From Candidatus Binatia bacterium (GTDB taxonomy: Bacteria; Desulfobacterota; Binatia; Bin18): 64,000 nt of DNA. Where the stretch lies: contig OY761159.2 of assembly GCA_963664395.2 (NCBI GenBank), positions 1,408,001 through 1,472,000 of the forward strand, written 5' to 3'. Positions 1 through 64,000 of the stretch are shown here, piece by piece. The stretch's first letter is position 1, and each line of letters opens with the position of its first letter. A model generated the notes under the pieces. That model was not told the origin of the DNA and searched no databases. It was given only the letters and a program-made list of their open reading frames with translations. Made by a program: the position numbers and the translations under genes.

Positions 1-1912
1 ATCAGGGCATACCCCCGCGCAGTCACGCTCCGGTCTTCATTGGCGGCGCGGTCGTCCAGGAAACGCACACGCAGGGCGGCAGAGAAATTCTCAATCGGGT
101 AGGCCGTCAGCCCTCCGTTCATCAGCAGAGTCGGAGCCAGGGGAATGGCCTCGCCCGTGATGCGAAAGCGGGGGTCGCTATAGGTCAGGTCGTAGTCAAG
201 CAGCAGCCAGGGCAACACTTCGGCCCGTATCTCAAAATCAACGCCCCAGCGGCGCGTGGGGCCTCGCTGTTCGGTCGTGCCCTCGTCACCCACAAAGACC
301 AACTCGCTACCCCCAGGTCGAGCCACCACAGCGAGGAGGCCAACTCAACTCGATTATACAGTCTGGTGCGTGCCCCGATTTCTGCGCCGGTTGAGCGCGC
401 CAGCCCGCTGCCCCCCGGCTGGACCGCATCCCGGGCATCGTTGGAATGATAGCCCATGCCGAAATTGAGAAAGAGGTCGGTCTGGTGTCAGAGGCTCGCC
501 GGGTTGATAAAAGGCGACACGATCAGGCTGGCCTTGGGGCTGACAATGCCGTCGGTCGCCTCGCGCGGAGAACGGTCGTCAACATCAAAGACAAACACGT
601 CACCGCGCAGGCCAACGATGAAGCGCAGCCACTCGCGGATAAACAGCTCGTGTTGGGTATAGCCGCTGAAGGCGTTCTCCCAGATCTCGGCTTTCTGAGT
701 GGTGACAAAGCGTTGCCGCCGCTGCTGCCGAAACAAGCCGACATCGGCATTATCGTTGCGCGTCTCAAAGCCAATAGTGCTCTCAAGCGGCAGGCTGCCG
801 AGCGTCCACAACCGATGATAATGCGCCCGGCCACCAAACAGCACACGGCTATCGAGTTGTTCAATGCCATCGCCCTGCACCGGGTCGCCGCTGAAAAAAG
901 TAAAGTTTGAGAACATACGCAGCCGGTAGCGACTGAAGTAGAGTTGCACAAACCAGCTTTCCTCCGGGTTTGGGTTTGCCGTATAGATGAGATTCAGGTT
1001 TTCCCGGTCGGAGCGCCCGCCCTCGGTCGGGTCGAGCGAACCGAACCGGTCCAGCCTCCCGCTCCTGACCGCTCGGAGTGGAATCTGGCCGGAGGCGTCC
1101 CAGTCTCCGGTATACAGTGAGGTCCACAGACTCAGCTTCGAGGTCGGGCTCGGCTTGAGGGTAAACTTGCCGAAGAAATTATATTTGACGAAATTCTCGC
1201 CGTGCTTGAACGGCCCGTCGGTGAAATAGACCTCGTTGGCGACCAGGCTCTGCACCGGACCGAGGCGCGGCGACAGGATGCCGACATAGCGCATGGTGTT
1301 GAAACTCCCGCCGACGGCGCGGAGCGAGTTGTGGGCGGTATCTTCTTTGGTAATAAAGTTGACTGCGCCTGAGTTGGCAAAATTCCCAGCGTCCGCGAAA
1401 TAGGGGCCCTTGCGGTAATCGATAGACTCGACCACCTCGGGAATCAAAAAATTGAGGTCGGCATAGCCCTGACCGTGGGCATGACTGACCATATTGACGG
1501 GGATACCGTCAACACTGATGGCCACGTCAGTGCCATGGTCATTATCAAAACCGCGCAAGAAGTATTGCATGGCTTTGCCGCCCCCGGCGTGTTGACCCGC
1601 CACAAATCCCGGCAGATTATTCAGCATTTCCGAGGCCGTGTTATGCGGCCGGACCGCAAAGTCTTTTTCACGCACCCGGCTTTCGGTGGCCGCGCTGATC
1701 GGACGACGCTCGGTGACAGTAATATGTGGCAACTGTTTCGTTGAGTTGGCGGCAGGATGTTCGGCTTCCTGAAGGCCGGTTGTGTCGCGGCCGTAGCTCA
1801 TATCTGCCATCCACAGCAGTACGATGACACAGCATATCCAGCCGGACAGACGGCGCAGGGCGAGGCTGTTTTTTCCAGGTATCAGGTGTCCGTGGTTGTT
1901 CGCTGCTTGCAT
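1..1912 (-). pseudogene. TonB-dependent receptor, disrupted; runs off the left edge of the window
   Basis: ORF 488..1912 has plug-domain motifs (QHAGGGKAMQYFLRGFDNDHGTD, SIDYRKGPY). An in-frame TGA at 488-490 is followed in the same frame by HQTDLFLNFGMGYHSNDAR...LWWLDL. After a frameshift in the C5 run at 310-314, a barrel-like sequence resumes (SELVFVGDEGTTE...RRWGVDFE...ANEDRSVTARGY). Confidence 0.8.
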
Positions 1913-1980
1913 GGCGAGTGTAAAACCTCCTGCTCTCCGGCCTCGTCTGTATCATAGGTCGCCGCGGTTGGCGCACGTGG

Positions 1981-4900
1981 TCAGGGGATAATCACAAAGT
2001 TCTGGAGCGACTGTTCCCACTGTAGCTTTTTGGTTTCCCCAGGGCTGGGAAAGTCTGGAATGGGAAACGTGCCACTCACCCCCCGCAGGAACTGCTCCCC
2101 AAAGGTCGTCACCCGCACGGTGGTGTTGGCAAACTCCTCCCCGTCAAGCAGCGCCCGGACCGTATGCGGTCCGGCTCCCAAGTTATTCCAGTTCCACAGC
2201 AGGCTGAAACCGTTGTCGGTATCGTCACAGACGCCACGGGTATCCTCCCGCACGGTTCCATAGCCCGCTTTCAGTGGCATCCCGTCCAGCTCAATGACAA
2301 TCTCTCCCGCCTCGCACGCCCAGCCGGAGATCACTCCCACCCCACTCTGCGCCGATCCTAGCGACGGGTTTTCCAATATGGCGCTCACGCCCGCTACTCG
2401 ATCATACCCCCCTCCAGTATTCGGCTGCCCGTCGGTGATCACAAAGTTCTGGAGCGACTGTTCCCACTGGACGACGGTGGTCTCGCCGGAGGCGGGAAAG
2501 TTGGGTAGGTCAAAGGTGCCACTCGCCCCTCGTAGGAACTGCTCCCCAAAGGTGGCCACCCGCACGGTGGTGTTGGCAAACTCCTGCCCGTCAATCAGCG
2601 CGCGAATCGTATGCTCTCCGTCGCCCAGCAGGTTCCAGTTATACAATAGACTGAAACCATTATTGGTATCGCCACAGCGACTGCGCGTATCCTCCCGTGT
2701 GGTTCCATAGCCCGCTTTCAGCGGTATCCCGTCCAGCTCAATGACAATCTCGTGGGCGTGACACGCCCAACCCGAGATGACGCCCAGCCCACTCTGAAAG
2801 GAGGTGGACCGGGGGTTCTCCAGGGTCACTGGGGAGACGAAATCCGTTGAGAACACGGCCACGTCGTCGATAGTCCAACCGTCTGCGGTCCCACTGGCAT
2901 CGGACAACATTTGGAAACCGATCTCTATCGGCCGTCCGACAAAGGGAGTCAGGTCAATCTCCGCCTGTTGCCACGCGGCCCGGCCGGAGAAGGATGCCAC
3001 ACTCTTCCACTCGCCGTTCGCCTGCACCCAGACGTTCCCCATATCGCCAGTGTCAAAGTCGTACCGATGCCAGAAGGTCAGGGTCGCTGAATTGTGCCTA
3101 GTCAGATCAATAGTCGGAAGAAAAAGGCTGCTGTTTTGGTCATTCCGGTAATTGCCCCGCGGACTGTCCGTCCAGGCACGCGCGCCGCTCCGTGAAGAAG
3201 CCGTAGTCCGGGCCCATGGGGAGTTCGCAGACCAACCGTTTGCGCCGCTCTCCATGTCATCTTCAAACAGGCTCTCGTTGACTCCCGACTGAGTCACGGT
3301 CAAAGTCCATCCGCCAATGGTGAGCGTACCAGTCCGAGCGCTGGGGCCGGGATTCGCCGCAACCGCGTAGCTGACGCTGCCAGGACCGCGAATTCTGTCC
3401 CCGGACGTAACACGCAGCCACTCGGCGTTGCTCGTTGCGGACCAGTCACAATTCCCTGCCGCCTCAACCTGTACGCTGGCGTTGTCCCTCCCCGGCCCGA
3501 AGATATGGTGTGAAGTAGAAAGAAAATCGATGCAGGTGCTGAACGTGGCGGGGTTTGTGTTGATGGTCACGTGGTAGCCGGTGGCGTAAGCCGCGTCAAT
3601 TGAGACCTGGATAGCATTCTCTGCATCGATAAAGATTTCGCCCACCGTCCACATCGCCCCTGCATCGTTCGGGTCGCCGTTGTTGTCCACGTCTACGACC
3701 TGAGCCAGCCGGTCTTCCCGCGTGGTATCCACCTTATGGATGACCACCGCTTCATCCGGGATTTCGTCGTCATAGCCGGCAAACAGCCGTGTTTCGACGG
3801 TGTAGAAGTCGGTCGGCGACCTCCCAATGGGAATCTGAGCCATCAGATAGCCCTCTTCGCCCGGCTGGGCCGAGCGTTCAAGGGTAATGGTCTGGGTGCT
3901 ATTGGGCGGGGCCACATACTTGCGGGCCGGGGGAATCCAGCCCAGAAAGTCTTTGTGGTAGGCGATGGTATGCACGCCCAGGTAGCCGTAGCCGGGATAT
4001 GGGTCAAGCGACTGGCCGCCGCTCATGACATCCCAGTCAGAGTCATAGGTGCTGGGACTAAATGAGTGATCATCTTGACCATAGGGACCGGAGGAATGCT
4101 GCAAGCCTAAGGCATGGCCCATCTCATGTGCCCAGATTTCCTGTCGTTCATGTGCCCGTTCCGGCAGCCAGGTGATCCCCCAGAAGCGTGTCCGCCTATC
4201 CTTTGTAAACCGCCGGGTGCCGCCATAGGCGCGACGCCCATCAAGGTCCTGGTTAAAGGCGAGGTTGATATGCTCAAAATCCGGCAAAAAGACGTCCGCA
4301 TCGGCCGCGGCAGTACAGTCTCTGGCGGCTCTCTCCAAATCGGCATCTTCCTCTCCATCCCCGTCTGTGTCAGACACGTAATGCGCGCGGGGCCGGGGCA
4401 GATTGTACCAACCCACCACCACGCTGCCGTTCAGATTGGGGAGGTTCTCGTCAGAGACCTCTCGCCAATAATGCTCCAGGCCGGGATAGGACGATCCCAT
4501 TAGTTTCTCATAATGACTGACCGGATGCGGGGTGATATTTCTCGCATCCCCAAACCGACACAAGATGGTCACCCATGCCTGAGAGCCGCGCACATGCAAA
4601 TCGGCCTCCGCGGCCGGGAGAGCCGACCTGGGCGGAGTGGGCTCATCCGGAAACAAGTCGGCGGCGAAGGTTCTGCCCGACGAGGCCGTGGACGGTAACG
4701 GGGCCAGTTCGATGGAGCGGGCTCGGAACCGTAGCGGGTCGTGCTCCCACTCGCCCACGACCGTCACCCGCTTGCGGTTCAAGGTCACCGGGCCGCCGAG
4801 CGGCTGCATGAGTGCTGTATCGATCAGGAGTTCGTGCCGTGCGCCCGAGTCCTCAGTCAACGCATAGCTGGTTTCCGCGGCCCGGCCGGACTCGGGCGGA

Positions 4901-5055
4901 TAATCGGCGACCGTCAGGCTGAACCAGCCGGTGAGGGCCTGGTGTTGGGCTGCGGCGGGAGATACCCCCAGCAGCAACAGGACCAGACAGATTGTGACGC
5001 GTGCTGGGAGGGGCGGGTTCACCTGGTCCCTTTCACTTTCCTGAGAGGGACACAC
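1981..5055 (-). CDS. Secreted multidomain zinc metalloprotease (M6/M11-like) with BACON-like, immune-inhibitor-A/MAM-like and two tandem C-terminal repeat domains
   Basis: N-terminal hydrophobic signal ending AAA-Q; zinc motif HEMGHALGLQH and Met-turn WDVMS; CDWSATSNAEWL...RTGTLTIGG (BACON-like); WTDSP/LTFWHRY/DGWTIDDV domain; two ~149-aa repeats. Confidence 0.8.
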   Translation of the reverse strand: MCPSQESERDQVNPPLPARVTICLVLLLLGVSPAAAQHQALTGWFSLTVADYPPESGRAAETSYALTEDSGARHELLIDTALMQPLGGPVTLNRKRVTVVGEWEHDPLRFRARSIELAPLPSTASSGRTFAADLFPDEPTPPRSALPAAEADLHVRGSQAWVTILCRFGDARNITPHPVSHYEKLMGSSYPGLEHYWREVSDENLPNLNGSVVVGWYNLPRPRAHYVSDTDGDGEEDADLERAARDCTAAADADVFLPDFEHINLAFNQDLDGRRAYGGTRRFTKDRRTRFWGITWLPERAHERQEIWAHEMGHALGLQHSSGPYGQDDHSFSPSTYDSDWDVMSGGQSLDPYPGYGYLGVHTIAYHKDFLGWIPPARKYVAPPNSTQTITLERSAQPGEEGYLMAQIPIGRSPTDFYTVETRLFAGYDDEIPDEAVVIHKVDTTREDRLAQVVDVDNNGDPNDAGAMWTVGEIFIDAENAIQVSIDAAYATGYHVTINTNPATFSTCIDFLSTSHHIFGPGRDNASVQVEAAGNCDWSATSNAEWLRVTSGDRIRGPGSVSYAVAANPGPSARTGTLTIGGWTLTVTQSGVNESLFEDDMESGANGWSANSPWARTTASSRSGARAWTDSPRGNYRNDQNSSLFLPTIDLTRHNSATLTFWHRYDFDTGDMGNVWVQANGEWKSVASFSGRAAWQQAEIDLTPFVGRPIEIGFQMLSDASGTADGWTIDDVAVFSTDFVSPVTLENPRSTSFQSGLGVISGWACHAHEIVIELDGIPLKAGYGTTREDTRSRCGDTNNGFSLLYNWNLLGDGEHTIRALIDGQEFANTTVRVATFGEQFLRGASGTFDLPNFPASGETTVVQWEQSLQNFVITDGQPNTGGGYDRVAGVSAILENPSLGSAQSGVGVISGWACEAGEIVIELDGMPLKAGYGTVREDTRGVCDDTDNGFSLLWNWNNLGAGPHTVRALLDGEEFANTTVRVTTFGEQFLRGVSGTFPIPDFPSPGETKKLQWEQSLQNFVIIP
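1991..2823. repeat. Intragenic duplication with 447-bp period encoding the two C-terminal domains of the protease
   Basis: ATCACAAAGTTCTGGAGCGACTGTTCCCACTG occurs at 1991 and 2438; further shared blocks include CACCCGCACGGTGGTGTTGGCAAACTCCT and CCCGTCCAGCTCAATGACAATCTC. Confidence 0.9.
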
Positions 5056-5058
5056 TCA

Positions 5059-6384
5059 CTACAAGGTCAGTGTGAAGTCTTCGACCAAAAGCCCCGGCAG
5101 TCGGCTGCTGCCTGTTGAGCGGGCATGATAGGTGTTGGGATCAAGCATATAGTCCCGCTCGGCGGTGATGCCAGCCAGGTTTGTCCCCAGTATACGGTAG
5201 AGCGATTCGTCAAACCGCATCACGTTGAGCGGCGCCTGAATCTCACCGTTTTCCACCCAGAAAGTAGCAAACCGGGTCATGCCGGTCATGCGGCAGGCCG
5301 CAAGGTCCGAATAGTTCAGATACCACAAATTGTTGATATAGATGCCGGTGTCCAGTTGCGTCAGCAGCGTATCCTGGGTCAGTTCACCTGCGGCCATGTC
5401 AATGGATTCGGCCGCCTCCCAACTCGATGCCCCATTGGTGGCCACGCCGTATTCCTTGGCAGACCGGGGAGACACCAGACAGTCTGCCCGACGACCGTGG
5501 GTGATGAGGCGGACTTGGTCCGGTTTCCGAAAGCCGTCCTCCTGGAAGTTCGGGGCCACTCCGTCCCGCATATTTTCAATAAGGGTGACAGCGGGGTGCA
5601 GCTCCGCTCCCTCCTGTGTCATTTTGATCAGCGGCGTTTGTTTGGTCCGCTGCTCCTTGAGACCAAATCCACCCCAGTTCAGCAGTTCCATAATTTCACA
5701 CACGGCCGAGGGCGCCAGATACACCCGGTAGCGGCCGGGCGTAATGGTCTTGGCCGGCCTGGACAGCCCGGCCAACTGTTGGTCCGCGGTATCGACCTTG
5801 TGTTCAAACACGTTCGGATTCCACACAAAACCGGCCTCAGCCGTTTTGACCGCTTTGTCGCCACTGAGATAGAAACTCCAGTCCACACTATAGGTATAGG
5901 TGGAGAACCAGTTGCGTTGGCCAAAGGAATTGGCGAACCCCGCGTGGATGCCGCCGGCCGCATAGAAGCCAACCAGGTCCCGTCCCTGTCCGGCCTGCAG
6001 GACAGCATCGACGATCATCCCCCGTTCTTCCGGCAGCCGGTTTTCGCCGTGATGCTCGCTCGACTGGACCTCGGTCGCGTGGAAGACATGCGGGTCCTCG
6101 GGCAGATAGGGAAGCTGGGCACGCAGGCTGTCCAGCACAGCGCGGGCGCGCTGACTGTCCACGGCAAAGTCGCCGCATAGGCTGATATCCCCGGCTGCGT
6201 GGCGTTGTCCGATAACGAGTTCAACCGCGATGGAACGTTGCGCCACCGTTCCCGCCTGGCGGATCGCGCTGTTATTGAATCGGACGAAGTCCGAGTCCTC
6301 GGCCGCAAAATTACACAGCGCATGCTCCTCGCCGGTCAGGTGGCTGATGATGAAGTCGGCAAGCTGGTAGAAATACTCCTGCAT
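5059..6384 (-). CDS. tldE: TldE/PmbA-family modulator subunit
   Basis: FVRFNNSAIRQAG N-terminus, PGRYRVYLAPSAV, TGMTRFATFWVENGEI; no HExxH; directly downstream of tldD. Confidence 0.85.
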   Translation of the reverse strand: MQEYFYQLADFIISHLTGEEHALCNFAAEDSDFVRFNNSAIRQAGTVAQRSIAVELVIGQRHAAGDISLCGDFAVDSQRARAVLDSLRAQLPYLPEDPHVFHATEVQSSEHHGENRLPEERGMIVDAVLQAGQGRDLVGFYAAGGIHAGFANSFGQRNWFSTYTYSVDWSFYLSGDKAVKTAEAGFVWNPNVFEHKVDTADQQLAGLSRPAKTITPGRYRVYLAPSAVCEIMELLNWGGFGLKEQRTKQTPLIKMTQEGAELHPAVTLIENMRDGVAPNFQEDGFRKPDQVRLITHGRRADCLVSPRSAKEYGVATNGASSWEAAESIDMAAGELTQDTLLTQLDTGIYINNLWYLNYSDLAACRMTGMTRFATFWVENGEIQAPLNVMRFDESLYRILGTNLAGITAERDYMLDPNTYHARSTGSSRLPGLLVEDFTLTL

Positions 6385-6447
6385 CCTCTCGACCCCGCCC
6401 TAAAAGAGTAAACGTATCCTCCAATACATATGAGATGCTGGACACGT

Positions 6448-7896
6448 TTACTCTTTCTCGCCCCCAAAAACCTCAACGCCCGAGAATACACACGCCGGAG
6501 CGGCATGTCCAACCCGGATGACCTGATTGGGCTCGCCCTTGCCGCAGAACGGGGTGCCGAGCACCTCATAACTGTCCAGGTTGCCGACCCTGGCCAGGTT
6601 GCGCCAGAATGTGGCCGACACTCCCCGGTAGTTTGGTTTTTTGACCACCGTTGTCAGCGTGCCGTCTTCAATCAGTTGGCCCCACTCGCAGCCAAACTGG
6701 AATTTGTTGCGCGAATCATCAATGGACCAGGAACAGTTGGTTTTCATATACACGCCCCGCTCAATGGCGCCGACCATAGACGAAAAATCGGACTGTCCCG
6801 GTTCCAGGTTCAAATTCGCCATGCGGTCAATCGTCGGCCTGTTCCAGGTGTCGGCGCGGGCGTTGGCGACACCGGGCATCCCCAGCCGCGCTTGGGAGAC
6901 TACTCCGCCCAGTCCGCGCAGCAGGCGGCCGTTCTTGATCAGATATTCCTTGCGGGCGGGCTGGCCGTCGTCATCAAATTGATAGCTGGCATACTGTTCG
7001 GGTCGGGAGGGGTCAAAGGTGATATTCAACAAGTCCGAGCCGTACTGATATGTGCCGAACATGTCCGGCGTCACAAAGCTGGTACCGGCATAATTCCGCT
7101 CATCCCCGAGAATGCGGTCGAGCTCAAGCGGGTGGCCGATCGACTCATGAATCTGAAGCATCATTTGATCCGGGGCAAGGAGCACGTCCAGCTGCCCGAC
7201 CGGGCAATCGGGCGCGCTCAGGAGCTGGACTGCCTCAGCGCTGAGTTGCGGTGCGGCCGCATGAAACCCGGTTTGCTCCAAGACTTCCAAGCCCCCCTGG
7301 CGGCAATAGCCACGCCCGCCGAACGTCCGCGTGTGCGTCTCCGTCCCGGCGTTGGCGGTCACGCTCAACATCGGCACGATATAGGAGAATCGCTGGCGGG
7401 TGTGGGCGCCACCATTTGTGATCGAGAGCGTGTCGCTCTCCGTATGCCACAGGCTGGCCTCCCAGTCGACAATCCGCTCGTCCGTTTTCAAGCGGGCGCT
7501 CTCCTGCTGGAGCAGCGCGATTTTATCGGCCAGGGACACGGCATCCCAGGCGACGGCCACCGGCGTCTCATACTCACCCTGCGGCTGGGCAAAGACCACC
7601 TGCGAGAAGTCGGTCACGCCACACGCCGCGCTGCGCTGTGCCCAGCCCCTGGCGTGTTCGAGCGCGCGCGCTAAGCCCGCCTCAGTCAGGTCGCTCGTCC
7701 CGGCATAGCCGCAGCCCCCCTGATGGACGACCGTCAGCATGACCCCCAGGTCGTCGCCGTTTGACACCGGCTGTAAGACATCCTGACGAACCGCCAGCGA
7801 CTCTGACTGCTCGCGCACAATGCGGAGCGAACAGAACTCGACGCTGGGCATGAGGCGCCGAAAGCGTTCGGCTATCTGCTCGTGTGGCTGCTCCAT
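6448..7896 (-). CDS. tldD: TldD metalloprotease
   Basis: HESIGHPLELDR zinc motif, RMANLNLEPG, and C-terminal CGKGEP. Confidence 0.9.
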   Translation of the reverse strand: MEQPHEQIAERFRRLMPSVEFCSLRIVREQSESLAVRQDVLQPVSNGDDLGVMLTVVHQGGCGYAGTSDLTEAGLARALEHARGWAQRSAACGVTDFSQVVFAQPQGEYETPVAVAWDAVSLADKIALLQQESARLKTDERIVDWEASLWHTESDTLSITNGGAHTRQRFSYIVPMLSVTANAGTETHTRTFGGRGYCRQGGLEVLEQTGFHAAAPQLSAEAVQLLSAPDCPVGQLDVLLAPDQMMLQIHESIGHPLELDRILGDERNYAGTSFVTPDMFGTYQYGSDLLNITFDPSRPEQYASYQFDDDGQPARKEYLIKNGRLLRGLGGVVSQARLGMPGVANARADTWNRPTIDRMANLNLEPGQSDFSSMVGAIERGVYMKTNCSWSIDDSRNKFQFGCEWGQLIEDGTLTTVVKKPNYRGVSATFWRNLARVGNLDSYEVLGTPFCGKGEPNQVIRVGHAAPACVFSGVEVFGGEKE

Positions 7897-7902
7897 GCCG
7901 GT

Positions 7903-8256
7903 TTAGTCCTGTTTTTCCGTATTCAGAATCACTTCATGGATTTCCAGCACATTCGCGCCGGCAAACATTTCTGCGGGTGGGCGGTTGCTATGGGCGAGGC
8001 GGAAGGACTCGCTTTTTGTCCAGTCCCAAAACGCTTGTTCACTTTCCCAGTAGGTTTGGACCAGGTAAAATCCCTGCTCTTCCTTCTCTTCCCACTCACC
8101 CGTTTGGTGGCTGAACCGACGCTGGACCGGCCGCATCACCAGGTTTTTGATAAACCCGGGGGACTGGTCGATCAGATGTGCCCGGTTCCGAAACCGATCC
8201 TCAAACTCTTCTTCATGTCCCTCAGCAACGGGAATCCGGTTCGTGACGACAAACAT
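7903..8256 (-). CDS. Antibiotic biosynthesis monooxygenase / IsdG-like heme oxygenase family protein
   Basis: MFVVTNRIPV..EFEDRF..PGF..TYWESEQAFWDW..SESFRLAH; GGAGG RBS upstream of ATG at 8256, so the start is trimmed from the ORF-track call. Confidence 0.8.
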   Translation of the reverse strand: MFVVTNRIPVAEGHEEEFEDRFRNRAHLIDQSPGFIKNLVMRPVQRRFSHQTGEWEEKEEQGFYLVQTYWESEQAFWDWTKSESFRLAHSNRPPAEMFAGANVLEIHEVILNTEKQD

Positions 8257-8541
8257 AGCGTGTTCTCCTCCGCTGCAAATATATTGCTGTGTCTTCACTG
8301 TAAAAGAGTTACGAAAGAGATGGAAGCGCTCCCCAGGCTCAACACCGCAGTCAGTCTCTTGCCCCCTCGACTTAAGGGTGTTCTCCAAAGAGAACACAGA
8401 AAAAATGCCCCCGCGTGGAAGGCGTTCGGCCATTCCCGCGGTTGCGTTCAGCTCAAAAAAGCAATAAAGTCCGGTTCAGAAGGAAAAGTGTCGCAGACTG
8501 TCTACCACGTCTGTCGGTTTTGAGTTGGTTCACACGATCAT

Positions 8542-8586
8542 AAGCCCTGGGGACCTCCTCATATGGTTCCCAGGGCTTTTTTATTT
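8542..8586 (+). terminator. Intrinsic terminator-like hairpin in the leader of the RRM gene
   Basis: AAGCCCTGGGGACC-loop-GGTTCCCAGGGCTT followed by TTTTATTT, about 20 nt before the ATG at 8605. Confidence 0.65.
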
Positions 8587-8604
8587 GTCAGGAGGTCCCG
8601 TAGC

Positions 8605-8895
8605 ATGAAACTCTTTGTTGGTAATCTGCCCTTCAGCACGACGCAAGAAGACCTTGAAGCACTCTTTGGCGAATCAGGCGCAGTCACATCGGTCAATGTT
8701 ATTACTGATCGGTTTTCCGGCAAATCTCGTGGATTCGGCTTTGTCGAAATGGAAAACCAGGAGGAGGCGCAGGCTGCGATAGAGCGCCTGAACGGGAGTG
8801 ATCTCCAAGGGCGTCCGCTGACCGTCAACGAGGCCCGCCCGCAAAGAGAACGCTCACAAGGCCCCAGGAGGGATGGCGGCGACCGAGATTGGTAG
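8605..8895 (+). CDS. RRM (RNP-1) RNA-binding protein
   Basis: RNP2 KLFVGNL, RNP1 RGFGFVEM, VNEARP and an R/G-rich tail; AGGAGG RBS. Confidence 0.93.
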   Translation: MKLFVGNLPFSTTQEDLEALFGESGAVTSVNVITDRFSGKSRGFGFVEMENQEEAQAAIERLNGSDLQGRPLTVNEARPQRERSQGPRRDGGDRDW

Positions 8896-9013
8896 GAGGA
8901 AAGAAGAGCTTCCGTAGGATAGAAGGTGTTTGCCATATGTCCGTGAGTAAGGGAAACGGCTTCCTCACAATCCAACACTGTGCGACGGTGATCGGTTTCT
9001 AAGGAGAGTACCC

Positions 9014-9442
9014 ATGATCAAGGTAAAAGACGGTGACACTGTTCGCGTTCAGTATACCGGCAGGCTTAAGGACGGATCAGTCTTTGACTCATCGGCGAAG
9101 AGTGACGCACTACAATTTACCATTGGGAAAGGCCAGGTACTCCAAGGGTTTGAGCAAGCCGTAATCGGCATGCGCCCAAAGGAATCGAAAACGGTCCTCA
9201 TCCCGGCTGAGTCAGCCTACGGCCCACACCGGGATGGGATGACCACGCAAGTCCAACGCAGTCAATTCCCGAATAATGTTGAACTGAAAATTGGCCAGCG
9301 GCTGCAAATCAATCAGAAAAATGGCCAGTCAATCGCCGTCTCCGTCCTCGCCCTATCCGACTCTACGGCAACCCTGGATGCCAACCACCCTCTGGCGGGC
9401 AAGGACCTGACGTTTGACCTTCAACTCGTCGAGATCACCTGA
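9014..9442 (+). CDS. FKBP-type peptidyl-prolyl cis-trans isomerase (SlyD-like, no metal-binding tail)
   Basis: YTGRLKDGSVFDSS, AYG, LDANHPLAGKDLTF. Confidence 0.92.
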   Translation: MIKVKDGDTVRVQYTGRLKDGSVFDSSAKSDALQFTIGKGQVLQGFEQAVIGMRPKESKTVLIPAESAYGPHRDGMTTQVQRSQFPNNVELKIGQRLQINQKNGQSIAVSVLALSDSTATLDANHPLAGKDLTFDLQLVEIT

Positions 9443-9681
9443 CCCCCCTCCGGACGTATTCCGCCGCCCAGTCCGAGTCGGCCTGCGGATGGATTATTCA
9501 AACGGAAATACGACCCGGCAGCGATGACCGGCCGGGAGCGTCCCGCCTTGATTGGGCAGCGTCAGACGCACCCCGAACGAACCACTGGCCGAGTCACGCC
9601 TGTCTCAAGCGACTGCCGACAAATATGGGCTCTGGCACGAGCCGTGATGCCAAGGGGTCCGCGACCGAGCGGGGGCTGCCT

Positions 9682-11046
9682 TCAGGCCACCTCCCCTCGC
9701 GCGCACAGGATAACCCGCCGGATCACCTCGAAGTTTGTCACCAGCGCGATCACGATCAGGATGAGCAGCGGCTGGTCGAGAAGCGCGCCGAGAAAGATGA
9801 TGAACACCCGGACATCGCGGCCCAGCCGAAAATAGGGCACGTCCGCGAGCTTCCGCGCCATCCACCCGTCATATTTGTCCGCAGTGTAGCTGTTCATGTA
9901 CGCACCGACGATAGCCGCGAAACCGATCACTACCAGCGCCAGGTGCACGCCGTTGGGCGCGAGCTCGTGCCACATGAGACCGAACAACAGAAAGGCGTCG
10001 GCGTAGCGGTCGAGGATCGCATCGAACCAACCGCCAAAATCGCTTTGCATTCGTTTGAGCCGCGCGACCTCGCCGTCGCAACCATCGATGATCGAGGCGA
10101 GTTGCGCGATCACCCCACCGGCCGCAAGCGCCGGGTAGCCACCGACTGCGAACAATGCGGCACCCATGCAAGACAGGCCCCAGGAAACCACGGAGATCTG
10201 GTTCGGAGTCATCGGTGTGCGCACCAGGTAGCGCGTCAGCCAACGAGAGACCGGCCGGTTGAAGCGACGCGAGACCGGACCGTCGCGGGTCTTGCCCGCC
10301 TGCTCGCGCAGCAGCCGGCGCTCCGCCTCGCGCCAAGCCTCGGGCGTGTCAATATCGAGCCACGATTGGCCGGTCACATCGACGGCTCTCGCCTGTCTCT
10401 TCTTCGCGAGCGCCCGCAGACCGTCGGACAATCCGCCCTGACCCTTCGCTGCCGCCTGCTCGAGCCCTTCGAACAGCCCCGAGGTGCAAAGCATGACGCC
10501 GGTGTCACCCGCCTGCCACACTTCGAGGTGCTTCCCGATTGCCTCAATGCGCTCGCTGCTGATCTGCACCCGGGTGACGTCGTCGACATCGAAGATACCG
10601 CCCTTGTCACGGTCTACGGCGAGGCAGAGCTCCCCGGGCGCGGGTGGGTCGCGCACCAGCGCCTGGGGAATTTTCTCATCGAAAAGATGGTCGCTCATGA
10701 CCAGGAAAAAGGGCGCATCGCCGGTGCGGCCCTTTGCAGAGAGTGCGCTCGCGCCGTTACCCTGTCGCCAGTCCATGGCTTCAGCAAACTCGACCTCGAC
10801 CCCCCGACGCCGGGCGATGTCGGTGAAATGTGCCCTCACCGTCTCGGCTTCAAAGCCAAGGGTGATGATGAAACGCCGGATGTTCGTGGCCTCGCGCAGC
10901 GCACAGATGACCCGCTCGGCGAGCGTCAACCCGAGCACCTTCGTCAAGGGCTTCGGCGTTTTCGTGCTCGGGTAAAGCCGAGCACCTTCGCCCGCGGCGA
11001 GAATAACCGCGACCTTCGGGGCCGCCGTCTGCCTAATGCGCATCAC
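9682..11046 (-). CDS. Bifunctional CTP:inositol-1-phosphate cytidylyltransferase / CDP-alcohol phosphotransferase (IPCT/DIPPS)
   Basis: N-terminal ILAAGEGARL..PKPL, MSDH and WLDIDTPE nucleotidyltransferase motifs; linker DGPVSRRFNRPVS; TPNQIS and the CDP-alcohol motif DGCDGEVAR...GGWFDAILDRYAD. Confidence 0.88.
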   Translation of the reverse strand: MMRIRQTAAPKVAVILAAGEGARLYPSTKTPKPLTKVLGLTLAERVICALREATNIRRFIITLGFEAETVRAHFTDIARRRGVEVEFAEAMDWRQGNGASALSAKGRTGDAPFFLVMSDHLFDEKIPQALVRDPPAPGELCLAVDRDKGGIFDVDDVTRVQISSERIEAIGKHLEVWQAGDTGVMLCTSGLFEGLEQAAAKGQGGLSDGLRALAKKRQARAVDVTGQSWLDIDTPEAWREAERRLLREQAGKTRDGPVSRRFNRPVSRWLTRYLVRTPMTPNQISVVSWGLSCMGAALFAVGGYPALAAGGVIAQLASIIDGCDGEVARLKRMQSDFGGWFDAILDRYADAFLLFGLMWHELAPNGVHLALVVIGFAAIVGAYMNSYTADKYDGWMARKLADVPYFRLGRDVRVFIIFLGALLDQPLLILIVIALVTNFEVIRRVILCARGEVA

Positions 11047-11941
11047 CGCTCAATCGATCCACGATTTGAGCAGAGAGCGCCCGGTTCGATGCCGCGACCA
11101 AGGCGATGCCATCGGTCAATCCATGCGCCACCGAGAGTGGCGCCCCATCGAGCCCCACCACGCACCCTCCGGCCTCGATCAACAGGCGTGCAGCGGCGAG
11201 ATAGCTCTCAGGGGTCAGTCTTTCGCGCACATCGACATGCGCGTCCACCGCGCCAGCGGCAACCAAGGACACGGCCCGCGATGCGCAGCCGTAACTGCGA
11301 ACCCCCCTCGCGTCGGCCATCATTCGTGCGAGGTTACGCGAAGGTGCGAAGTGGTTTAGCTCCACCGAAATCACCGCGTCCGCGATGCAACGAACCCCCG
11401 AGGTTGCGAGCCGTGCGGCACCGCGCCAAGCTCCCGCACCCTGCTCCGCCACCAGGGGGACCAGCTTATCGAGCGGACCGACCATCGCCGATTCCACGGA
11501 CTCGGGATGCAACGGTGCATTGATGGGCATCACCGCGCAAGCCAAGGCAGAGAGCGGAAGGCCCCGAGCCCAGTTGTCCGACCCATCCACGGGATCGAGG
11601 ACCAGTCGGTGACGAGGCGTCCCGACGCCGAATTCGAACGGCTCTGCCTCTTCGGATTCAACCCTGAGCGGCACAGAGAGCCGCGCTAGAAACTCGAGCG
11701 CGGCATCGTTAGCAGCGAGGTCGAATACCTTGACCGCGTCACCTTTTGCGTTGGTGATCCCAGCGCCTTCCCGGCCAGTTTTCAATACCGCGCGGCGTAC
11801 CACGCGGTGGAGCGCAATCAGTCGCTGCGTCCACGGGCGTTCGAAGGCTGGTGCCGAGCCGCGGCCTGAGCCCGTGTTGCCGCGCGCGCGCCTCGCTAAC
11901 TGCGGAACGGTAGGGTTATGAGTCAAGAGCACCTGCTTCAC
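11033..11941 (-). CDS. Inositol monophosphatase / FBPase-family protein (start uncertain)
   Basis: SEE, VLDPVDGSDN, RSYGCAS and AAARLLIEAGG motifs; lies between ino1 and IPCT/DIPPS and overlaps the latter. Confidence 0.82.
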   Translation of the reverse strand: MKQVLLTHNPTVPQLARRARGNTGSGRGSAPAFERPWTQRLIALHRVVRRAVLKTGREGAGITNAKGDAVKVFDLAANDAALEFLARLSVPLRVESEEAEPFEFGVGTPRHRLVLDPVDGSDNWARGLPLSALACAVMPINAPLHPESVESAMVGPLDKLVPLVAEQGAGAWRGAARLATSGVRCIADAVISVELNHFAPSRNLARMMADARGVRSYGCASRAVSLVAAGAVDAHVDVRERLTPESYLAAARLLIEAGGCVVGLDGAPLSVAHGLTDGIALVAASNRALSAQIVDRLSGDAH

Positions 11942-11945
11942 CGAC

Positions 11946-13055
11946 TCACTCAAGCCCGCTGACGGCCCCATCCATCCCCTCGATAAATGCATCGGTCAGC
12001 TCACGGGCAACGGAATCGCGCATCTGTTTACTCGGGCTCTTCATGTAGTAGGCGCTTGCCGCCACCAGCGGGCCACGCATGCCCCGCACCAGTCCGAGTT
12101 TTGCGCAGCGCACCGCATCGATGACCACGCCGGCACTGTTCGGTGAATCTTCGACCGAGAGCCGCAACTCGACCTCCATCGGCACATCGCCGAAGCCGCG
12201 TCCCTCCATGCGGATGAAACACACCTTGTTGTCGTCCTGCCACGCCACGTAGTCGGAGGGCCCGATATGGATGTCCGCATTGGCCAACCGCTCGTCGAGT
12301 TGCGACTGGACGGACTCTGTTTTGGAGAGTTTCTTGGACTTCAGACGGTCGAGTGCCAGCATGTTGAGGAAGTCCGTGTTGCCGCCGGTGTTGAGCTGAT
12401 AGGTCCGATCCAGGCGCACGCCCCGATCCCCGAACAAACGTGCGAGCACTCGGTGCACGATGGTGGCACCGACCTGACTCTTGATGTCGTCGCCGAGGAT
12501 GGGCAAGCCCGCCTCGTGAAACTTCCGTGCCCAGCCGGGATCGGATGCGATGAATACGGGCACACAGTTGACCATCGCCAACCCGGCATCGAGGCACACC
12601 TGGGCGTAGTGGTGCACCGCCTCCTCCGAGCCCACCGGCAGGTAGCAGATCAGGATCTCGGCCTGCGCTTCCCGGACCACCTGGACGACATCGACCGGCT
12701 CGGCGTCGGCTGGCCTGAAGGCCTCATCATCAGCATAGTCCGCCATGTGTGGCGCCACGCCGTCGAGAATCGGCCCCATCTGCACCGTGACCCCCGAGGC
12801 GGGTAGCACGTTTTGGAATACCGTGGTGCAGTTGGGCTTGGCAAAAACAGCTTCCTCCAGCGGCCGGCCGACCTTGCGGTGGTCGATATCAAAGGCAGCA
12901 ACCACTTCGATGTCGCTAACGCTCCAGCCACCGATTCTTGGATGCATGAGACCGGCGAACTTGCTGGTGCTACGGCCTCTGTAATACTCGAGCCCCTGGA
13001 CCAAGGCGCTGGCGCAGTTGCCGATGCCGGCAATTGCCACTTTAATTTTTTGCAT
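11946..13055 (-). CDS. ino1: myo-Inositol-1-phosphate synthase
   Basis: IAGIGNCASALVQG, GDDIKSQVGAT, QLNTGGNTDFLNM, HIGPSDY, EDSPNSAG; GGAGG RBS upstream of ATG at 13055. Confidence 0.95.
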   Translation of the reverse strand: MQKIKVAIAGIGNCASALVQGLEYYRGRSTSKFAGLMHPRIGGWSVSDIEVVAAFDIDHRKVGRPLEEAVFAKPNCTTVFQNVLPASGVTVQMGPILDGVAPHMADYADDEAFRPADAEPVDVVQVVREAQAEILICYLPVGSEEAVHHYAQVCLDAGLAMVNCVPVFIASDPGWARKFHEAGLPILGDDIKSQVGATIVHRVLARLFGDRGVRLDRTYQLNTGGNTDFLNMLALDRLKSKKLSKTESVQSQLDERLANADIHIGPSDYVAWQDDNKVCFIRMEGRGFGDVPMEVELRLSVEDSPNSAGVVIDAVRCAKLGLVRGMRGPLVAASAYYMKSPSKQMRDSVARELTDAFIEGMDGAVSGLE

Positions 13056-13340
13056 GAGTTCACTCTTCCTCCATTGGACTTCCTCGGCCGCTCGGTCGGG
13101 GAGACCCGCTTGTTCCGTTGTCGATGCATGAACTGGCCGAGCCAGGCATGAAGCCATACCCGGGCCGCACTCAGGCATGGAGCCCGGTGGTGATCCCCCA
13201 CGGCGTGCGGCTTGGTGCGGTGTCTGAGAGCGACCGCCACCGATGGTACTGTCGCCCTCAACACATGCACATTAACGGAAAACCGTACCTATAACAACAC
13301 CTGTAAGTATCGCTCGGTAGCGTCCCAAGCGCCATCGGCC

Positions 13341-13481
13341 CTACATCTCGTTACGGAGGGTGGCTCGAGGGCGGAGCCGCGCGAGGATGGGTTCAAGCGC
13401 CGTCTCAAGATCGTCCTCCCAGAACTCCTGGGCAGTCGCGGTACCTGCTTGCTCGAGGGAGTCCACCGTGAATTGGGTCAT
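13341..13481 (-). other. Short 46-codon ORF, possibly the truncated 5' end of a gene
   Basis: GGAG-containing RBS then MTQFTVDSLEQAGTATAQEFWEDDLETALEPILARLR..., immediately after the LexA remnant. Confidence 0.3.
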
Positions 13482-13511
13482 TGTTCTTCTTTCTCCGTCC
13501 GTCGTACGGGG

Positions 13512-13740
13512 CTATTTGTGGTGCGTCGCCACCACCTTGCCCAGAATCCTCAGCTCATCTTCAGGTCCGACCGTGATCGGTCGGTGGCGGGTGTTTTCCG
13601 GTCTCAACTCGATTGTGTCGTCTCCAATGTAGAGACGCTTCACGGTTGCCTCCTCGCCCAGCAGCGCTACGACGATGTCCCCGCTCTCCGCCAGCTACCG
13701 CCGCCGAACCACGACGAGGTCCCGGTCGTGGATGCCGCAC
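13512..13740 (-). pseudogene. LexA/S24 peptidase C-terminal remnant
   Basis: Manual translation gives GIHDRDLVVVRRR*LAESGDIVVALLGEEATVKRLYIGDDTIELRPENTRHRPITV...LRILGKVV. There is an in-frame TAG at 13695-13697, and no GDSM motif or HTH upstream. Confidence 0.75.
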
Positions 13741-14162
13741 GAAGACGGAACGGTCGCCAGGAGCCGTTGGAGTCCGCTCGGCATCGCACGGGGGCGATGC
13801 CGCCGGCACCCACAACGGGCTCCGCTCTCACGGCCACGGCGGCTGTCTGGTGATCGGCCGGACCCCTGTGGTCCGACCTGCTCGCTGACCGCGCGGGCTC
13901 TGGCGCTGCCGGTCACGCCCTACGACCCGGAGGTCAATTACCGCCGGGTGCGCGGCAAGTGGTGGGGCATGGGGATAGAATGAGGAGCCCTCACAGGGGA
14001 GATGATGGGCCATGCCCACGCCAGAAAGGGGCCGGGGAGCGACTGAGAGGAAAGAGAACTGGCTTATGAAGGTTCATGAAGGTATGACATATAGTCAATA
14101 ATCCTTTCTTTATTGATTATGGTAAGGCAAACCAATATATTGAAAGGTATTAGGAGCACAGT

Positions 14163-14396
14163 ATGATTGAATCCTCCGTCACGAAGAAGGGGCAAACGAC
14201 ACTGCCCAAGCCTGTTCGGGAGTCACTTGGCCTGCAAGCCGGGGACCGGGTGCGCTACGTCATTTCCGACGGCGAGGTGCGCATTTTGCCCGTGCGTCCC
14301 ATCAGTCGGCTGTTCGGCGCGCTCCAGCATAACGGTCCCGCCGTCACGTTGGAGAAAATGGAGCAGGCCGTAGCCGACGGGGCATGCGAGGGATGA
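14163..14396 (+). CDS. AbrB/MazE/SpoVT-family antitoxin
   Basis: SSVTKKGQTTLPKPVRESLGLQAGD; overlaps the PIN toxin start (ATGA). Confidence 0.9.
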   Translation: MIESSVTKKGQTTLPKPVRESLGLQAGDRVRYVISDGEVRILPVRPISRLFGALQHNGPAVTLEKMEQAVADGACEG

Positions 14397-14785
14397 TCGC
14401 ACTCGACACCAACGTCCTCGTGCGCTATCTGGTCCGCGACGATGTGCAGCAGGCAGACGCCGCCCGCGCACTCCTGGAGTCGCTTACGGCCGAACGTCCC
14501 GGCTACGTATGCCGTGAGGTGACGGTCGAACTCGCCTGGGTGCTGGAACGGGCCTATGGCTTCTCCCGTGACCGGATTGCGACGATATTGGAAGAACTCG
14601 TGGCAACCGAGGGGCTCGTGGTTGAGGAGGCCAACGATGTAGCCCGTGCGGCGTTCCGGTATCGAGCGGGTGGCGCTGGATTTTCCGACCTGATGATCCT
14701 GGCGGCGGCCGAACGGTCCGGAGCCCAGCCGCTGTACACCTTCGATCAGAAGGCCGCACGACTTGAGGGTGTGTCGCTGCTGTAG
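14393..14785 (+). CDS. vapC: PIN-domain (VapC) toxin
   Basis: MIALDTNVLVRYL, ELAWVL, FSDLMI, YTFD. Confidence 0.9.
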   Translation: MIALDTNVLVRYLVRDDVQQADAARALLESLTAERPGYVCREVTVELAWVLERAYGFSRDRIATILEELVATEGLVVEEANDVARAAFRYRAGGAGFSDLMILAAAERSGAQPLYTFDQKAARLEGVSLL

Positions 14786-14836
14786 CGTCCAGGCTAGACC
14801 GGTTCTCGATAGTCTCTCGCCGTGCAGGGGGCTCCT

Positions 14837-14888
14837 GTCATGCCGGACGTGATCCGGCATCCAGAGGGCGGAGGGGTCGGGAGCCTGC
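14837..14888 (+). repeat. REP-like palindromic repeat, truncated copy
   Basis: GTCATGCCGGACGTGATCCGGCATCCAGAGG...GGGAGCCTG; 30 of 31 nt match 28555-28585. Confidence 0.8.
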
Positions 14889-14918
14889 TGCTCGCGAGAG
14901 CGAGTCCGAGCCCAATCA

Positions 14919-15602
14919 TCAGATATCCTGTTCGAGGATTTGGCCGTTATCCCTCAGCCAGCTTCGCGCCTTTTCCAGCGTTGGCGCATGCGTCCGAACG
15001 ACATTCCAGAATCGGGGGGTATGATTTGCTTCGAGCAGATGGGCGAGTTCGTGCACGATGACGTAATCGACCACGAACATGGGCGCTTTGATCAATCGCC
15101 AGTTCAGGTTCACGTTGTTCTTGACAGTGCATGAACCCCAGCGGAAACGATTGTCCACAATCTTCGCGCTGGCAAACTCCACCCCGAGCATAGCCGCAAT
15201 GGATTTTACTTCTGGAAGAATCCTCTCTTTCGCACGGTTGACGTACCAGTTGCGAAGCACACTTTGTCGTTCGCCCGCCAGGGAAGCCGGGATGAAGAAA
15301 CGCTGCTCGAAGCGTATCTCCGTCGAGTCGGTCGGGATGACTTCAATTTGGTACTCACGGCCAAGATAGAGCGCGGATTCACCGCTTACCAGCTCCTTAC
15401 CAGGCGGATGAGGCCGTTCTTCGTACTTCTGGGCATGCTTCCTCTTCTCATAAATCCACTGACGTTTCGACTCAACAACTTCCCGGATCGTCTCTTCGGA
15501 CGTGGACTCGGGTGCATGAACGACGACGCTCCGGTCCCGTTCGACTGTTATCGTCAGCTTCCGACGTTTCGGCGAGCGTTTGATGGTGTAGGCCGTATCC
15601 AT
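14919..15602 (-). CDS. YgjP/M48-like zinc metallohydrolase associated with type I R-M
   Basis: RWGSC, NWRLIKAP..VVDYVIVHELAHL..NH..RFW; 2 nt downstream of hsdR. Confidence 0.88.
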   Translation of the reverse strand: MDTAYTIKRSPKRRKLTITVERDRSVVVHAPESTSEETIREVVESKRQWIYEKRKHAQKYEERPHPPGKELVSGESALYLGREYQIEVIPTDSTEIRFEQRFFIPASLAGERQSVLRNWYVNRAKERILPEVKSIAAMLGVEFASAKIVDNRFRWGSCTVKNNVNLNWRLIKAPMFVVDYVIVHELAHLLEANHTPRFWNVVRTHAPTLEKARSWLRDNGQILEQDI

Positions 15603-15604
15603 GC

Positions 15605-18600
15605 TTACTCCGCATAGAGAATGATGTCATTATTCTTTTCCGCGATCTCCATCACGCGGCTGATTATTGTGTTGTACTTCTTCGTGAGATTTGGCAGCTT
15701 CACAAACGACGGCTGGAGAAGCGTCTTCTGAATCTCGGCCTTCAACTTGTTGCGCGCGGGAATGGCCTCCCAAAATCCGACCAGCTTCAGCTCCTGCTCG
15801 ATCACCAGTGAGACACTCTGCGTCAACGCAACCAAGTGGCTGATTTTGTCGTCCTCGCTCAATCCGTAACGTGGACTCGTTTCCGCCACCCTCAATTCGT
15901 CAGCGCCCTTAACCATGTCCACGTCAAACAGCTCGCGTCGAAACATACGAAAGAACGGCATCTGCTTTTTGCGGTGCAGCCCGTAGGTCGGCTCCTTGTT
16001 CGCGTTGACGATACGCTGCCGCAGTTTCTCCAGTTCTTCGTAAATCCTTTTCCAGTTATCCCGGAACTCTTGAAATATCTGCGCGAGTGCTTCCGCGAAG
16101 GACGCTTGCAAGTCCGGATCGTCATCCAACTCAATATCGAGGTGGTGGCGGATAGCGTGTTCTACCTCTGCCGCTTTGGTTTTTGTACGGCGGCGCTGAT
16201 CGACGTTCTTTTGGAAGTCCTCGTCCAGAATCGAAATCGGCTTGACCTTCTGATCAATGCTCTTCGACTCCAGGTATGTATCCGTGATTGCACGCAGCTT
16301 CGGCGGGATGCCTTTCATGCTGAGGCGTTCATCTCGAAAGTGCTTGCCGGCGAGGACGTTGATTTCAGCGAGGGCGTTGTAATCGTTCATAAACGCCAAC
16401 GCTTGCCGCGCGGGGAAGACGAGGTTCAGGCATTTGGTAAACTTCTTGAACGCCTGCATGTAGTCAAAGCGCAGGTCCTCGTCATAAAACACATCATAGA
16501 AAGCGTCGTGGTCCGTCAGGTCCGTCAGGCCATGCTGTTCAAGCAAGGCCATAATCGCGGCATGGCTGTCCTCAAGGTTTTGCAACTCCTCTTCGGGAAA
16601 GCTGAGGGCGTCGATAATTTTCTTTTGTTCTCGCTCGTCATAAGCGTCGATGGCTTTCCTGAGATGATGACCAATGCCGACGTAGTCAACCACGAAGCCT
16701 TTGTCCTTCGTGTCGCCTTCAACTCGGTTCACCCGAGCAATGGCCTGTAAGAGGTTGTGGTCGGTGATGACCCTATCCAAATACATGACCTGTTCCACGG
16801 GAGCATCGAAACCCGTGATGAGCATGTTGTTGACAACGAGGATGCCCATGTCCCCGCTGACGCCTTCATCTTCACTCCCGAAGGCCTTCTTAAAACTCTT
16901 GATACTGCGTTCGTGCCTGGTCTGGTCAGCGTGTGCCTTGAGGTACGGCCGGTCGTTGTTTTCGCTAGAGATCACGACATCGGTTTGCAGCCTCTTTAGC
17001 TGCTCCAGGTCAAGGCCGTTCGGGTTTGATGTTTCCAACTCGGCAACGGCTGCACCCAGGGCGGCGTCGAGGTGCTTCTTGTAGCGTACCGCTGCTTCGC
17101 GCGATGTGGCCACCACCTGGGCCTTGTAGCCGTTCGGAAATACATGGGTCAGGTAGTGCTTGACCATATCCTTGGCCTTGGCTGCAATCGTGGGTTCTGC
17201 CTCCAGGTAGGCATCTCGGGACCCGTAGCCCAGGATTGCCATCCTTTGCTGAAGGTCGTGGTCGCTGAACGCATCTGCAAACGCCGCATCCATGCCTTCC
17301 TGGTCGGATATTTCCGCGTTGTGGGTGCGGCCCTCGTAGACGATCTCCAGGGTGACGCCATCGCATATAGACTCTCGCATGGTGTACTTGTCGATGTACT
17401 CACCGAAGACGCGTTCGGTCTTGTCAATCGGCGTGCCGGTATAACCGATCTTTGTAGCGTTCGGGATGGCCCTATCGAGATTCGCTCCGAGCTTCTTGTA
17501 TTGGGAACGATGGGCTTCATCGGTCATGACCAGGATGTTGGGGCTGTCATTGAGTTGTGGGAAGGTTTCGTTCAGATCCGCTTCCTGGAACTTGTGGATC
17601 ATGGCCATGACCAGGTCCGAGGTGTCGGCCCGGAGCAGGTCCTTCAGTTCGCTGATCCTATTGGCCGTCTTCACCGTGAAACCGATACTTTGGCTGGTCT
17701 CGCTCAATTGGTCTTCGAGCTGCGTCCGGTCGGTAACGAAGACCACTTTCCAGTTGGCCAATTGGGCGTGGCGGTACATTTCACGCACCATGAACATCAT
17801 GGTGAGCGATTTGCCCGAGCCCTGGGTGTGCCAGATGATGCCACTCCGTTCGCGCGGGTTCCTGCCCTCCAGCAATCGCTTCACGGCCAGCTTGACCGCG
17901 CGAAACTGCTGGTAGCGTCCGACGATCTTGATGGTCTGCCCTCTGTCGTTGGTCGAAAACAGAGTGAACGTGCGGATAAGATCAAGCAGGTTGTTTTTGT
18001 CCATCATCCCGGCGACCAACCGCTGCTGGTCGTTTGGGCTGCCTGCGCCATGATCGAGATCGTTGACCGTTCTCGGATGGGGGTCGGTCCAGCGGTAGAA
18101 ATGCTTTTCACTATGCGTGGTGATCGTCCCGAACTTGGCCTCCTGGCGACAGGTGGCGACCACAAACTGATTGAAATAAAAGAGCGGCGCACTTCCTTCG
18201 CCTGTGACACCACGCTGCTCGCTGTAGCGCAGCATCTGGTCGATGGCCTCGGGGATGGCGTCCTTCACCTTGGGCGACTTGCATTCAATCAGGACCACGG
18301 GCAGGCCATTCACGAACAACACAGCGTCCGGGATGATGTGGTGCTCGGTGCCCAGGATACGGACCTTGCATTGGCACACGGCAATAAAGCGATTGTTGGC
18401 GCGATTCTTGAAGTCGATAAAGCGTACGGTCGGGCTATTCTCGCCCGTCTGCCGGTTCTCGTTGACGCTGGTGTTCTCCAGAAGGAGGCGAAGGACGTGC
18501 TTGTTGTTCTCGATTAACCCGCCGGGGGAGCTCGCGGTGAGTTGCCTGACGACTTCTTCGACCTGATCGTCTTCCAGCCACGGATTGATGACTGTGAGCT

Positions 18601-18784
18601 GTTCTCGCAGTACCGGCAGCATGACGACTTCGGTAAAGTTCTCTCGAAACGTATCAGCGGGCTTCTGCTGCTTGTCGGTCAGGTCGATGATCTCCCAGCC
18701 CAGGCCGTGTAACTGCTCAAGGAGGGGCATCTCGACGTGGTTACGTTCGTCCATGCGAAGGGACTGCGCCCTCATAGTCATCAC
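15605..18784 (-). CDS. hsdR: Type I restriction endonuclease subunit R
   Basis: PDAVLFVNGLPVVLIECK nuclease, HTQGSGKS Walker A, DEAHRSQY, TGTP, TGFDAP, QAIARVNR. Start could be 18775 or 18754. Confidence 0.95.
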   Translation of the reverse strand: MMTMRAQSLRMDERNHVEMPLLEQLHGLGWEIIDLTDKQQKPADTFRENFTEVVMLPVLREQLTVINPWLEDDQVEEVVRQLTASSPGGLIENNKHVLRLLLENTSVNENRQTGENSPTVRFIDFKNRANNRFIAVCQCKVRILGTEHHIIPDAVLFVNGLPVVLIECKSPKVKDAIPEAIDQMLRYSEQRGVTGEGSAPLFYFNQFVVATCRQEAKFGTITTHSEKHFYRWTDPHPRTVNDLDHGAGSPNDQQRLVAGMMDKNNLLDLIRTFTLFSTNDRGQTIKIVGRYQQFRAVKLAVKRLLEGRNPRERSGIIWHTQGSGKSLTMMFMVREMYRHAQLANWKVVFVTDRTQLEDQLSETSQSIGFTVKTANRISELKDLLRADTSDLVMAMIHKFQEADLNETFPQLNDSPNILVMTDEAHRSQYKKLGANLDRAIPNATKIGYTGTPIDKTERVFGEYIDKYTMRESICDGVTLEIVYEGRTHNAEISDQEGMDAAFADAFSDHDLQQRMAILGYGSRDAYLEAEPTIAAKAKDMVKHYLTHVFPNGYKAQVVATSREAAVRYKKHLDAALGAAVAELETSNPNGLDLEQLKRLQTDVVISSENNDRPYLKAHADQTRHERSIKSFKKAFGSEDEGVSGDMGILVVNNMLITGFDAPVEQVMYLDRVITDHNLLQAIARVNRVEGDTKDKGFVVDYVGIGHHLRKAIDAYDEREQKKIIDALSFPEEELQNLEDSHAAIMALLEQHGLTDLTDHDAFYDVFYDEDLRFDYMQAFKKFTKCLNLVFPARQALAFMNDYNALAEINVLAGKHFRDERLSMKGIPPKLRAITDTYLESKSIDQKVKPISILDEDFQKNVDQRRRTKTKAAEVEHAIRHHLDIELDDDPDLQASFAEALAQIFQEFRDNWKRIYEELEKLRQRIVNANKEPTYGLHRKKQMPFFRMFRRELFDVDMVKGADELRVAETSPRYGLSEDDKISHLVALTQSVSLVIEQELKLVGFWEAIPARNKLKAEIQKTLLQPSFVKLPNLTKKYNTIISRVMEIAEKNNDIILYAE

Positions 18785-18800
18785 TCCCGTAGCACCAGCG

Positions 18801-19088
18801 TCACGAAACCGCGGCTGGCACCTCGCCTTCGATCACGCGCCCTTTGACGCTTTCCACTACCGAGATGTCGTATCCGCTTTGCAGGTTCATCCAGAATGCC
18901 GGGCCGGTTCCAAGGTAGCGGCCGAGGCGCACGGCAGTCTCGGCTGTGACCGCCCGTTCGCCCCGCAGGATGGCGGTAATCCGGTTTGCAGGTACCCGGA
19001 TAGCGAGTGCAAGCCGGTTTGCGCTCATGCCTCTCGCTTCCAGTTCCGCCCGCAGTACCCGACCGGGATGTGTCTTCACTCGCGTCAT
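18801..19088 (-). CDS. higA: HigA-family antitoxin (HTH); no higB adjacent
   Basis: HPGRVLR..GMSANRLA..VPANRITAI..TAETAVRL...FWMNLQ..YD. Confidence 0.9.
   Translation of the reverse strand: MTRVKTHPGRVLRAELEARGMSANRLALAIRVPANRITAILRGERAVTAETAVRLGRYLGTGPAFWMNLQSGYDISVVESVKGRVIEGEVPAAVS
19052..19086 (+). repeat. 35-bp direct repeat, copy 1 (5' end of higA)
   Basis: GCAGTACCCGACCGGGATGTGTCTTCACTCG-C-GTC; 34/35 identical to 19871-19905. Confidence 0.92.
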
Positions 19089-19137
19089 AGCCTGCCTCCC
19101 GATTTCGTCCTTAAACTGCTCTGAAGATGGCGGTCAC

Positions 19138-19539
19138 TCATGGCGACTTCGCTTCCTGCAGAACCTGAAAACCGAGCACCTCCGCAACGGCGCCTTGCCG
19201 GGCGTCGAGCGTGGCGAACGAAAGACTGCCAGATTGGGGAGCGACATAAAGGGCCGTCGCGAGATGCCATAGGTCGGCGCCCCGCAAGTAGGCTGTTTCG
19301 AGCACTGTTGCGAACTCGGGAGCAAGCGTCCTATCGGGCAGAATCCATTCGATCCCCGCGATCGCACTTTCTTGAAAGATCAGATTCTCGCGGGCGAACG
19401 ACGCCCGCAGTTCGGCTTCGAGCAGGTTTGAAGAGATCAGGCGAGTGAATTCGTCCAGCCGCTGCGCGTGCGCTGCCGCACCCGGTTCGTCGAAGGCGAT
19501 GGCCGCCAACACCGAGGTGTCAACGTACGCGATGCTCAT
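19138..19539 (-). CDS. vapC: PIN-domain (VapC) toxin
   Basis: AYVDTSVL, LLEAE, LRGADLWHLA, FATLD. Confidence 0.88.
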   Translation of the reverse strand: MSIAYVDTSVLAAIAFDEPGAAAHAQRLDEFTRLISSNLLEAELRASFARENLIFQESAIAGIEWILPDRTLAPEFATVLETAYLRGADLWHLATALYVAPQSGSLSFATLDARQGAVAEVLGFQVLQEAKSP

Positions 19540-19814
19540 TCGCCGCGCTCGGCGAGAAACCTCGACAGTGCGCCGGGCCGTCGTTCAACCGGTCCGAATG
19601 TCCTCCTCGGGATGGCCGAGCGAACCAGGGAGCCGCTACGTTCGAGGTCCTTCAGCCGCTCGTCGAGCGTCGGCTTTTGCCGCTCCCGGATCGAACGGAT
19701 TTCTGCCACTGGTTCTCCCCGATAAGAGACGGTGACGGTCTTGCCTTCGCGCACTTGCCGAATGACCTCGGAAAACCGCGCCTTTGCTTCGTAGATTGAG
19801 TAGTTGAGCGCCAC
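19536..19814 (-). CDS. Phd/YefM-family antitoxin
   Basis: SIYEAKARFSEVIRQV..G..VTVSYRGEPVA; ATGA overlap with the PIN gene. Confidence 0.9.
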   Translation of the reverse strand: MALNYSIYEAKARFSEVIRQVREGKTVTVSYRGEPVAEIRSIRERQKPTLDERLKDLERSGSLVRSAIPRRTFGPVERRPGALSRFLAERGE

Positions 19815-19870
19815 GGCGTTACACTAGCTAGTCAGACTGGTCATAGCAACCGCAATTATCGGCGCTGTCA

Positions 19871-19905
19871 GCAGTACCCGACCGGGATGTGTCTTCACTC
19901 GTGTC
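19871..19905 (+). repeat. 35-bp direct repeat, copy 2 (stranded higA 5' fragment coupled to hsdS)
   Basis: GCAGTACCCGACCGGGATGTGTCTTCACTCG-T-GTC; on the minus strand it reads [15 protein letters not shown] from an ATG at 19916 that overlaps the hsdS TGA. Confidence 0.92.
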
Positions 19906-19912
19906 TTGGTAT

Positions 19913-21175
19913 TCATGCGCCACCCTCTGCATCAGTCAGCAACGGAACGACAGACACCTTGCCGGTGAGGAGGTCTTGCATCAGGGCAGCTTTCAAATGG
20001 CTCTGCTTATTCAGTTCAGCTTGCAAGCGCGATATCATCTCAGTGTTCGCATCTAGCACTTTTGTAATATGGTTCTGCTCGTCGAGAGGGGGACTTGCCA
20101 CCAGAAGGCTTCGTATCGTAGGGAGGTTCAACCCGGCTTTCGCACCGGATTCATTGTGCCTTTCAAACTGGGATTGACCTGCTCGACTTTGAAGGAACCA
20201 GCCAACGAACCTTTGATCTACTTCGGGATCGGTAATCCGCACTAAAGCGATATGCTGATTGACATAGCCCTCTCCAAAGCCTTCAGGTATTACGCCAATC
20301 ATACCGAGGTCCGCCGTGACAGATATCAAAACATCACCGGGTACAACCAAGGTACGCAATCCCTCGGCGCGCACTGGTGGCCGTACAAAAACTGTATCGT
20401 CAAATCGTAGATTTATGTGGTCGCGTGTCAGGTTTCCAATGCGGAGAAATGCAGCACCTTCATCGCTGTAATACTTCGCCCACCCTCGTGCGCCACTCGT
20501 GACAAAATCCGAAATGGAATCAATGTTCTGGATATTCCACTCTACCGGAATTCGCCCTAGCGGCGAGTCCTTGAATTCGTGGGTTTCCTCAGAGCGGAGG
20601 TCTCCGTTTTCGTCGATACCGCGCGTGAGCAGGTCTTGCATCAGGCCGGTCTTGATGCGCTGTTGCTTGGCGATCAATGCCTCAGTCTGCTCAATGGCTT
20701 GATCTACTGTCGAGAGTATTTCGACGATTTTGGATTGTTCAAGCCTGCCACTAGGAGCTTCTATTGACCACTTGCTCAATTCAGACGAATTAATTGCCTC
20801 GAAGGTTGAACCCTGTGAAGCGCTTCGAAAATTTGCCTCTTGAAATTTAAGAAATTGCTCCAAATACCTTTGATTAACTCTTGTTCCAATGATGGCAGCC
20901 AAACCTCGGCCAATGATGTAATCCCGATCAGCGATGTTAAGTCGCCCGACTGGAGCTCGTACACTGAACAAGATCGAGTTTTTGGGAGCTACTTTCTTTG
21001 GTTGACTACAATAGACTGCATGGGTCGGAAACCGACTTCCAAATTCAGCGCACCCCTGTAGGAACGGTAAGCCAATTTCTTCATCGGAATAAAAATTTGA
21101 TTCAGGGGATTGCCCCATGATTAAATTCGCAACCTGTCCAAGAGGCTCATTTTTCCAACTTGTTCGCTCACTCAT
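19913..21175 (-). CDS. hsdS: Type I R-M specificity subunit S
   Basis: Two TRDs separated by [13 protein letters not shown]...[12 protein letters not shown]...[13 protein letters not shown]; C-terminal [14 protein letters not shown]; ATGA overlap with hsdM. Confidence 0.93.
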
Positions 21176-23856
21176 GCTAAGTACCCCAACCCTCCCATAA
21201 ATCCATTGAGGGCCTTGAGCGTTGCTCCTCGCGCCTCCTCCATCTCTTGGCTGCTCACCGCGTACTTGTCCCACAGATTCTCAACGCCTGAAACCAGATG
21301 CCGCATCTCTGCATTGAGGTAGCGTTCGAGTTCGGTGCCGGCGATGTCGTAGAGCTTCTTGAGGATAAGGTGCTTGGCTTCGTCATCGGTTAGCTGGCCG
21401 TTGATTGCTTCCAGTACCGTGTCAGTCTTGGCGATGCGTTCCTCAAGTACAACCTTGTCTTTGTTTAAGGTATCGATCTTTTTGTTGTCGGTCTTGTCGC
21501 GTGGGTCCAGATTCGTAAGCTGGTCTTCGATCTGCTGAATGAGTCCCCGGCTTTCGGCTTTGAACCCTTCGCCGCCAAGACGTTTAAGTTGGATTTTGAG
21601 TTCCAATTCGTTGGTCTTATTCTTCGACAAGGCTCTGCTGACACTGATTTTATTTTCGATCTCCTTTATGGCGGCATCCTGTGCCTTGAGGTCATTACGC
21701 TCTCGCTGGGCGGATGCGCCCGCACTATCCTTCAGGTCATCTATGAGGGTTTTCAGAGCCTTCTTGATGACTGCGGCCGTAACCTTTTCGTCTTCTTCGG
21801 GTTCGTAGGAAGCCACCTCTTGCGCAGTTTCTACAGCCTCAGCCAGCTCGGTTTGGAGTTCGTTGATGTGAGTTTCCAATTCCTCAATGGCGTCCGCCTC
21901 GCTCTGGAAGAACTCGGTGATCAGATATTCGTCCGGGATGAGCGTGTGGTGCCAACCTAGTGAGACAATGGTTTTCAGGTCGTAACGATTTTCCTGCCAC
22001 CAGTTGACGAACACACCGGCGCTCTTGAACTCGTCCAGCACGCCCAGGGGAACGAGCTTGTCCTTGAGTGTGGTCAAAAGCTCATGCCGTACTTCCGGCA
22101 TTTTCCGACCGCTGTGATTGGCGCTCTCAAGCTCGGCGAAGTCGTCACGGGCTACGCTCCACCATTCCTTGAGGGCATTTCGGTGGGTCTCCAACGTATG
22201 CCCGACCGATTGGTCCACTTCGATGATCTCTTTAATATCGGCCTTGCTTGCAATCGACTCCTTGAATGTGAGGTATCCCGGTCGATCCGGCTGGAACAGC
22301 GTTTCACATTGAAGGCCAAACTTGTTGAAGTTGTCGCTTTGTGCCGAAACCTCACTTTCAGGGATGCCGCCGATCAGATGGGCCTGTACGTCTTCCGGTT
22401 CCGGCTCCGGGGTATTGTCTACATAGCGCCGAATGTTCAGATTGTAGTCGTTTTTGTCAGCGATTTCCGACTTGTCCACGAGTCGGCTGTATTTTAGAAT
22501 CTCGCGTTTGTTGGAGAACACGAAGTCGATTTTCTCCACGTCCTCCGGGCGCAGTTTGTTTTGATTCTTTCCTTCGGCATACTCCCGGTCCGCATTGATG
22601 AACAAAATCTTGCCACGCAAGGCATCGGGTTTGTTCTTGTTGCAAACGAGCACACAGGCCGGAATACCGGTCCCATAAAAAAGACCCTGCGGCAAACTGA
22701 TGATCGCCTCGATAACGTCGTCGTTTATCAACCGCTCGCGAATCAGCTTCTCTTTGCCACCGCGAAAAAGCACACCATGGGGCATGATCGTGGCCATGTG
22801 GCCGTCGCTCTTGAGGCTGGCCAGCATGTGCTGGACGAACATCAAATCGGCTTTCTTCCCGGTCTCTGGACACCACTCGCGGAAACGGTTGGTGAATTTC
22901 ATAGTGGCGCGGCTGTAGTTCTGCGAGAATGGTGGGTTGGCCAACACCCGGTCGAACTTGCGTATCTGTCCGTTTTCCAAAATCTGCGGGTCCTCCAGGG
23001 TGTCGCCGTTCTCAATGGTGAAACTCGTGATGTTGTGGAGGATCATATTCATATTGCAGATTGACCACGTGGTCCCGTTGGAGTCCTGCCCGTAGAGGGC
23101 CAGATTATTGGCGTTCTCGCCCCGCTCCTCGACGTACTGGTGGGCCTGGATGAGAAAGCCACCGGAACCCGCGGCTGGGTCGTATATCTCATTCCCTTCT
23201 GTGGGCTTGGTTAGCTGTACCAGCAGGCGCACCACCTCCGCAGGGGTATAGAATTCACCGCCTTTCTTGCCGGCGCTGTCCGCGAAGTACTTAATCAGAT
23301 ACTCGTAAGCCGCCCCAAGCAGGTCGGGGAACTCGAAATTGTCGTTGACCAGGACGAAGCCCGGCTGGTTGAAATGATCGAGCAGCTCTTTCCACTTCTG
23401 ATTCTCTATTTTCGTCCTGCCCTTGGCCGCGTTGAAATCAATGTTGTTCTTCAGCACCCCGGCCAGCGAGTCGTTCGCATCCTCGACCGCAGCAAGGGCT
23501 TTGTTCAGCATGTTGCCGATATCGTCTTTGAGGTCCTTGAGCGCCGGCACCAAGTCACCGTTCTCATCCGTCCATGTCTCGTGCCAGCGAGCACGATCGG
23601 GAACGAAGAACGTCTCGCCGTAGGCGGTCTTGTCCTCAACGAGTTGCGCCAGGAGATCAGGCTGGTCCTTGAGGTGGGCGTATTCCGCTCGTACCTGCTC
23701 GCGCTTGCGGTCGAACTCGTCAGACAATCGTTTCAGGAACAGCATACCGAAGATGAACTCCTTGAACTCGGAGGCGTCCATCTTGCCGCGCAGGATGTCG
23801 GCAGCTTTGAACAGGAAGGATTCGAGTTGGGCTAAGGTGATTTTTTCAGTCTGCAT
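21172..23856 (-). CDS. hsdM: Type I R-M N6-adenine methyltransferase subunit M with a long C-terminal extension
   Basis: [49 protein letters not shown]; about 894 aa. Confidence 0.95.
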
Positions 23857-23857
23857 A

Positions 23858-26800
23858 TTACGCGACATTTGATGGTGAGGATACTTCCTCTGCCATAGCT
23901 TTAAGACTATTACGATACGCCGCTGTGAGCGGGGATCTGACTGCCTCGGAAGCTGCAAGGATGAGCTTCGCGATAAAACTGCTGTCATCTACGGGTATCG
24001 CCAGAACTTCCTCAATGAGGGGTACAGTCTGCCGAGGGCTGGAAAGACGAAACGTTTCTGCGCTTAATATGCGTTTCCAACCAGTCCTCAGCCAAGCGGC
24101 GAGACGGGGTGTGAGGAAAGGCTTGAAATTGGATTGGTTGATCCAATTGAAGAAACACAGTCCTGCCATCCAGAAATAATATGGTTCTACGTACTCGTTT
24201 TGAAGAAGCACTTTGATGATGCTGACGACTGTTTGGTCCAATTCCGCGGATAAGGCTGACTTCTCATTCCAATGATCGAATACAGATTTGCCGGGAAACG
24301 GGCCTGAGAATTGACCCTCCAGAGCGGTTTTAAGCTCCGTCATCGCCTCCGGCTGAGGCTGGCCTGCCAAGGCGGAACGGATGCCATAAGCGAGGATGGC
24401 ATCTTTTGCCATCCGTTCGGTCGTAGAATCAAATGGCCCATGCTTGTCCAGCATCGGCACCTGCCCTCTTTCCAGCGCCAACGGATCGAATGTCGCCCGG
24501 AGTCGATCGGCCTCCTTTGACAAATATACAGCGATTTCGACGTATGTCGTGAAGTGGGCGGCAAATCCGCTGGTATCGAGCCTGGCGATATCTGTTTGTA
24601 CCATTTGCGTGCGCAGGTTGACCTCCATCACCGGGATCGGACCTTGCGCCAGCAGATCGTCAAGTGCCACCGCGATTCCCACGTCGAGGCCGGTCGCGGA
24701 TTCCGCCTCCGCTAACATGTACCAAGCAACATCAATGTGTCCAAGCGGGAGTTCCCGGATTGCAGGTAAGGGATCGGGATTGCTGCAGGTTCCCGCTTCC
24801 ATTGCGATTGGCCGCCCGCCAATCTGGACGTCGCTCCCTGTGATGCGGGATTGCGCCCAAAGTACGGTATGGCGAATAACGCGGTGGCAGTATGCAGCAA
24901 GCAGTGTTGCCTCTGGGTCAATCTCCGCCAATGCATCTAACGCTTCTACGAGGCGTGTGAGCGCCCGGCCTGCATCCCCAGTTTCGAGAGCGGCTACCGC
25001 CGAATCGGCACCCAGGCCCACCGCCATCGCGTCCATGTCCACGCTGCGAGCCAGTCTAGCAGCGCTTTGCGCATCAAGGAACCATTCCTCCGCTTGCGAC
25101 CATTCGTCGCATTTTGCCGCGCTGATAGCCGCCTCGCGCAGCGCGAACGCGCGCTCAACCGGACTGTCGCCGCCAACCTGATCCGCGATGCCATGGAGGA
25201 TTTCGAGGGCTGTCCCGTGTTCATCATGGCGATAATGAACTTTAGCTATGGCGCGACTGAGGATTATATCGTCCCCATAGGCTGCTCTCGCCTCTGCAAG
25301 AACTGCCAAGGCACCTTCTTTGTTGTTCTGATACTCATCCAGCATGATCGCCTGGGCCACCGAACATTGGAGAGAAAGAGGACGAATGACCCAGTTGTGC
25401 GTCTTCTCCGCCATTCGTTGGTAGCGCTTCGCCGCATCCGTAGCGTCGAAAGCCTCGCTGTGCCGCTGTGTCTCCCAAGGGCCGTTGATGAATAGGGAAT
25501 AATCGGAAGAATCTCTGTCTACCGGCGTCAGCAAGAGCGACCGCTCGTCCGCGTCGAGCTTATCAAGTGCGTTGATGATACGCTCCAGTCGCTCTACAGA
25601 AGCAAGGTGGGCACTTCCCACACTGAACAGCATCCCAAAGAAGTTTGCACCCGATGTATCGAAGGCACCTTCAACATTGGCCACTATGCCTTGCAAAAAT
25701 TCGTCGGCCTCTATCAGGGCTTTGAAGCGAAGTAGGAGAGCGACCCAGTCATTGAGATAGTTCGCGATACCCATCGTGCCGAGCACGGCGAATGCTGCCA
25801 TCGCTTCCAAAGCGCGTCCTATCTCACCTTTCGGTTCCGGCAGGCTGTCGATTTCATTGAAGAGTGCCGCCACAATAGCGGAGATATTGTTTCCTTCATC
25901 CGTTGTGGCAACCAGTTTGAATTGCGCGAGCCGAAGTATCCCGGAGGCAAAAGAATCCTCAGGGTAGACTGGTACATCAGTGGAAAAGAGGCGGAAGAGC
26001 AAGAGGTGTTCCGCCAGCTTCTCAACCGGAGAGTCAGCCAACAATACACTAAGGCCAAGCATAGCCAAAATTTGGGGCATCTTGCCTGCAATCGCATGCA
26101 TCATAATTGTGTCGAAATCGCTCGCGTCGATCGTACCTTTTCCGAACATCTGGACCGCAATGGTCTCATGGATGCGCCTTCGCTCATCAGGGGACAGCAT
26201 CTCAGGCCCAAAACTTCTCGCAAGTGGTGAGACCCGGAAGACGTCTCTGCCGACGGCTTCGAGCCACGGCCCGACCAACTGGTCCAGGCATTCACCAGCT
26301 TGGGACACCACTGGAGAAATTTCGCCGATGGTCAACGCCAGTGACCGATTGAAGCGTCCGGTCGCAATACTGAGTCGATAGAGAAGACTTCGCGTTCCTT
26401 CGGGAAGCGTGGACACTAAGCTCCGCCGGGCCGCTTCGCGGGCGGCATCGGTGTCATCGGACGACAAGCCTCGGCTGACGACAGCTTCAATCTCTTCGAC
26501 TGGCCATCCCCGCGCCGCAATACCGGTTACAAAAGCATGTGTAAGCTGGGGATGACCGCAAGCTCCCGCCAAATAGGCGAGACGCCCCCACCTAGCTGGG
26601 TCCCCTCCGTTGTCAAGGACAAGCGCGCGGGCTTCTTCCTCCGAGAAGTAGGGGCAATCCACGACGCACCCCCGGTCGAGGCCGATTTCAGTCCGCGTCT
26701 TCAAGGAGGGTTGCTGGTAGCAGATAATGAGCGCTTTGCGGTAGCGACGCAGTAGAGCTTCAACGACGCGCGCCAGCGACAATGTAACGCGCGTGTCGTC

Positions 26801-27979
26801 AATATGGTTCAGGTCTTCCAGAATCAATACCGAAGGAGGTAAGCCTCCAACACGGGCAAACACCATATCGAGCCGGCGGCAGGTTTCGTCTGCGTCAGTG
26901 TTCCGAAAGTCCACTATGAAGAATGTACCGGCCCGCGCGACGGCAACCGCCCGTGACACGATGGACTTGCCAAGGCCGCTGCCACCGACGAGCACGCCCA
27001 CACCGGAATTATCAATCGCATCCGTTACTGCCGACTCGACGGTGCTCCGGGCGATCATCCCCTGCGGAGCGGGAAGCCTAGTGCCGTCAATAAGCCAGCC
27101 TGTTTCTGTGACGGAAAGAGGATTGCCTGTGCCCAGACCTCCGCCGAGCACTCTCGCCAAGCCTGAGGCAAGTTGGGCAAGATCGTCTATAGAAGCGCGT
27201 GGTAGTGAAATACGGGTTGCCGTATCGATAACTTGGTAAAGCTCAGCCCGCGTAAGAACGCGTTCACTGGTCGTCCGGACAATACTTTTTTCCAGCACCC
27301 GATAGACCAAATGATCGACAAGTCCCTGCGCCTCTTGAGAGGAAAGTCTAAATAGGTCGCGGCCGATGACGACCAGCCGCGCTTCTAGCTCCTGACGAAG
27401 CGTTGAGAAATTTGGTTGACCGCAATCCCAGTGGATTCTCTCAATGAGGTCATGGCGGAGTGCTGCGTCGTCGCGATTCTTAGAGAACGTTCTTACGGAT
27501 TCATGGAATTTATCGCTCTCCAATATTGTGCGGAGAGGCGAGAGGTCCGCCCCCGCGGCGACCTCTTGCCAATACTTCAGCCCGGCCATCCCTGCCGGAC
27601 GGTCAGCAACAGCTTGTTCTGTTCCAATCTCCGATGTCGTGAAGAAACGGAGGTCAACCTGAATAGCGGGATTGCGCTCGGTAAGATCGATAAACGCAGC
27701 GACCGCATTGCGGACGCTTGGGCTATTCAACGTGATTGATCCGGACCTTTCTGTGTCCTTGACCTGAACGGCGTCGAGCGCCTGCCCCGCTATGATCGCA
27801 TAGTCTTCCGCGACTTCCAGGAAAAGCCGCCCATGCTCGTCGATATCGAGCCATGCCAGCGCGGTCGCTAGGGCCTGATACGCATACCCTCGCAGAGAAT
27901 CGACTGCTTGTCGCGCCGTGTCGCCCTGCGGGACAAGGCCAGCGGAAGGACCTGCGTTGAAAAGATCGTGAGAGTTCAT
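23858..27979 (-). CDS. Large Cap4-like nuclease + P-loop NTPase (STAND-like) + helical/TPR-like repeat protein (Avs/NLR-like defence candidate)
   Basis: N-terminal RGYAYQ...LEVAED...VQVKD; Walker A GGSGLGKS; Walker B LILED; GHPQL; long Ala/Leu-rich helical C-terminus. Alternative GTG start at 28000. Confidence 0.7.
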
Positions 27980-28105
27980 TATCAGCATTCCTGAGAGCAC
28001 AGCTCGAAACTAGCGCGGATGTATCACAAAACATTAGTTTGGTCTCAATCGCCGGTGAGTGCTGATGAAGAAGCTTACACGCGGAGCCCCAATCCTGATG
28101 TTAGC

Positions 28106-28438
28106 TCACTCGAAGTGTGTGAACCGTAGGACTGAATACACCACTCTGCCTTCCCGCAGGGCGGGCTTGATGATTAGCGCGTGGCTATCCTTGAATCGCT
28201 CTACATCCTCGGGGGAGACTACGATTGCATCAACCGCAGCGCCGACCCCATGCAGCTTCCGGTAGATCCGAGCCATAAGATTGAGCGCATCCGCCTCCTC
28301 CTTTATGATAAGCAGGTCAACATCGCTGTTGGGACCCATGTCGCCCCGAGCCGCAGACCCGAAGAGAATGATCTTCTCCGGCTGGGCCGTCTCCACAACG
28401 CGCCGGATGATGTCATCCGATGTCTGTCTGTCGAGCAT
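28106..28438 (-). CDS. Minimal nucleotidyltransferase (MNT/MntA-like antitoxin); no HEPN partner
   Basis: IILFGSAARGD..SDVDLLII...VDAIV...EGRVVY. Confidence 0.88.
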   Translation of the reverse strand: MLDRQTSDDIIRRVVETAQPEKIILFGSAARGDMGPNSDVDLLIIKEEADALNLMARIYRKLHGVGAAVDAIVVSPEDVERFKDSHALIIKPALREGRVVYSVLRFTHFE

Positions 28439-28554
28439 TGTTCGATGCTGCTCCAGCCCTCTTTGACTGGCTCTCTTCAAGAGAACCAAAGGAATAGCTC
28501 CTAAGTATATGAAAATCGTAGTCTTCGCTCAACGAATCGGCCCGCTCCGCTCCC

Positions 28555-28628
28555 GTCATGCCGGACTTGATCCGGCATCCAGAGGCCGGGGCTGGGAGCC
28601 TGGATTCCGGCTTTCGCCGGAATGACGG
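28555..28628 (+). repeat. Complete REP-like doublet (two inverted palindromic units)
   Basis: GTCATGCCGGACTTGATCCGGCATCCAG...CTGGATTCCGGCTTTCGCCGGAATGACGG. Confidence 0.85.
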
Positions 28629-28674
28629 CAGGGACCGGCTGGCTATACGGAATCGTAAATTGATCCATATACGA

Positions 28675-28707
28675 CAAGACCCCGAGGGGTCGGCCCTCGG
28701 GGTCTTG
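28675..28707 (-). terminator. 14-bp stem hairpin downstream of tRNA-Asn
   Basis: CAAGACCCCGAGGG-GTCGG-CCCTCGGGGTCTTG is a perfect inverted repeat; the U-tract is weak. Confidence 0.55.
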
Positions 28708-28744
28708 CGTTTCTGGCGAGTCGCCAGATTTGGTGGTCAATAGT

Positions 28745-28820
28745 TGGCTCCTCGGGTTGGACTCGAACCAACAACCTATCGGTTAACAGCCGATTGCTCT
28801 GCCAATTGAGCTACCGAGGA
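28745..28820 (-). tRNA. tRNA-Asn (GTT)
   Basis: TCCTCGG acceptor stem, TAGCTCAATTGG D-arm, ATCGG-CTGTTAA-CCGAT anticodon arm, GTTCGAGTC T-loop, encoded CCA. Confidence 0.97.
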
Positions 28821-28883
28821 TCAATGCAGAAACGATATTAGCAGGGTTTTGTAGCAAAGGGAAAAACAAGTGTAAAGGCGGCC

Positions 28884-29483
28884 CTACATCTCCCGTCGGC
28901 CTTCAATCGCCCGGCCTAGTGTGACCGCGTCGGTGTATTCCACATCACCGCCCATCGGAATGCCGTGGGCAATCCGGCTCACTTGGATGCCCAGCGGCTT
29001 AATGACCTTCGCCAAATACAATGCGGTTGCCTCTCCTTCGACATTCGGGTTTGTCGCAACAATCACCTCTTTGACTGTACCCCGGCGCAAGCGGTCCAGG
29101 AGCGGGGCAATTTTGAGTTCATCCGGGCCAATACCATCAAGCGGTGCCAGGACGCCGTGTAAGACATGGTACCGGCCCTTATATTCATGTGACCGTTCAA
29201 CCGCCATCAGGTCGGCAGGGTCTTCAACGATACAGATACATTCGGTACTCCGCTGCGGATTGTTACAAATAGCGCAGCGCTCGCCTTCAGCCAGCCCAAA
29301 GCATTCCTGGCACAGGGTGGTCTCGGTCTTCACCGCCCAGATTGCCTCGGCCAGACTTTCCGCATAATCCCGCCCGGTGCCCAGGATGAACATGGCCAGG
29401 CGAGTCGCTGTTCTCTCTCCAATCCCAGGGAGCCGGCCCAACTCTTGAACCAAGCGAGCCAATGCGGGGGTCAGCGTCGTCAT
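28884..29483 (-). CDS. recR: Recombination mediator RecR
   Basis: LPGIGERTATRLA, C4 zinc finger, YHVLHG, NVEGEATA, RIAHGIPMGGDVEY. Confidence 0.96.
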   Translation of the reverse strand: MTTLTPALARLVQELGRLPGIGERTATRLAMFILGTGRDYAESLAEAIWAVKTETTLCQECFGLAEGERCAICNNPQRSTECICIVEDPADLMAVERSHEYKGRYHVLHGVLAPLDGIGPDELKIAPLLDRLRRGTVKEVIVATNPNVEGEATALYLAKVIKPLGIQVSRIAHGIPMGGDVEYTDAVTLGRAIEGRREM

Positions 29484-29534
29484 ACGCACCTCGCCATGAA
29501 TCTCGTACCCCACTCAGCCCTTACACAGGCCGCC

Positions 29535-29852
29535 TCACGCATTCAGCCCAGGAATCTTGAGTCCTCCGGTGACCTTCCCCATTTCATTGGCCATCATGTT
29601 TTGGGCTTGCCGAATGCCCTCGTTCACCGCGGCGGTCACGAGGTCCTGGAGCATTTCGACATCATCGGCTGAGGCCACTGCGGGATCAATACGCAGCGCT
29701 ACGAGTTCCAACCGGCCGTTCACCGTCGCCATGACCATATTGCCACCGGCTGAGGCTTCAACTGTCTTTTTCCCGGTATCTTCCTGAATCCGAGCCAGTT
29801 TCGCCTGCAACTGCTGGGCTTGCTTCATCATATCTCCCATATTCTGTGCCAT
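29535..29852 (-). CDS. ybaB: YbaB/EbfC nucleoid-associated protein
   Basis: MMKQAQQLQ..AGGNMV..DVEMLQDLV.AAVN; in dnaX-ybaB-recR synteny. Confidence 0.95.
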   Translation of the reverse strand: MAQNMGDMMKQAQQLQAKLARIQEDTGKKTVEASAGGNMVMATVNGRLELVALRIDPAVASADDVEMLQDLVTAAVNEGIRQAQNMMANEMGKVTGGLKIPGLNA

Positions 29853-29873
29853 GCTGTGTCCTCCACTATGCGA

Positions 29874-31613
29874 TTAGCTGGGCTCGTTTGCTCCAGGTGT
29901 CTGCCTTTCCCGGACTTTCCCACCAAGGATATCAAGGGCGGTTTTGACCAGCGGGTCTACCGGCTTTACCGGGTTTGGCGGGTCTGGCGGGTTTGGTGGG
30001 TTTGGCTGACCTTGGGCGCTCTTGGGTAGCCGTTGTCCCCCCTTTTGCACGGCAACTTTCAGCTTCCGTCCAAAAAACTGTTCGGCAGATTCCTCTAAAA
30101 TTGTCCGATTCTCTTTCCGTGTCAGCTCCTTCAGATAGGGGTCCTTATCCACTCCAACCTGCAAAGCTGTCTGTGTCAAGTCAAGCAAATAGCTGGACTT
30201 CAAAGCAAAGAAGAGGGAGATTTTCTTTTTCTGAACCGTTGCAAGAAAGCCGTCCCACTGCTCGCCCTGTTCCAATTGATCCACGGTGCCACCCACCACA
30301 GCAGGGGCAGACGCAGGAGCGGAGGGAGAATGCGGGGGGGGAGCTTGCTGAGAGTGACCCTCAGCGTGTGGCACTGCGATTGTACCAGTACTCCGGGGGG
30401 GTTGCCGCGGCGGCGGCGGGGCTGATGGTGCTGGCCTGTCAGAAGTGACTGAGCGCATACTGCCGCTTCCCAATTGATGGTGCAGCTCTTCCAGTTTGGC
30501 AAGCGCTGCGTCGATGGGGAGAACGGGCGGCTGACTCGCAAGCTTGACCAGGGCCATCTCAATGACGAGCTGGGTATAGGCCGACCGCCGCACCGCCTCT
30601 TCTGTCTCCAACAGGAGCGAGAAGAAGCGCTGGAGATCCTCTCGTGAGCGTGAGGCAGCCTGTTTTTGAACTATCTCAACCTCGTGATCCGGAAGATCGG
30701 CCAGGACGGACAGGTCAGAACTCACTTTCGCAACAACGAGATCATGGAAATGTTCGAGCAGGTCGTGACAGAGTCGACGTGGATCATACCCGTATTGATA
30801 CAGATCGCCTGTCAGCCGGAGCACCTGAGCCGGGTCTTCGGCCAGTACCGCCTCAACCACACGAAACAGGGCCTGGCGGTCGGCGACGCCAAGGGCGTCT
30901 CGGACAGACGCTTCATCGACCCGGCCGTTACTCCACGCAACAACCTGGTCGAGGAGGGATTCGGCATCGCGCAGGCTCCCGTCGGCCTCACGCGCAAGCA
31001 GGGCGAGCCCGGCCTCATCACATTGAAAGCCTTCTTCTTGCGTGAGGTGTCTGAGCTGTTGTATGACGTCACGCAGTGGAATGCGCTTAAAGTCGTAGCG
31101 CTGGCAGCGAGACAGAATCGTCTGCAGAATTTTCTGCGACTCCGTTGTCGCAAAAATGAATTTCACATGCGCCGGGGGCTCTTCCAACGTTTTCAGGAGT
31201 GCATTGAACGCTGCATTTGAGAGCATATGCACTTCGTCGATAATAATGACGCGAAAACGGCCCTTTGCCGGTCGATACTGCACGCCTTCGGTCAAATCCC
31301 GGACATTGTCCACTCCAGTATGCGAGGCGCCATCGATTTCCAGGACGTCAATCGCGCTGCCGTTCGTAATCTCCTGACACTGGCTACACACATTACAGGG
31401 ATCTGGAGTTGGCCCGTTATCGCAATTCAACGCCTTGGCCAAGAGCCGGGCTGTTGTCGTTTTCCCTACCCCGCGCGGCCCGGTAAACAGGAAGGCATGA
31501 GCGACGCGATCACTGCGGATCGCATTCCGCAAGGTCCGGGTGACATGCTCTTGCCCAATGACTTCATCGAACGTCTGAGGGCGCCACTTCCGGGCAAGGA
31601 CTAAATAGCTCAT
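29874..31613 (-). CDS. dnaX: DNA polymerase III subunit gamma/tau
   Basis: YLVLARKWRPQTF, GPRGVGKTT, DEVHMLS, LLKTLEEPP, SRC. Confidence 0.97.
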   Translation of the reverse strand: MSYLVLARKWRPQTFDEVIGQEHVTRTLRNAIRSDRVAHAFLFTGPRGVGKTTTARLLAKALNCDNGPTPDPCNVCSQCQEITNGSAIDVLEIDGASHTGVDNVRDLTEGVQYRPAKGRFRVIIIDEVHMLSNAAFNALLKTLEEPPAHVKFIFATTESQKILQTILSRCQRYDFKRIPLRDVIQQLRHLTQEEGFQCDEAGLALLAREADGSLRDAESLLDQVVAWSNGRVDEASVRDALGVADRQALFRVVEAVLAEDPAQVLRLTGDLYQYGYDPRRLCHDLLEHFHDLVVAKVSSDLSVLADLPDHEVEIVQKQAASRSREDLQRFFSLLLETEEAVRRSAYTQLVIEMALVKLASQPPVLPIDAALAKLEELHHQLGSGSMRSVTSDRPAPSAPPPPRQPPRSTGTIAVPHAEGHSQQAPPPHSPSAPASAPAVVGGTVDQLEQGEQWDGFLATVQKKKISLFFALKSSYLLDLTQTALQVGVDKDPYLKELTRKENRTILEESAEQFFGRKLKVAVQKGGQRLPKSAQGQPNPPNPPDPPNPVKPVDPLVKTALDILGGKVRERQTPGANEPS

Positions 31614-31710
31614 ACCATAGCCGATAGTTTGGGCAGTTTGAGGCTGTCCGGTGCGTCACACATGGGGCGACATGCTCGCGCGCGATGTTCGGAACAGGTT
31701 GGGCGTCACT

Positions 31711-31817
31711 GATGATAGCTAGGCTACCCTACGGCACAGGGAGAATTCCGGTACCGCTGCTTCCTTCCGGATCTGACGGATTTCCCGGCTTCCCTTGCGC
31801 AGGACCTAGCTATCACC
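31711..31817 (-). ncRNA. ffs: Signal recognition particle RNA (small bacterial SRP)
   Basis: TCAGATCCGGAAGGAAGCAGC core; terminal stem GATAGCTAGG/CCTAGCTATC; located between tRNA-Ser and dnaX. Confidence 0.93.
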
Positions 31818-31822
31818 ACTGA

Positions 31823-31909
31823 CGGAGAGGGAGGGATTCGAACCCTCGGTACCGTGAGGTACACACGATTTCCAGTCGTGCCCGATCGGCCTGACTCTGG
31901 CACCTCTCC
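31823..31909 (-). tRNA. tRNA-Ser (GGA); CCA not encoded
   Basis: GGAGAGG/CCTCTCC acceptor stem, CACGA-CTGGAAA-TCGTG anticodon arm, long variable arm GTACCTCACGGTAC, GTTCGAATC. Confidence 0.96.
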
Positions 31910-32155
31910 CTTATGTCCACTCTCCAGGGTCACATGTGTGCAAGACGTTTACCACCTCCACAGGACTCCTGCAAGGAAGGGACACGCAGTCTAACGGACC
32001 GAGCAAACACCCACATCAATAATATGCTCCACCCTCCTGGCGGGCGTACGTGAAACTGTCACTTGGGGTCGTTGACACCTTGTCGGGCCTCTGTATCTTG
32101 TGCATCCTGTGCCGAGGACGTTCAGTTGCATCTGCTATAGTGAGAATGCCTTTCT

Positions 32156-32509
32156 ATGGATCAATACGTTCCCGTCCTTATTGCGCTGATCCTGGGTGGG
32201 GTCGTGGCCTTGGTCATGACCTTTGCGAGCACTCTGCTCGGCGTCAAAACACACTCAGCGGTCAAGGATGAAGCGTTCGAGTGCGGTAATCCATCCAGTG
32301 GTTCTGCGCGGGGACGTTTTTCCGTTAAATTCTATCTCGCAGCTATCCTCTTCATCGTCTTTGATGTAGAAGTAGTCTTCCTCTATCCGTGGGCTGTCGT
32401 CTTCCGCCAATTAGGATTGTTTGGATTCATGGCCATGCTGCTCTTCGTTCTGGTTCTGGTTGTGGGTTTGGTCTATGAGGTGAAAAAGGGGGGGCTGGAA
32501 TCTACCTGA
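32156..32509 (+). CDS. nuoA: NADH-quinone oxidoreductase subunit A
   Basis: FECG, FSVKFY..AILFIVFDVE.VFLYPWA. Confidence 0.95.
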   Translation: MDQYVPVLIALILGGVVALVMTFASTLLGVKTHSAVKDEAFECGNPSSGSARGRFSVKFYLAAILFIVFDVEVVFLYPWAVVFRQLGLFGFMAMLLFVLVLVVGLVYEVKKGGLEST

Positions 32510-32526
32510 CCAGCACGTAAGAAGAG

Positions 32527-33036
32527 ATGGCCGAAGCAGACATTCTCTCTCAGATCGAAACGGCATTCCCCGGCACGATACAAGCGCATCACTCCTCGCA
32601 TGGGAATGATACGATTGTCATTGACCGGGCAGACGTGCCGAACGTGTTGGGTCAACTCAAGGAGAACCCGGATTTTGCCTTCAACCTGCTGCTCGACATC
32701 ACTGGGGTAGACTTTTTCGGGCAAGAGCCGCGCTTTGAGGTTGTCTACCACCTCTATTCACTGGTTCATAATCATCGCCTGCGGGTAAAGGTTCGACTCC
32801 CGGAGGAGAGTGCCCACGTTCCATCGGCTTCTTCGGTGTGGCAGTCCGCGAATTGGCTTGAGCGCGAAGTCTGGGACATGTTCGGAATTACGTTTACGGA
32901 CCATCCCGACCTGCGGCGCATCCTGATGTATGAAGAATTCCGCGGCCATCCGCTCCGCAAGGACTATCCGGTCAATAAACGTCAACCCCTGGTCGAAGAA
33001 CGCGACCCCATTACCAACCCATGGCATAAAGGGTAA
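32527..33036 (+). CDS. nuoC: NADH-quinone oxidoreductase subunit C
   Basis: RFEVVYHL, ANWLEREVWDMFG, GHPLRKDYP. Confidence 0.95.
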   Translation: MAEADILSQIETAFPGTIQAHHSSHGNDTIVIDRADVPNVLGQLKENPDFAFNLLLDITGVDFFGQEPRFEVVYHLYSLVHNHRLRVKVRLPEESAHVPSASSVWQSANWLEREVWDMFGITFTDHPDLRRILMYEEFRGHPLRKDYPVNKRQPLVEERDPITNPWHKG

Positions 33037-33042
33037 CAACCT

Positions 33043-34245
33043 ATGGCGGAAGCCGCTGCCCACGCTGAACACGACCCAACCTCTGAAATCATGGAGCTGC
33101 AGATGGGTCCGTCCCATCCGGCAACCCACGGGACAATCAAATTCAACCTCACCCTCGACGGAGAAAAAATACTCAACTGCGATGTCGAGATTGGCTATCT
33201 GCATCGCGGCTTCGAGAAGATGTGTGAGCAACGCACCTGGAATCACTGTATACCGTACACGGATCGCCTGAATTACTCCTCTCCGCTCATCAATAATGTG
33301 GCATTTGCCTTAACTGCCGAACAACTGCTCGGCGTTGAGGTCCCGGAACGCTGTCAATATATCCGGGTCATCATGAGTGAGATCTCCCGGATTACCGACC
33401 ATCTGACGTGTTTGGGCATGTCGGCCGCAGAAGCGGGTGCGATTTCCGTGGGGTTCTATCTTATGGAGTCACGGGAAACGCTGTACGATTTGATCTCAGC
33501 AGTGACGGGCGCACGTCTGACAGTCAGCTATGCCCGGGTCGGCGGCGTGACACACGACCTGCCGAATGACTTTGCCGCTCAAGTGCGGGCTGCGTTCGCT
33601 GACGTGCGTCGCCTCCTCGGTGACTGTGACAAGCTGCTGTCTAAAAATCGCATATTCATTGACCGCATGTCCGGGGTTGGAGCTATTTCGCAGGAAGAGG
33701 CGATTTCATACAGTCTCACCGGTCCTCTGCTGCGGGCCACCGGCGTCCCGTACGATGTCCGCAAGGCGCAGCCATATTCAGGCTACGAGCGTTTTGACTT
33801 TGACATCCCGACAGGCACTCAGGGTGACAATTACGACCGCTTTGCCGTGCGCCTTGAGGAAATCACCCAGAGCATGGCTATTATTGAGCAGGCGCTGAAC
33901 GGTATTCCGAGTGGCCCGATCCGCATTGACGATCCCAATATTACGCTGCCTGAAAAAAACCAGGTATACGGCAATATCGAGGGCCTCATGAACCATTTCA
34001 AGTTGGTCATTGAGGGCGTGAAAATTCCACGGGGAGAGGCGTTTCTGAGTGTTGAAGGCGCAAACGGTGAACTCGGCTTTTATCTGGTGAGTGATGGCAG
34101 CGGGCGTCCGTATCGAGTCCGGGTCCGGCCGCCCTGTTTTTTCGGGATGGCGGCCCTTGGCGAGATGTTACGGGGCTGTCAGATCTCCGATATTATTACG
34201 ACTTTTGGCATGATCAATATGATTGGCGGGGAGTGTGACCGATAA
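33043..34245 (+). CDS. nuoD: NADH-quinone oxidoreductase subunit D
   Basis: GPSHPATHG, GYLHRGFEK, DRLNY, GECDR. Confidence 0.96.
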   Translation: MAEAAAHAEHDPTSEIMELQMGPSHPATHGTIKFNLTLDGEKILNCDVEIGYLHRGFEKMCEQRTWNHCIPYTDRLNYSSPLINNVAFALTAEQLLGVEVPERCQYIRVIMSEISRITDHLTCLGMSAAEAGAISVGFYLMESRETLYDLISAVTGARLTVSYARVGGVTHDLPNDFAAQVRAAFADVRRLLGDCDKLLSKNRIFIDRMSGVGAISQEEAISYSLTGPLLRATGVPYDVRKAQPYSGYERFDFDIPTGTQGDNYDRFAVRLEEITQSMAIIEQALNGIPSGPIRIDDPNITLPEKNQVYGNIEGLMNHFKLVIEGVKIPRGEAFLSVEGANGELGFYLVSDGSGRPYRVRVRPPCFFGMAALGEMLRGCQISDIITTFGMINMIGGECDR

Positions 34246-34249
34246 GGCG

Positions 34250-34303
34250 AGAGCGTCCAGAGCGCTCAAAGCGTCCAGGGCGTCCAGGGCGTTCAGAGCG
34301 CAG
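34250..34303 (+). repeat. Intergenic degenerate 9-bp tandem repeat, 6 units
   Basis: AGAGCGTCC AGAGCGCTC AAAGCGTCC AGGGCGTCC AGGGCGTTC AGAGCGCAG between nuoD and nuoE. Confidence 0.8.
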
Positions 34304-34316
34304 CAGGATTGGTAAC

Positions 34317-34811
34317 ATGGCTGTCCAATTTTCAGAGGAAACGCAGCAACAGTTTGAAGAGGTGCTGACTCGCTATCCGACAAAGCAGGCCGCCATCCTG
34401 CCGACCCTCTGGTTGGCCCAAACAGAGTTCGGCTATCTGAGCCCCGAGGCCATGGAATATATTGCCGGCCTGCTTGACCTGTCTCCAGCCCATGTGGGTG
34501 GTGTCGCGACCTTTTACACCATGTTCTACATGGAGCCGATGGGGAAATGTCATGTGCAGGTCTGCACCAATCTGTCCTGCACCCTGGTTGGCGCTGAAAA
34601 AATTGTCCACTGTCTGGAAGAAAAGCTCGGCGTCAAAGTCGGTCAGACCACCAGCGATACGGTGTTTTCATTGAGTGAGGTTGAATGTCTGGGTTCGTGT
34701 GGCACAGCGCCGGTTGTCCAGGTCAACGACGACTATCACGAGAACCAGACCCCGGAGAGTATGCTCAGCCTTATCGATGAATTGGCAAAACAGGCCCAGT
34801 CGAGACTATGA
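34317..34811 (+). CDS. nuoE: NADH-quinone oxidoreductase subunit E
   Basis: VATFYTMF, CTNLSC and ECLGSC (2Fe-2S ligands). Confidence 0.95.
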   Translation: MAVQFSEETQQQFEEVLTRYPTKQAAILPTLWLAQTEFGYLSPEAMEYIAGLLDLSPAHVGGVATFYTMFYMEPMGKCHVQVCTNLSCTLVGAEKIVHCLEEKLGVKVGQTTSDTVFSLSEVECLGSCGTAPVVQVNDDYHENQTPESMLSLIDELAKQAQSRL

Positions 34812-35899
34812 TTGATTTCATCATCACTTTTACCCTTACCCTTCTGATGATCCTGATGGTGCTCAATCTCGGCGGGCTGCTGTTGTGGGTTGAGCGTAAA
34901 GGGAGCGCGCTCCTGCAGGATCGTATTGGAGCCAATCGAGCGGCCATCTTTGGCAAGCTTCCCTTTAATCTCGGCATCGTAAACACCTTGGTTGCCGACC
35001 CAATAAAGCTGTTTACAAAAGAGGACTTTATTCCTCTGGGGGCCGACAAGCTGCTGCATACGCTTGCCCCAGCCATTAGCTTGGTCCCCTTATTAGTCAC
35101 CTTTATTGTTATCCCATTCGGCGATGTGCTTATTGTTGGCGGACGGGAAATCACGCTCCAGGCCGCAAACCTGAATGTCGGTATTTTGTATGTCCTGGCT
35201 ATGGTCTCACTCAGTGTGTACGGGGTTGTCCTCGGGGGCTGGGCCTCCAATAACCGCTGGGCCATCCTGGGCGGGATTCGCGGCTCCGCCCAGATGATCT
35301 CGTATGAGATTCCCTTGGGGTTGGCGCTCATCGGCGTGGTCCTGACCTTTGGCTCGCTGGATTTACAAGAGATTACGCGCGCCCAGGGTGCTCTGATTGG
35401 CGGCTGGATTCCAGCCTGGGGCATTGTGTATCAGCCGGTCGCTTTTCTGATCTTCTTGGCCGCCGGGATAGCCGAGAGTAAACGGATTCCCTTTGATCTC
35501 CCCGAAGCGGAGTCCGAGTTGATAGCCGGCTACTTCACAGAGTATTCCGGCTCCAAGCAAGCCATGTTCATGCTGGGGGACTTTGTTGAAGTCATTATCG
35601 TCGCCGGGCTGATTACCACCCTCTTCTTCGGCGGTTGGCAAGTACCGTTTCTCCTGCGCGACGGATTCCACTTTCCGTGGGGAGGGACACTCGGCCTGCC
35701 CTCACTTCTGGTGACGCTGCTTCAGGTGGGGTCGTTTACGATCAAGGTGCTCTTCTTTTGCTGGTTCCAAATCATGATTCGCTGGACCCTGCCCCGCTTC
35801 CGCTATGACCAGCTCATAGGCCTGGGCTGGAAAATTCTCCTGCCGCTTGCGCTGGCCAACGTTATGCTGACGGCGCTGATTATTTTACTCTTCGAGTAG
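34808..35899 (+). CDS. nuoH: NADH-quinone oxidoreductase subunit H
   Basis: ERK..QDRIG.NR, AQMISYE, PFDLPEAESEL, PRFRYDQL. Confidence 0.96.
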   Translation: MIDFIITFTLTLLMILMVLNLGGLLLWVERKGSALLQDRIGANRAAIFGKLPFNLGIVNTLVADPIKLFTKEDFIPLGADKLLHTLAPAISLVPLLVTFIVIPFGDVLIVGGREITLQAANLNVGILYVLAMVSLSVYGVVLGGWASNNRWAILGGIRGSAQMISYEIPLGLALIGVVLTFGSLDLQEITRAQGALIGGWIPAWGIVYQPVAFLIFLAAGIAESKRIPFDLPEAESELIAGYFTEYSGSKQAMFMLGDFVEVIIVAGLITTLFFGGWQVPFLLRDGFHFPWGGTLGLPSLLVTLLQVGSFTIKVLFFCWFQIMIRWTLPRFRYDQLIGLGWKILLPLALANVMLTALIILLFE

Positions 35900-35904
35900 A
35901 CACT

Positions 35905-36396
35905 ATGGATTTCGTGACATTCTTTGCCCTTGCCATTCCGTTGGTCGTTATCGCGGTCATGGTCATCGCCCATCCCAGTCCGGTCTATAGTGCCCTCTTC
36001 CTGGTCCTGACCCTCTTTCTTTTGGCGGTCTACTTTCTGTTTCTGGATGCCCATGTGGTCGCCGCGTTACAGATCATTGTCTATGCCGGGGCCATCATGG
36101 TCCTGTTCTTATTTGTGATCATGCTGCTCAATTTGCAGAGCGACACCCAGCGTTCACAGCAACGAGGCTTGGGCAGAGCGGCGATTATTGGCGGCGTCAT
36201 TCTGGTCGCAGAACTTGGCCTGCTGCTGCAACGCTCCTCGTCCGGGCAGGCCGAGAGGGCCGAGCTGCCCGAGAATTTCGGTACCGTCGAAGCCCTGGGC
36301 AGTCAGCTATTTACCACGTATTTGTTGCCCTTTGAAATCACCGGGATACTCCTTTTAGTCGCGGTTGTTGGAGCGGTGGTCTTAGCAAAACGATAG
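35905..36396 (+). CDS. nuoJ: NADH-quinone oxidoreductase subunit J
   Basis: QIIVYAGAIMVLFLFVIMLL, YLLPFE. Confidence 0.95.
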   Translation: MDFVTFFALAIPLVVIAVMVIAHPSPVYSALFLVLTLFLLAVYFLFLDAHVVAALQIIVYAGAIMVLFLFVIMLLNLQSDTQRSQQRGLGRAAIIGGVILVAELGLLLQRSSSGQAERAELPENFGTVEALGSQLFTTYLLPFEITGILLLVAVVGAVVLAKR

Positions 36397-36414
36397 AGAG
36401 CGAAATAGCGAGCT

Positions 36415-36717
36415 ATGGTCCCAATAAGTTACCATCTGATTCTCAGCGCCATCCTGTTCACCATCGGTGTGACTGGCGTGCTCTTGCGACGCAATATCAT
36501 CATCATTTTCATGGCGATTGAACTTATGCTCAATGCCGTCAATCTGTCTTTTGTTGCCTTGGCCCGGCATTTCGGAAATATGGACGGACAAATCATTGTC
36601 TTCTTTGTCATGTCTGTTGCGGCGGCAGAAGTTGCTGTTGGGCTGGCCATTATCCTGCTCGTTTTCCGCGGCAAGGAGACCGTCAATGCGGACGAATTCA
36701 ACCTGATGCGCTGGTAA
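36415..36717 (+). CDS. nuoK: NADH-quinone oxidoreductase subunit K
   Basis: [25 protein letters not shown]. Confidence 0.96.
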
Positions 36718-36748
36718 ACGACCGAACCCAAAAACATATTCTCTGCAC

Positions 36749-36786
36749 TCACTGGGAATTCACTGGGAATTCACTGGGAACTCACT
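36749..36786 (+). repeat. Intergenic 11-bp tandem repeat, about 3.5 units
   Basis: TCACTGGGAAT TCACTGGGAAT TCACTGGGAAC TCACT between nuoK and nuoL. Confidence 0.85.
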
Positions 36787-36803
36787 AGATTGATGCTGTA
36801 ACT

Positions 36804-38696
36804 ATGGAACATCCGCACGCGGCTGAAGTTGCCGTTCAGACAGTCTCGTATCTCCGCTATATCGTTCTCTTTCCCCTGCTGGGGGTGGTGTTCAACCTCT
36901 TCCTGGGCCCCCGATATGGCAGACAGGTCGTGAACTGGGTGTCGCCCGGCATGATCTTCCTGGCCTTCTGTTTTGCGTTTGCGGCCTTTGTCCAACTGCC
37001 GGACGGCGGCGCACTGGTCGATAGTGTCTACCCCTGGATTTACTCAGGGGCGCTGCACGTTGATATTGCGCTCCGGGTTGATCCCCTGTCCGGCACAATG
37101 ATCATGGTCATCACCGGCGTCGGCTTTCTCATCCATGTCTATTCCGTTGGCTATATGGCCCACGACGACGACGTGGTGCGCTACTTTGCCTATCTCAACC
37201 TCTTCACCACCGCCATGCTGCTGCTGGTGCTGGGCGATAATATCCTGCTGCTCTTTGTGGGCTGGGAAGGCGTTGGCCTGTGCTCCTATTTACTCATTGG
37301 CTTTTGGTACACAGACGATGAAAAAGCCAGTGCCGGGAAAAAAGCCTTTATCGTCAACCGGATTGGTGATGCCGGTTTTCTACTGGGTCTGTTCCTCTTA
37401 TTTTGGAGCCTGGCTGCACACGACGTGTGGACGGTGTCGTTCAGCGAAATCGAAGCCCACGCCGCAGTGCTGCCAGTTGCGACTGTCACCATCATCTGCC
37501 TGCTCTTCTTTGTTGGCGCGGCTGGCAAGTCTGCCCAAATTCCGCTCTATGTGTGGCTGCCGGACGCCATGGCCGGCCCCACGCCGGTGAGTGCCCTCAT
37601 CCATGCCGCCACCATGGTGACGGCCGGCATCTATCTGATTGCGCGGCTGCATTTCCTGTATTCAATGTCCCAAACAGCATTAGCCGTTGTTGCCGTGGTC
37701 GGAGCCGCCACGGCCCTGTTTGCCGCCACGATTGCCCTGGTGCAAACCGATATCAAAAAGGTCCTGGCTTACTCAACGGTCAGTCAGTTGGGCTATATGT
37801 TTCTTGGGCTTGGGGTCGGCGCGTATGCGGCGGGGGTGTTTCATGTGATGACCCATGCGTTCTTCAAAGCCCTCCTTTTTCTCGGCGCCGGCAGTGTCAT
37901 CCACGGCATGAGCGAAGAGCAGGACATCCGTAAAATGGGCGGGCTTAAAAGTCGGATGCCCACCACCTATGGGACGTTTGCCATTGGCTGTCTGGCGATC
38001 GCCGGTTTTCCATTTCTGTCCGGCTTTTTCAGTAAAGATCTCATCCTGGAACACGCGTTTGGGAGTCCGCATGGCTCTCCCCTGTTGTGGCTGATGGGGA
38101 CCATCGGAGCAGGCTTGACCGCCTTCTATATGTTCCGCTTATTCTTTGTCACGTTTTGGGGAGAGAACCGTTCTGACCCTGAGGTCGCCCGCCATATTCA
38201 TGAATCGCCCCAAGTCATGACCATGCCCCTGGTGGTTCTCGCCATCCTGTCTTTGATAGGCGGCTATTTTACTGTGCCCGAACTGCTCAGTCCGCTGTAC
38301 GGCCATGCGCATCCCCAGGTGTCGCCACTCGTGAAATATCTGCCAACACTGCTTGGGCTTGGAGGTATTGGGCTGGCGTATCGGCTGTATGTGCAAGACC
38401 CCGGTATGGCCGACCGCCTCAGCCGGCAGTTCTCCGGCCTGCATCGGTTGCTGCTGAATAAATATTATATTGATGAATTCTACGAAGCGGCGATTGTCCG
38501 GCCTCTTCTGGCCGCCTCGGAGTGGCTGTGGAAGGTGTGGGATACGATCGTCATTGACGGCCTGGTCAACGGCACGGCGCAGGTGATGCAGGCCAACGGC
38601 TCGGTCCTGCGCCTGTGGCAAACCGGCAATGTCCAGACCTACGCCCTGTCGTTCTGTTGCGGCGCGATCGTGATTCTGGGGTATTATCTGTGGTAA
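36804..38696 (+). CDS. nuoL: NADH-quinone oxidoreductase subunit L
   Basis: GWEGVGLCSYLLIGFW, GKSAQIPL..WLPDAMAGPTPVSALIHAATMV. Confidence 0.96.
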   Translation: MEHPHAAEVAVQTVSYLRYIVLFPLLGVVFNLFLGPRYGRQVVNWVSPGMIFLAFCFAFAAFVQLPDGGALVDSVYPWIYSGALHVDIALRVDPLSGTMIMVITGVGFLIHVYSVGYMAHDDDVVRYFAYLNLFTTAMLLLVLGDNILLLFVGWEGVGLCSYLLIGFWYTDDEKASAGKKAFIVNRIGDAGFLLGLFLLFWSLAAHDVWTVSFSEIEAHAAVLPVATVTIICLLFFVGAAGKSAQIPLYVWLPDAMAGPTPVSALIHAATMVTAGIYLIARLHFLYSMSQTALAVVAVVGAATALFAATIALVQTDIKKVLAYSTVSQLGYMFLGLGVGAYAAGVFHVMTHAFFKALLFLGAGSVIHGMSEEQDIRKMGGLKSRMPTTYGTFAIGCLAIAGFPFLSGFFSKDLILEHAFGSPHGSPLLWLMGTIGAGLTAFYMFRLFFVTFWGENRSDPEVARHIHESPQVMTMPLVVLAILSLIGGYFTVPELLSPLYGHAHPQVSPLVKYLPTLLGLGGIGLAYRLYVQDPGMADRLSRQFSGLHRLLLNKYYIDEFYEAAIVRPLLAASEWLWKVWDTIVIDGLVNGTAQVMQANGSVLRLWQTGNVQTYALSFCCGAIVILGYYLW

Positions 38697-40249
38697 GCCT
38701 GATCGTTTTCATTCCGCTGCTGACGGCGTTCTTCCTGTTGACCCTCAACAAGGATGCGGTGGAGTTGGCCCGTCGGACCGCCTTTGGCGCTTCGCTGCTC
38801 ACCTTCTTCATCTCGCTCGGCCTGTTCACCGGCTTTGATAGTGAGACCGCCGCGTTTCAATTCGTGGAGCGCTATTCCTGGATCAGCGACTTTGGGATCG
38901 AATACTACGTTGGCGTCGATGGCATCAGCCTGTTCCTCGTCCTGCTGACGACGTTTCTTTCGCCGCTGGTCATTCTGTCCACCTGGAGCAGTGTCGAGCG
39001 GCGGGTCAGAGAGTATCTCTTTTTCTTTCTCATCCTTGAGACCGGCATGATCGGGACGTTTGTCGCGGTTGATGTCTTTCTCTTTTACGTCTTCTGGGAA
39101 GTCATGCTCATTCCCATGTATTTTCTGATCGGCGTCTGGGGTGGTGAACGCCGCATCTATGCCGCCCTCAAATTCCTGCTGTATACCATGGTCGGCAGTC
39201 TCTTGATGCTGGTGGCCATCCTGTATTTGGCGTATTTGCACACTGCCCAACACGGGACCATCACTTTTGACCTGCTGCGCTTGTATAGCCTTGATATTCC
39301 AGTCAACGCCCAAATGTGGCTGTTCGCCGCGTTTGCTTTGTCCTTTGCCATTAAAGTTCCGCTCTTCCCCTTTCATACCTGGCTCCCGGATGCGCACGTT
39401 GAAGCCCCAACCGGGGGGTCTGTCATCCTGGCCGGCGTGCTCCTCAAAATGGGCACCTATGGCTTTCTGCGCTTTGCCCTGCCCCTCTTCCCCGATGCCG
39501 CTCATGCGGCAGTCCCGCTCATCATGACACTCTCAGTGATCGGCATCGTGTATGGTGCGCTGGTCGCCCTGGTGCAGCCGGACATGAAAAAGCTGATTGC
39601 CTACTCGTCCGTCAGCCACCTCGGCTTTATCATGCTCGGGCTGTTTGCGTTCAACATACAGGGCGCTGAAGGCGCGCTGTATCAGATGCTCGGTCATGGC
39701 TTATCAACCGGTGCGCTCTTCCTGTTAGTCGGTGTGGTGTATGAACGCCGTCATACTCGCCTCATCAGTGAGTACGGCGGGTTGTGGAAACAACTGCCGC
39801 TGTTTGCCTCAGTCTTTCTGATTGCCATGCTGTCGTCGATCGGTCTGCCGGGCTTGAACGGATTTGTCGGAGAGTTCCTCATCCTCTTGGGGACCTTTCA
39901 GGCAAACCCGCTCGCTGGTGCGATCGCGGTTTCGGGCATTGTCCTGGGTGCAGTCTATATGCTGCGCATGTATCAGCGTGTTATCTTCGGACCGCTGACG
40001 AACCCGGAGAACGCCAAGCTCGCCGACCTGTCACGGCGTGAGCTGGCCATATTTGTTCCGTTGATCGCCTTGATGCTGCTGATGGGCCTCTACCCCAAGC
40101 CGTTCCTCAGCCGTATGGAGAAGTCAGTGGAAGCCACCTTGGCCCGGATTAACAAAACCTACGAAGAGGCACCGAATACGCATGCTGTGGCACAGACAAA
40201 ACTACGCCTTACCTTTGCTTCTCCGTCTGAAGCCGCAACGCCTGAGTAG
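38690..40249 (+). CDS. nuoM: NADH-quinone oxidoreductase subunit M (probable GTG start overlapping the end of nuoL)
   Basis: GVDGISL, FYVFWE..LIPMY, KVPLFPFHTWLPDAHVEAP. Confidence 0.93.
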   Translation: MVSLIVFIPLLTAFFLLTLNKDAVELARRTAFGASLLTFFISLGLFTGFDSETAAFQFVERYSWISDFGIEYYVGVDGISLFLVLLTTFLSPLVILSTWSSVERRVREYLFFFLILETGMIGTFVAVDVFLFYVFWEVMLIPMYFLIGVWGGERRIYAALKFLLYTMVGSLLMLVAILYLAYLHTAQHGTITFDLLRLYSLDIPVNAQMWLFAAFALSFAIKVPLFPFHTWLPDAHVEAPTGGSVILAGVLLKMGTYGFLRFALPLFPDAAHAAVPLIMTLSVIGIVYGALVALVQPDMKKLIAYSSVSHLGFIMLGLFAFNIQGAEGALYQMLGHGLSTGALFLLVGVVYERRHTRLISEYGGLWKQLPLFASVFLIAMLSSIGLPGLNGFVGEFLILLGTFQANPLAGAIAVSGIVLGAVYMLRMYQRVIFGPLTNPENAKLADLSRRELAIFVPLIALMLLMGLYPKPFLSRMEKSVEATLARINKTYEEAPNTHAVAQTKLRLTFASPSEAATPE

Positions 40250-40263
40250 TACGCGCGAGTGAG

Positions 40264-41730
40264 TTGAGTATGGATGTCACACTACCTGCCATTAATTGGC
40301 TCTCGATCCTGCCGACCCTGCTCCTTTCCGCGACAGGCATGCTGGCCTTGTTCTGGGATATCTGGATCAAAGACGAGGAGCGATCTTTACTCGGCTGGCT
40401 GAGCCTGACCGGCATCGTCCTCACTGCGCTGTGTTCCTTTCTGTTGTGGGGCCAGAGTGACGGTACGTCTTTCAGCGGCATGTTCGCCCTCGATGGGTAT
40501 GCCTTGTTCTTTAATATTGTCTTTTGCTTCGTCGCGGGTCTGACGGTGTTGATGTCTTTGACCTATCTCGAAACCGCAGAGATTCGGCACGGAGAGTACT
40601 ACGCCCTCATTCTTTTTGCCACGGTTGGCATGGTGGTCATGGCGGCTGCCACCGACCTCATTCTGATCTTTCTGGGTCTGGAAACCATGTCGATTGCCGT
40701 GTACGTCCTGGCTGGGATCTGGCGGCAACATCTCACCTCGCATGAAGCCGCACTCAAATATTTTCTCCTCGGCGCGTTTGCGAGTGGATTCCTGCTGTAT
40801 GGCATTGCCCTGATTTATGGAGCGACGGGCAGTGTGCAGCTTGGAGCCATTGCCGAACACGTCGGCGCCCACGGCTCTTCGCCCTTACTGTTGATCGGCA
40901 TTGGTCTCTTAATCGTCGGCTTTGGTTTTAAGGTTGCGGCTGTCCCGTTCCACGTCTGGGCCCCGGATGTGTATCAAGGCGCACCAACAACCGTCACCGC
41001 CTTTATGGCTGTGGGTGTCAAAGCCGCCGCCTTTGCCGCCTTTGCCCGTGTGTTCCTGCACACGTTGGGTGCGGTCCATGCAGATTGGCAAGGCATTCTG
41101 TGGGTCGTGGCAGCACTCACCATGACTGTGGGGAACATCACAGCGCTTGTCCAGCCCAACATCAAACGCATGCTGGCCTATTCAAGCATTGCCCATGCGG
41201 GCTATCTCCTGGTGGCCATGGTCGCGGGCAAGGACTTGGGCGGCGCGGCCCTCATGTATTACCTGGTGGCCTATGGGCTGATGAATCTGGGCGCATTTGG
41301 GGTGATGATCGCGGTTGGGCGTAAGGGTGAGCCAAACGAAGAGCTGGACGATTATGCCGGCCTCGGTTTTCGCCATCCGGCCTTGGGCATGGCCATGACC
41401 GTGTTCATGCTCTCTCTTACGGGCGTCCCTCCACTGGTTGGATTCACCGGCAAGTTCTATATCTTCAGTGCGGCGGTGCAGGCCGGATATATCTGGCTGG
41501 CTGTGATCGGCGTGCTGAATAGCGCGGTATCAGCCTATTACTACATTCGCGTCGTAGTCAATATGTATATGCGCGAGGGCGACGCTACTGTCGGACTGAG
41601 CGAATTCCCCTCACTCCGCTCCTCCTTAGGAGCCGCCATCCTGATAGCCGCCATCGGCACAGTGCTCATGGGTATCTTCCCGTCCGCGTCAATGTCTTTG
41701 GCCAGAGAGTCGTTTTTGTCGTTGGGATAA
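40264..41730 (+). CDS. nuoN: NADH-quinone oxidoreductase subunit N
   Basis: EAALKYF, FKVAAVPFHVWAPDVYQGAP, KRMLAYSSIAHAGY. Confidence 0.96.
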   Translation: MSMDVTLPAINWLSILPTLLLSATGMLALFWDIWIKDEERSLLGWLSLTGIVLTALCSFLLWGQSDGTSFSGMFALDGYALFFNIVFCFVAGLTVLMSLTYLETAEIRHGEYYALILFATVGMVVMAAATDLILIFLGLETMSIAVYVLAGIWRQHLTSHEAALKYFLLGAFASGFLLYGIALIYGATGSVQLGAIAEHVGAHGSSPLLLIGIGLLIVGFGFKVAAVPFHVWAPDVYQGAPTTVTAFMAVGVKAAAFAAFARVFLHTLGAVHADWQGILWVVAALTMTVGNITALVQPNIKRMLAYSSIAHAGYLLVAMVAGKDLGGAALMYYLVAYGLMNLGAFGVMIAVGRKGEPNEELDDYAGLGFRHPALGMAMTVFMLSLTGVPPLVGFTGKFYIFSAAVQAGYIWLAVIGVLNSAVSAYYYIRVVVNMYMREGDATVGLSEFPSLRSSLGAAILIAAIGTVLMGIFPSASMSLARESFLSLG

Positions 41731-41870
41731 TCGGTCAAGCCTCAACCGAAATCTGCTTTGGTGTCTGAACCACTTACAGCTCCGCGCCCGCTTCCGTTTC
41801 GCCGCTTTTTGTCGGCTTGCAACGACTTTGGCCATTTGCGTGCAGTCGGGGAAGTGGTATACGAGCCAGG

Positions 41871-42632
41871 ATGCTGACCAACTTCCTGACGGCTTTACAG
41901 CTTCTGACCATCATACGCATTAAAAAATATCTGCCTTTTGAGGAAACGGCTGTGGGGCGATCCGCGATATTTTTTCCGCTTATTGGCCTCCTCATCGGCG
42001 CTCTGGTCTGGGGGGCAGACTGGGTGCTCCGTCCGGTATTTCCAACCACAATCCTCAGCATCATTCTCGTTGGACTGCTGGCAGCCTTGAGTCGGGGCTT
42101 TCATCTTGACGGGGTCGCTGATAGCGCAGACGGGCTGTTTGGCAGCCGCAGTCCGGCCATTATGAAAGACGGTACGCATGCTACGCTTGGAACGTATGGC
42201 GTCTTGGCTCTTTTTTTCATCCTCATGTTCAAAGTACGCGCATTGGATCTTTTACTCGGCGGCTATCGAGACATCGCCCTCCTGCTCGGACCTATGCTCG
42301 GTCGGTGGGCGTGCGTGGTCATGGCCTATAGCTCACGTCCTGCCAGAGATGAGGGACTGGGCACCCTATTTGTGCACGGCGTCCAGTTCAATGAATTTGC
42401 CCTCTCCAGCCTCATCGCTCTGGGTGTCCTGTTTACGCTGATTGAAATTGTTGGTATTGCGCTCGTTCTTCCCCTGGGCGGACTCATTATAGGCTTCACC
42501 CTGTTTTGTAATCGCCGCCTGGGAGGAGTCACTGGAGAGAATTGGGCTGCAGTGGGAGAACTCGTTGAGACAGCTGCGCTCTGCCTCTTCGTCCTCCTCG
42601 CAGGAGGGGGTGCGGTCACCGCCTCATCGTAG
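41871..42632 (+). CDS. cobS: Adenosylcobinamide-GDP ribazoletransferase (cobalamin synthase) family, somewhat divergent
   Basis: FLTALQLLT, FFPLIG, GFHLDGVADSADG, IMKD, GGVTGE (usually GD). Confidence 0.85.
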   Translation: MLTNFLTALQLLTIIRIKKYLPFEETAVGRSAIFFPLIGLLIGALVWGADWVLRPVFPTTILSIILVGLLAALSRGFHLDGVADSADGLFGSRSPAIMKDGTHATLGTYGVLALFFILMFKVRALDLLLGGYRDIALLLGPMLGRWACVVMAYSSRPARDEGLGTLFVHGVQFNEFALSSLIALGVLFTLIEIVGIALVLPLGGLIIGFTLFCNRRLGGVTGENWAAVGELVETAALCLFVLLAGGGAVTASS

Positions 42633-42662
42633 GGGGCCGAGGAAATGGGGGGGGGGCTTGCG

Positions 42663-42689
42663 GGGAAAGCGTACGCCTGACGCTTTCCC
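42663..42689. terminator. Hairpin between the convergent cobS and hypothetical genes
   Basis: GGGAAAGCGT-ACGCCTG-ACGCTTTCCC. Confidence 0.5.
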
Positions 42690-42717
42690 GGTCCGCTCAT
42701 GAGTCAGGAAGGGGAAG

Positions 42718-43089
42718 TTAGATGTCGGCGCGGACAGGAATCTCTACGCTGAGAGCGACATCAACCAGCGCTTCGCCGTGCCGTGCATAGAGGAGCGTTT
42801 GTTCCTCTTTCCACGTTTTGAGCGCTTCACGCATTCTGCCCGGATTGATTCCCAGCACGTCGCAAACATTTTCAAAAGAGAAGAACCAGAGTCCATCAGA
42901 GGACACAATCCATTCTTCGGCTTCTTGAAAGAGTCGCCGTTCGTGAGGTTTTTTTGCCAACAGATAGGTCTGGAAACAATGGACTGCGTCCTCTAGCATG
43001 GCTAGCAGGAGCCGTTTCTCACCCTGCAGGGGTTTACGCCCGAGCAAGGTAAAATACTGCTCCGGCAAGAGAGTGTCTGGTTCAAACAT
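42718..43089 (-). CDS. Hypothetical protein
   Basis: 123-aa ORF with AGGAG RBS and protein-like composition (EKRLLLAMLEDA..FSFENVCDVLG); divergent from LysR. Confidence 0.75.
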   Translation of the reverse strand: MFEPDTLLPEQYFTLLGRKPLQGEKRLLLAMLEDAVHCFQTYLLAKKPHERRLFQEAEEWIVSSDGLWFFSFENVCDVLGINPGRMREALKTWKEEQTLLYARHGEALVDVALSVEIPVRADI

Positions 43090-43200
43090 AGAGCCGCTCC
43101 TCTACAAAAAAGTAATACGCGTCGCCGTGTGAGGGTGGCAGAGTAGCGAAATTCCATCTATAAGTAAAGTAAAAAAATCTTCTTTCAATTATTAGCAACC

Positions 43201-44130
43201 ATGCATATTGAAACGCTTAAGGTCTTTTGTGATCTTGCTGAGACAGGGAGTTTTTCCCTTGCCTCTTCGAAAAATTTTATTACGCAATCTGCGGTCAGCC
43301 AGCAGATTCGTGGCTTGGAAGAACGCTACGGCAGAGAACTTGTTGAACGCTCGAAGGGGAACGTACGCCTGACACAAGCAGGCCAGGTCTTGTATGAGAC
43401 TGGCAAGGAGATCGTTCAGAAATATCGTGAAATCGAAGACAGTATCCAGAGCCTGTCGCGCTCAGTTGCAGGAACCGTTCGGGTTGCCACGGTGTATAGT
43501 GTCGGACTCTATGAGCTCTCTTCGCCACTCAAGCGCTATCTGCAGACATTTCCCGATGTCAACATCCACTTGGAATATACCCGCGCCAACAAAATCTACG
43601 AAGAGGTGAGTCGTGGGGATATTGATTTGGGTATTGTCGCCTATCCGAGTAAGCGGCCCCAGATTCAAATCACCCCGTTTCGGGAAGATAGGCTGGTCTT
43701 GATTTGCACCCCGCAACATCGGTTCGCTTCGCTCCGGCGCATACAAATCAAGAAGCTCGACGGAGAGAAATTTGTCGGCTTCGAACGCGACATTCCGACT
43801 CGTCGGGCGCTTGATCGTCTTTTCCGTCGGCATGGGGTAAAAGTCCAATACATGATGGAAATGGATAATGTCGAAACTATCAAACGGGCAGTCGAAATAG
43901 GGGCTGGAATCGCTATTGTACCAGAGCCCTCTGTTGCTCTTGAGGTGAAGAATGAGACCCTCAAGGTTGTCCATTTTTCCGGCGAAGTCCTTATGCGCCC
44001 CCTCGGCATTATTTCCAAGCGGGGCCGCCGTTTTACCCAGGCCATGCAAAAATTTATTGATTTTCTTGAAGAAAAGCCGACGCAACAGGCCGCAGAGCCC
44101 TCGAACCGTGTGCGCCAAGCTAGTGCCTAG
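43201..44130 (+). CDS. LysR-family transcriptional regulator
   Basis: GSFSLA...TQSAVSQQIRGLE HTH, LTQAG, and a substrate-binding domain. Confidence 0.94.
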   Translation: MHIETLKVFCDLAETGSFSLASSKNFITQSAVSQQIRGLEERYGRELVERSKGNVRLTQAGQVLYETGKEIVQKYREIEDSIQSLSRSVAGTVRVATVYSVGLYELSSPLKRYLQTFPDVNIHLEYTRANKIYEEVSRGDIDLGIVAYPSKRPQIQITPFREDRLVLICTPQHRFASLRRIQIKKLDGEKFVGFERDIPTRRALDRLFRRHGVKVQYMMEMDNVETIKRAVEIGAGIAIVPEPSVALEVKNETLKVVHFSGEVLMRPLGIISKRGRRFTQAMQKFIDFLEEKPTQQAAEPSNRVRQASA

Positions 44131-44292
44131 GAGGCCAGGCTATATTGACAGCGGCGGCGCATTGGAAACAGTCGGGGAGAAGAGCGCCAAGGGAGCGCGC
44201 ACCCTACTGCCCGTTTTCCATATGCCAGCAGTCCTCTTGTCACCCTTCTTATCCAGAGTGTCACTCACAGTGCTCAGACCGTGCATTTGGAC

Positions 44293-45669
44293 TTACGCCG
44301 AACTTTTTGGCGTGTCAAAAAAGTCGCGCGTCACGCGGAATACCATCGGTGCCAGGAGGAGGAGGCCGACCAGGTTAGGCACGGCCATCAGGCCGTTGAG
44401 GGTGTCGGATAAATTCCAGACGAAATCCACCTTGACGTTGGCAAAGCCAAACGCCGCCACGACCCACCCCACGCGATACACGATCAAGCTGTTTTCGTTG
44501 AACACGTATTGCCAGCAGCGCTCGCCGTAATACGACCAACCCAGGATGGTCGTAAACGCAAAGACGACCAGCGCAACGGTAACGATATAGTGTCCACCGA
44601 CCAGAGTACTCTGAAAGGCCGTAGCGGTGAGGACCGCCCCGGTCAGACCACTCCCATCCGGGCCCAGAACCGTCCACGCACCCGAGGTGAGGATTACCAG
44701 CGCAGTCATAGTGCATACGATGAGAGTATCGATAAGCGTCCCCAGCATGGCAATCATGCCCTGTCGCACCGGACTGGTTGTTTTGGCGGCGGCATGCGCA
44801 ATCGCGGCGGAACCCAGGCCGGACTCGTTGGAGAACACCCCGCGGGCCACCCCAAAACGAACCGCCGCAGCCACCGCGGCCCCGGCAAAGCCGCCGGTTG
44901 CAGCCGCAGGCGTAAAGGCATGGGTGAAAATCAGGCCAATCGCTTCGGGCACAGCGCTAATATTCAGACTGATGACCAGCAGAGCACTCCCAAGGTAGAG
45001 CACGATCATGGCCGGGACCAGCTTACCGGCCACCTCGGCTATGCGTCTGATACCACCGACGAGGACAAATCCAACCAGCCCGGCCACAACGACTCCGGTC
45101 AACACGGCTGGAACGCCGAAGCTGTCCGCTAAAACGGCGGCCATTGAGTTAACCTGTACCGCGTTCCCGATCCCAAAAGCGGCAATCGCACCGAATATGG
45201 CAAAGGCCAGTCCCAACCACCTGCCCAGTTCGGGCGCGGAGTCACCCACGCCCTTGTGCAGGTAATACATGGGGCCACCCACATACCTGCCCACGGCGTC
45301 TACCTCGCGGTAGGTCACTGCACACACGGCCTCGGCGTATTTGGTCGCCATGCCAAACAGAGCGATCAGCCACATGTAAAAGATCGCACCCGGCCCGCCC
45401 AAGGCAATGGCGGTCGCGACACCGGCAATATTCCCGGTTCCAACCGTCGCCGAGAGTGCCGTCATGAGGGCGTTGAAGGGCCTCACCTCGCCTTCGCCGT
45501 CGGGGTTGTGTTTTTCAAACAGCAGCCGAAAGCCGTAGCCAACTTTTCGCCAAGGTATAAAAACCAGCCCCAGGGTCAGGACAACGCCCGTGAAGCCCAG
45601 CAGAACCAGCATCGGCGGTCCCCACACCAAGGCATTGACGCTATCTATAAAGGAGTTGAGTTGCTCCAT
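44293..45669 (-). CDS. Sodium:alanine/glycine symporter (AGCS family)
   Basis: ATVGTGNIAGVA, GGPGA, GGPMYY, RGVFSNESGLGS, AFTTILGW. Confidence 0.93.
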   Translation of the reverse strand: MEQLNSFIDSVNALVWGPPMLVLLGFTGVVLTLGLVFIPWRKVGYGFRLLFEKHNPDGEGEVRPFNALMTALSATVGTGNIAGVATAIALGGPGAIFYMWLIALFGMATKYAEAVCAVTYREVDAVGRYVGGPMYYLHKGVGDSAPELGRWLGLAFAIFGAIAAFGIGNAVQVNSMAAVLADSFGVPAVLTGVVVAGLVGFVLVGGIRRIAEVAGKLVPAMIVLYLGSALLVISLNISAVPEAIGLIFTHAFTPAAATGGFAGAAVAAAVRFGVARGVFSNESGLGSAAIAHAAAKTTSPVRQGMIAMLGTLIDTLIVCTMTALVILTSGAWTVLGPDGSGLTGAVLTATAFQSTLVGGHYIVTVALVVFAFTTILGWSYYGERCWQYVFNENSLIVYRVGWVVAAFGFANVKVDFVWNLSDTLNGLMAVPNLVGLLLLAPMVFRVTRDFFDTPKSSA

Positions 45670-45689
45670 CGTATTGCTTCCCAGGGGCA

Positions 45690-47429
45690 TCAAGGTCCGG
45701 CTGACCCGGTCCGGGCTGAAGCATCCTTCAGGTATTCGGAGAATTCGTAGATACCATACGCCTCTCGTCCCTGCCACACTGTTCGGGACAGCCCAAATGT
45801 CACAGCCAAGGCAGGCCCTTTGTGTGTATGGCGTACAATGGGAATCGCCGTCAAGGTTTCTCCCTGGCACTCAAGCGACAGTGGAGCAGAAGAAGAGAAT
45901 GCGACAGAGAATTGTGTGGGCCGACCATGCGTAAAGGCGTATTCGAGCTGCCAGTCTACGGGGTCCAGCGGATGTGGGCGGCCGTTCTGATAGACAATGC
46001 CGGAAGAACGCGGCCCTTCAGGAGTTTCGGACCGAGCCAGGAAAATCCCCAGATCAGATCCAAAGGGCAATGACAACAAGCGGCGCGGCAGGAGGCGGTC
46101 CGTTTCATCCGGCCTGAGTACGTCAACAAAGCCCCAGGCGCTGACCGTATATTCGCGGTCCGGAAAGGCCACGCTCCCCTGGAGTTGGCAGAGCTGAATA
46201 AGAGCCGGACGGCTGGCACTCAACGCAGGAAACACCAGATGCAGGTCTACTTCAGCCGGCTCTATCCATGAAGCTGCCAATCCATCTTCGAGCCGAATAA
46301 ACGCCTGGGGATGGGCAAAGCGCATTATCGTTCCCCGGTAGTTGATGGAGAGTCCACTCGGCTGCCGCCGCCACACACATTGCCCGACCTGAACGTGACC
46401 GCGGTCCAGCCCACTCGTATCTTCACCGGTAAAGAGAACCATCTCAGTCCCGCCAAGAGAAAGGAGCAAGCGTCCGGCGTGGACAGACGCACCAGGATCA
46501 AATTCTACGCCTCCCATCACACCTAAACCACTCATCGGGTCATGGAAGTGTAAGGCCAAACGGGTGGGGGCGCGTTCCCACGTCCAAGGCAGCAAAGAAT
46601 CGTACGGTGTTTCGTCCGCTTCGGCCCCCCCCCTCACTGGGGGGTTGAAAGAAAAAACAGAAAAGTCACGGTCCCGGTCAGGCGCGGCTGCATTCTGCAC
46701 AGAGTTGCCCAAGGTATGACAAAAGACGTGGACAAAGCGATCGCGCTCTTGTCCGGGCCAACGCAGGCCCACGCCAAGTTCCAACTGGGCGGCGTTAATT
46801 TTTCCCTGTACGCTCAGCTCAGCCAGCGTTCGTATCTGCGCAGAGTCATCGTGCAGGAAGCGCGCACTAAAGACCTGCATAAAATTATTTTGGGCAGCCG
46901 CGGCGTAGCGCCGTCCAATCGCCACGTCAATGTTCTGTTGCTGCGCTGCTTCACAAAAAGGGATCATAACATCAGAAAAGAAAGACACCTCAAGCGTCGG
47001 CTCCCCTTTGCCAGCTCTCAGCAGTTTTCCCGCTCGTTGGCGGAGTCCGATACCAACATCGCACACGGGCTGCACCACGTTCCAGCCATGAATGAAAAAG
47101 ACGCGCACCGAGTCATGCTGGGCCGTCAGCGCAGACAGAAGTTCGACCAGGGCGCGCAGAAACCACGGCGCCTCGTGTTTGACCTGACTCACGCGGTTCA
47201 AGTCCAGCTCGTTGCGGTCATGCGAGCGGTTGATCAGCGCATAGCTGCGGGTGTGCTCGGCTAAGTCGTGGGTGAGCTCGGCCGTATACAGATCGTTGAC
47301 CTTGATACTATCGGTAATCGGGGCGTCAGCCGGGCGGCGGCCCCCGTGCGGAGCGACTAAGACAATGGGGACCTCACCAGCGGTGAATGTCATCCACGCG
47401 GGCAGGGTCGGCTCAAACGAAAACGGCAT
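45690..47429 (-). CDS. Hypothetical two-domain protein; N-terminal N-formylglutamate-amidohydrolase-like domain
   Basis: VAPHGG..ND..T, DLNR, IHG, QLE motifs followed by a beta-rich C-terminal domain. Confidence 0.65.
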   Translation of the reverse strand: MPFSFEPTLPAWMTFTAGEVPIVLVAPHGGRRPADAPITDSIKVNDLYTAELTHDLAEHTRSYALINRSHDRNELDLNRVSQVKHEAPWFLRALVELLSALTAQHDSVRVFFIHGWNVVQPVCDVGIGLRQRAGKLLRAGKGEPTLEVSFFSDVMIPFCEAAQQQNIDVAIGRRYAAAAQNNFMQVFSARFLHDDSAQIRTLAELSVQGKINAAQLELGVGLRWPGQERDRFVHVFCHTLGNSVQNAAAPDRDRDFSVFSFNPPVRGGAEADETPYDSLLPWTWERAPTRLALHFHDPMSGLGVMGGVEFDPGASVHAGRLLLSLGGTEMVLFTGEDTSGLDRGHVQVGQCVWRRQPSGLSINYRGTIMRFAHPQAFIRLEDGLAASWIEPAEVDLHLVFPALSASRPALIQLCQLQGSVAFPDREYTVSAWGFVDVLRPDETDRLLPRRLLSLPFGSDLGIFLARSETPEGPRSSGIVYQNGRPHPLDPVDWQLEYAFTHGRPTQFSVAFSSSAPLSLECQGETLTAIPIVRHTHKGPALAVTFGLSRTVWQGREAYGIYEFSEYLKDASARTGSAGP

Positions 47430-47491
47430 GGCGTTACTATACTCGATATATCCGAAAGACAGAACGTCTCCCAAAGAGAGACACAGAAAGC

Positions 47492-48469
47492 CTATCTACT
47501 CGCCTCGTCAAGCTGGCGTTCCAGGTCTTCAACAGGAATGCTGCCCGGCTGTTGGCCGGTGCGCGCCATACGATTGGCAACGTGTTGCAGCAGGGCGTTA
47601 CAGGGGGTGAGAATCCCGTGGAGTCTACCCAGCATGACAATCTCCCCGTTCAAAAAGTCAGCCTCGATCGTAGGTAAACTGCGCATCAGACTTTGCCACG
47701 ACGAACCGCCAGCCCGCGGGTGGCCTTCAATATCAGCGAGCTTGATCTGAGATCGTACCCGCGCTTGTAATTCATCCTCGGGCACAAACTCAATACCCGC
47801 AGCCTGGTAGCAGGCGAGGGCTTCGGCGCGCAGCGCTCGAATAATTTTTTGCGAGCGCGCCTCAAATCCGCACGCCGCCTGAAAGGCGTTACGCACATTA
47901 CTCAGCAGCTTGGTGTATTTCCAGCGCATAATATTGTGGTCAGGCGCGGCACTAAAGCCACAGGTGGTCAGATCCTGCGTCACTTGGCTAATGAGCGGAT
48001 CAACCCCGTCGGGATAGCGACCGGCATCCAGAATACCGCCAACGGGCTCGGCATGATTCAGAACCAGGCCGGGCTCCAAATAGGTGGCCGGCATCCAGAC
48101 AACCATGCCGTAGACACGCCCAAATCTGCGAACGGCCAGGCGTTCATTGTCCACCCCGTTCTGCCCGCAGATGAGGGTCAGGTCTCGACCCCCCGCGCGC
48201 TCAAGGTCGCGCAGCGCCATTTCCGTGTCCTGGGACTTCATCGTCAGCAACACGACATCATCTGGAGTAAATGCGATCTCTTCGGGATGGCTGACCGCAC
48301 GGATTGTGAGGGTGAGGGTTTCCTTGGGGGTCTTCAAGGTCAGGCCTGTGGATTGGATGGTGTGTAAGTGCTCACCACGGCAGATAAGGATAACTTCATG
48401 CCCGTGCTGAAACAGCCGTGCCCCAATGGCCCCACCGATACCACCGGCTCCGTAGACGATGTAGCGCAT
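47492..48469 (-). CDS. Ketopantoate reductase (ApbA/PanE) family protein
   Basis: GAGGIG, LTMKS, QNG, KLLSN, SSWQS, EADFLNGEI. Confidence 0.88.
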   Translation of the reverse strand: MRYIVYGAGGIGGAIGARLFQHGHEVILICRGEHLHTIQSTGLTLKTPKETLTLTIRAVSHPEEIAFTPDDVVLLTMKSQDTEMALRDLERAGGRDLTLICGQNGVDNERLAVRRFGRVYGMVVWMPATYLEPGLVLNHAEPVGGILDAGRYPDGVDPLISQVTQDLTTCGFSAAPDHNIMRWKYTKLLSNVRNAFQAACGFEARSQKIIRALRAEALACYQAAGIEFVPEDELQARVRSQIKLADIEGHPRAGGSSWQSLMRSLPTIEADFLNGEIVMLGRLHGILTPCNALLQHVANRMARTGQQPGSIPVEDLERQLDEASR

Positions 48470-48638
48470 GCGAATCTCCTACACTGTCAATACAGTCAGG
48501 GTCGGATTCTACCCCTCGCCCGCGCGTCTATACACCCCACTCGACAGGACGAACGGAATAAACCCTGAACGGTTCGGTCGGATTGACATTGCCAAGCCAA
48601 CCGCAGGATAATCACAGCCACAAAGGAAGGGGGACAAC

Positions 48639-49748
48639 ATGGCACAAGGTTCAATACCAAGCACGATTTTTTCTGCCGACTCGCACACCATAGAGCCTGC
48701 GGATTTGTGGGTACAACGGGTGGACCGAGGCTTTCGAGACCGGGCGCCGCGCGTCATCAAAGACTATCAGGACAAAAAGGGCAGCTTCTTTGTTGCGGAA
48801 GGACTTATGCCATTTCCCGTTGGCGGCGGATTTGCCGCCGGCAAGGACCCCAAAGATCTGGCGACCAATCAGAACGTCGGCTACGAGCAGGCGCGGCCGA
48901 GCGGCTGGGACCCGGTCGAACGGCTCAAGGATCAGGATATCGACGGGGTCGAGGGAGAGGTGCTGTACACGACCCTCGGCATGTTCCTCTTCCACCTCAA
49001 AGACGCCAACCTTCAGTGGGCGTGTTTCCGGGCCTATAACGATTGGATCGCCGAATTTACCAGTCACGCCCCCCAGCGCCTTGTTGGTTTGGGGCTGATT
49101 GCCATGCAGGATGTTGAGCAGGCCGTAGGCGAGTTGCAACGCGTGGCCAATAAAGGCTTGCGCGGGATCATGATTAACGCAGCCTCCCCCCGAGATGTGC
49201 CCTACAGCGACACCTATTTTGATGCGTTCTGGGCGGCCGCTCAGGATCTGAACCTGCCGGTGAGCCTGCATATTCTGACCGGCAAGCAAAACATCCGGCT
49301 CAAAAAGGGACGGGTTGCCTCAAACATGTCTATTATTCACGAAGTCCAAAACTCGCTGACCGATCTGATTTATAACGGTGTGTGCGAACGCTTTCCCCGG
49401 CTGAAGCTGGTTTCCGCAGAAAACGATATTGGCTGGATTGCCCATTATCTGAGTCGTTTGGACATCTCGTCCGAAACGCTCAAGTATGTGGACCCAACCC
49501 CGAATACCCTCCTGCCCAGCGAGTATTTCAAGCGGCAGATCTATGCCACCTTTCAAGACGACCGAGCCGGGGTTGTGACCTACGACCTGAGCGGTGAAGA
49601 CAACCTCATGTGGGCGTCAGACTTCCCCCACCGCGCCTCAACCTGGCCGCGCTCGCACGCAGTGGTGGAGCAAAATTTTGCTGGCATTCCAGCCGAGGTC
49701 AGGCGCAAGATTACCTATGAGAATGCGCGGCGTTTATACGGATTATAA
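48639..49748 (+). CDS. Amidohydrolase-2 family protein
   Basis: SADSH, RAYNDW, SLHI, AENDIGW, WASDFPH, ENARRLY. Confidence 0.9.
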   Translation: MAQGSIPSTIFSADSHTIEPADLWVQRVDRGFRDRAPRVIKDYQDKKGSFFVAEGLMPFPVGGGFAAGKDPKDLATNQNVGYEQARPSGWDPVERLKDQDIDGVEGEVLYTTLGMFLFHLKDANLQWACFRAYNDWIAEFTSHAPQRLVGLGLIAMQDVEQAVGELQRVANKGLRGIMINAASPRDVPYSDTYFDAFWAAAQDLNLPVSLHILTGKQNIRLKKGRVASNMSIIHEVQNSLTDLIYNGVCERFPRLKLVSAENDIGWIAHYLSRLDISSETLKYVDPTPNTLLPSEYFKRQIYATFQDDRAGVVTYDLSGEDNLMWASDFPHRASTWPRSHAVVEQNFAGIPAEVRRKITYENARRLYGL

Positions 49749-49802
49749 GACGGGCGACGAATCGGATGACGCTCCGCGCAGCCGGTCCGCCATCCTCCCT
49801 GT

Positions 49803-51017
49803 CTACGTCAGGATGTCCTTCTCGCGGAGCGTAGCTATCTCATCCTGACTCAAGCCAACTATTTCGGCGAGGACGGCATCTGTGTCCTGGCCTAAGCAGG
49901 GCGCCGGACGCCGTATCTCACACGGTGTGCGGGGCATAGTCCAGGGTATGCCCATATGCCGGCGGGTGCCGACTTCCGGATGTTCCAGTTCAACAAAATA
50001 GTCCCGCGCGCCAACATGCGGGCTGTTGACCATGTCGATCGCATCAAGCGACGGATAGGCGGGAATGCCGACCTGCTGTAGATTCTGCGTCGCTTCAGCC
50101 GCGCTGATTTCTTGGGTCCAGGCCGTGACGATCTCTTCCAACGCCGCCTCATTTTCCTTCCGCGCGGTGAGGGTGGCAAAACGCGCGTCTGAACCGAGCT
50201 CGGGTTGGCCCATGACCTCACACAAGCGCTGCCATTCCGTCTCGTCCCGGACCGACAGGCTGACCCAGCGGTCGTCACCTTTGGAGCGAAACACGCCGTG
50301 GGGTGCCATATGGGGGTCACGATTGCCCATGCGTTCGGGTTGGGTGCCGTTCATGCTGTAGTCCATGAGCGCTTCAGGCAATAACATGATTGCCGCCTCC
50401 CACTGGGAGAGATCGATATACTGGCCCTGGCCGGTTTTTTCACGGTGGAGCAAGGCGCTCATGACGGCAAAGGTGGCATGGACACCGCCGTTGGGATCTC
50501 CGTAGGAAAAACCGGCCATCATGGGCGGGCCGCCCACATAGCCGGTCAGGGCTGACAAGCCGCTTTGGGCGACCTGCGGCGGACCATAGGACACAAAGTC
50601 TTTTTCCGGCCCGCTCGTTCCATAGCCCGGTAGAGAGACCATGATGATGTCGGGCTTGATGTGGCGTAGTACGTCATAGCCCACACCAAGTTTTTCCATC
50701 ACGCCCGAGGCAAAATTATTCATCACAATATCACTCTTTGAGACAAGTGTCTTGGCGATAGCGATGGCTTCCGGGGCTTTCAGGTCCAGGGTGAGGGAGC
50801 GTTTGCCCTGGTTGTACTGGTTAAAATAGCCTGCCCGGTTTACGCCCGATTCGTTGTCCGGCCAGGGCGGAATAAGGCGTGACGGACATAAGCGCTTGGC
50901 ACTCTCGATCCGAATGACGTCCGCGCCCAGGTGGGCCAGTTGCAGGGCGCCATACGGGCCGGCCCAAGCCCAGCAAAAGTCAACAACGCGGATTCCATCC
51001 AACGGCGGTCGGCTCAT
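49803..51017 (-). CDS. Family III (CaiB/BaiF) CoA-transferase, catalytic-type subunit
   Basis: GIRVVDF..WAGP..LGADVIRIE, GKRS..LDLK, SYGDPNGG (Asp present). Confidence 0.92.
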   Translation of the reverse strand: MSRPPLDGIRVVDFCWAWAGPYGALQLAHLGADVIRIESAKRLCPSRLIPPWPDNESGVNRAGYFNQYNQGKRSLTLDLKAPEAIAIAKTLVSKSDIVMNNFASGVMEKLGVGYDVLRHIKPDIIMVSLPGYGTSGPEKDFVSYGPPQVAQSGLSALTGYVGGPPMMAGFSYGDPNGGVHATFAVMSALLHREKTGQGQYIDLSQWEAAIMLLPEALMDYSMNGTQPERMGNRDPHMAPHGVFRSKGDDRWVSLSVRDETEWQRLCEVMGQPELGSDARFATLTARKENEAALEEIVTAWTQEISAAEATQNLQQVGIPAYPSLDAIDMVNSPHVGARDYFVELEHPEVGTRRHMGIPWTMPRTPCEIRRPAPCLGQDTDAVLAEIVGLSQDEIATLREKDILT

Positions 51018-51039
51018 GATCTTCTCCTTTTGCTTTCCC

Positions 51040-52245
51040 CTAGACAATGCCGGTTCGCTGAAGCGCAGCCAGGTCCTGGGCGGTCACGCCGAGTTCGGTA
51101 TAGACCTCGGTGTTATGCTGTCCCAAACACGGGGCTGGACGGCGCAGTTCCCACGGCGTTTCCGAGCAGATATAGGGCGCGCCGGGATAGGTCAGCGGGC
51201 CGGCTTCGGGATGATCGAGCTGCACAAAAAAGCCGCGCGCGTTGAGATGTTCGGAGTTCAGCAAATAGCCCATGGTTGAGACTGGCGCAAACGGAATCCG
51301 CCGCGCCTGCGCCTTGAGGTATAAGTCCTGGACCGTGAAATCCTTGACCCATTCTTGAATGAGCAGTTTGAGCGCGTCCCAACTCTCGCCCCGTTTCAGG
51401 CGATCTCCGAAAATAGGCTCGGCGGCCCACTCCGGATTGTCCATCAGGTCAACAAACGAGTGCCAGTGATGCTCCTCCACGCAGCAAATAAAGATCCAGC
51501 CGTCTTTGCACTCCAACAGATCCAGCGGTTGAATCGGTTTATGTCCCAGCCGCGTCACCGCCATACCGGCATAGGAGGCCATCATGGTGCCGAACTCGGA
51601 TATGCCCATCAGGCATTCCTGGACGGAGAACTCGACGTGCTGGCCCTGCCCGTCACGCAGGCCGGCAAACAACGCGCCCAGCGACGCAACCGCGGCATGC
51701 ACCCCAGCCGTAAACCCGGACTGCTGGCCAAAGGCTTTGAGCGGCGGGAGATGGTCGCTGCCCGGCCCCCCACCGTTCAGAAAACACAGTCCACCGGCAT
51801 TCCATAGGGTGAGGTCAGACGCCTCATAATCTTTGTGCGGCCCCTGTAAACCGAACGGCGTAATTGAGGTCATGACCAAGCCAGGGTTGATGTCCGCCAG
51901 TTGGTCATAGTCCAAACCGACGGCCGACATCTGCTTGGGATGGATATTATGGATAAGCAGGTCCGCGTCTTTGACGAGACGCTGAAAGACGGCTTGACCC
52001 TGTGTCTGTTCCAGGTCGAGCGTGATACCGCGTTTATTGGTGTTCAGGAAAAGATACAGCCCGCTCTTTTCAGCGTGCGGCGTTCCGCCTGGAAACGGCC
52101 CGCGCTGACGGGTCGCGTCTCCCCCCTGCGGCGATTCAATTTTAATCACCTCTGCGCCCATGTCGGCCATAAGCTTGCTTGCGTAGGCGGCAGAGACCAT
52201 CTCGCCGCATTCAATGATCCGAAAACCTGATAAGGCACCCGGCAT
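51040..52245 (-). CDS. Family III CoA-transferase, BbsE-like subunit
   Basis: ADMGAEVIKIE, NTNKRGITLD, SITPFG..GP; QQSGFTAG at the position of the catalytic Asp. Confidence 0.9.
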   Translation of the reverse strand: MPGALSGFRIIECGEMVSAAYASKLMADMGAEVIKIESPQGGDATRQRGPFPGGTPHAEKSGLYLFLNTNKRGITLDLEQTQGQAVFQRLVKDADLLIHNIHPKQMSAVGLDYDQLADINPGLVMTSITPFGLQGPHKDYEASDLTLWNAGGLCFLNGGGPGSDHLPPLKAFGQQSGFTAGVHAAVASLGALFAGLRDGQGQHVEFSVQECLMGISEFGTMMASYAGMAVTRLGHKPIQPLDLLECKDGWIFICCVEEHHWHSFVDLMDNPEWAAEPIFGDRLKRGESWDALKLLIQEWVKDFTVQDLYLKAQARRIPFAPVSTMGYLLNSEHLNARGFFVQLDHPEAGPLTYPGAPYICSETPWELRRPAPCLGQHNTEVYTELGVTAQDLAALQRTGIV

Positions 52246-52283
52246 ACTCCCTCCTTCTTTCCGGTCGGATAGCTCCAGCGTAA

Positions 52284-52359
52284 TAGAGTCAGACTCTAGT
52301 AGGCCGCTTGTGCCACGTCAAGCTTGACTCCAGACCGTGCACGCAGTACTCCAGACCGT
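52284..52359. promoter_or_regulatory. Candidate operator elements in a divergent intergenic region
   Basis: Perfect inverted repeat TAGAGTC-A-GACTCTA (52284-52298); direct repeat ACTCCAGACCGT at 52327 and 52348. Confidence 0.45.
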
Positions 52360-52374
52360 ACTTGTGGTGCGGAC

Positions 52375-52650
52375 ATGGAGCTGAGCGACATTTACTTGCG
52401 GGTTGAGCGGGCCGATATTGCGCTCATCAAATGTGTCATCGAGTCCTACGAAGAGTTCGGCATTGTGCGCACGATTGATAATAAAAAGGCCATTATCGTG
52501 CTCCTGATCGTGCCGGACTTTATTGAGCATACCTGGGCCGCGCTCGAATCACTCCGCCAGCACATGGACTGGCATCAAGTCCCTCGTCCAACAGAACATG
52601 ACGACTGGTTGATGGAGAAGATGCATCCGGAGAATAAGGGCTCAGCGTAG
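52375..52650 (+). CDS. DUF4911-like small protein
   Basis: IYLRVERADIALIKCVIESYEEFGIVRTID pattern. Confidence 0.7.
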   Translation: MELSDIYLRVERADIALIKCVIESYEEFGIVRTIDNKKAIIVLLIVPDFIEHTWAALESLRQHMDWHQVPRPTEHDDWLMEKMHPENKGSA

Positions 52651-52693
52651 GTCCGAGGGCCCACGAACTCACTTCCACCACACACAATCGACT

Positions 52694-52939
52694 ATGGCCA
52701 AACACTCCGATTGGGTCACAGCAAGTGAAATTGGAACCTACGTCTATTGCGAGGAAGCGTGGCGGCTGACGCATGGACTCAAAATCCCGCCGGGCAATGT
52801 GCGGGCGCTCCGCCGCGGAACGGAAACGCACGCCGCGTGGCAACGGGTTGAACGCCGGACTGCCCGGCTCATGCGACTCGCTCTCATTGTGGCGGCTATC
52901 GCCCTGGCCTGTATCCTGCTCCGTGTCTACCTGTCGTGA
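52694..52939 (+). CDS. Cas4-like nuclease N-terminal half with a C-terminal TM anchor
   Basis: VTASEIGTYVYCEEAW and GTETH, then RRTARLMR-LALIVAAIALACILL. Confidence 0.72.
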   Translation: MAKHSDWVTASEIGTYVYCEEAWRLTHGLKIPPGNVRALRRGTETHAAWQRVERRTARLMRLALIVAAIALACILLRVYLS

Positions 52940-53424
52940 TGGCCATCCTGACGCTGCTGCTCAGCCTGTCCGTCCTGCTCTTTGTGGTTGCCCTCATAGG
53001 CCGTCGCCGGGCCGGCTTTGGCTCCGGCAGGACCATCAGCCACGATGACGTGCGGCTGTCTTCCGAGCGCTATATGCTCCGCGGGCAACCGGATCGGATT
53101 GTCCAACGCGGGCGATATTTTATTCCGGAAGAAAAGAAGTCCGGACGACAGATGAACGAGAGCTATCAAGCCCAACTCGGGGTGTATCTGGTGTTAGTCG
53201 AAGAAGAGTACGGCGTCCGGCCCCCCTACGGCTTCATCATTTTGAGAGACGGTGAGCGGGTCAAGGTGAAAAACACGCGCAGGCTGCGTTCGCGGGTGAT
53301 TGGTATTGCGGAACGCATTCGAGCGCATCGTCAGCAGCTCGACAAATCCCTCTCCCCACCCTCTACGCCAGCCAAGTGCCAAAACTGTAGCCAGCGTCAG
53401 AACTGCGAGCAGCGGTTGGTGTGA
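52939..53424 (+). CDS. Cas4-like PD-(D/E)xK nuclease C-terminal half with an N-terminal TM anchor
   Basis: MAILTLLLSLSVLLFVVALIG-RRR; GQPD, EEKKS, QLGVY, KCQNCSQRQNC; TGATG coupling to the upstream ORF (in-frame GTG at 52936 is an alternative start). Confidence 0.82.
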   Translation: MAILTLLLSLSVLLFVVALIGRRRAGFGSGRTISHDDVRLSSERYMLRGQPDRIVQRGRYFIPEEKKSGRQMNESYQAQLGVYLVLVEEEYGVRPPYGFIILRDGERVKVKNTRRLRSRVIGIAERIRAHRQQLDKSLSPPSTPAKCQNCSQRQNCEQRLV

Positions 53425-53437
53425 AAGGACGCGGAAA

Positions 53438-53791
53438 ATGACACGAACAAAGAGCGCGACGAACCCCATTGAATATGAAGAGAATAGCGGCAATATCTTT
53501 GCGGACATTGGACTGCCCAACCCAGAGGAACATCTGGCCAAGGCGGAGCTTGCCTTTCAAATCTGCCAGATAATCCGGGCACGGAAGCTCACTCAGGTCA
53601 AAGCAGCTAAGCTGCTCGGTCTCAAGCAGCCGAATGTCTCTGCACTCATGAAAGGCCATTTGGACGGGTTCTCGGCTGAACGCTTGTTTCGCTTTCTCAA
53701 TAAGCTGGATAAGTCCATCGAAATTGTTATCAGGGACAAACCGCGTCAGTCCAAGCATGCTGATGTACGGGTTGTCGTGGATGCCGTGTAG
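53438..53791 (+). CDS. XRE/HTH_37 transcriptional regulator (HigA2-like antitoxin)
   Basis: SGNIFADIGLPNPEE..KAEL..LTQVKAAKLLG..QPNVS..FSAERL. Confidence 0.88.
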   Translation: MTRTKSATNPIEYEENSGNIFADIGLPNPEEHLAKAELAFQICQIIRARKLTQVKAAKLLGLKQPNVSALMKGHLDGFSAERLFRFLNKLDKSIEIVIRDKPRQSKHADVRVVVDAV

Positions 53792-53838
53792 CGGTTTCGT
53801 TCACCGTCATTTATTCGGCAATAATCCCAAGAGGTGAG

Positions 53839-54180
53839 CTAGGCTGGCAGGGGTGCTCCCTTGACATGTATTGTGGCCTCATTGCGGGACTTGGGCTTGG
53901 GCTTAAAACTGATAGTGACATCATAGTCGAGCTTCCGCATGTAGCGGAGCAGCCGGTCGATTGTGAACTTCTCCAGTTTGCCCCGAACCAGGTTCGAGAC
54001 GCTCGGTTGTGGCAACCCAAGAATAGCCCCTGCTTCCTCTTAGGTGAGGCCCCGTTTCTCAATCAGCTCTCCAATGCTCAAGGCGATGGTCGCTTTCACT
54101 AAGCGCTCCTCTGGATTTGGCAGATTGAGGTCAGCGAACACATTTCCGCTTGAAAGCGTTACTTTGATATCTGTACTCAT
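53839..54180 (-). pseudogene. Second XRE/HTH_37 paralog with an internal stop
   Basis: MSTDIKVTLSSGNVFADLNLPNPEE..RGLT*EEAGAILGLPQPSVSNLVRGKLEKFTIDRL; TAA at 54040-54042 replaces the conserved Gln. Confidence 0.82.
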
Positions 54181-54296
54181 GGCTTTGCTTTTCTCCTCAG
54201 AGCGTACTGCTCCCGATAATGCTGCTCGGCAGCCCTCAAACGTTGTCGTACCAGACATCTTCGCGCGCTCGGAAACGCCGGCCCATCAAAAGGCCA

Positions 54297-55064
54297 TTAC
54301 TCGTCAGTAGACTCCAAGTCAGTCCCCTCACTTGCCTCCTTCTTTTTTCCAAACACATAGGCCACCCCGATGCTGAGCACATACAGCAAGAGCAGCGGGA
54401 CGGCGAGGAGCATTTGGGAGATAGCGTCGGGTGGGGTGAGGATGGCGGCCAGGATAAATACGCCGACCGCAGCGTACCGGAATGCGCCTATGAGGGTATG
54501 GTGGGTGATGAGCCCAACGCGGGCAAAGAAAAAGGCGAGTACGGGAAGTTCAAACGTCACCCCAAAGGCGAGCAGCGTTCTGGCCGTGAAGGTCAGATAT
54601 TCGCTGATTTTTAGGGTGGCCTGTACTCCGATGCTGCGGAACTCTCCCAGGAAAAACGCATACGCAATCGGCAGGACGACGGTATAACAAAAGCCGGCCC
54701 CGAGCACGAAAAAGAATGAACAGAAGAGGACAAACGGCCAGACGTAGCGGCGTTCCTGCGGGTATAGGCCTGGAGCCACGAACTGCCAGAGCTGGTAGAA
54801 AATAGCGGGACTGGCGCCAAAGAGCGCGGCAATAAAAGCCACCTTGATTTTTGTAAAGAATGCTTCGGTCGGGCTGGTACCAATCAGAGAATGGGGATCG
54901 GTGGTTATGTGACGGAGGGGCTGAGCGAGAAAATCAAACAGCACATTGGCAAAGAAATAGGCCGGGAGAAAGACAATGAAAATGGCGAGCAAGGACCGAA
55001 TGAGACAGCTGCGCAACTCATCCAGATGGCCGGTGAGCGGCATGGACCGGTCGTCATAGGCCAT
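54297..55064 (-). CDS. tatC: Twin-arginine translocase subunit C
   Basis: MPLTGHLDELR, YQLWQFVAPGLY..E, FELP, LTPPD. Confidence 0.95.
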   Translation of the reverse strand: MAYDDRSMPLTGHLDELRSCLIRSLLAIFIVFLPAYFFANVLFDFLAQPLRHITTDPHSLIGTSPTEAFFTKIKVAFIAALFGASPAIFYQLWQFVAPGLYPQERRYVWPFVLFCSFFFVLGAGFCYTVVLPIAYAFFLGEFRSIGVQATLKISEYLTFTARTLLAFGVTFELPVLAFFFARVGLITHHTLIGAFRYAAVGVFILAAILTPPDAISQMLLAVPLLLLYVLSIGVAYVFGKKKEASEGTDLESTDE

Positions 55065-55067
55065 GTC

Positions 55068-55370
55068 CTAATTGTCCCCTCCGGTGCTCCCTTTCTTTTC
55101 TGTTGCCTCTGAAGACTGTGTCGAGGCGGAAGGGGGAGCAGGCGGCATGGCCGTAGGGTTCGTCCGCACGTTGCGTTCGGTGGCGCGCACCTCTTCGTCC
55201 AGCATGATCTGGGCGTTATCGAGCTCTTCGGTGATGCCACTCGTTGCCCGGCGCAATTCGGCAAAGGCTTTGCCCAAACCACGCGCCGCCTCGGGCAGGC
55301 GCTTGGGGCCGAGTACGATCAGCGCCACAACCATAATAATCACCAACTCCGGCATCCCGATTCCAAACAT
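55068..55370 (-). CDS. tatB: Twin-arginine translocase TatA/TatB-family subunit
   Basis: MFGIGMPEL..VALIVLGPKRLPE; directly upstream of tatC. Confidence 0.85.
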   Translation of the reverse strand: MFGIGMPELVIIMVVALIVLGPKRLPEAARGLGKAFAELRRATSGITEELDNAQIMLDEEVRATERNVRTNPTAMPPAPPSASTQSSEATEKKGSTGGDN

Positions 55371-55450
55371 ATTTGCCTCTTGGGTTACGGTAGTATAATC
55401 GAAAAACCGGCGCAAGTTATGGCCGGGGCGCAGTGGGAAAGGAGCGATCA

Positions 55451-56485
55451 ATGTTACAGACAGGCATCGTGCTGGACGCACGCTATCAAGACCACAACCC
55501 AGGTCAGGGCCATCCGGAACGTGCGGAGCGGATCGGCACCTTACTCAGCCGCTTCGCGTCCTATAAGCGCGACGGTTTGAAACGTTTTGACCCCAGACAC
55601 GCGACGCATGAAGAGATCGCTTTGGTGCACGACACCAGCCTGATTGGCCGCGTCGCTGCCTCTGCCGGCCTCGAAGCCGCAGCCTTTGACGCGGATACGC
55701 GCGTGTCCGCGCAGTCGTATGAGACGGCACTCCTCGCCACCGGAGGCCTTTTGACTATTCTGGATGCGGTCATGGAACGCGAAGTGGACAATGGCTTTGC
55801 CTTGGTGCGACCGCCCGGTCATCACGCCGAACGCAACCGAGCCATGGGCTTTTGTCTGTTCAACAGCGTTGCGGTTGGTGCGCAATATCTGAGGGAACGA
55901 TTTGGGCTAAGCCGGATTCTGGTGATGGACTGGGACCTGCACCACGGCAATGGCACCCAGCACAGTTTCTACGACGACCCTGGCGTGCTGTATCTCTCGA
56001 CCCATCAATATCCGTACTACCCCGGCACGGGTGCCGCCGAAGAGGCCGGCCACGGCAGCGGCGAGGGGTATACTGTCAACCTGCCTCTCAGCGCCGGCTG
56101 GGGAGATGCCGCCTTTCTGCCTCTCTTTGAAGAGGTGATTGATCCCATTTGTCGCCAGTTTCAGCCCGAGTTCGTGTTGATCTCTGCCGGCTTTGATGCC
56201 CACGCCCGCGACCCACTCGGTGGTCTGACCGTCACAGCAGAAGGCTTTACGGCCCTGGCACGTATTCTCCTGCGCGTGGCGCGGGATCAGGCCCAGGGCC
56301 GTTGTGCCGCCATTCTCGAAGGCGGCTACGATCTGGAAGGGCTTGAAACCTCAGTGATCCACGTTCTGGACGAAATGGGCGGCGACCGGCTCGACCATCC
56401 GCTCCCCACATATGAACGACAGGGTTTGCTTCCCAACGTCCGGGCCGTGCAGCAGCGCCATTGGGAGTTGCCGGCGACGGCCTAA
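55451..56485 (+). CDS. Histone deacetylase / acetylpolyamine amidohydrolase family protein
   Basis: HPE, RPPGHHA, GFCLFN, DWDLHHGNGTQ, SAGFDA, LEGGY. Confidence 0.95.
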   Translation: MLQTGIVLDARYQDHNPGQGHPERAERIGTLLSRFASYKRDGLKRFDPRHATHEEIALVHDTSLIGRVAASAGLEAAAFDADTRVSAQSYETALLATGGLLTILDAVMEREVDNGFALVRPPGHHAERNRAMGFCLFNSVAVGAQYLRERFGLSRILVMDWDLHHGNGTQHSFYDDPGVLYLSTHQYPYYPGTGAAEEAGHGSGEGYTVNLPLSAGWGDAAFLPLFEEVIDPICRQFQPEFVLISAGFDAHARDPLGGLTVTAEGFTALARILLRVARDQAQGRCAAILEGGYDLEGLETSVIHVLDEMGGDRLDHPLPTYERQGLLPNVRAVQQRHWELPATA

Positions 56486-56497
56486 TTGAGCGACGGG

Positions 56498-56746
56498 TTA
56501 GGCGGCCTGATGGAATCTTGCCACGGACACTGGTCTTGTCTGTGCGAACCCTTGCCGATGCAGTTTTATGCGTTCGACCTCGTGAAGCGTCTCAGCGGTA
56601 AAATAGCTTTCACTACAGCTTGAGCACGAGATCAGGGGAATCCCTTCAATCACCAGCAGCTCCTCGCCAGAACCATAGCTACGGGAGACGTGGCGGATTC
56701 GGGCGGCTTGCTCTCCACAAGTGTCACATTTCAGTCTGCTCATCAT
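56498..56746 (-). CDS. YgiT-type (MqsA-like) zinc-finger protein
   Basis: CDTC...LVIEGIP..SCSSCSESYF. Confidence 0.8.
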   Translation of the reverse strand: MMSRLKCDTCGEQAARIRHVSRSYGSGEELLVIEGIPLISCSSCSESYFTAETLHEVERIKLHRQGFAQTRPVSVARFHQAA

Positions 56747-56939
56747 CAATCCACGCGGCGGGCTGGTCGCGGTGCTGCTCAGTACTCTTTGCGGTCTCAA
56801 TCAGTCGGTCCTGGTATTGCTTCTGCATCTCCATGTAGAAGGCCACCAGTTGTGTAGGATCATGCTCGAAGCGCGCCGATATGCGGTATCGCACTTCGCG
56901 GATCTCGTCGATTACCGGATCACTTAGGTTCTGTTTCAT
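56724..56939 (-). CDS. Small putative antitoxin partner of the PIN protein
   Basis: DPVIDEIREVR..ISARFEHD; overlaps the 3' end of the PIN gene. Confidence 0.7.
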   Translation of the reverse strand: MKQNLSDPVIDEIREVRYRISARFEHDPTQLVAFYMEMQKQYQDRLIETAKSTEQHRDQPAAWIDDEQTEM

Positions 56940-57414
56940 CGATCCCTCCCAGGAGTTCCAGGGGTGTCACCAAAGCCGGCACGAAAAGCCCGAGCATGGC
57001 ATTCACACGACGGATGTGTCCAAACTTGTTTGCGTTTGCAAGGTGCCGACAATTCCAGGTTACCAGAAAGTCACACTTGTGATAGGAGGCGAGCGCTAGG
57101 TGCAGCGCGTCCCCACCAGGATCAGCCGGCATCAGTTTGTGCCGGATATACGCCTGGACAATCTCGGCGATGGCCGGCTCGACGGGCAGAAGCGGCAGAT
57201 CACGAACCAGAGCCAATCGTTTCGTGCTGCGCTCCGGTATACCTCCGGCTAGTTCGTCTAGCACGGCTGGACTGGTGACCATCTCGTGGCGATCAGGCGC
57301 ATTGTCCCACCACCGTCGGGTCCACTCCCGACGCGCCACGATGTCGGGGGCGGTGCGTTCCTCATGATAGAAGCTGGGGATCGTGGTCTCAACATACACA
57401 CGCGGTTTGGCCAT
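56920..57414 (-). CDS. PIN-domain (VapC-like) protein
   Basis: VYVETTIPSFY, DALHLALA, DFLVTWNCRHLAN. Confidence 0.88.
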   Translation of the reverse strand: MAKPRVYVETTIPSFYHEERTAPDIVARREWTRRWWDNAPDRHEMVTSPAVLDELAGGIPERSTKRLALVRDLPLLPVEPAIAEIVQAYIRHKLMPADPGGDALHLALASYHKCDFLVTWNCRHLANANKFGHIRRVNAMLGLFVPALVTPLELLGGIDETEPK

Positions 57415-57477
57415 ACCGGCAAGATACCGCACCTAGCTTCCGAGGAATAGCTCGAATAAGGCGAGCCGCGTTAGTGG

Positions 57478-57807
57478 TCATTCGGGGTGAGTCCAGGAAG
57501 CGAAGTCTGCCATTTTGACTGCACGGCGTTTCATAATGTAAGCGCGAACTACCTCAATGTATTTTCGCCGAGATTCGAGATCATTCAAATTCAGGGACAT
57601 CTCGGGTTTAAACTTTCCCTTGAGGCGATTACATACGGCGCACGCTATGACAATGTTCTGTGGTTCGTCGGGTCCGCCGGCCGCCGCGGGAATCAGGTGG
57701 TCTTCCTCGGCGATCATGAACGCTTCAAAATCGCTCATGAGGTCGCGACAGCAGTAGACGCAACGTCCATTATCGCGTTTGAAGATTTCCTTGAAGTATT
57801 TGGACAT
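57478..57807 (-). CDS. HNH endonuclease (zinc-finger type)
   Basis: RDNGRCVYC..DHLIP..GG..NIVIACAVCNRLKG. Confidence 0.88.
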   Translation of the reverse strand: MSKYFKEIFKRDNGRCVYCCRDLMSDFEAFMIAEEDHLIPAAAGGPDEPQNIVIACAVCNRLKGKFKPEMSLNLNDLESRRKYIEVVRAYIMKRRAVKMADFASWTHPE

Positions 57808-57814
57808 CTGCACC

Positions 57815-59062
57815 CTAGTCCCGTACCGTCCGCTCGGCATGAATCTCGGCGTGCGAGGCGATGACCTTCTCTGCTTTGAGTTGAGCGATCTGCTGGTCGG
57901 AATAGTTGAGTAAGCGGCGCAGCACGCTATCCGTATGCTCGCCTAGCAGCGGGCCTGGGGCGGCGACGTAGCCTGGCGTCTGAGAGAGTTTGAACGGCGG
58001 CCCGTCAAGTATGACCTCCTCCGTTTTCCCGTTTTCCTGGGCCGGCAGCCGTGCCCAATACCCCCGCGCCCGCAGTTGCGGGTCGCGGTCCAAGTCTTCC
58101 CCATTGGCAACCACGCCGGCGGCGACGTCGGCTTCTTGCAGGCGGGTCATGACTTCTTCAGCCGTATGCTGCTGCGTCCAGGCTTCAATATACCCGTCCA
58201 AGGCGTCTTGATGGTGGAGCCGGTCTGCGAGGCTGGCAAAGCGCGCCTCGCGCGTCCAGGCCGGCTGCCCCAAGACGCGGCACAGACTCTGCCATTCTGC
58301 GTCGGTGAAGACGGCAATCGCGCACCAGCGGTCGTCACCCTTGCAGCGATACACCCCGTGCGGCGCCGCCGGTGCTTCTTGGGAACGATTACCGACCGGC
58401 TGACTGGGCGTCTGATTATTCAAGATGTCGAGCAAGCCCGGCCCGACCAGGCTGGAAATAGCCTCAAACTGCGACAGGTCAACGAATTGTCCTTGGCCGG
58501 TTTGTTTGCGATGCCACAGGGCCATCAATACTGCCAGCGCGCCGCTATAGCCGCCGGTCATGTCTGCATATGAATAGCCCCAGCCGGCCGGCGCTTTGCC
58601 GGGATGACGCATCTGGAGCGTATAGCCGGACAAGGCCTGGAGCGTCGGCCCATAGCTGACATAATCCTTGTGCGGCCCGGTATGTCCAAAGCCGGACATG
58701 GAGACCGCAATAATATCGGGCTTTATTTTTTTGAGGCTGTCATAGTCGAGCCCCCAGTTGTGCATGACCCGCGCGCTGAAATTATCGATCACGACATCTG
58801 ATAGGGCCGCGAGTTGTTGGGCGATCTCGATCCCACGCGGGTCGGCCATATTGATAACCGTACTCTCTTTGCCCCGATGCAGATTGCCGGAAAAGCCGCC
58901 CCGACGCGTCCCCAGGTCAAGCGTATCGCGCCGCTCGATTTTAATGATCTCAGCGCCCTGGTCGGCCAGGATGCGCACTGCGACCGGACCGGCAACCACC
59001 CAAGTGAAATCAAGAATCCGGACGCCTTCGAGCGTACGACGGCCTGTTCGTTGGGATGTCAT
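57815..59062 (-). CDS. Family III CoA-transferase, catalytic-type subunit
   Basis: GVRILDFTWVVAGP, GAEIIKIE, SYADMTGG (Asp present). Confidence 0.92.
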   Translation of the reverse strand: MTSQRTGRRTLEGVRILDFTWVVAGPVAVRILADQGAEIIKIERRDTLDLGTRRGGFSGNLHRGKESTVINMADPRGIEIAQQLAALSDVVIDNFSARVMHNWGLDYDSLKKIKPDIIAVSMSGFGHTGPHKDYVSYGPTLQALSGYTLQMRHPGKAPAGWGYSYADMTGGYSGALAVLMALWHRKQTGQGQFVDLSQFEAISSLVGPGLLDILNNQTPSQPVGNRSQEAPAAPHGVYRCKGDDRWCAIAVFTDAEWQSLCRVLGQPAWTREARFASLADRLHHQDALDGYIEAWTQQHTAEEVMTRLQEADVAAGVVANGEDLDRDPQLRARGYWARLPAQENGKTEEVILDGPPFKLSQTPGYVAAPGPLLGEHTDSVLRRLLNYSDQQIAQLKAEKVIASHAEIHAERTVRD

Positions 59063-59071
59063 TGCGGCAAC

Positions 59072-60025
59072 CTACCCTACCTCAGAAACATCCTCTTTGG
59101 ACTGAGCGGAGCCCTCTGTGGGCGGAAAGACCAGCGAGGCGACAATCGTAACGGTCAGGACCAGCGCGATTACGCCCAGGGAAAGGCCAATGGGAATATG
59201 ATACACGTCAACCAATACCATTTTGACGCCAACAAAGCTGAGCACCACGCCCAGGCCGTAGCGCAGATAGACAAACAGATCGAGCACACCGGCAACCAGG
59301 AAATATAACGCGCGTAAGCCCAAAATGGCCAGGACGTTTGAGGTGTAGACAATGAAGGGGTCGTCGGTGACAGCAAAAATGGCGGGAATCGAGTCAATCG
59401 CAAAGATCAGGTCCGTACTTTCTACAGAAACGAGGACGACTAAGAGGGGAGTGGCAAAGAGCTGACCCTGATGACGGACGAAGAAATGTTGGCCCTCGTA
59501 TTTGTCCGTGACCGGTATAAAACGCCGTAAGAGTTGAATCGCAGGATTATCCTCCGGATTGGATTCAGCGTCCTTAGAGGCAGCAATCTTGACGCCGGTG
59601 AAGATCAGGAAGGCCCCAAAGACATACATGACCCAGTGGAAATAGTGCAGCAGCGTCGCCCCGACGGCAATGAAAATACCGCGCATGACGAGCGCACCGA
59701 GAATCCCCCAGAACAGAATACGGTGCTGATACACCAGGGGAACGGAAAAGTAGGAGAAGATCAGCAAAAAGACAAAGATATTGTCAACGCTGAGCGATTT
59801 TTCAATCAAATAACCGGCAAGAAATTCCAAGGCCGGTTCAGACCCACTGGTGTAATAAATCCCGGCGTTAAAGACCAGGGACAGGCCGATCCAGACAAGA
59901 CTCCATATACCGGCCTCTTTGCGTGACACCTCGCGGGCTTCACGATGGAAAACCCCCAGGTCCAGAATCAGCAAGACGAGAACGATAGCAGTGAAACCGA
60001 CCCAGAGACCGATGCTGGATGACAT
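59072..60025 (-). CDS. TerC/Alx-family membrane protein
   Basis: EKSLSVDNIFVF, DLIFAIDSIPA, AILGLRALY. Confidence 0.93.
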   Translation of the reverse strand: MSSSIGLWVGFTAIVLVLLILDLGVFHREAREVSRKEAGIWSLVWIGLSLVFNAGIYYTSGSEPALEFLAGYLIEKSLSVDNIFVFLLIFSYFSVPLVYQHRILFWGILGALVMRGIFIAVGATLLHYFHWVMYVFGAFLIFTGVKIAASKDAESNPEDNPAIQLLRRFIPVTDKYEGQHFFVRHQGQLFATPLLVVLVSVESTDLIFAIDSIPAIFAVTDDPFIVYTSNVLAILGLRALYFLVAGVLDLFVYLRYGLGVVLSFVGVKMVLVDVYHIPIGLSLGVIALVLTVTIVASLVFPPTEGSAQSKEDVSEVG

Positions 60026-60058
60026 GCGTACGCTCGTGAGTTTGGCGGTCTGCGGTGG

Positions 60059-60949
60059 TTACATTTCCCCGGTTAAATTCTGATAAATTTCCTGGTAGCG
60101 GGAGGCAGCCTGATCGATAATATCCTGCGGCAAATGCGGGGCGGGCGGTCTGCGGTCCCAGCCCAGGGAAATCAGATAATTACGAATAATCTGTTTGTCG
60201 TAGCTGTCCTGGGATTTACCGGGCTGGTAGCTTGCGATCCGCCAAAAGCGCGACGAGTCCGGCGTAAAGGCTTCATCAATAAGAATGAGTTGGCCGTCGC
60301 ACTGACCGAACTCGAATTTCGTATCCGCTAAGAAAAAGCCTTTGGTTTCCGCATAGGCGTGGGCGCTCTGGTACAGGGCCAAGCTAAGGTCCCGCACTTG
60401 AGCGGCCAGGTCCGAGCCAATTAAGCGTTCGACTTCCGCAAAGGCAATATTCTCGTCATGCGCGCCTTCCGGGGCCTTTGTTGAGGGCGTAAAAATAGGT
60501 TCCGGCAGCCGCTCACTCTCCCGTAATCCTTGGGGCAATGAGATACCACACACGGTTCCACTCGCACGATATTCCTGCCAACCGGACCCGGCTAAATACC
60601 CGCGGACTATACATTCTACGGGCAAGGGCTCAGCTTTTTTGACCAACATGGAGCGACCGGCCAGACTGTCACGAGCGGACTGAAAAACAGCCGGAAACGC
60701 ATCAACGTCAACAGCAATGAGATGGTGCGGCATAATGTCGGCTAAGCGCTCAAACCAAAAACGCGACACTTGGGTCAGGACCCGTCCCTTGCCTGATATG
60801 CCCTCGTGCAGTACGACATCGAAGGCCGAGACGCGGTCGGTTGCCACGATCAACAGATGTTCGTCGGTTTCGTAAATATCGCGGACTTTTCCGCGTCGGG
60901 GTGGCGGGAGTCCCTCTATACTCGTTGTTAATATAATGGGTTCACTCAT
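60059..60949 (-). CDS. purC: SAICAR synthetase
   Basis: GKVRDIY, DRVSAFD, VECIVRGYLAGS, DTKFEFG, TPDSSRFW. Confidence 0.96.
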   Translation of the reverse strand: MSEPIILTTSIEGLPPPRRGKVRDIYETDEHLLIVATDRVSAFDVVLHEGISGKGRVLTQVSRFWFERLADIMPHHLIAVDVDAFPAVFQSARDSLAGRSMLVKKAEPLPVECIVRGYLAGSGWQEYRASGTVCGISLPQGLRESERLPEPIFTPSTKAPEGAHDENIAFAEVERLIGSDLAAQVRDLSLALYQSAHAYAETKGFFLADTKFEFGQCDGQLILIDEAFTPDSSRFWRIASYQPGKSQDSYDKQIIRNYLISLGWDRRPPAPHLPQDIIDQAASRYQEIYQNLTGEM

Positions 60950-61104
60950 GACCGTGTTTTCTCTCCCCTGGACAAATTCAATACTATCATAATGAACAAT
61001 GTCGCGATTCTAGCAGACTCACGATTCTTCTCTACCGGCCTCAGGCTCCAGCCATCCTTTTTCCTCCAGATAGCTCCACACCATTCGGATATCGGCATCA
61101 TATC

Positions 61105-62301
61105 TCAGATCACGCTAGCCTGCTTCAAGGCTGAGAGACGGTCTTCATCAAGCCCGAGTTCGTCACCATACACTTCGGCATTGTGCTCGCCCAGGAGGGG
61201 CGGACGGCGTGCAATGCGCCACGGCGTGGCGGTGAAGTGGATGGGACCGCCAGGGTATGGCAGCGTACGGCCTAACTCCGGATGCTCAATATCGGAGAAA
61301 AAGCCTCGGTCGTTCAACTGGGGATCATCTACCAAGGCTTCGGGCGGTCGGACCATGGCATACGGGATACGCCGGAGCTGGGCGCCTTCCATGAGTTCAG
61401 CCACACTGTAGTCTTTGGCCCAGTCATCGAGCATATCAAACAGGTGTTCGGCATGCTCTTTTCGATAGGTCAGATCTTCCCATTGCGGGTCTTCCAGGTC
61501 GTGTCCCTGTTCATCGCCCTTGACCCATTCGACCAGCGAGGTCCAGTCCCCAAGCGAGCAGTGCATGACATAGCCATCACGACATTCAGCCACGCGAAAA
61601 TAGCGACTCCAGTGCAGGCTGCCGCGGCGTTTCTCAATGCCCAGCCCCTGGTGATAAAACGGCGCCACATGTTCCACTGCCCCGGCGACGGCTTCCTGCA
61701 TGCTCACGTCTACCCACTGGCCTTCGCCTATGGCATCCCGCGCCCATAGGGCCGACAGCGTGCCGATCGCGGCAAAAAAAGAGGCGCTGTGGTAGGCTTG
61801 CAGGCCCATGCCCTGCAGCGGTGGCTCATCTGGAAAACCGTTGGTCCACAGCATGCCGCCAAGGGCCTCGGCCACCATGTCTGAGGAGCGGTACTCTTTA
61901 TATGGCCCAGTTTGGCCAAAGGGCGTAATGGAGGTGAACACCAGATTGGGCTGTACCTGCTTCAGATCCGCATAGCCCAAACCGAGCTGGGCGAGGGTCC
62001 CCGGTGCGGCTGATTCAACCAGAATGTCCGTCTTTGCGACCAGTTGTTTGAGAAGCTCCTGTCCGGCTTTCTGGTTCAGGTCAAGGGTAATGCCACGTTT
62101 GCTCGTATTATAGAACCAGAACAGCAGGCTCCGGTCACAGTGCGGTTTGCCGTCGAGAAATGGTCCAATGCGACGCATGGCGTCCCCATCTGGTGGCTCG
62201 ATCTTGATGACATCCGCCCCCATATCGCCAAAGAGTTTGGCGCACAGGGCGCCTTTGAGGTCGGTCAGGTCAAGAATCCGAAGTCCAGCCAAGGCAGTCA
62301 T
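61105..62301 (-). CDS. Family III CoA-transferase, BbsE-like subunit
   Basis: DMGADVIKIEPP, NTSKRGITLD, SITPFGQTGP; LQAYHSAS at the position of the catalytic Asp. Confidence 0.9.
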   Translation of the reverse strand: MTALAGLRILDLTDLKGALCAKLFGDMGADVIKIEPPDGDAMRRIGPFLDGKPHCDRSLLFWFYNTSKRGITLDLNQKAGQELLKQLVAKTDILVESAAPGTLAQLGLGYADLKQVQPNLVFTSITPFGQTGPYKEYRSSDMVAEALGGMLWTNGFPDEPPLQGMGLQAYHSASFFAAIGTLSALWARDAIGEGQWVDVSMQEAVAGAVEHVAPFYHQGLGIEKRRGSLHWSRYFRVAECRDGYVMHCSLGDWTSLVEWVKGDEQGHDLEDPQWEDLTYRKEHAEHLFDMLDDWAKDYSVAELMEGAQLRRIPYAMVRPPEALVDDPQLNDRGFFSDIEHPELGRTLPYPGGPIHFTATPWRIARRPPLLGEHNAEVYGDELGLDEDRLSALKQASVI

Positions 62302-62323
62302 GCAGGAGCACTCCCTCTTCTTG

Positions 62324-63919
62324 CTACAATTTGACAAACACGTCTCTGGCCTCTTCGCTAGTCAGTTGGGAGACGCTCGTAATTCTATCGCTGAAAGGTG
62401 TGAGAGAACCAAGCGAACTGGTGCCAACGTCGATCAGAATTGAGAAGAGCGAGAAGCCGAGCGCGTTCTTTTGTGTGGCAAAGCGTTCGGCCCAGTCGGC
62501 GTGGACCCGGCATTCGCCGTCGGTAATAAACACGATATCACCGCGCTGAAAACGGGACTCCTGGATACACGCCAGGGCCGCGTCGAGAGGTTTTTCAAAA
62601 TCAGTCCCACCGCCAGGGAAGTATTCCGCCAGCTCCATGACCTTGTCCATTGCCGCTTCATGCCGCACACGAGCGTTGAGATCGACACTATACAGGGGAG
62701 CATCCGCAGACGAGAAACAAATCGCCCGAAACAGGCGCCGTTCGCGTCGGGCAATTTCAAGGAGCGTTAACGTCAGCGCTTTGGCCCAGATTTCTTTGTC
62801 ACCCAGCATGGAGGAGCTCCCGTCGAGACAGACGATAAGCGGGCCTTTGCCTTGCTCCTCCACCCCGCGCAAGTCGTACTGTAAGAGTTCGTTATCCACA
62901 AAGCGCCGGATAAAGTCTTTGCGGAGCAGCGGATGCCGGAGGCCTGCCAACTCGGACGGGAGTAAGCGACTCAACTCGGCACCAACCCCGACTTCAAAGA
63001 CCTCGTCATTGGTGCGTTCAAAGCTCTTCCGCCGCAAGGCGAGGGCATGGTGCTTCATCCGCCCGACCATCTTGGCCAACTTTTTCAGCTTGTCATTCCC
63101 AGCCAGACGCTTGCCCAGTTCAATCTGGCGGCCGGGTGAAGATTGGTGGCCCCCACCAACGACCATGCCCCATGACTCGGCCTCCTGGGTCGCGTCGTCG
63201 AGATTTTGCGCAACCGTAATCGCTTCTTTGAGAAAACGATTGTGGGTCTCCGTGTGTACCCGGGACAGGTCTTGGTCGAGCTGTTTGGCCAGGCGTCGCA
63301 GCCGGGTGTCTTCGGCCCGCGCCTGGCTGGCCATACGCTCGGCCGTTTGTTCGAGCAGCGCTTTGACTTCTTGTGAGATATCCTCCGCAGTATCCGCTTG
63401 TTCAGCCAGGTCTTTTGCATTCCGGGCTTCGTCGATGCGTTCCTGTACCAGCGCTTCTTGCTTCTCTACGTTCCAGACATCAAGCAAGTCGCGCCGGGTC
63501 AGTGGCTTTTCAGATTTCAGCACGCGGAGGGCACCTTCGCCCAAGAGCACGGTGGCCAGTCCGGCCTGCCCCTCATCCAGGACGGTGGCTTCTCGCAGCA
63601 GGTTCGCCAACTCGCCGGTATGCAGCGCGGTGAGTAATTCTCGGTTCACGGCTGCGCTGGGGAGCACGTTGTCAGCCTTGAAAAAGACGACATTATATTT
63701 GAACAGCGCACAAAAAAGATCGCGCAGGAGCGCCTCAAAGTGAGGCAGGAGAGGCGCGCCGCTTTCTTCCAAGGTACGTAAAGAGGGGGATGCAGCGCGG
63801 AGCTTCTGATAGACCGCCCGGTCATACGAGTCGCTCTCAACCCAGGATACATTATCTGGAAGCGGCTCCGGTGGAGGGAGGGCGAATGTGGATTTTTTCT
63901 TGGCGCGCCGGCGCGGCAT
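62324..63919 (-). CDS. VWA-domain protein (ViaA/CoxE-like)
   Basis: RLLPSEL, MIDAS CLDGSSSM, GGGTDF, FITDGE. Confidence 0.85.
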   Translation of the reverse strand: MPRRRAKKKSTFALPPPEPLPDNVSWVESDSYDRAVYQKLRAASPSLRTLEESGAPLLPHFEALLRDLFCALFKYNVVFFKADNVLPSAAVNRELLTALHTGELANLLREATVLDEGQAGLATVLLGEGALRVLKSEKPLTRRDLLDVWNVEKQEALVQERIDEARNAKDLAEQADTAEDISQEVKALLEQTAERMASQARAEDTRLRRLAKQLDQDLSRVHTETHNRFLKEAITVAQNLDDATQEAESWGMVVGGGHQSSPGRQIELGKRLAGNDKLKKLAKMVGRMKHHALALRRKSFERTNDEVFEVGVGAELSRLLPSELAGLRHPLLRKDFIRRFVDNELLQYDLRGVEEQGKGPLIVCLDGSSSMLGDKEIWAKALTLTLLEIARRERRLFRAICFSSADAPLYSVDLNARVRHEAAMDKVMELAEYFPGGGTDFEKPLDAALACIQESRFQRGDIVFITDGECRVHADWAERFATQKNALGFSLFSILIDVGTSSLGSLTPFSDRITSVSQLTSEEARDVFVKL

Positions 63920-63948
63920 AGTGATCCTATGGTGATATTGCGGACGTC

Positions 63949-64000
63949 TCAGAGCCTTTCCAATAACTGGCCCTGAATGGCTTGAATCTCCCGTTTCGCA
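63949..64000 (-). CDS. Probable 3' end of an upstream gene (product unknown; a MoxR AAA+ ATPase would be expected)
   Basis: Open frame AKREIQAIQGQLLERL* ends 30 nt before the VWA gene; the identity is inferred from context only. Confidence 0.3.
   Translation of the reverse strand, partial: AKREIQAIQGQLLERL

Follow-up and report, generated by a model that had tools for sequence, protein, structure and literature searches.

A coupled gene pair of a Candidatus Binatia bacterium probably encodes a membrane-anchored Cas4-family nuclease made of two subunits

Nucleases of the Cas4 and AddB type hold a 4Fe-4S cluster through one N-terminal and three C-terminal cysteines, and normally do so within one soluble chain. 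In the stretch of DNA analysed here (the window: 64,000 nucleotides of a Candidatus Binatia bacterium, assembly GCA_963664395.2, contig OY761159.2, positions 1,408,001 to 1,472,000), the corresponding motifs are distributed over two adjacent open reading frames, each of which also carries a hydrophobic helix. Are these the remains of a single broken gene or the two subunits of one enzyme and, in the latter case, what might such an enzyme do at the membrane? The evidence presented below makes it probable that ORF1 and ORF2 form a coupled operon whose products are the two halves of a heterodimeric, membrane-anchored Cas4-family nuclease.

ORF1 (52694..52939, + strand) encodes the small subunit, an 81-aa protein in which a Cas4 N-terminal module is followed by a C-terminal transmembrane (TM) helix, as in tail-anchored proteins. 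Its recognizable motifs are A10-S-E-I-G-T-Y-V-Y-C19, G42-x3-H46 and R54-R-T-A-R-L-M-R61; in an alignment of 27 ORF1 homologues, A10, C19, W23 and G42 are invariant, and E12 and H46 are conserved in at least 90%. Cys19 (codon at 52748..52750), the presumed first Fe-S ligand, aligns with the cysteine of the YCP motif in the Cas4 structure 4r5q, and G42-x3-H46 (52817..52831) with RG..H of the same protein. By analogy with SSO0001 His62, in the passage of PMC13621843 that deals with this residue, H46 is presumed to be a metal ligand of the active site. The TM helix (approximately residues 58-80; 52865..52933) has a KD hydropathy of 2.0-2.65, with values above 2 over 19 aa, and is followed by a single residue. 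Taken alone, ORF1 falls under every curated family cut-off, with no match to PF01930, NCBIfam or PADLOC and a weak one to PDDEXK_1 (E=0.0083; 16.5 bits for a cut-off of 22; model positions 3-51). The top PDB match of a profile built from the 27 homologues is residues 55-107 of Cas4 (4r5q_A; E=0.041), and a Clostridial ORF1 homologue matches the N-terminus of Cas4d at 1.7e-5. The Cas4 likeness attributed to ORF1 in an earlier, sequence-only reading of the window is upheld by the best PDB match of the profile.

ORF2 (52939..53424, + strand) encodes the large subunit (161 aa), in which an N-terminal TM helix precedes the catalytic core of Cas4 and the three cysteines near the C-terminus. It starts at ATG 52939, an in-frame GTG also being found at 52936. 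The TM helix (residues 1-21; 52939..53001; KD up to 2.95) runs into R22-R-R24. Among 28 sequences, G49, P51, D52 and K67 of the PD-(D/E)xK motifs G49-x-P51-D52 and E65-x-K67 (53083..53139) are invariant and position 65 is E or D, while Q79 of the Q79-x3-Y83 motif (53173..53187) is invariant and Y83 is conserved in at least 90%. The C147-x2-C150-x5-C156 array (53377..53406; C147 invariant, C150 and C156 at least 90%), presumed to provide the three C-terminal Fe-S ligands, aligns with C..C.....C of 4r5q. ORF2 matches Pfam Cas_Cas4 (PF01930; 1.7e-10, 41.7 bits, cut-off 22.7) over model positions 52-158 of 160 only, PADLOC Cas4 at 6.1e-19 and residues 120-214 of 4r5q at 3.3e-6; its score with NCBIfam TIGR00372 (cas4), 62.7 bits, lies just below the cut-off of 65.

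The two halves thus tile Cas4 4r5q, ORF1 over residues 55-107 and ORF2 over residues 120-214, and the four cysteines of the family are all present but on two chains, C19 on ORF1 and C147, C150 and C156 on ORF2, making up a putative cluster site. Together with the TM helix in each product, this division of motifs bears out the earlier proposal of a Cas4 nuclease in two complementary membrane-anchored halves, and sets the pair apart from the single soluble polypeptide typical of the family. The one structure model built of a fused relative was poor (pLDDT 65.4, pTM 0.54), and its fold matches, to be read as low-confidence, were headed by 8d3q_J (2.3e-6) and included ACE1 (1.6e-5) and AdnA chains (7sjr_A, 5.2e-5).

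The junction between the two ORFs is a TGATG stop/start overlap suggestive of translational coupling (52937..52941, + strand), in which TGA (52937-52939) and ATG (52939-52941) share one base. That ORF2 is shifted by -1 against the frame of ORF1 and overlaps its stop, and that fused relatives are known in archaea, could be taken to mean that the pair is a frameshifted pseudogene, an assembly error in a single-chain gene, or a gene read as one chain through a programmed frameshift. We regard all of this as exceedingly improbable. The same junction is found in 12 other Binatia assemblies (of the 13 Binatia loci compared with the window, 11 have GTGATG and L006 has TAATG, while in L010 it is broken), and it is intact in contig C5, a strain variant of 12,991 bp that shares 97.4% identity with C1:1453396-1466410. 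Independent contigs of runs X3, X4 and X15 show 0 gaps or indels there, which speaks against an indel at 52930-52945. Purifying selection acts on both ORFs (dN/dS of 0.17 for ORF1 over 90 pairs and 0.09 for ORF2 over 78 pairs). These observations rule out a sequencing or assembly error and a pseudogene. A programmed frameshift is ruled out by the variability of the junction across lineages, where the two ORFs overlap by 1 nt, 4 nt or 10-16 nt or are separated by 13-199 nt, and where each of the three frame offsets is represented; such variation in spacing and frame indicates two genes rather than frameshifting. Nor does the genome hold a true duplication of the pair: what looks like a further copy, on C5, is the strain variant of the C1 region. 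Degenerate-looking copies do exist: in L010, ORF1 is frameshifted and ORF2 has a premature stop, and L012 lacks the last cysteine. RNA-library contigs span 52457-53157, across the junction, in run X15 and cover 52421-52867 and 53126-53305 in run X16, which places these sequences in RNA libraries and is proof neither of transcription nor of a single transcript.

The distribution of charged residues around the two helices is strongly asymmetric. Lysines and arginines number 122 in the 15 residues before the ORF1 helix vs 16 after it (27 homologues; mean tail 2.6 aa), and 4 in the N-tails of ORF2 (mean 2.6 aa) vs 106 in the 15 residues after its helix (28 homologues). Both soluble parts are therefore predicted from this K/R bias to lie on the cytoplasmic side, in agreement with what the positive-inside rule had led the sequence-only reading to expect. 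When modelled as a complex, as that reading had envisaged, the pair reached an ipSAE of 0.73 (0.74, 0.72 and 0.73 in separate runs) vs 0.00 for the best control; among reference cases, 58 of 80 solved complexes attain the mark applied, as do 2 of 110 mismatched pairs. At least 96% of the contacts are common to the runs, with a partner pLDDT of at least 78, and the predicted interface includes C19, H46, both TM helices, C147, C150 and C156. The tool yields contacts without coordinates, and split-gene halves often pass on account of their similarity to structures already solved, so that the score of the pair may reflect its resemblance to solved single-chain Cas4 proteins.

On these grounds we propose that ORF1 and ORF2 would constitute a translationally coupled two-gene operon for one PD-(D/E)xK nuclease of the Cas4 family, heterodimeric, membrane-anchored and endowed with an Fe-S cluster. 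C19, as the first cluster cysteine, and G-x3-H would come from the tail-anchored subunit of 81 aa, and D52, E65, K67, Q79/Y83 and the other three cysteines from its partner of 161 aa. The two TM helices may pair within the membrane, leaving both soluble parts on its cytoplasmic face and, since the shared motifs are split over two chains, neither the cluster site nor the active site would exist outside the assembled pair. We infer the assembly itself, the binding of an Fe-S cluster, the nuclease activity and a DNA substrate (ends or single strands) at the inner membrane face. The lineage would be one of CRISPR-independent ("solo") Cas4 proteins in whose fused form a TM hairpin presumably interrupts the chain after the N-terminal module and before the core, the gene having probably been cut between the two helices in most bacteria.

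The split is not a peculiarity of Binatia. The survey of genomes suggested with the original observation recovered the same two-gene TM-TM arrangement in Planctomycetota, Chloroflexota and Clostridia, with a TM helix at the N-terminus of 65 of the 74 close homologues and an ORF1-type gene directly upstream in 28/28 Clostridia, 16/18 Chloroflexota and 8/9 planctomycete loci; split-type proteins account for 106 of the best 150 cluster representatives. The split is thus conserved across phyla, more than chance would allow, with both ORFs under selection. Fused single chains occur in some archaea, with 2, ~4 or ~10 TM helices at the split point (L023, P0075, L032, P0214), and one of them, L032, ends in two TRAM domains. 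A search for longer homologues returned 1 protein, which is weak evidence. The tree relating split and fused forms (FastTree; 121 rows, 128 columns, one of which rows, the 178-aa P0130, is probably mislabelled as fused) is poorly resolved: the best tree has 6 changes, of which well-supported branches force only 1. The arrangement is not rare but belongs to a large family whose small subunit (80-100 aa) is annotated as a "hypothetical protein". As the large subunit is annotated as Cas4 or PD-(D/E)XK nuclease, surveys may count a truncated Cas4 and miss its partner.

The immediate surroundings of the pair in the window single out no partner gene. An XRE-type regulator gene (HTH_37, 4.9e-25; 53438-53791) does start 13 nt after the ORF2 stop, as first noticed from the sequence, and its position was confirmed; the functional link that this might imply was rejected, the adjacency not being kept in other Binatia. 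The sequence downstream of the pair differs in L001, L012 and G078, and the contigs of X4 and X15 diverge directly after 53424. The XRE gene is part of a variable HTH_37/Gp49 toxin-antitoxin patch that the Binatia pair borders, a remnant and not a partner. The DUF4911 gene upstream was likewise discarded, as it stays in genomes without the pair and is upstream only in Binatia; in view of the lack of any + strand promoter- or terminator-like site between them in a scan limited to consensus matches, it may be co-transcribed with the pair. Within the genus of the window the pair is an accessory element: a full-length copy occurs in 3 of its 10 other genomes, G034, G094 and G102 show deletions whose boundaries differ, and G086 lacks the pair. 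Beyond Binatia, its nearest relatives in the set of named loci are planctomycete plasmid copies.

The sequence-only reading had also remarked on the lack of a CRISPR context, and this holds more widely. Neither cas1, cas2 nor an array was found in the examined surroundings of the pair, and no cas family was detected among 148 neighbour ORFs of 15 loci. This is the situation of a solo-Cas4, a family member encoded outside CRISPR-cas and other recognised contexts, rather than that of a CRISPR-associated one. The genome does hold Cas1 genes and arrays, and the pair is its only match to PF01930, which would be consistent with a Cas4 acting in trans as an adaptation factor for distant cas1-cas2 modules. 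We find this very unlikely, for the Cas1 genes lie ~1.9-2.0 Mb from the pair and the CRISPR-Cas systems of the genome, ~2 Mb away, are of types I-E and I-F, which are described as devoid of cas4 in the part of PMC5704561 that we consulted; the 15 loci scanned, with no cas gene beside the pair, argue in the same direction.

Elsewhere, the genomic context points to the handling of DNA ends or single-stranded DNA. In Clostridia, the pair is directly preceded in 28/28 loci by a yhaM-like OB+HD gene of the same orientation, often with a 4-nt overlap, and a TRAM-domain RumA-type methyltransferase gene is found downstream in 21/28. Five Chloroflexota loci (L034, L036, L044, L049, L052) share the order recJ, brkB, pair, hisS, nadK and, further on, recN (recN was not found in L034); L038, L040 and L048 have this cluster without recJ and/or brkB, and the order pair, nadK, recN is seen in L037 and L026. 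Planctomycete copies have TrwC/MobF relaxases in their vicinity, on plasmids or in ICE-like regions (L013, L014, L019, L022, pSINAC03, PALBO2) and adjoin DNA methyltransferase genes, L019 and L022 also adjoining a TIR + Piwi pair. The Piwi neighbours are convergent and were seen on one plasmid only (two copies); a Piwi gene is present in L020 as well. Neither yhaM, recJ nor recN is found beside the Binatia pair. As contexts disagree between phyla, they do not indicate a single role, which could be the restriction or processing of transferred DNA, or a repair-type processing of ends.

The planctomycete loci, with their relaxases, methyltransferases and TIR + Piwi genes, lend themselves to the view that the tethered nuclease serves in defence or exclusion at the point of entry, degrading incoming single-stranded or linear DNA during conjugation, phage injection or uptake. 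The accessory nature of the pair in the window genus, with its deletions, its broken copy in L010 and its variable toxin-antitoxin neighbourhood, would fit such a role, as would the participation in defence of ACE1, a non-CRISPR enzyme of the Cas4 family, according to the part of PMC12094033 consulted. We can entertain this idea only tentatively. The Clostridia and Chloroflexota pairs are single-copy genes in conserved housekeeping neighbourhoods rather than defence islands, the 50,697 phage records searched gave no match to the pair, PADLOC offers no system model beyond Cas4/DruK-type domain matches, and a copy carried by a plasmid might just as well benefit the plasmid itself.

The same Clostridial yhaM and Chloroflexota recJ/recN contexts are at least as compatible with a housekeeping role: the nuclease may process ends at the membrane, of DNA and possibly RNA, together with the 3'-5' exonuclease YhaM or in RecJ/RecN-type repair. 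The TRAM domains, whether in the methyltransferase encoded downstream in Clostridia or at the C-terminus of the archaeal fused form, and the presence of the ORF1 profile in 39/81 genomes of the Sporanaerobium order, one copy each, are in keeping with this, and the remarks in the consulted text of Hudaiberdiev et al. (2017; PMC5704561) that many Chloroflexi carry a monophyletic solo-Cas4 and that inheritance is mainly vertical fit the Sporanaerobium, Clostridia and Chloroflexota loci. Such a role is nonetheless possible rather than likely, given that the Clostridia loci are kin, as are the Chloroflexota loci, so that their synteny does not amount to many independent observations; that hisS, nadK and tgt may be incidental neighbours; and that the Binatia pair has none of yhaM, recJ and recN and is dispensable. 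A broader proposal, which we judge unlikely, makes the pair the founding example of a widespread two-subunit membrane Cas4 nuclease acting on single-stranded or linear DNA at its point of entry into or exit from the cell, during conjugative transfer, uptake or phage injection, for exclusion or establishment on plasmids and, in chromosomes with YhaM or RecJ, for the trimming of incoming or broken DNA. If true, this would give Cas4 an ancestral, CRISPR-independent job.

Whatever its role, a heterodimeric membrane-anchored Cas4 lineage would provide a concrete handle on what Cas4 proteins do outside CRISPR, since the enzyme is predicted to act at the inner membrane face and genetic partners are suggested (yhaM, recJ/recN, MobF plasmids); an Fe-S cluster and an active site shared between subunits would constitute a built-in test of assembly. 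Cultured hosts exist (Singulisphaera acidiphila DSM 18658 with plasmid pSINAC03, Paludisphaera borealis, Sporanaerobium, Cellulosilyticum), which puts the family within experimental reach.

Among known systems, the pair shares its core motifs, QxxxY and cysteine layout with CRISPR Cas4 (PF01930/COG1468; 4R5Q Pcal_0546, 4IC1 SSO0001, 8D3L/8D3Q type I-C Cas4-Cas1-Cas2), which also supplies the top PDB sequence matches of both halves. CRISPR-associated Cas4, however, is one chain that docks on Cas1-Cas2, whereas the pair consists of two TM polypeptides that are presumably fixed at the membrane and have no cas1, cas2 or array nearby. The Fe-S nuclease domains of AddB and AdnA resemble the pair in fold class and in their clamp of one N-terminal and three C-terminal cysteines but belong to helicase-nuclease complexes, while the pair has no helicase and is membrane-anchored, split and much smaller; the Clostridial association with the 3'-5' exonuclease gene yhaM may nevertheless recall the two-polarity logic of AddAB. 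EndA and NucA, the membrane-bound competence nucleases, are of a different fold, are not known to hold an Fe-S cluster and face outward. They resemble the pair in being nucleases fixed at the membrane where DNA passes, the pair being predicted from its K/R bias to lie inside. Like the solo-Cas4 proteins (Hudaiberdiev et al. 2017, PMC5704561; for M. mazei, Rentz et al. 2025, PMC12501428), whose functions are considered poorly understood in the consulted parts of PMC13621843 and PMC5704561, the pair is a cas4-family locus outside CRISPR-cas. The main text of PMC5704561, as far as consulted, mentions neither "transmembrane" nor "split", and that of PMC12501428 neither "transmembrane" nor "membrane"; the family may be listed in the supplements of either. 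Outside such Cas4 phylogenomics supplements, we found no description in print of a two-gene membrane Cas4, in line with the earlier impression that the arrangement had received no functional description. ACE1 is, as the pair, a Cas4-family nuclease outside CRISPR, and the Piwi and TIR genes beside the split genes at two planctomycete loci recall it; in the part of PMC12094033 consulted, no TM helices or split are reported for ACE1, the pair having both, and the window is free of Argonaute.

ORF1 (52694-52939, + strand; 81 aa, reading MAKHSDWVTASEIGTYVYC...) carries the motifs C19 and G42-x3-H46 and an Arg-rich stretch (R54-R61), and has at its C-terminal end a hydrophobic helix (residues ~58-80) with a single residue beyond it. 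ORF2 (ATG at 52939 to 53424, + strand; 161 aa) begins with a hydrophobic helix (residues 1-21) followed by RRR, and then presents G49-x-P-D52, E65-x-K67, Q79-x3-Y83 and C147-x2-C150-x5-C156. The stop codon of ORF1 and the start codon of ORF2 have one base in common within TGATG (52937-52941), ORF2 lying in the -1 frame. The sequence-only reading had described these motifs, both helices and the overlap correctly.

As judged by sequence profiles, the two products are halves of one Cas4 domain. ORF2 matched Pfam Cas_Cas4 (1.7e-10), with the match confined to the final two thirds of the 160-position model (52-158), and the sub-threshold match of ORF1 to PDDEXK_1 (E=0.0083) covered model positions 3-51, the first fifth. 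The NCBIfam cas4 score of ORF2 (62.7) was slightly below the cut-off of 65, and its matches to the PADLOC Cas4 models began at about position 51 and ran onward; a clostridial ORF1 homolog gave an N-terminal match to the PADLOC Cas4d model (1.7e-5). A profile of 27 ORF1 homologs, in which A10, C19, W23 and G42 are invariant and E12 and H46 nearly so, found its best PDB match, a weak one (E=0.041), in Cas4 4r5q_A residues 55-107, with the YC-P and G..H motifs aligned. The corresponding profile of 28 ORF2 homologs matched residues 120-214 of the same chain (3.3e-6), as well as 8d3l_I and 4ic1. Together, then, the two halves cover the known enzyme, with the break lying between them, bearing out the Cas4 similarity earlier proposed for each. 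L023, a natural fused relative, gives a single PDDEXK_1 match (model positions 3-247) across its hydrophobic insert.

The split itself is real. Contigs of sequencing runs X3 and X4 and of the RNA library X15 (52457-53157 in the latter) cross the junction without gaps, and the same GTGATG is found in 11 of the 13 other Binatia loci, L006 having TAATG and L010 alone being broken. Junctions across loci comprise 1-nt, 4-nt and 10-16-nt overlaps and gaps of 13 to 199 nt, in all three frame offsets, a variability incompatible with a conserved frameshift, showing that these are two genes. Median dN/dS within Binatia is 0.17 for ORF1 (90 pairs) and 0.09 for ORF2 (78 pairs). The same two ORFs are carried by a second contig of the window's genome (C5; 12,991 bp), which over its entire length is 97.4% identical to C1:1453396-1466410; a duplication was rejected in favor of a co-assembled strain variant at this identity. 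We note that this status agrees with the 5.4% contamination figure of the genome.

Among the 27 ORF1 homologs, K/R residues number 122 in the 15 positions before the helix versus 16 after it, where the tails average 2.6 residues; among the 28 ORF2 homologs they number 4 before the helix versus 106 in the 15 positions after it. By the positive-inside rule, this bias predicts that both soluble parts face the cytoplasm, as had been proposed; it is in the cytoplasm that Fe-S proteins are matured. The structural model of the pair passed its controls, with an ipSAE of 0.73 (0.74, 0.72, 0.73), the highest value among three controls being 0.00; the mark of the pair was attained by 58 of 80 solved complexes, as well as by 2 of 110 mismatched pairs. 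This pass may, however, reflect mere likeness, because the split halves resemble solved single-chain Cas4 structures. Contact agreement between runs was at least 96% and partner pLDDT at least 78. The predicted interface, involving residues 6-29, 45-46 and helix 59-77 of ORF1 and helix 1-22, 46-53, 66-68, 73-83, 120-141 and 146-158 of ORF2, fits a common cluster site and paired helices.

A survey for the same two-gene, helix-to-helix split found that the arrangement recurs. When 1.84 billion representatives were searched with a profile, 3432 clusters scored E<=1e-3, 177 of them E<=1e-30; the best 150 were classed by script as split-type (106), fused (9), fragments or without marks (28) and other (7). 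Close ORF2 homologs are nearly all 150-190 aa long, and 65 of 74 have the N-terminal hydrophobic helix. In the ESM Atlas, ORF1 falls among unnamed 79-85-aa clusters of "hypothetical protein". The 56 genome loci belong to Binatia, Isosphaeraceae planctomycetes, Chloroflexota, Clostridia and two archaea, with an ORF1-type gene directly upstream in 28/28 clostridial, 16/18 Chloroflexota and 8/9 planctomycete loci.

In single-chain forms (archaeal L023, L032, P0075, P0214 and a few others), the N-terminal module and the core are separated by 2, ~4 or ~10 hydrophobic helices. In a weakly resolved tree of split and fused forms, well-supported branches force only one change, while the best tree needs six. 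In the L032 protein of an uncultured archaeon (4897-6831; 645 aa), the Cys module at the N-terminus is followed by about ten hydrophobic helices, then by the Cas4 core and finally by two TRAM domains; P0214 (574 aa) resembles it, with about nine helices. A structure model of one fused relative was poor (pLDDT 65.4), although its best fold matches were Cas4, ACE1, AdnA, MGME1, SSO0001 and Dna2. Three metagenomic fused proteins (P0093, P0095 and P0103; 319-417 aa) neighbor the Binatia clade in the tree and have a long charged insert separating the Cys module from the TM hairpin. Ahead of that module, P0103 has only ~29 residues and the other two an extra domain of ~80 aa, which may resemble HicB-type antitoxin folds.

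The absence of CRISPR context stood up to a wider search: none of the 148 neighbor ORFs of 15 loci belongs to a cas family. The pair is the sole PF01930 match in its genome, whose Cas1 genes lie ~1.9-2.0 Mb away in one type I-E and one type I-F locus (C1 ~3,372,000-3,384,000 and 3,497,000-3,506,000), with repeat arrays near 2,954,087, 3,372,000 and 3,507,000. According to the available text of a Cas4 phylogenomics paper, these subtypes are without cas4 (PMC5704561). The Cas7e and Cas6e ORFs of the I-E locus, from a crude caller, gave partial model matches, and some genes of the locus may be damaged or miscalled.

Upstream of the pair lie two CoA-transferase genes on the opposite strand and, on the same strand, a DUF4911 gene (52324-52650, +) ending 43 nt before ORF1; in the stretch separating the latter two, a consensus scan detected no terminator-like site on the + strand. 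RNA-library contigs bridge the DUF4911 3' end and ORF1, and the DUF4911 gene is retained in genomes without the pair. Downstream are an intact HTH_37 (XRE) gene (53438-53791, +) and, convergent to it, a second broken into two ORFs (53839-54258, -; model positions 1-33 and 43-78). The window holds no Gp49/HigB-type toxin; in the Binatia locus L001 one occupies the equivalent position, in an HTH_37 + Gp49 set with additional HTH genes. The patch between the pair and tatC looks like variable, decaying toxin-antitoxin cassettes. In L012 a CoA-transferase follows immediately, and X4 and X15 contigs part from the window right after 53424. Given this variability, the XRE gene is not a partner of the pair, contrary to the earlier suggestion.

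Within the class, the full-length form is confined to the window's genome and, among the 10 others in its genus, to 3, the remaining matches being ordinary Cas4 or Cas4-Cas1 fusions without the helix. At the syntenic site, the pair is absent from G094 and G102, with differing boundaries; G034 retains only the last ~113 nt of ORF2, and in G086 DUF4911 lies ~126 nt from tatC. L010 (OZ243979.1), with a frameshifted ORF1 and an ORF2 stop preceding the last Cys, and L012 (CAXXHG010000043.1), whose ORF2 likewise terminates ahead of that Cys, are cases of decay. Where it is present, then, the pair is maintained, yet losses are frequent.

Defense or plasmid biology is a live hypothesis for its role. 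Copies in planctomycetes have TrwC/MobF relaxases nearby (L013, L014, L019, L022), and RefSeq plasmids of Singulisphaera (conjugative, MOBF) and Paludisphaera carry the pair beside DNA methyltransferases, VapBC and UmuDC, annotated as "hypothetical protein" (small gene) and "PD-(D/E)XK nuclease family protein" (large gene). Only 3 of 72,556 plasmid records matched, and none of 50,697 phage records. L019 and L022 are two copies of one block on Tundrisphaera sp. TA3 plasmid pTA3_3, in which the split pair is accompanied by a TrwC relaxase, a short Argonaute-type pair (a convergent TIR/SEFIR gene and a Piwi-domain gene) and an integrase. Equally live is a housekeeping role. The clostridial order yhaM-like (OB+HD), ORF1, ORF2 holds in 28/28 loci, with a TRAM-RumA-type gene next in 21/28, and Chloroflexota show recJ, brkB, pair, hisS, nadK ... 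recN, or pair, nadK, recN, but loci within each phylum are kin and such counts overstate independence. In the clostridial loci L027, L043, L055, L072-L087 and others the yhaM-like (OB-fold + HD) gene, strictly conserved, shares an operon with the pair; in most cases a two-component system and HtrA come before it and a TRAM-RumA methyltransferase comes after it. The ORF1 profile matches 39 of 81 genomes of this clostridial order (Sporanaerobium order), one copy each. Combined, the contexts suggest that the pair acts on the ends of nucleic acids or on single strands, without deciding between defense or plasmid biology and housekeeping. Action on DNA crossing the membrane, as the sequence-only reading envisaged, stands as one of two live hypotheses.

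The molecular reading of the pair is well supported by sequence comparisons, and modeling is consistent with it: the split pair is a real and conserved Cas4 variant, a two-subunit, membrane-anchored, CRISPR-independent predicted nuclease that is apparently as yet undescribed. Full-text literature searches combining Cas4 with membrane terms did not find the arrangement. The available text of PMC5704561 gives an account of solo-Cas4, with one group, present in many Chloroflexi, being monophyletic; "transmembrane" and "split" are absent from it, and its supplements may list the clade silently. The word "membrane" is likewise absent from the available text of the M. mazei Solo-Cas4 paper (PMC12501428). 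The sole Cas4-rich match of these searches concerns a DUF2779 lineage, which is distinct from the split pair (PMC13621843).
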